Shown here: piece by piece, positions 1 through 20,000 of the stretch
Layout: the number at the start of each line of letters is the position of its first letter
How positions within the stretch are numbered: the stretch's first letter is position 1
Origin: Chiloscyllium plagiosum
Lineage: Eukaryota
NCBI RefSeq assembly: GCF_004010195.1
Contig: NC_057754.1
Coordinates: forward strand, 2,379,022-2,399,021
Direction of reading: 5' to 3'
Length of the DNA stretch: 20,000 nucleotides
Made by a program: the position numbers and the translations under genes
The notes under the pieces: model-generated
The model's input: the letters and a program-made list of their open reading frames with translations, nothing else
Told to the model about the DNA's origin: nothing
The model's database searches: none

Positions 1-845
1 TAACTTGGAGAAGCGAGGATTAATCAGGGGTAGTCACAGTGGGTTTGTGAAGCAATATTGTGTTGTACAAACCTAATAGATTTTTTTGAGGGTAGTGACG
101 ATTGATGAGGGTTGCCTACATGGAAAAATGCACATTTATCATTTTGGTGGGAAGAATAGATGTACAGAGAATTTCTTAAATGGTAAGAGGTTTGAAAGTA
201 TAGATGTGCAAAGAGTGACCTTCAGTAAGCCACTGAAGGCTGCTGTGCTGATGCAGCAAGCTTTTAGGAAGGCTAATGGAATGATGTCTGTTATTGCAAG
301 AGGATTTGAGTACAGGACCAGTGAAGCCTTGCTTCAGTTGTAGAGGAGTTTGGTTGGAACACACCTTGTCTCAGGAAAGATATTACTGGCATAAAGGAAG
401 GGCAACAGATGTTCACCAGACTTGTTCCTGTCAGGGCAATGTTGCCCTTTAAAGAGAGATGAGAGAAACTGGGCCGACATCAAAGGCCTGTATGAAAGAC
501 TTTTTGGGAACATCAAACGATAAAGAGGTAATTTCATTGAAAGCTACAAAATGCATAAAAGAATAGACAGAGTGGATGCAGGTAATATATTTCCCCTGGT
601 TGGAGAGCCTGGAAACAGAGAAACAATTTGAAAAGGGGGATGCCATTTAGTACTGAGGTAGGAAGAAATTTGTTGACTCTGAGGTTGTACACCTTTGGTA
701 TTCTCTACTCTCGAGGGTTGTGGAAGCTCAGTGTTAAACTATATTTAAAGCAAAGGTTGATGTATTTTGGATTACCAGATTTGTAAAGGGTTATGGGGGT
801 AATGTAAAAGCCATGATCATGTTAAGTGGCAGAGCAGACTCGACT
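1..845 (+). mobile_element. Old, internally deleted CR1-clade LINE fragment (RT remnant through 3' UTR)
   Basis: Degenerate CR1 ORF2 motifs: 'LEKRGLIRGS..GFV', 'TNLIDF', 'YHFGGKN', 'KANGMMSVIARGFEYR'. It aligns by eye with the younger CR1 at 10085-11390. Many frameshifts, and a large deletion near 110. Confidence 0.85.
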
Positions 846-901
846 TTCTGAACAGTCCACTCCAAAATTTAATTGGCTACTGGCCTATGCGTATTCTCCA
901 G

Positions 902-1056
902 TCCCTATAACCCTCCCTGTCTGTGTAACTGCCTCTAACACCTATAACCTACCTCTGTAACCACCCCACCCTGGATCAGCAATCTTTCCAATGTCTGTAA
1001 CCTCCTCCAGCTCCTACACCCCCTCCCTATCTCTGTAACCCCCCTCCAGCACCTAC
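902..1056. repeat. Degenerate ~36-40 bp minisatellite (CCCTCCCTATCTCTGTAACCTCCTCCAGC-type unit) derived from an L2-like 3' region
   Basis: About 4 units containing (C)TCTGTAAC(C). The same unit recurs at 2141-2290, where it runs into an L2-like tail. Confidence 0.8.
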
Positions 1057-1162
1057 ATTCCAGGCCAGGTCGGGAGACTGCTAGGCCAGGCTGCTGAAAG
1101 ACTGCGGTGGCTCTTTTCTGAGCAGAGTCGGGGAAGGAGGTCATAGGGGTCACAGCGGCCAT
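1057..1162 (-). CDS. Candidate first coding segment of an unidentified gene (exon 1211->1057; MAAVTPMTSFPDSAQKRATAVFQQPGLAVSRPGLE plus a phase-1 base)
   Basis: On the minus strand: acceptor TGTGTTTTTGCAG| (AG at 1213-1212), ATGG start at 1162 and donor AAT|GTAGGT (GT at 1056-1055). Only this frame is open across the whole exon. It is a non-repeat, CpG-retaining island between two repeats. The protein is not recognised. Confidence 0.45.
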
Positions 1163-1259
1163 CGAACCGCGAAACAAAAAAATCCCCCTTTCACGGCAAA
1201 TAAAAGGGAAGCTGCAAAAACACATGAGGCAGAAATAGGGGGAATCTCAGCAGTGTATG

Positions 1260-1531
1260 TGGAGAGAGGGAGAAAGAGAAAGAGAGGGAGGGAGGGAGAG
1301 AGAGAGAGAGGAGGAAGGTAGAGAGACACAGAGAGAGAGAGGCAGTCAGGCAGGTACAGAGTCACAGAGAGAGACAGGCTGGTAGAGAGACACAGAGAGA
1401 GATGCAGGCAAGTAGAGAGACACAGAGACAGATGCCAGCAGGAGAGAGTCACAGAGAGAGAGGCAAGCAGGTAGAGAGAAACAGAAAGAGAGGCAGACAG
1501 GTAGAGAGAGAAGGAAAAGAGAGGCAGGCAA
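1260..1531. repeat. (GA)n-rich low-complexity repeat (AGAGAGACAC / GGCAGGTAG units)
   Basis: Almost pure purine GA runs with recurring GCAGGTAGAGAGA, running into the gap. Confidence 0.95.
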
Positions 1532-2140
1532 NNNNNNNNNNNNNNNNNNNNNNNNNNNNNNNNNNNNNNNNNNNNNNNNNNNNNNNNNNNNNNNNNNNNN
1601 NNNNNNNNNNNNNNNNNNNNNNNNNNNNNNNNNNNNNNNNNNNNNNNNNNNNNNNNNNNNNNNNNNNNNNNNNNNNNNNNNNNNNNNNNNNNNNNNNNNN
1701 NNNNNNNNNNNNNNNNNNNNNNNNNNNNNNNNNNNNNNNNNNNNNNNNNNNNNNNNNNNNNNNNNNNNNNNNNNNNNNNNNNNNNNNNNNNNNNNNNNNN
1801 NNNNNNNNNNNNNNNNNNNNNNNNNNNNNNNNNNNNNNNNNNNNNNNNNNNNNNNNNNNNNNNNNNNNNNNNNNNNNNNNNNNNNNNNNNNNNNNNNNNN
1901 NNNNNNNNNNNNNNNNNNNNNNNNNNNNNNNNNNNNNNNNNNNNNNNNNNNNNNNNNNNNNNNNNNNNNNNNNNNNNNNNNNNNNNNNNNNNNNNNNNNN
2001 NNNNNNNNNNNNNNNNNNNNNNNNNNNNNNNNNNNNNNNNNNNNNNNNNNNNNNNNNNNNNNNNNNNNNNNNNNNNNNNNNNNNNNNNNNNNNNNNNNNN
2101 NNNNNNNNNNNNNNNNNNNNNNNNNNNNNNNNNNNNNNNN
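1532..2140. other. Assembly gap (609 N)
   Basis: Run of N flanked by simple repeats. Confidence 1.
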
Positions 2141-2891
2141 GCCCCTACACCCCCTCCCTATCTCTGTAACCCCCTCCAGCCCTTACACTGCTCCCTTGCT
2201 TTGTAATGACCTCCAACCTCTGCACCTCTCCCATCTCTATAATTTTTAAGATCCCCTGCAACCCATTTCTGTAATCTCCAGAGTCCCTACAGCCATCTGA
2301 TATTTTTGCACATCCCTGGATTCCAGCCACTTGGGCAGTCCTCTGATTCCCATCACTCCATCAATGGGGGCCATGCTTTCAGCTACATGGGTCCCTAAGT
2401 TTTGGAATTCTCTGCCTAACAGCGCCAGGGACCTGATTCCAGCCTCAGGTAACTGTCTGTGTGGAATTTGCACATTCTCCCCGTGTCTGCGTGGGTTTCC
2501 TCTGGGTGCTCCAGTTTCCTCCCACAGTCCAAAGATGTGCAGGTTAGGGTGGATTGGCCATGCTTAATTGCCCCATGGTGTCCAGAGATGTCTAGGCTAG
2601 GTGGGTTAGCTATGGAAAATGCAGGGTTACAGGGATAAGATCGGGTGATGGGTCTGGGTGGGATGCTCTTCGGAGGGTCAGTGTGGACTTGATGGGCCGA
2701 ATGGCCTGCTTCCACACTGTAGGGAGTTCATTCTAAATCTGTCTCCTCTGACCTCTGTCAAGACGCTCCTTAAAACTGACCTCTGACGGAGCTTTGGGTC
2801 AGAGTTTGGGTTTGATGTCATTCCTGAGAAGCACTTTGGAATGTTTTACTACATCAAAGGCATTTAAATAAACACAGTGTTCCTGTTGTTG
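2141..2891 (+). mobile_element. L2-clade LINE 3' end with a locally amplified 5' subrepeat, split by a SINE at ~2413-2732
   Basis: 'GCTTTCAGCTACATGGGTCCCTAAGTTTTGGAATTCTCTGCCT' reads AFSYMGPKFWNSLP allowing one frameshift. The element resumes after the SINE with 'AAGACGCTCCTTAAAACTGACCTC' (KTLLKTDL). It ends in an L2-type tail 'GAAGCACTTTGGAATGTTTTACTACATCAAAGGCATTTAAATAAA...TGTTGTTG'. Confidence 0.75.
2413..2732 (+). mobile_element. HE1-like tRNA-derived SINE, 5'-truncated (A box missing)
   Basis: Central V-SINE-type core 'TGTGGAATTTGCACATTCTCCCCGTGTCTGCGTGGGTTTCC', highly similar to 5111-5431. CR1-type tail 'GGGCCGAATGGCCTGCTTCCACACTGTAGGGA'. Confidence 0.9.
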
Positions 2892-3789
2892 AAAGGAGCC
2901 CCCAGTTCTCGAATCACTTTTCAAATCTGCAGTCTATGGCTGGCTCAATTATTGACCGGTTAAATTGGTTCACTTGTCATGAAGTCGCTGCAGTTAATAA
3001 TTTTTATCCTTCTTTTGGAAGCGGTAAAGAGGAAGGAATTGGGTGAGAGGGGAATTCTATTACCACACACCCCCTTTGCCCACTGTTTCCAGACACTTGT
3101 CCCCTTTATTACTGAGTGGGTTAAAATGAGAAATGAGACGCCTTTCCAACACTGCTGAGTGATCCTTGTTTGTAATGAATTTTATGATTGACGATTGAGT
3201 GCATAAGAATCCTGGGACCTGTCCAGCATTTGCGAGTGGCAGAAAACCAGTTTAAACTGGATTAATGTCATTCACCTCTCTTACACCTGTACAAGAGTTT
3301 GCTGACTTGATCCATATTGATCAGCTGCTCTTCATTTGTCACTGTGTTTGGGGATATATATTCGCGTGTTCTTTCAGTCAGTATCTCTATCTCTGTCCAT
3401 GCCATTGATATAGTTTAATATGCTGAGATGGACGGTGGACAAAATATCTGACTCACTTCTGTTTTTCAGCATGTTTGATACAGAAGGTTGCATTCTCACC
3501 TAATACATTACAAGCCTGCATCATGAGAAAGTTCTCAGATTTGATTCCCAGGCTGCTCAAGATAGCCAACTGTGGGGGTGGGGGATTGAGTGGAGGGGGG
3601 GGAGTGGATTTAAGATAAAAGTAGCCCTACGTGGTTAGCTTTGCCGAATTCACTCAGCATTCTGAGCAGAACTTAACTCTGCCTCTGACAAATCCTTCCA
3701 GACCATGTTGGACCAGGGCTGGAAAAAAGGAGCATCCTGAAGGCTAATGGGACAGGGTTGGTAAAGCTTGCTTCAATTGTGTGGAATCT

Positions 3790-4306
3790 TTGGTAGACTG
3801 CACCTCGAATATTGTGTGCAATTTTGGTCCCCTTACTTTAGGAAGGATGTTATTGCCACAGAGGGAGAGGAAAAAAGTGTTCCCTGGACTATCTATGAAG
3901 AGAGATTAGAGAAATTGAGCCAGTATTCTCTAGAGCTTTGAAGAATGACGTGATTTCGTTGAGAACCCATGAAATACTTAAAGGGATAGACAGAGGAGAT
4001 GTGCTGGAAATCACAGTAGGTCAGGCAGCATCCATGGAGAACGTGCACACTAATGTTTCGAGTCTAGGTGACTCTGATGAAGAGACATCTCGACTCCAAA
4101 CATTAGCCTGTTCTCTCTGCACAGATGCTGTCTGACCCGCTGTGATTTCCAGCAATTTTTGTTTAGAATTCTCTCCACTCAGTCATTGGATATGTTTCAA
4201 ATAGAGATTGATAGATTTCTGAATGCCAATGACGAAAAGGATTTTGGAATGGTGTGGGAAAAAGACATTGAAGTGGATGGTCAGCCATGATAGTATGGAA
4301 TGGCAG
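3790..4306 (+). mobile_element. Old CR1 3' fragment, interrupted at ~4000-4165 and at 4307-6257 (continues at 6258-6328)
   Basis: 'LEYCVQFWSPYFRKDV' at ~3804-3851. CR1 3' UTR-type text 'GAGATTGATAGATTTCTG...CAGCCATGATAGTATGGAATGGCAG'. Confidence 0.8.
4002..4154. mobile_element. Head-to-head (palindromic) Penelope-like pseudo-LTR pair with decayed hammerhead motifs
   Basis: TGCTGGAAATCACAG (4002) and its reverse complement CTGTGATTTCCAGCA (ends 4154) form imperfect ~70-bp arms. CTGATGAAGAG lies at the centre (4074). Confidence 0.8.
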
Positions 4307-4373
4307 GAGGCTGGAAGAAGACAGCAAGCCAGGCAGCATCAGGAGATGGAGAAGTTGACGTTTTAAGCTAGAC

Positions 4374-4500
4374 CAAAAGTGAGGACTGCAGATGCTGGAG
4401 ATCAAGATTAGAGTGTTGCTGGAAAAGCACAGCAGGTCAGGCAGCATCCGAGGAGCAGAATAATCGACGTTTAGGGCAGGAGCACTTCATCAGGAATGAG
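4374..4500 (-). mobile_element. Solo Penelope-like pseudo-LTR (~130 bp) with a mutated hammerhead
   Basis: Minus strand reads ATTC-CTGATGA-A-GTGC-TCCT-GCCC-TAAA-CGTC-GATT (G12->T). Possible TSD AGCTAGA at 4366-4372 and 4515-4521. Confidence 0.85.
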
Positions 4501-4574
4501 GCCTACAACCTTCGAGCTAGAGGTCAGGGTGAGTAGTACAAGCTGCTAACCAAGTTAAGATTCAGGGTGAGTTT

Positions 4575-4845
4575 GAATGTTGACACCGAGGTTAGAATAA
4601 GACCAGATGCTGAGATTGGAAATCAGAGACAGTCCGGGTGTTAAGATTGGAGTTTAGAACACATCTGGGTATTAAGACTGGGGTTTAGGATAAAGCTGGG
4701 TGTTGAGACTGGGGTTCATTACCTACCTGGATGTTCAGAGCACTCCTGGATATTGAGACAAGAAATTTAGGATGTATCTCGGTATTGAAGGTGGGTTTTC
4801 AGCAACTTTCTGCCTATTGAGACTAGGGTTCAGGAAATCTCAAAG
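4575..4845. repeat. Highly degenerate ~31-bp minisatellite
   Basis: Recurring GG(G/A)T(G/A)TT(A/G)AGAYTGGRGTT(T/C)AG at ~31-bp spacing (e.g. ~4636, 4667, 4698, 4748, 4780, 4812). Confidence 0.75.
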
Positions 4846-5110
4846 TTATAATTAGGATTCAGGTGCACAGATGTAATTGTTTATTGAGTTTCTGAATCAA
4901 ATTAAAATTTGTTCAGGTTATCCTTATACTTTGCTATTGTAGGGATTGAGTTGAGTGATATCATCCAAATAAAAGCAGAAGTTGTTTGAAAGCCCCCAGT
5001 GTCTGTTAGGAAAATTGGGCTGGTAATGTTGAACAGAAGCCCTGTTCTACTGCAACAGTAGTAACCCTGCCAACTCTATGGGCATTTAAATGGTCATTGG
5101 ATAAACATAT

Positions 5111-5431
5111 GGGCAGCACGGTGGCTCAGTGGTTAGCGCTGCTGCCTCACAGCACCAGGGTCCAAGGTTCGATTCCAGCCTCGGGTGACTGTCTGTGTGG
5201 AGTTTGCACATTCTCCCCGTCTCTGCGTGGGTTCCTCCGGGTGCTCCAGTTTCCTCCCACAGTCCAAAGATGTGCAGGTCAGGTGAATTGGCCATGCTAA
5301 ATTGCCCATAGGTTAGGTGCATTAGTCAGAGGGAAATGGGTCTGGCTGGGTTACTCTTTGGAGGGTTGGTGTGGACTTGTTGGGCCAAAGGGCCTGTTTC
5401 CACACTGTAGGGAATCTAATCTAAAAATCTA
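5111..5431 (+). mobile_element. Full-length HE1-like tRNA-derived SINE
   Basis: Pol III A box TGGCTCAGTGG (5122-5132) and B box GGTTCGATTCC (5166-5176). V-SINE core, CR1-like tail 'GGGCCAAAGGGCCTGTTTCCACACTGTAGGGA' and terminal (AATCT)n. Confidence 0.95.
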
Positions 5432-5439
5432 ATATGGAT

Positions 5440-5530
5440 AATAATGGAGCAGGGTAGGATGAATAGGCTTCGGATTGGTTCCACAGGTCAGCACAACATC
5501 AAGGGCCGAAGGGCCTGTACTGCGCTGTAA
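5440..5530 (+). mobile_element. Short CR1-type 3' tail fragment
   Basis: 'CAGCACAACATCAAGGGCCGAAGGGCCTGTACTGCGCTGTAA' has the same terminal stem-loop motif as the other CR1/HE1 tails. Confidence 0.65.
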
Positions 5531-5701
5531 TAGAGTCATAGAGCTATAGAGATGTCTGTGTTCTCTCAGTGTAACCCTTCTTCAGGACTGAGGAAGGGTT
5601 ACACCCGAAAAGAAAGTGAGGTCTGCAGATGCTGGAGATCAAAGTTGAAACTTTATTGCTGGAACAGCACAGCAGGTCAGGCAGCATCCAGGGAACAGGA
5701 G

Positions 5702-5737
5702 ATTCGACGTTTCGGGCACAGGCCCTTCTTCAGGAAT
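5702..5737 (-). ncRNA. Minimal type I hammerhead ribozyme motif, intact core
   Basis: Minus strand reads ATTC-CTGAAGA-A-GGGC(CTGT)GCCC-GAAA-C-GTC-GAAT. Confidence 0.85.
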
Positions 5738-6051
5738 GAGCAGAGAGTGTTCAGCAGGAGAAAATAAAAGGTAGGGAGGAGGGACTTGGAGGAGGGGCGT
5801 TGGAAATGTGATAGGTGGAAAGAGGTCAAGATGAGGGTGATAGGTCGGAGTAGGATGGAGGCGGAGAGGTCTCTACTGGACCTCCAAAAGGACCTCTACT
5901 GTTCTTCATCCACAGAAGACCTCTCCGCCTCCATCCTACTCCGACCTATCACCCTCACCTTGACCTCTTTCCACCTATCACATTTCCAACGCCCCTCCTC
6001 CAAGTCCCTCCTCCCTACCTTTTATCTTCTCCTGCTGAACACTCTCTGCTC

Positions 6052-6087
6052 ATTCCTGAAGAAGGGCCTGTGCCCGAAACGTCGAAT
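6052..6087 (+). ncRNA. Minimal type I hammerhead ribozyme motif, intact core; predicted cleavage after C6083
   Basis: Stem I ATTC(6052-55)/GAAT(6084-87), core CTGAAGA 6056-62, extra A 6063, stem II GGGC/GCCC, GAAA 6076-79, palindromic ACGT helix III and GUC triplet 6081-83. Confidence 0.85.
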
Positions 6088-6257
6088 CTCCTGTTCCCTG
6101 GATGCTGCCTGACCTGCTGTGCTGTTCCAGCAATAAAGTTTCAACTTACACCCGAAACATCGACTTCTCCACCTCCTGATGCTGCCTGGCTTGCTGTGTT
6201 CTTCCAGCCTCCTGCTTATTTACCTTAGATTCCAGCATCTGCAGTTTTTTTGTCTCT

Positions 6258-6328
6258 ATGATAGTATGGAATGGCAGAACAGATTTGATGGACTAAATGG
6301 CCTGCTCTTGTTCCTATGTTTATGTTAT
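6258..6328 (+). mobile_element. Distal 3' end of the CR1 that starts at ~3790
   Basis: Continues from the second TSD copy: 'GGCAGAACAGATTTGATGGACTAAATGGCCTGCTCTTGTTCCTATGTTTATG'. Confidence 0.8.
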
Positions 6329-6939
6329 AATGGATTCAAAGTCTGCTCGCTCAATCATTGGCTAGATTTGAACTGCTTGGTCTATCGTTTGTCATTTGAA
6401 ACATTGGTAGTGTCAGACTACAAAATAGAAAGCATCTCTGTGATATAGACGAGATTTTCGTTTTCATTTAAACTGTATTATGGTCTTTTCTAATAACAAA
6501 TATTGTCGACAGCCATAATCAAAGATTCTGGGTGTTACTATTGAATTACCATCCAAAACTGTAGTGTTTCCTTTGAGCAATGTACACCCTGTAGCTGTAC
6601 TCATTCAGTTGAGGGACAGTGCTAACTGTGGTCAGCATGAGGTCTCTTTGACCTTGTTTGACCTGAAACTTTGAGAAAATCTGGGCCAATCCCTATGCAT
6701 CACTGTCTCTCCCACAACTGGTGGCTCTGACCTACTGTTGGGACATACCCATGGATGTTGATGAAGGAGTCTGGGATGAGGGCTAATAAATAGATTAATT
6801 CTGGGCAAGTGTGCAGAACAGTATCAGTCATCCAATGTCAATGAGGAGGAATTTACAAAGTTGATTGAAATTCCCATAATCTTATCTTGGTGTCCTTATC
6901 AGGAAATTATACACCAGTTAAGCCGAACATCTGGGAGAA

Positions 6940-7163
6940 TAAGGTCAGAAGTCAGACAACACCAGGTTATAGTCCAACAGGTTTAATTGAGATCACAAGC
7001 TTTTGGAGCATTGCCCCTTTGTTAGGTAGAGCGAGAGAGAAGCATACAGGCAGAGAATTTATGGGCAGAGAGATCAAAAAACCATACAAATGGTGTGAGT
7101 GGAGGGTCGAGAGGCTGAGTAATAAGTCTCTGCAGGAGATCATCAGAGTCAGACGGTGTGAGT
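6940..7163 (-). mobile_element. Penelope-like family B 3' UTR / pseudo-LTR with a decayed hammerhead
   Basis: Minus strand reads CTAACAA-A-GGGGC(AAT)GCTCC-AAAA-GCTT, then 'AAACCTGTTGGACTATAACCTGGTG', which is shared with 14930-15057. Confidence 0.75.
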
Positions 7164-7592
7164 AAAGTTGAGAGTGTGGTGCTGGAAAAGCACGGCAGGT
7201 CAGGCAGCATCCAAGGAGCAGGAAAATTGACATTTTGGACAAATGCCCTTGGTCAGGAATGAGGCTGGGAACCTTGGGAGTGGAGAGATAAATGAGAGGT
7301 GGGTGGGGCTGGGGAGAAAGTAGCTGAGAGTGCAATAGGTGGATGAAGGTGGGGGTAATGGTGATAGGCCAGAGAGGAGGGTGGAGCAGATAGGTGGGAA
7401 GGAAGATGGACAGATAGGACAGGTTGTGAGGGCAGTGCTAAGCTAGAAGGTTGGAACTGGGATAAGGTGAAGGGAGGGGAAATGAGGAAACTGGTGAAAT
7501 CCACATTGATGCCATGGGGTTGGAGGATCCCAAGGCAGAAGATGAGGCGTTCTTCCTCATGGGTGATAAGGGAGTGGTGAGGGAGGAGGCCC
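7164..7592 (-). mobile_element. Penelope-like family A 3' fragment: endonuclease C-terminus, pyrimidine-rich UTR and pseudo-LTR
   Basis: 'EEERLIFCLGILQPHGINVDF' (~7496-7558) matches the PLE GIY-YIG C-terminal E...L..L.P.G.N motif. It is followed by a pLTR homologous to 5642-5740, with a decayed hammerhead at ~7226-7260. Confidence 0.85.
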
Positions 7593-7730
7593 TCCATTTA
7601 TCTGTTCTCATAGCGTCTGCATGGTCTCGGCAATATACCATGCCTTGGGGGGTCCTTGCCTGCAGCATATGAGGTAGACAACATTGGCCAAGTTACTTGC
7701 CGTGTATGTGATGGGTGTGTTCCCACGGCA
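7593..7730 (-). pseudogene. Penelope-like GIY-YIG endonuclease N-terminal remnant
   Basis: Translating 7688->7593 gives ANVVYLICCRQGPPKAWYIAETMQTL*EQING, i.e. VVY...YI(G)ET with an in-frame stop. Confidence 0.85.
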
Positions 7731-7859
7731 GATACTCATGTATCTTCCTTACTGTCCTGTTTTGGCATCATCGCCTTGAAGAATTGTTACGATCTCTCAG
7801 CTTAAGTAGCTTGTACAGTTTTAGATTACTTATTACTGGTTAGACCCTCGGTATGTGAC

Positions 7860-8366
7860 TCTTAATGGCTCCTGGGCTCAGGGATAGCCAATTTAGAAAC
7901 AATGGAATATCCTGAAGATTCAGCCAGGATGAGACCACCACACAGGCCTGCTAGAATATTGGGCCAGAAACCACTCCTAAGAAGACCAGCATGCTGGGCC
8001 AAGACTGCTAACCCAGGACAAGAGTGCCAGGCTGAGCCAAGACTGCCTTTCTCCTTCAGGCCCCCAGGCCGAGCTGCAGACATGGAGTCTCAGCCTAACC
8101 TGCAGGTCCAGGCAAGGGGAGTCAGCCCGGGACCTTCTCCTCACTCACTAGGAGACCCCGGGCTGGGGTGGAACTGGGTCCAGCTCGACCTGGTGGTGGT
8201 GCCACTGCCACCACGGGAGGCATCCTCCTTCACCCACCACTCTCCAGGCTTAAAAGAAAAAACAAAACAAAACCAGCAAAAGTGAAAAGAAGGCAAGAAA
8301 GAAAGAAAGCTGACGGGAGTGGACAAACCTCGGGCTCAGGCCCCTTGCTCCACCACCTCCTTGAAA
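7860..8366 (-). repeat. Probable GC-rich interspersed repeat (non-autonomous or LINE 5'-like), family not identified
   Basis: Abrupt GC-rich block. On the minus strand it begins CAAGGAGGTGGTGGAGCAAGG (resembling an AAGATGGCGG-type retroelement 5' start), followed by a T-rich tract. No coding homology recognised. Confidence 0.35.
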
Positions 8367-8939
8367 GAAGAGTTTAAGAACACAATCCTTTATTAGGGAA
8401 CAATTTTCAAATTTTTTTTTATTGGATGATAGCTTGGAATTCCTGGGCTGGCTCCATATCCTGAGCAGCTGGTCCTGGTTTGGCTGTGCATTCTAGCTGC
8501 CTGCTTTGTGGCCGGCTTTACGCTGTCACAAGCTGGTTTGTGGGTTGACTCCGCACCCTGACATGTGTCGCCTTGGCCCCTAGATGTAATTTTCTGAGGA
8601 ATTATGCTACTAACAGAATAATTAAGCCAGCTGAATTCATCATGGCCTGTCTGAGCACACAAAGGCTAAAGGTTGATGGCTTGGTCGGCTCCACCACATC
8701 ACTCGAGAGTAACACATTGCTCCTGGATTCCATATTCAGCTCATTTCTTCTCAATGAATCCATTGCACGGGGATTAAGTGACTGTTATCCAGGGGAGAGG
8801 CAGACACTTTTCATCTGCTGGCCACTAAGCCAAATGTTGGAATGGATATCTGGACTCTGACCTCACCAGTCTTCGTGGTGTTTAGACAGAATATTTTACT
8901 TTGCAGTCACCACATATTTTTGTTTTTATTTATGCATTT

Positions 8940-9110
8940 TGTGGGATGTGGGTGTCGCTGACTAGCAGCATTTATGGCCCGTTATCCATTGCCCTTGAGA
9001 AGGTGGGTATGAGGTGTCTTCTTGAACCACTGCAGTCCACCTGCTTTGGCTTGACTCACAATGCCCTTAGGGAGGGAATTCCAGGATTTTGACCCAGTGA
9101 CAATGAAGGA
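8940..9110 (-). mobile_element. 3' end of a LINE (CR1/L2 group), copy 1
   Basis: Minus strand encodes 'SFIVTGSKSWNSLP...LQWFKKTPH.HLLKGN'. Homologous to 9185-9485. Confidence 0.75.
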
Positions 9111-9184
9111 GTATATCCAGGAGGAGGCAGGAATTTTTGGCTGTCACTCATATACAGTATTTGGAATAATTGCATTAATTGTAG

Positions 9185-9485
9185 GCGTGGGTCTGGCCAT
9201 CCCTAGTTGCCCGTGAGAAGGCGGTGGTGAGCACCCTTCTTGAACCACAGCAGTCTATGTGGTGTAGGTGTGCGCACACAGTGCTGTTAGAGAGGGAATT
9301 CCAGGATTTTCACCCAGTAACACTGAAGTAAAACAGCGAAAAACTTCCGAGTCAGGAAGTGAGTGGCTCGGAGGGAAACTTGCACGGGTTGGCGTTCCCA
9401 TGTACCTGCTGCTCTTGTCTTTCTAGATGGAAGTGGCTTTGGTGAATTTCAGCAGTGAATTTGGTAGATAGAACATACTGCTGCA
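9185..9485 (-). mobile_element. 3' end of the same LINE family, copy 2
   Basis: Shares 'GCCC(T/G)TGAGAAGG...TTCTTGAACCAC..CAGTC' and 'GAGGGAATTCCAGGATTTT(G/C)ACCCAGT' with 8940-9110. Confidence 0.75.
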
Positions 9486-9549
9486 AATGCAGCTAATGAG
9501 AATAATAGCAGAACTGAAAGGTGAGGTCAGGAAGGGTTATGAGGTACAA

Positions 9550-11394
9550 TTTTTAACATTACAAACATTGACTGGGATTGCCATAGTGTTAAGGGTTGAG
9601 ATGGAGAGGAATTTGTTACGTGTGTACAAGAAAGGTTTCTGAGTCAGTATGTGGATGTACCTACCTAGAGAAGGTGCAAACCTTGACCTACTCTTGAGAA
9701 ATAAGGCAGGGCAGGTGACTGAGGTGTCAGTGAGGGCTTGGAAGATATAGAATGTAGGGAAATAAATGGTGACATCTTGAAAAATGTCCATATTACAGAG
9801 GAGGAAGTGCTTGAAACAGGTAAAGATGGATAAATCCCCAGGACTTGCTCAGGTGTATCATAGATCTCTGTGGAAAGCTAGAGAAGTAATTGCTGGGCCT
9901 CTTGCTGAGATATTTGTATCATCGATAGTCACAGGTGAGGTGCCGGAAGACTGGAGGTTAGCTAACATGGTACCACTATTTAAGAAAGTTGGTAAGGACA
10001 AGCCAGGGAACTGTATACCAATGAGCCTGATATCGGTGATGTGCAAGTTGTTGGAGGGAATCCTGAGGGACAGGATGTACATGTATTTGGAAAGGCAAGG
10101 ACTGATTAGGGATAGTCAATATGGCTTTGTGCGTGGGAAATCATGTCTGACAAACTTGATTGAGTTTTTTGAAGAAGTAACAAAGAGGATTGATGAGGGC
10201 AGAGTGCTAGACGTGATCTGTATGGACTTCAGTAAGGCGTTCGACAAGGTTCCCCATGGGAGACTGGTGACCAAGGTTAGATCTCATGGAATACAGGGAG
10301 AACTAGCCATTCGGATACAGAACTGGCTCAAAGGTAGAAGGTGGTACTTGAGGGTTATTTTTCAGACTGATGGCCTGTGACCAGTGGAGTGTCACAAGGA
10401 TCGGTGCTGGGTCCACTACTTTTCATCATTTATATAAATCATTTATATAAATGCAAGCATAAGAGGTATTGTTAGTAAGTTTGCAGATGACACCAAAATT
10501 GGAGGTGTAGTGGACAGCAAAGAAGGTTACCTCAGATTACAACAGGATCTTGACCAGATGGGACAATGGGCTGAGGAGTGGCAGATGGTGTTTAATTCAG
10601 ATAAATATGAGGTGCTGCATTTTGGGAAAGCAAATCTTAACAGGACTTATACACTTAATGGTTAAGGTCCTAGGGAGTGTTGCTGAACAAAGAGACCTTG
10701 GAGTGCAGGTTCATAGCTCCTTGAAAGTGGAGTCGCAGGTAGATAGGATAGTGAAGGTGGTGTTTGGTATGCTTTCCTTTATTGGTCAGAATACGGAGTA
10801 CAGGAGTTGGGAGGTCATATTGTGGCTGTACAAGCCATTGGTTAGGCTCCTGTTGGAATATTGCATGCAATTCTGGTCTCCGTCCTACCGAAAAGATGTG
10901 AAACTTGAAAGGGTTCAGAAAAGATTTACAAGGATGTGCCAGGGTTGGAGGTTTTGTGTTATAGGGAGGGGCTGAATAGCTTGGGGCTGTTTTGCCTGGA
11001 GCATCGGAGGCAGAGGGGTGACCTTATAGAGGTTTATAAAATCATGAGGGCCGTGGGATAGGGTAAATAGACAAAGTCTTTTCCCGAGGTGGGGGAGTCC
11101 AGAACTGGAGGGCATAGGTTTAGGCTGAGAGGGGAAAGATACAACAGAGACCTAAGGAGCAACATTTTCACGCAGACGATAGTGCCTGTATGGAATGAGC
11201 TGCCAGAAGAAGTGGTGGAGGCTGGTACAATTGCAACATTTAAAAGGCATTTGGATGGGTATATGAATAGGAAGGGTTTGGAGGGATATGGGCCGGGTGC
11301 TGGCAGGTGGGACTAGATTGGGTTGGGATATCTGGTTGGCATGGACGGGTTGGACAGAAGGGTCTGTTTCCATGCTGTATATCATTATGACTCT
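9550..11394 (+). mobile_element. CR1-clade (HER1-like) LINE, 5'-truncated and frameshifted RT pseudogene
   Basis: APE-end remnant 'GFLSQYVDVPTREGANLDLLL' (with a frameshift). ORF 9784-10380 contains KSPG, VPEDWRLA, QYGFVRGKSCLTNL and MDFSKAFDKVPH. Downstream are SQGSVLGP (~10393), FADDTK (10480-10497), LEYCMQFWSP, WNELPEEVV and a 3' tail with TATGACTCT. Confidence 0.97.
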
Positions 11395-11844
11395 TTGACT
11401 CCAATTGTGTCCATCTAAATCTCATTGGCCTCTGATAGAAGTCTTCAATCTTACAAAAGAGACTTGCTGAGCAAAACATAGAGAAGCTATTTTCATCTGT
11501 GGGCATTATTAGGGGCCAACAATAAAAATAATAATGGATAACTTTGAACATGTCTTCAGAAATTTGGGGGTTGGTTCTAGGTGGTGTTTCAGGATGGGGA
11601 TCAGTTGGCAGCCTACTGAGTCTGAGAGTTTCTAGTTCAGAGGTGGACAGCAAAGGGCCAAAAGCCTACTTCCGTCCTCCTGCATTTTGTTGCGGTTTTG
11701 AAAAACTTGAATGAAAGTGTAATAACTCAGATCACCCAAGTGGAAAGGAACATGGTTTATTGTTGGACATCAACACAGAGCGACTGCTCATGGCGTACAT
11801 CGGCTGATCCCAGCCTGAGACAGACAGTTCTGTCGAACCATCCC

Positions 11845-12236
11845 ATTTTTTAATCAACTTGTTCCACATTCCTGATGAAGAGCTTATGCTCAAAACGTCG
11901 ACTGTCCTGCTCCTCGAATGCTGCCTGACCGGCTGTGCTTTTCCAGCACCACAGTTTTTGACTTTGATCTCTAACATCTGCAGTCCTCACTTTCTCCTAA
12001 TGTTATTACACTCCCTCTGAGCAGGTGGAATGTGAACCTAGGTCTCCTGGCTCAGAATTAGAAACACTACCACTGCACCACAAGAACCCCTAGGTCTGTT
12101 CTTTTTTAATACAACCTATTTTTCAAACCAACCTATTCAGTAACGATGTTAATACACACCTCTGGAATAGGTGGGATTTGAACCTGGGCTCCCAATCCAG
12201 GAGTAGGGACTCTACCTTGGCACCACAAGAGGGCCC
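11845..12236 (-). mobile_element. Dimeric tRNA-derived SINE, with the downstream monomer interrupted by a PLE pseudo-LTR
   Basis: Two homologous minus-strand heads: TCTTGTGGTGCCAAGGTAG...GGTTCAAATCCCACCT (12236->12120) and TCTTGTGGTGCAGTGGTAG...GGTTCACATTCCACCT (12090->12001, continuing at 11866->11845). Each has A- and B-box-like motifs. Confidence 0.75.
11867..11998 (+). mobile_element. Solo Penelope-like pseudo-LTR with a near-intact hammerhead
   Basis: ATTC-CTGATGA-A-GAGC(TTAT)GCTC-AAAA-CGTC-GACT (G12->A, consistent with CpG decay), then GATGCTGCCTGACC-type body to CTGCAGTCCTCACTTT. Confidence 0.9.
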
Positions 12237-12931
12237 GAGGTCTGCTTTATATTACGTGTTCAGGTGATGAGTTCCAGCTACTGGTCATTGCCTGTTGCCA
12301 AGGGAACACATACACAACAAGCTTCACAAAGCAATTAATCAGTGATTCCCCATGGGCCTTATAGGGATTATCACAGAAAGGAATGCACAGCTGTCGAGCC
12401 TGAACCCCCACACGCTTCCCATCCCCAGCTTCATCCACCTTATGCTCCCTGCTCGCCCTCCAGTAGTCTTTCACATTCTCCTTGCCAACACATGCCCTTC
12501 CATCCTCTGACTTCACACCCCCATGCCAACTCACCCATTATCCACAGTGGACAGAACTCAAGAACCATGCTGAGATTAAATAAAGTTGTTTGTTCTCATA
12601 TTTCAAAAAGCGCACTCTCATTGGCAAAACCTCATTCCTTTACTTTCTTTAATTCTTATAAAAACATCTATTTGTATTCATAGTTCCCATTTCAAGGACT
12701 TTATAAGCTGCCATTCAGACTATGAGCTGGCAAGCACCCCACTGTGAACATGGTAAGTTGTGAATCAGGCATGCAGCACTCATTCTGTGATGATAATCCA
12801 CAAGTTAGTGACAACCATTCGTGTGAAATAACAAGCACCGATTGTTTAACAGAGATTTTTCAGATATTTAAAGGACAGGAAATTGAAATGACTTGAGAGC
12901 TTCCCAAAAGAATTATGGAACCAAAACCAAA

Positions 12932-13260
12932 AGCACAGCGAGGTGGCTCAGTGGTTAGCACTTCTGCCTCACAGTGCCAGGTACCCAAATTCGATTCCAC
13001 CTTCGGGCAACTGGCTGTGTGGAGTTTGCATATTCCCGCTGGGTCTGCGTGAGTTTCCTCTCACAGCCCAGGGATATTAGTAGGATTGCCCATGCTAGAA
13101 AATTGCCCATAGTGTCCATGGATGTGCAAGCTAGGTGGGTTAGCCATGGCAAATGCAGGGTTTCAGGGATAGGGGACCGGGTCTGGGTGGGTTGCTCTGA
13201 GGACGGTCAGTGTGGATTCAATGGGCTGAATGGCCTGCTTCCATGCTGCAGGGAGTCTAT
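12932..13260 (+). mobile_element. HE1-like tRNA-derived SINE (diverged, small internal deletion)
   Basis: A box TGGCTCAGTGG, B box-like AATTCGATTCC, core TGTGTGGAGTTTGCA and tail GGGCTGAATGGCCTGCTTCCATGCTG. Confidence 0.9.
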
Positions 13261-13539
13261 TTGTACCTTGCCTCTTCAAAGAGCCCAAACTCTCCAAAAA
13301 ACACCAGTAAGCTTTGACCTTTTCCAACCGGTTCTGAAGTACATCAGCCGTGTTTTGGATCCAGCCTCCCCCACTGAGTGAGAATCAGATCAGACCACAA
13401 GAAGCTGCAGTTTAATGTGTGCAGTTGCCTCCTTGAACCACCGATGTGCCAATTACAACCTGCTCCATTCCCTTCCACCCTGTGAAAACAGCAGGGCCAG
13501 GTTGGGATGCATGATCTTCACATTTTCACTCCATTGCTA

Positions 13540-13700
13540 AAATAGAGCGCTTCTCCATCCTGCCCACTCAGGTCTCTGGGTTCATGTGACACTCCAGGCC
13601 ATTTACCTCACTAGTGTTTGTGGGAGCTTGCTGTGTGTCTGTGACTAAAGTTGGAGAGTGCTTTGGGGCACCCTACATAACTGCAAGTCCTTATTGTTTG
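13540..13700 (+). mobile_element. Possible ancient Deu-domain SINE / L2-tailed SINE remnant
   Basis: 'TGTTTGTGGGAGCTTGCTGTGTG' and '..GTGCTTTGGGG..ATAACTGCAAGTCCTT' resemble the 3' part of DeuSINEs. Heavily deleted. Confidence 0.4.
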
Positions 13701-14059
13701 TAGTGATGTGTCTCTGGGCTAAGATTTCAAAATGGCAATCAGCTCATCAGTCTCTGTGTGTTGGGTTCAGCTTTAATCTGCCATGCAGGCCTTCGTGGTG
13801 TGCGCATCAAAGATATCAGTTCAACAGCTCACCTTAATTGGCTATGTGGAATAGGGAGTATCATCATAATCTGTGCCCTATCAGGTCTCACATAAACATA
13901 CAGAAGTCTCTGCCGATAGGAGAAGACAGAACCTCTCCCTAGACAGCCATAATGTTTGGCTCATGTTACCACACATTAGTATACAATATTGAGTTTAGCT
14001 ATTCATTCTCGTACCAGTCTGCTCCACCTCACTCCCAAAGCTTTGGTCAATAGGCACTA

Positions 14060-14360
14060 TTGAGACAGTAGGATCCCAGGTGGAGTCCCTGGTCTGTGCT
14101 GAGGTTAAGTTTCATAGCAGTTGGTGTCAGTGTCTCTAAGGTAGGGATGTAGAATTTGAGTCAGAGTTCCAGTTCCCAATCCCTCCTCTGTGACCTCCAT
14201 TGGAACGTCAGGTCCTTTGTCACATCCTCCCTGGTTAAGAGCTTGTCAACATTCCCACACAACGCTGACCCATAAGTTGGGGTGGAGGAGTGGTCAACCA
14301 CCAAAGGCCTGTTAGAAATCCTTGTTAAAAAACAGCATCTTCAGGAGAGTATAGAGAAAG
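14060..14360 (+). mobile_element. Possible ancient tRNA-derived SINE remnant
   Basis: B-box-like 'CCCAGGTGGAGTCCCTGGTCTGTGCTGAG' and a terminal 'CAGCATCTTCAGGAGAG'. Recognition is from memory of fish/shark SINEs only. Confidence 0.35.
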
Positions 14361-14929
14361 TCCCAAGAGAAAAACTCTTCAAAAATAAGGCAAAGAATAA
14401 TTCTTCATTGGCCAGCTGTTCCCATGTTTTCACAGGAGTCTCTCTCTTTTTCTGTCTAGCTGCGGGAGCAGCTGCAGTCTGGCAGTGGAGTGATTTGTGG
14501 TTCTTGGTCCGACTCTCAGCCTTTCTAAATTTGTGTTCTATTTTCTACAAATGCACCTTTTCCAAGTTGAATTGCCTCCACGTCTACTTTCTGACAGAGT
14601 CAGTATGCTCGCAAATAGATTTGTAAAGTGTTGCAGTGAATATTGACATTCGAGTGCACTGTGCTGTGATTGCAAGAGCAGCACTACCACTTGAACAGAA
14701 TTGTGTTGCTGAAGGACAACAGGCAGTCAGCTGGCACCTATGTGCAAAATGGAGGGTGATACAGACTGCTTATTTCTGTAATGTCAAGCAGATGTTGGCC
14801 TGGTACTTGGGATCACAGGTAGATACATTGTGGGAATGTAAAATGAGAAAAGGTATCTCACCTTAGGCAGGAAATATTTGGAAGGAGCTCAGCCTATATT
14901 TCCCAGAATGATGGCTGCATAGACTCGAA

Positions 14930-15057
14930 AGATTGATGTGGAGGAGCCAGTGTTGGACTGGAGTGGACACAGTCAGAAGACACACGACACCAGGTTATAG
15001 TCCAACAGGTTTATTCAAAATCACAAGCTTTTAGAGCACTGCTCCTTCGACAGCTGA
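14930..15057 (-). mobile_element. Solo Penelope-like family B pseudo-LTR with a decayed hammerhead
   Basis: Minus strand reads CTGTCGA-A-GGAGC(AGT)GCTCT-AAAA-GCTT-GTGA. 'ACACCAGGTTATAGTCCAACAGGTTTA' is identical to 6959-6985. Confidence 0.8.
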
Positions 15058-15128
15058 GTAGGGACTGCAGGAGATTACAGACATAGGAAGGGATTAAGAG
15101 GAAGTGACAGGGATAGGAAATGTTGGAC

Positions 15129-15490
15129 CATAAGACACTGGAACAAAAAGGAACCATTTAGCCTTGTGAGTCTGCTCCATCTTTCAGTGAGATCATAGCT
15201 GATCTGATCACCCACAACTCCATTTTCATGCCTTTTCCTGAGAACGCTCAATTCCCTTCCTGATGAAAAATCTGTCTATCTCAGCCTTAATTAGACATAA
15301 TGACCCAGCCTTGACAGCACTCTGCAGTAAAGAATTCCATAGATTCATGGCCCTGTACGAGAAGAAATTACTCCTCATCTCTGTATTAAACAGGTGACTA
15401 CTTACTCTGAGATGATGCTGTCTGATCCTAGACTCTCCCGCAAGGGGAAATAACCTTTCCACATTTACCCTGTCAAGCCCTCTAATAACC
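15129..15490 (-). mobile_element. CR1 LINE 3' end
   Basis: ORF 15226-15462(-) reads 'RLFPLAGESRIRQHHLRV...RSNFFSYRAMNLWNSL...IKAEIDRF', the CR1 ORF2 C-terminus. The 3' UTR ends ...TCTTATG. Confidence 0.9.
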
Positions 15491-15864
15491 TGAGTCTTTT
15501 ATATTCCAGTTGGCTGACTGGGGAAAGGAAGCAGGATTGGCAAAAGGAAGCAGGCTGCCTGGGGAAGAGTGGAAGGGCCAGACTGTTCAGGTATTAGTAC
15601 CCACCCTGACAGATGGCTTAATACTCCTGTCTCACAGGAAATGAATGCCTGAATGGGTGCTTTCTAGATGGGACACCAGAACCTTTGACCCCATGAGGTA
15701 ACGCTGGGCTGCTGACTCCTTACCTGTCCAGGTTCCAAAATTCAGGCAGCCAATCCCGTTCACAAATATAATGAGAAGTGCAAGTAAAGCCTGCCCAGCC
15801 ACGTCCCCAAGCCAAAACAACACTCTCTTCCACCATCTCTGCCAAATGTCGCCTCCATAATGGG

Positions 15865-16085
15865 TGGTTTCACTCAAAAAGACTGATCAAGGTTTGGAAT
15901 GTTCGACCACACATGGCCATTCATGCTAGATCAGTTATGAACTTCAAATCGTTCCCTGACAGTTTTTGTAAATTAAAGATCCTGAGGAATATGGGGTAAA
16001 GGTGGGTGTAAGGAGGAAGGTTGCAGATCAGACATGATCTCATTGACAGGCAGAACACGTTCAAGTGGGTGAATGTTCCAACATT
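15865..16085 (+). mobile_element. Old CR1 3' fragment
   Basis: 'TTCACTCAAA...AAGGTTTGGAAT' followed by 'GAGGAATATGGGGTAAAGGTGGG...GCAGATCAGACATGATCTCATTGACAGGCAGAACA'. Confidence 0.65.
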
Positions 16086-16596
16086 CTTAAGAACTCTGCT
16101 CTGAATACACCTCGACACAGATCTATCTTGGGAATGATACACACTTGTTACTTCCACATGCTGGAACCATATGGCAACTACTGCCAGCTCATTTCCGTAT
16201 CCACCAGGGATCTTGCCTTCTTATCATCACTTTAAATTAAAAGACTGCAGTTCGCTCCAGCTCATTTCAGCAGCAGTTGGCGAGGAGTGTTCTTGGCCAG
16301 CAGGTATCATGGTTGTGCCATCTCCATCTGCCAGTGGCCATGCCTTGGTAAGTAGCTGCTGACAGTGCCTGCACAGTACCCCAGTGCTGTGACCCTGGAC
16401 CAGGATAAGGAAGGCCACTTGGTTCCTCTGATCTGAATGAGATTTTAACCACCAACGACATAATCCTGCAGCACCCCACAAAGGTCGGTAAGCTTATAGA
16501 GCACAGGTTTGAGTAGGAGAAACCTCCCATTCATACAGCACTTTTCACAACTTCAGGATGTCTCAATAAAACACTAATTAAGTATATGCTGGAAGA

Positions 16597-16809
16597 GTAC
16601 TGATATAACGTGATGGTTTCATTCCCGTGTGATTTCCGCGTTATAAGAAAAGCGTGTAATAGCAGCATCATTGAAACCAATGGGACCAGAGTTGTGTTAT
16701 AACCAATTCGGTAAGTAAATTCGTGTTCTACAAATAATGGTCTAAATTCTTCAACTGCATTATAGTCAATTCACGTTTAATAAATGTGCATTATAGCAGA
16801 ACCAACTGT
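16597..16809. mobile_element. Probable Tc1/mariner (Tigger/pogo-like) MITE
   Basis: The right end reverse-complements to (A)CAGTTGGTTCTGCTATAATGC. The left end GTACTGATATAACGTG is a degenerate partner. Internal repeats of G(C/T)(G/A)TTATA(A/G). Confidence 0.55.
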
Positions 16810-17029
16810 GATAGTAAATTACACATGGCTGTTGGGGAGTTGTTGTAAACCACTCTGAGACAATTGGTTAGATTCATATAGTATCCATTCAAAAGGCTGT
16901 TAATGTAATGTCTCAGCAGCAGCAATAAGCACCTCTTCGAACCATTTCACTCTGTTTTGGTTTTCCTGGCGCTATTCATAAAAATATAAAAGACAGGAAA
17001 AGATCTTTATTATGCCGGACCATTCAATA

Positions 17030-17164
17030 AGTTCATGTCTAATCTTTGACTTCACTTCCACCATCTCAACCAATGGTCCCTACCTCTTCATTCAAGTCAG
17101 TCAAGTCTATCCATCTCAGTTTTGAATTCACAGGGGCAGAGAATACTCAAAAATGTACAACACT
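17030..17164 (-). mobile_element. Old CR1 3' fragment
   Basis: 'TCTATCCATCTCAGTTTTGAAT...GGGGCAGAGAATACTC' parallels 15271-15345. Confidence 0.45.
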
Positions 17165-17167
17165 TTA

Positions 17168-17642
17168 TTGAAAGGGTTCAGAAAAGATTTACAACAATTT
17201 TACCAGAGTTGGAGGGTTTGAGCCAAAGGGAGGGGCTGGGATTATTTTCCCTGGAGTGTTAGAGGCTGAGGGGCAATATTTTAGAGTTTTATAAAATCAT
17301 GAGGGGCATGGTTAGGATGAATTGCCAAGGTCTTTACCCCAGTGTAGGAGAGTCCAAAAGTAGAGGGCATAGGTTTAAGGTGAGAGGGGAAAGATTTAAA
17401 AGGGAACCATGGGGCAACTTTTTCACGTAGAGGGTGGTGCGTGTTTGGAATAAGCTGCCAGAGGAAATGGTAGAGGATGGTAAAATTACAATATTTAAAG
17501 GCATCCAGATGGGTATATGAATAGGAAAGTTTCGAGGGATATGGGCTAAGTGCTGGCAAATGGAACTAGATTAATTTAGGATATCTGGTCGGTATGGACA
17601 AGTTGAACCAAATGGTCTGCTTCTGTTTCTCTATGACTCTAT
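17168..17642 (+). mobile_element. CR1 (HER1-like) 3' end, same family as 9550-11394
   Basis: Starts TTGAAAGGGTTCAGAAAAGATTTACAA (identical at ~10905), is collinear to the tail and ends CTATGACTCTAT. Confidence 0.95.
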
Positions 17643-18244
17643 AATAAGGTCCTTTCCTGTTTACAAATTTGTTTTTAATTGGAAAGGAAACAAGCAGATT
17701 CATCAATTCTGCTTGAACATGGAAGTTTCATCAAATGGCTTTGAGCATCTCGGACAAGCAGCCACATTTACACATCAGTTGCATTGGTAATCAAATTTTG
17801 TGTTCATAGGTCAGTGCCCTGGAGATCTGATTCCTGGCAAATCCATGGAATGTCCAGGAAGGACCCTCAGGAACTCTCAGAACAAAGCCCAAAAGTGACC
17901 AGAGCATTTCCAATACTGGGCACAGAGTCCAGTGGAAAGGGTCCACAAAGTGTGTGGAACACAGGGGACGAAGCCTTCAAGATAATTAGTAGGCAAAATG
18001 TCAATTTCAAAGAAAATCGATTGGATGAGTAAAAAGCACAAGTTCATTGTCTGTTCCTTTTATTGCAGGCTTTTCCCTGTATCTCAACTGGAATTTACGG
18101 TAAGTAGTAATGCCTTGTTATTAATTCTTAAACTTTTTGCCCAGCAAGTTAAAACAATGTTTTACAGCGTTGGTTGCAGTCAGGTGTGGGAATATACTAC
18201 TGGGGGCAAAACATTCAGATCCTGTCCAGACCACATAAAGACTG

Positions 18245-18530
18245 TATAGTCACAGGGCAACAGGAGGAGTCTGTTCAGCTCCTGATCCATATCATAATTC
18301 CACCTACTGGTCTCAGTTTGATATCCCTTCATTCCCTTTCCCAAACAAAACAGTCTACCAATCTCAGCTTTGACATCTGCAGGCAGCCTTTCAACATCAG
18401 CTTCTTGTGGGGAGAGAACGGCAGATTCCCACTCCCTTTCTGTGAAGTAGTTCTTCATGAGTGGCCCAGCTGTTAATGTTCTAGCCACTTGTTCTGGACT
18501 TTTCCAACTTGGAGATAGAAACTCCCTGCC
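18245..18530 (-). mobile_element. Old CR1 3' end
   Basis: Minus-strand 'MKNYFTERE...VKAEIGRLF..GKGMKGY' resembles the CR1 ORF2 C-terminus (RNFFTQRV...FKAEIDRF...KGIKGY). Confidence 0.6.
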
Positions 18531-19071
18531 GAACAGCGTTACTAGATTCCAAACCTGTTTTCTGCGTTCCCACCTCTTGCTTCTGAGCGATTCCAAACCG
18601 ACCTGTGAAAGATTGCGACCTAAACATTGCCAAACCAGCCACTTAATGCAATAACCTGGGAATGATACAGCAAAACAGATATAGAGTCTTTCAGGGTCTT
18701 CACTGTATATTTTTATGAAGTCTCCAGGCTAAATGACACTGAATAAGTCAGTAAAAATGAAATGATACACCTTCTTTAAATAATCAAACCGGATTCCACT
18801 TAGACCTTGCTTCAGTTTTCTGGCATGAAATATAAGTGGCTCGAGGCGGGTCATTGGGCTCTTGGTAGGATACTGACAGGCAATTTGTATGCAGATTTTC
18901 TCCATAAGTCCTTGCTGAATCTACAAGAGTGTTTATCAGGCTTCTTAGAGCTCCAGAACTCTCAGTATTCATGTGTGAAAGATCGTTTAGGTTTCTCACT
19001 GGGTAAAAATGCAGCAAGTGCATTCACAGCGTTTGTTTTTAACTGATCCTGCTGCTGCTGATTGCTGAATG

Positions 19072-20000
19072 TAGGACATTGGTACAGGGAGAATGGGTTT
19101 GTGTTAATGTGTAATGTTTGGAAAGGGAGGTTGGGTTTGTGGTAATGAGTGATTTTGGAACAGGGAAGCTGAGTGTGTTAATGAGTGACATTGGTACAGG
19201 GAAGGTGAGTGTGTTAATAAGTGACATTGGTACAGGGAGGCTGAGTGTGTTAGGGAGTGACATTGGTACAGGGAGGTTGAGATTGTGTTAATGAGTGACA
19301 TTGGCACAGGGAGGCTGAGTGTGTTAATGAGTGACATTGGTACAGGGAGGCTAAGTGTGTTAATGAGAGACAAAGGGACAGGCAGGCTGAGTGTGTTAAT
19401 GAGCTTTATTCCTAATGAAGGGCTTTTGCCCGAAACGTCGATTTCGAAGCTCCTTGGATGTTGCCTGAATTGCTGTGCTCTTCCAGCACCACTAATCCAG
19501 AATCTGGTTTCCAGCATCTGCAGTCATTGTTTTTACCTCACTGGTACAGGAAAGCTGAGTGTGTTAATGAGTGACATTGGTACAGGGAGGTTGAGTTTGT
19601 GTCACTGAGTGATTTTGGAACAGGGAGGCTGAGCGTGTTAATGAGTGACATTGGTACAGGGAAGTTGAGTGTGTTAATGAGTGACATTGGTACAGGGAGG
19701 CTGAGTGTGTGTTAATGAGTGACATTGGTACAGGGAGGTTGAGTTTGTGTTAATGAGTGACATTGGTACAGGGAGGTTGAGTTTGTGTTAATGAGTGATT
19801 TTGGAACAGGGAGGCTGAGTGTGTTAATGAGTGACATTGGTACAGGGAAGGTGAGTGTGTTAATGAGTGACATTGGGACAGGGAGGCTGAGTGTGTTAGG
19901 GAGTGACATTGATCCAGGGAGGCTGAGTGTGTTAATGAGTGACATTGGTACAGGGAGGTTGAGTTTGTGTTAATGAGTGACATTGGTACAGGGAGGTTGA
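19072..20000. repeat. 36/38-bp minisatellite (TAATGAGTGACATTGGTACAGGGAGGCTGAGTGTGT), running off the window end
   Basis: About 20 well-conserved units. 38-bp variants end GAGTTTGTGT. The array explains the 12-aa periodic ORFs. Confidence 0.98.
19404..19538 (+). mobile_element. Solo Penelope-like pseudo-LTR with a near-intact hammerhead, inserted in the minisatellite
   Basis: ATTC-CTAATGA-A-GGGC(TTTT)GCCC-GAAA-CGTC-GATT (G5->A), with body homologous to 11867-11998. Confidence 0.9.

Follow-up and report, generated by a model that had tools for sequence, protein, structure and literature searches.

Most young insertions of a ribozyme-bearing Penelope-like element family in a shark genome begin near the first nucleotide of its hammerhead motif

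Results

Hammerhead motifs and their host elements in the window

The window analysed is a 20,000-nt stretch of the Chiloscyllium plagiosum genome (NC_057754.1, positions 2,379,022 to 2,399,021) that lies within introns of a probable MACROD2-like gene on the plus strand. Its features, most of them remnants of Penelope-like elements (PLEs), are:

4002..4154: old fold-back pLTR stub of the GAGTC/GACTC family (inverted repeat I10, 78%); its partner arm, on the minus strand, is 5'-truncated
4074-4103, plus strand: degenerate motif of this stub, which carries G12C and one mismatch in a stem and fits the family pattern at 3 substitutions
4287..4365, minus strand: likely 3' half of the minus arm of a GGGT/ACCC fold-back (inverted repeat I11, 4303-4363 / 6155-6215, 93%); ~1.2 kb of sequence, other repeats among it, lies between this and the 5' half
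4376..4501, minus strand: tailed pLTR stub of family A; its motif, 4462-4497 with C3 at 4493, is inactivated by G12T and G10.2T
5569..5590, minus strand: 5' half (helix I strand, CUGAAGA, A, GGGT) of the GGGT/ACCC minus-arm motif; C3 at 5585
5588..5610, plus strand: 5' part (core, stem II, GAAA) of the GGGT/ACCC plus-arm motif; G16.2A; split by the younger insertion 5611-6145
5599-5610 and 6146-6157: left and right copies of a 12-bp target duplication around the A1 insertion
5611..5872, minus strand: minus arm of a young A1 fold-back, with 3' tail (5611-5641); intact motif 5702-5737, C3 at 5733, predicted cut after C17 at 5706
5917..6147, plus strand: plus arm of the same A1 fold-back, without tail; intact motif 6052-6087, C3 at 6056, predicted cut after C6083
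6146..6265, plus strand: remainder of the GGGT/ACCC stub beyond the insertion, its helix III now a decayed ACAT
6944..7164, minus strand: family C (AGCT) 3' UTR and pLTR, 79% to the 3' UTR downstream of the GIY-YIG fragment in locus L285; motif 6993-7027, C3 at 7025; G5A, G8A, G12A
7165..7597, minus strand: 3' end of a family A element nested in a family C element, with the end of its GIY-YIG endonuclease (7440-7597) and 3' UTR, 74-76% over ~430 nt to RT/EN-bearing loci; degenerate motif 7226-7260 (copy 7256 minus); G8C, G12A
7598..7870: family C element remnant; GIY-YIG fragment (~7600-7700, minus strand) and oppositely oriented arm (~7740-7865)
11864..11998, plus strand: GAGC/GCTC family stub with tail; motif 11868-11903, C3 at 11872; single core change G12A
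14972..15057, minus strand: family C (AGCT) stub, starting at C3 (15053); A6T, C11.1T, G12A
19404..19540, plus strand: family A3 stub with tail, in a 36-bp satellite, 91-96% to pLTRs of RT/EN-bearing loci; motif 19408-19443, C3 at 19412; single core change G5A

All eleven sites proposed in an initial annotation carry a hammerhead-like motif at the position and on the strand given there. Ten lie within four substitutions of a family pattern (19,391 non-N bases scanned), against none in each of 40 Markov shuffles; the other, at 5585 on the minus strand, is a 5' half only. The motifs therefore exist beyond chance, but the idea of about ten hammerheads has to be cut back, because nine of the eleven are broken. 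CUGANGA, stem II and GAAA are kept in only three copies (5588 plus, 5733 minus and 6056 plus), and helix III, the cleavage triplet and helix I are additionally kept in only two, 5702-5737 minus and 6052-6087 plus. Both are arms of one fold-back insertion, a 231-nt inverted repeat (99%, 5642-5872 / 5917-6147). When 5642-6147 was folded, the intact plus-strand motif paired with the antisense arm and P(stem II) was 0.0, so that both intact copies are predicted to lie buried in a 231-bp hairpin. The window holds no head-to-tail tandem hammerhead array, and none of its 25 Rfam matches at E<=10 was to a hammerhead family; the miRNA-family ones were discarded as products of the 231-bp fold-back. The copies in the window are ordinary decayed stubs.

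Helices covary between families and inserted copies decay

We counted covariation by a core-anchored scheme across 11 subfamily groups, which had been collected with patterns already requiring the catalytic boxes and a paired stem II. Between families, 85 of 99 helix pairs were kept, compared with a shuffle mean of 53 and a maximum of 67 in 20,000, the shuffle treating subfamilies as independent despite their relatedness. Compensatory changes were found at I.1 (C-G/A-U/U-A), II.3 (G-C/A-U/U-G) and 15.2-16.2 (CG/GC). Stem II thus varies yet stays paired, as had been claimed, and its variants GGGC/GCCC, GAGC/GCTC, GGGT/ACCC and GGAGC/GCTCC are true differences between families. Helix III is the expected palindrome, ACGT or AGCT, in 8 of the 11 groups and a CpG-decayed ACAT in 3.

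The extra A said always to follow CUGANGA is correct as to position, but CUGANGA itself is mutated in four window copies, and the A is not constant: one family of this genome has U there (4,819 exact copies, all of that family). The A had also been likened to a tolerated viroid variant; it is more than that, the extra nucleotide being a published hallmark of PLE minimal hammerheads (consensus CUGANGAH), and the G10.1-C11.1 pair and the palindromic helix III likewise belong to the published consensus (PMC4209133).

Could the motif be a hammerhead in looks only, kept in master copies as a promoter or protein-binding element? We consider this improbable. The motif does overlap the putative start site described below, in vitro insertion works without cleavage (PMC11167929), and Naiad PLEs thrive without a hammerhead (PMC8557442). 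However, all families have identical catalytic boxes, although having these boxes was a condition for collecting the families; helices I, II and III all compensate; and core mutants of the anole Poseidon lose cleavage (PMC11167929).

Once inserted, copies decay neutrally, at CpG letters including G12. Among 78 family A copies, 17-27% had changes at the CpG positions C11.1, G12, C15.2 and G16.2, compared with 0-8% at the remaining G8-U16.1 positions. Folding gave -7.1 kcal/mol for the monomer, -13.1 for the double-hammerhead dimer and -18.3 for the best dimer.

The motifs belong to PLEs of apparent Neptune type

The N-free locus L093 encodes a DKG motif, an RT (YIDD), a CX4CxxC-type linker and an EN, with the hammerhead motif ~300 nt downstream; its reading frame carries frameshifts and stops. 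The same order, RT, then C-terminal GIY-YIG, then a motif in the 3' pLTR, recurs at L094, L057 and L285, every recovered copy being broken or gapped. In Pfam, RVT_1 scored under the cut-off on L094 and GIY-YIG over it on L057. Homologues are RT plus GIY-YIG proteins, the closest named ones from carpet sharks (91% and 65%). The family C motif likewise lies downstream of a GIY-YIG fragment, in an element whose EN is ~30% alike to that of family A. The linker zinc finger (CX2-5CxxC) reads CHRRNCKTC in family A and CCHRNLCKTC in family C.

This placement in the 3' UTR or pLTR downstream of RT and GIY-YIG bears out the initial identification of the motifs as PLE pLTR minimal type I hammerheads. Judged by their protein motifs, and with a linker finger also common to Nematis, the elements are classed as probable Neptune-type PLEs. 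Nine loci with long apparent open frames were rejected as full-length elements, the frames being assembly gaps; these and 26 further loci yielded no intact full-length ORF, only broken or gapped ones. Candidate long copies of a pLTR-ORF-pLTR partial tandem are interrupted by assembly gaps.

A very large genomic count of motifs

Genome-wide, intact cores with the extra A number 206,688 (control 621), compared with 3,310 without an extra nucleotide (control 2,322). This amounts to one per 17 kb, or ~58 per Mb. Exact complete motifs of family A alone number 70,570, complete motifs overall are ~70,000-90,000, and one young family has >22,000 near-identical copies. Several ribozyme-bearing PLE families make up the very large count that had been anticipated, though the proposed density of one motif per ~2 kb was a local figure with dead copies included; a genome sample gave one recognisable motif per 5.7 kb. 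The density is unusually high for a known class of PLE hammerhead, and the count suggests that shark genomes are far richer, Mb for Mb, in minimal hammerhead motifs than those of the fish and amphibians covered in the literature consulted.

We think it highly improbable that the dispersed copies are working ribozymes, kept by selection to process host transcripts such as the pre-mRNA at this locus. The number of complete motifs, the presence of motif RNA on both strands and the intronic position of the window would fit such a role. Against it, nine of the eleven copies in the window are defective, 17% of family A copies have lost G12, no less often than other CpG letters, and the sole intact plus-strand copy of the window does not form stem II in its predicted fold. 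A same-strand intact partner within 1 kb was found for only 2 of 37 intact sampled sites, and published minimal hammerhead monomers showed no cleavage (PMC4209133). To speak of a ribozyme load is therefore apt for the number of motifs but overstates their function, given neutral decay, few tandem partners and the hairpin around the intact pair.

Most young insertions begin at the edge of an uncut ribozyme

Where do inserted copies begin and end? Counted relative to the predicted cut site (position 0), 56 of 98 A1 copies have their 5' end at -35 to -26 and none at the cut site. The rate is 0.123 per nt at -35 to -26, compared with 0.003-0.009 elsewhere and 0.009 at -2 to +2. In most young insertions the first nucleotide thus lies no more than 10 nt from that of the ribozyme, and the cut site is carried intact inside. 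In a random sample, 64 of 115 scored copies start at -40 to -21, and in family C 38 of 81 start at -42 to -26, none at 0. At the other end, A1 copies stop at +57 to +73 (45/98) or +91 to +95 (53/98), and these two positions, ~35 nt apart, correspond to the PLE tail. Among 42 solo A1 copies, 19 are flanked by a target duplication of at least 7 nt. With 56 of 98 ends at this edge and the cut site empty, the template was likely uncleaved RNA, probably reverse-transcribed as far as its start site.

The 5' edge of family A is an initiator-like TCATTCC; family C has the same edge without that word. The downstream element RGACGTGY of Drosophila Penelope (PMC2377424) was rejected as a counterpart, with 5 of 8 letters matching at the GAAACGTC box, out of register. 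Many 5' junctions share AT or ATT microhomology, which could bias ends to ATTC, and an untemplated G at -32 (11 G versus 5 A, p=0.024) is no more than suggestive and is partly explained by microhomology with inverted arms. In about 2% of one raw single-cell run, the best-supported 5' loose RNA end among those listed falls on the A of this edge (129 reads, at L093:4272). Over 5917-6147, however, molecule starts do not cluster in that run, which speaks against a start site there.

The pile-up of 5' ends might instead reflect RT stalling, or cDNA snap-back with microhomology at the TTCCTGAAG region, in elements of the same identity. We consider this explanation less likely than not. In its favour, an inverted partner lies upstream of 51 of the 98 A1 copies and joins them at self-complementary letters, many solo copies have 2-5 nt in common with the target at their junctions, and the A1 ends are scattered across 10 nt, -26 being a second mode. 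However, the hot spot recurs in solo copies that lack an inversion (24 of 42 at -35 to -26, mode -32); family C, with another flank and a divergent EN, has the same edge; and the RT would presumably have unwound the ribozyme before reaching its 5' strand.

If the ribozyme cut a sizeable share of template RNAs in vivo, copies starting at the cut site should be visible in the genome. We consider such cleavage unlikely. In 100 copies selected for truncation at -4 to +10, position 0 was the fullest bin (15; counted by eye, with the first 30 copies confirmed by script), and 8 of 115 random-sample copies end at 0 to +4. Yet position +5 holds 14 of the 100 selected copies, 7 of the 15 at 0 are fold-back junctions in which helix I GAAT overlaps the inverted arm, and 2 are internal deletions; the unselected A1 rate around the cut site equals background, and no family C copy has its end at 0. 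RNA reads over 5917-6147 run across the site, with neither starts nor ends of molecules accumulating on this arm, and occur on both strands, as expected of passive read-through. Across the four analyses (random sample, A1, selected truncations and family C) the cut site shows at most a weak excess of 5' ends, for which helix I microhomology largely accounts.

Discussion

The motifs are very probably minimal type I hammerheads in the pLTRs of several Neptune-type PLE families, their short, mostly decayed stubs likely copied from the 5' end of uncut RNA. Transcription would start at or just before helix I, where family A has its initiator-like word, and the element RT would prime internally, ~60 or 95 nt past the cut site, by analogy with anole Poseidon in vitro. 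It would then run off the RNA 5' end, and the resulting 95-130 nt cDNA could integrate directly or after snap-back. Such internal priming and run-off would leave a whole ribozyme in most insertions and so produce the huge count. Selection would keep core and helices only in transposing master copies, while inserted copies decay. Cleavage, if any, would need a dimer or an element protein, and probably occurs on tandem transcripts rather than on these stubs.

We lean, by a modest degree, towards a more specific model in which the Neptune ribozyme is the first 36 nt of the pLTR transcript, with helix I over the initiator, and in which tail priming and run-off at a capped, uncut 5' end yield a strong-stop-like cDNA that integrates alone. 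The genome would then hold one of the densest vertebrate ribozyme-motif loads reported and a 100,000-event record of PLE reverse transcription, with self-cleavage rare.

PLE minimal hammerheads described previously (Cervera and De la Pena 2014, PMC4209133) share with those here the type I fold, CUGANGAH, G10.1-C11.1, the palindromic 15.2-16.2 and a short helix I, as well as several covarying families per genome and mostly single truncated copies with some opposite-strand pairs. Their Acropora digitifera Neptune entry (CUGACGAA GGGC UAAC GCUC) is nearly identical to families A and B here. In the portions of that alignment and Table S1 covered, no cartilaginous fish appears; counts are ~4,000 in coelacanth and 9,000 in Xenopus, compared with 206,688 intact cores here, although descriptors differ, and the start points of truncated copies, mapped here, are not reported in the portions covered.

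Neptune and Nematis EN+ PLEs (Craig et al. 2021, PMC8557442) have the same C-terminal GIY-YIG, DKG and CX2-5CxxC finger, 5' truncation, an inverted partner and a 30-40 nt tail at one end; microsatellite targeting is described for them, whereas we find clear target duplications without such targeting. In work on Anolis carolinensis Poseidon (PAc; Frangieh et al. 2024, PMC11167929), the RT is reported to initiate internally and to use mainly unprocessed RNA as its substrate, and cleavage to be assisted by protein. Two 3' ends defining the tail, AT-rich junctions, uncleaved RNA as apparent template and no RNA ends at the cut site are common to both systems, but PAc belongs to the Penelope/Poseidon clade and was tested in vitro, whereas the elements here are Neptune-type, known from sequence, with genomic 5' ends mapped.

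Non-LTR retrozymes (PMC7229834; bioRxiv 10.64898/2026.07.22.740005) likewise bear type I hammerheads, in repeats that are related to PLEs and reach very high copy numbers (126,247 in axolotl), but form head-to-tail tandem units with mostly canonical motifs, whereas here the stubs are solo or head-to-head and the motifs minimal. The survey in that preprint took in one chondrichthyan. Among openly readable papers, we found none that treats PLE hammerheads of sharks or places 5' ends at the edge of the ribozyme.

The motif class, with its extra A, G10.1-C11.1 and palindromic helix III, is already known, and the shark families join a known kind. A young family of >22,000 near-identical copies lets the ends of template RNAs be read from a genome. 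By these data, the template usually includes the ribozyme uncut and in full and stops at the first ribozyme nucleotide, in agreement with the in vitro work on anole Poseidon, and the 5' edge of the copies gives a precise, testable start site.

Hammerhead motifs in the window

All 11 hammerhead motifs listed in the initial annotation were found in place. Ten motifs in the window lie within four substitutions of a family pattern, a level reached 0 times in each of 40 Markov shuffles; no Rfam hammerhead model matched them. Under a strict descriptor, both catalytic boxes and stem II are kept in only three copies (5588+, 5733- and 6056+), the remaining copies being mutated at G5, A6, G8 or G12, most often in the C11.1-G12 CpG. 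The 5588+ copy is interrupted directly 3' of GAAA by a younger insertion with a 12-bp flanking duplication (5599-5610 and 6146-6157), a 231-nt inverted repeat (99%) whose two arms are the window's two complete motifs. Here a young fold-back of a Penelope-like element (PLE) has hit the hammerhead core of an older one; likewise, a piece of family A (GGGC/GCCC stem II) is nested in an element of family C (AGCT helix III) at 7165-7597. Other features of the window are:

2412-2737, 5103-5425 and 12925-13266: SINE-like repeat of ~320 bp, which we take to resemble shark HE1; ARAGORN found no tRNA gene
4287-6265: GGGT/ACCC fold-back with ~1.2 kb interposed in its minus arm; this stretch contains a family A stub, a SINE-like repeat and ~550 nt that match few of the collected loci
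9781-11390 and 17168-17625: LINE fragments, presumably CR1/L2-like by resemblance, with an RVT_1 match at 9781-10380
18069-18099, plus strand: 31-nt exon bounded by AG and GTAAGT, with the product AFPCISTGIYG (11/11 identical to MACROD2, E 0.12)
19075-20000: satellite of ~25 units of 36-38 bp, interrupted by a hammerhead stub at 19404-19540

Judging from this exon, a MACROD2-like gene probably spans the window, with the hammerhead copies in its introns.

The carrier is a Neptune- or Nematis-type PLE

What carries these motifs? On the minus strand, the 7256 motif lies downstream of the end of a GIY-YIG endonuclease (translation of 7440-7597), and another GIY-YIG fragment, unlike the first, is encoded at ~7600-7700. 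A genome search with the endonuclease fragments, followed by locus retrieval, yielded L093, a gap-free but broken locus with a DKG motif, reverse transcriptase (RT), a CX4CxxC-type linker and endonuclease, and with a GGGC/GCCC motif ~300 nt downstream. Such a linker is described as a mark of Neptune or Nematis (PMC8557442). In family C, the motif lies downstream of a GIY-YIG fragment at one locus (L285) and the linker finger was found at another (L286). Pfam placed GIY-YIG above and RVT_1 below cut-off in related stop-free stretches; longer homologues are RT plus GIY-YIG proteins of 810-900 aa, and the closest named homologues are carpet-shark proteins (91% and 65%). No intact full-length element was recovered among the fetched loci, as assembly gaps interrupt the long copies. 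We are nearly certain that the motifs are minimal type I hammerheads of PLEs. One random sample (L024) contains sequence resembling an LTR retroelement or provirus, with gag-, pol- and env-like frames.

A large genomic load

Exact pattern matching over the whole 3.56-Gb genome found CTGANGAAG-N8-14-CGAAA at 103,608 + 103,080 sites (reversed control, 297 + 324). The GGGC/GCCC family has 93,870 sites, 70,570 of which retain the GUC triplet and two pairs of helix I as well, and the anchor of A1, its young subfamily, has 22,289. The extra A, initially considered constant, is replaced by U in one family, which has a stem of 6-7 bp and 4,819 exact sites. The pattern without the extra A gives 3,310 sites vs 2,322 for its control. 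The extra-U loci collected (L245-L250, L070, L072, L143) lie outside the window and vary at one stem II pair (U-A/U-G/C-G).

Across 89 arbitrarily placed 10-kb pieces of large contigs, together 876,178 non-N bases, 153 recognisable motifs (at most four substitutions; control, 0) correspond to 175 per Mb. The window is ~3 times richer, so its roughly one motif per 2 kb does not extend to the genome. In these samples the general pattern had 56 matches, 25 of them complete; scaled up to the genome, this gives very roughly 90,000 complete motifs. Published counts of minimal hammerheads (~4,000 in coelacanth and 9,000 in Xenopus, PMC4209133) and of canonical motifs in the 28-Gb axolotl genome (126,247, PMC7229834) compare only approximately with those in the shark because descriptors differ.

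Hammerheads of this class are already known, and so are their diagnostic features, the extra nucleotide, G-C closing pair and palindrome all being in the published consensus CUGANGAH (PMC4209133). Literature searches found no description of these shark families or their density, which, as far as the searches reach, are undescribed.

Covariation and decay

The proposed covariation of stem II was borne out: over 11 subfamily groups (at least 3 copies each), 85/99 helix pairs are kept, vs 53 on average and 67 at most in a shuffle that ignores relatedness, with stem II partly built into the collection patterns. Compensatory changes affect helix I (CG/AT/TA), helix II (GC/AT/TG) and the palindrome (ACGT/AGCT). 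Among 78 family A copies, decay is neutral: CpG positions, including the catalytic G12, are changed in 17-27% and other positions from G8 to U16.1 in 0-8%, while 5' truncation raises the rates from C3 to A6. CpG-concentrated decay in copies, together with helix covariation across groups, suggests that selection acted on the masters that transpose rather than on the copies inserted.

Many copies start at the edge of the ribozyme

Insertion ends were counted from the predicted cut site (after C17) in 98 of the first 100 A1 anchors listed for one contig. The 3' ends fall at +57..+73 (45/98) or +91..95 (53/98; the reference ends at +95), the two end positions of the PLE tail. By contrast with a rate of 0.003-0.009 ends per nt elsewhere, including 0.009 at -2..+2, the 5' ends reach 0.123 in a hot spot at -35..-26 (56/98), with peaks at -31 and -32, on the 5' strand of helix I. 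Most copies span the cut site intact; 0/98 begin at it and 2/98 at +1. An inverted partner, forming a fold-back, is present in 51/98. Solo copies shorter than the reference number 42: the hot spot holds the 5' ends of 24 (mode -32), and 19 have target duplications of at least 7 nt. The 5'-edge pattern recurs in a random sample (64/115 scored; 151 anchors) and in all collected family C loci, which are not a random set (38/81).

Cleavage in vivo could have left copies starting at the cut site. Enriching for copies truncated at -4..+10 gave 1,230 sites; in the 100 of these that were listed, scored by eye with the first 30 script-confirmed, 15 start at 0 and 14 at +5, and 7/15 of those at 0 are fold-back junctions, with helix I GAAT overlapping the inverted arm. 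Since +5 is nearly as full as 0 and nearly half of the latter are such junctions, a cleavage footprint in the copy ends is weak at best.

RNA and folding

About 2% of one raw single-cell poly(A) run with the same species label was read. It gave 325 reads on 5917-6147, from both strands, in which neither starts nor ends pile up. At L093, both strands show a ~10-fold rise in depth at the ribozyme, and among the 5' loose ends listed the A of ATTC has the best support (129 reads). This pattern agrees with read-through of many stubs starting at ATTC and is evidence neither of a start site nor of cleavage. Reads over the RT/endonuclease region (L093:2790-3900) are strand-biased ~1.3- to 6-fold, varying by bin.

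In folding predictions, the 36-mer forms helices I and II (-7.1 kcal/mol). The best dimer (-18.3 kcal/mol) is another than the double-hammerhead one (-13.1), and a transcript across 5642-6147 has the motif fully paired with its antisense arm. Weak cleavage is reported for minimal hammerhead dimers (PMC4209133).

A possible origin of the stubs

How might the stubs arise? Transcription would start at helix I, RT would run off the uncut RNA 5' end and the resulting short cDNA would integrate, a model that we favour by a modest degree. For anole Poseidon, RT is reported to initiate internally and to use mainly uncleaved RNA as its substrate, with cleavage assisted by protein (PMC11167929); a Drosophila pseudo-LTR (pLTR) has an internal promoter (PMC2377424), and rotifer PLEs show fold-backs and 8-10 bp duplications (PMC3846280). 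Taken together, the motifs are very probably PLE pLTR minimal hammerhead stubs, likely copied from an uncut RNA 5' end, a statement firmer than the run-off model because it carries that step only in hedged form.
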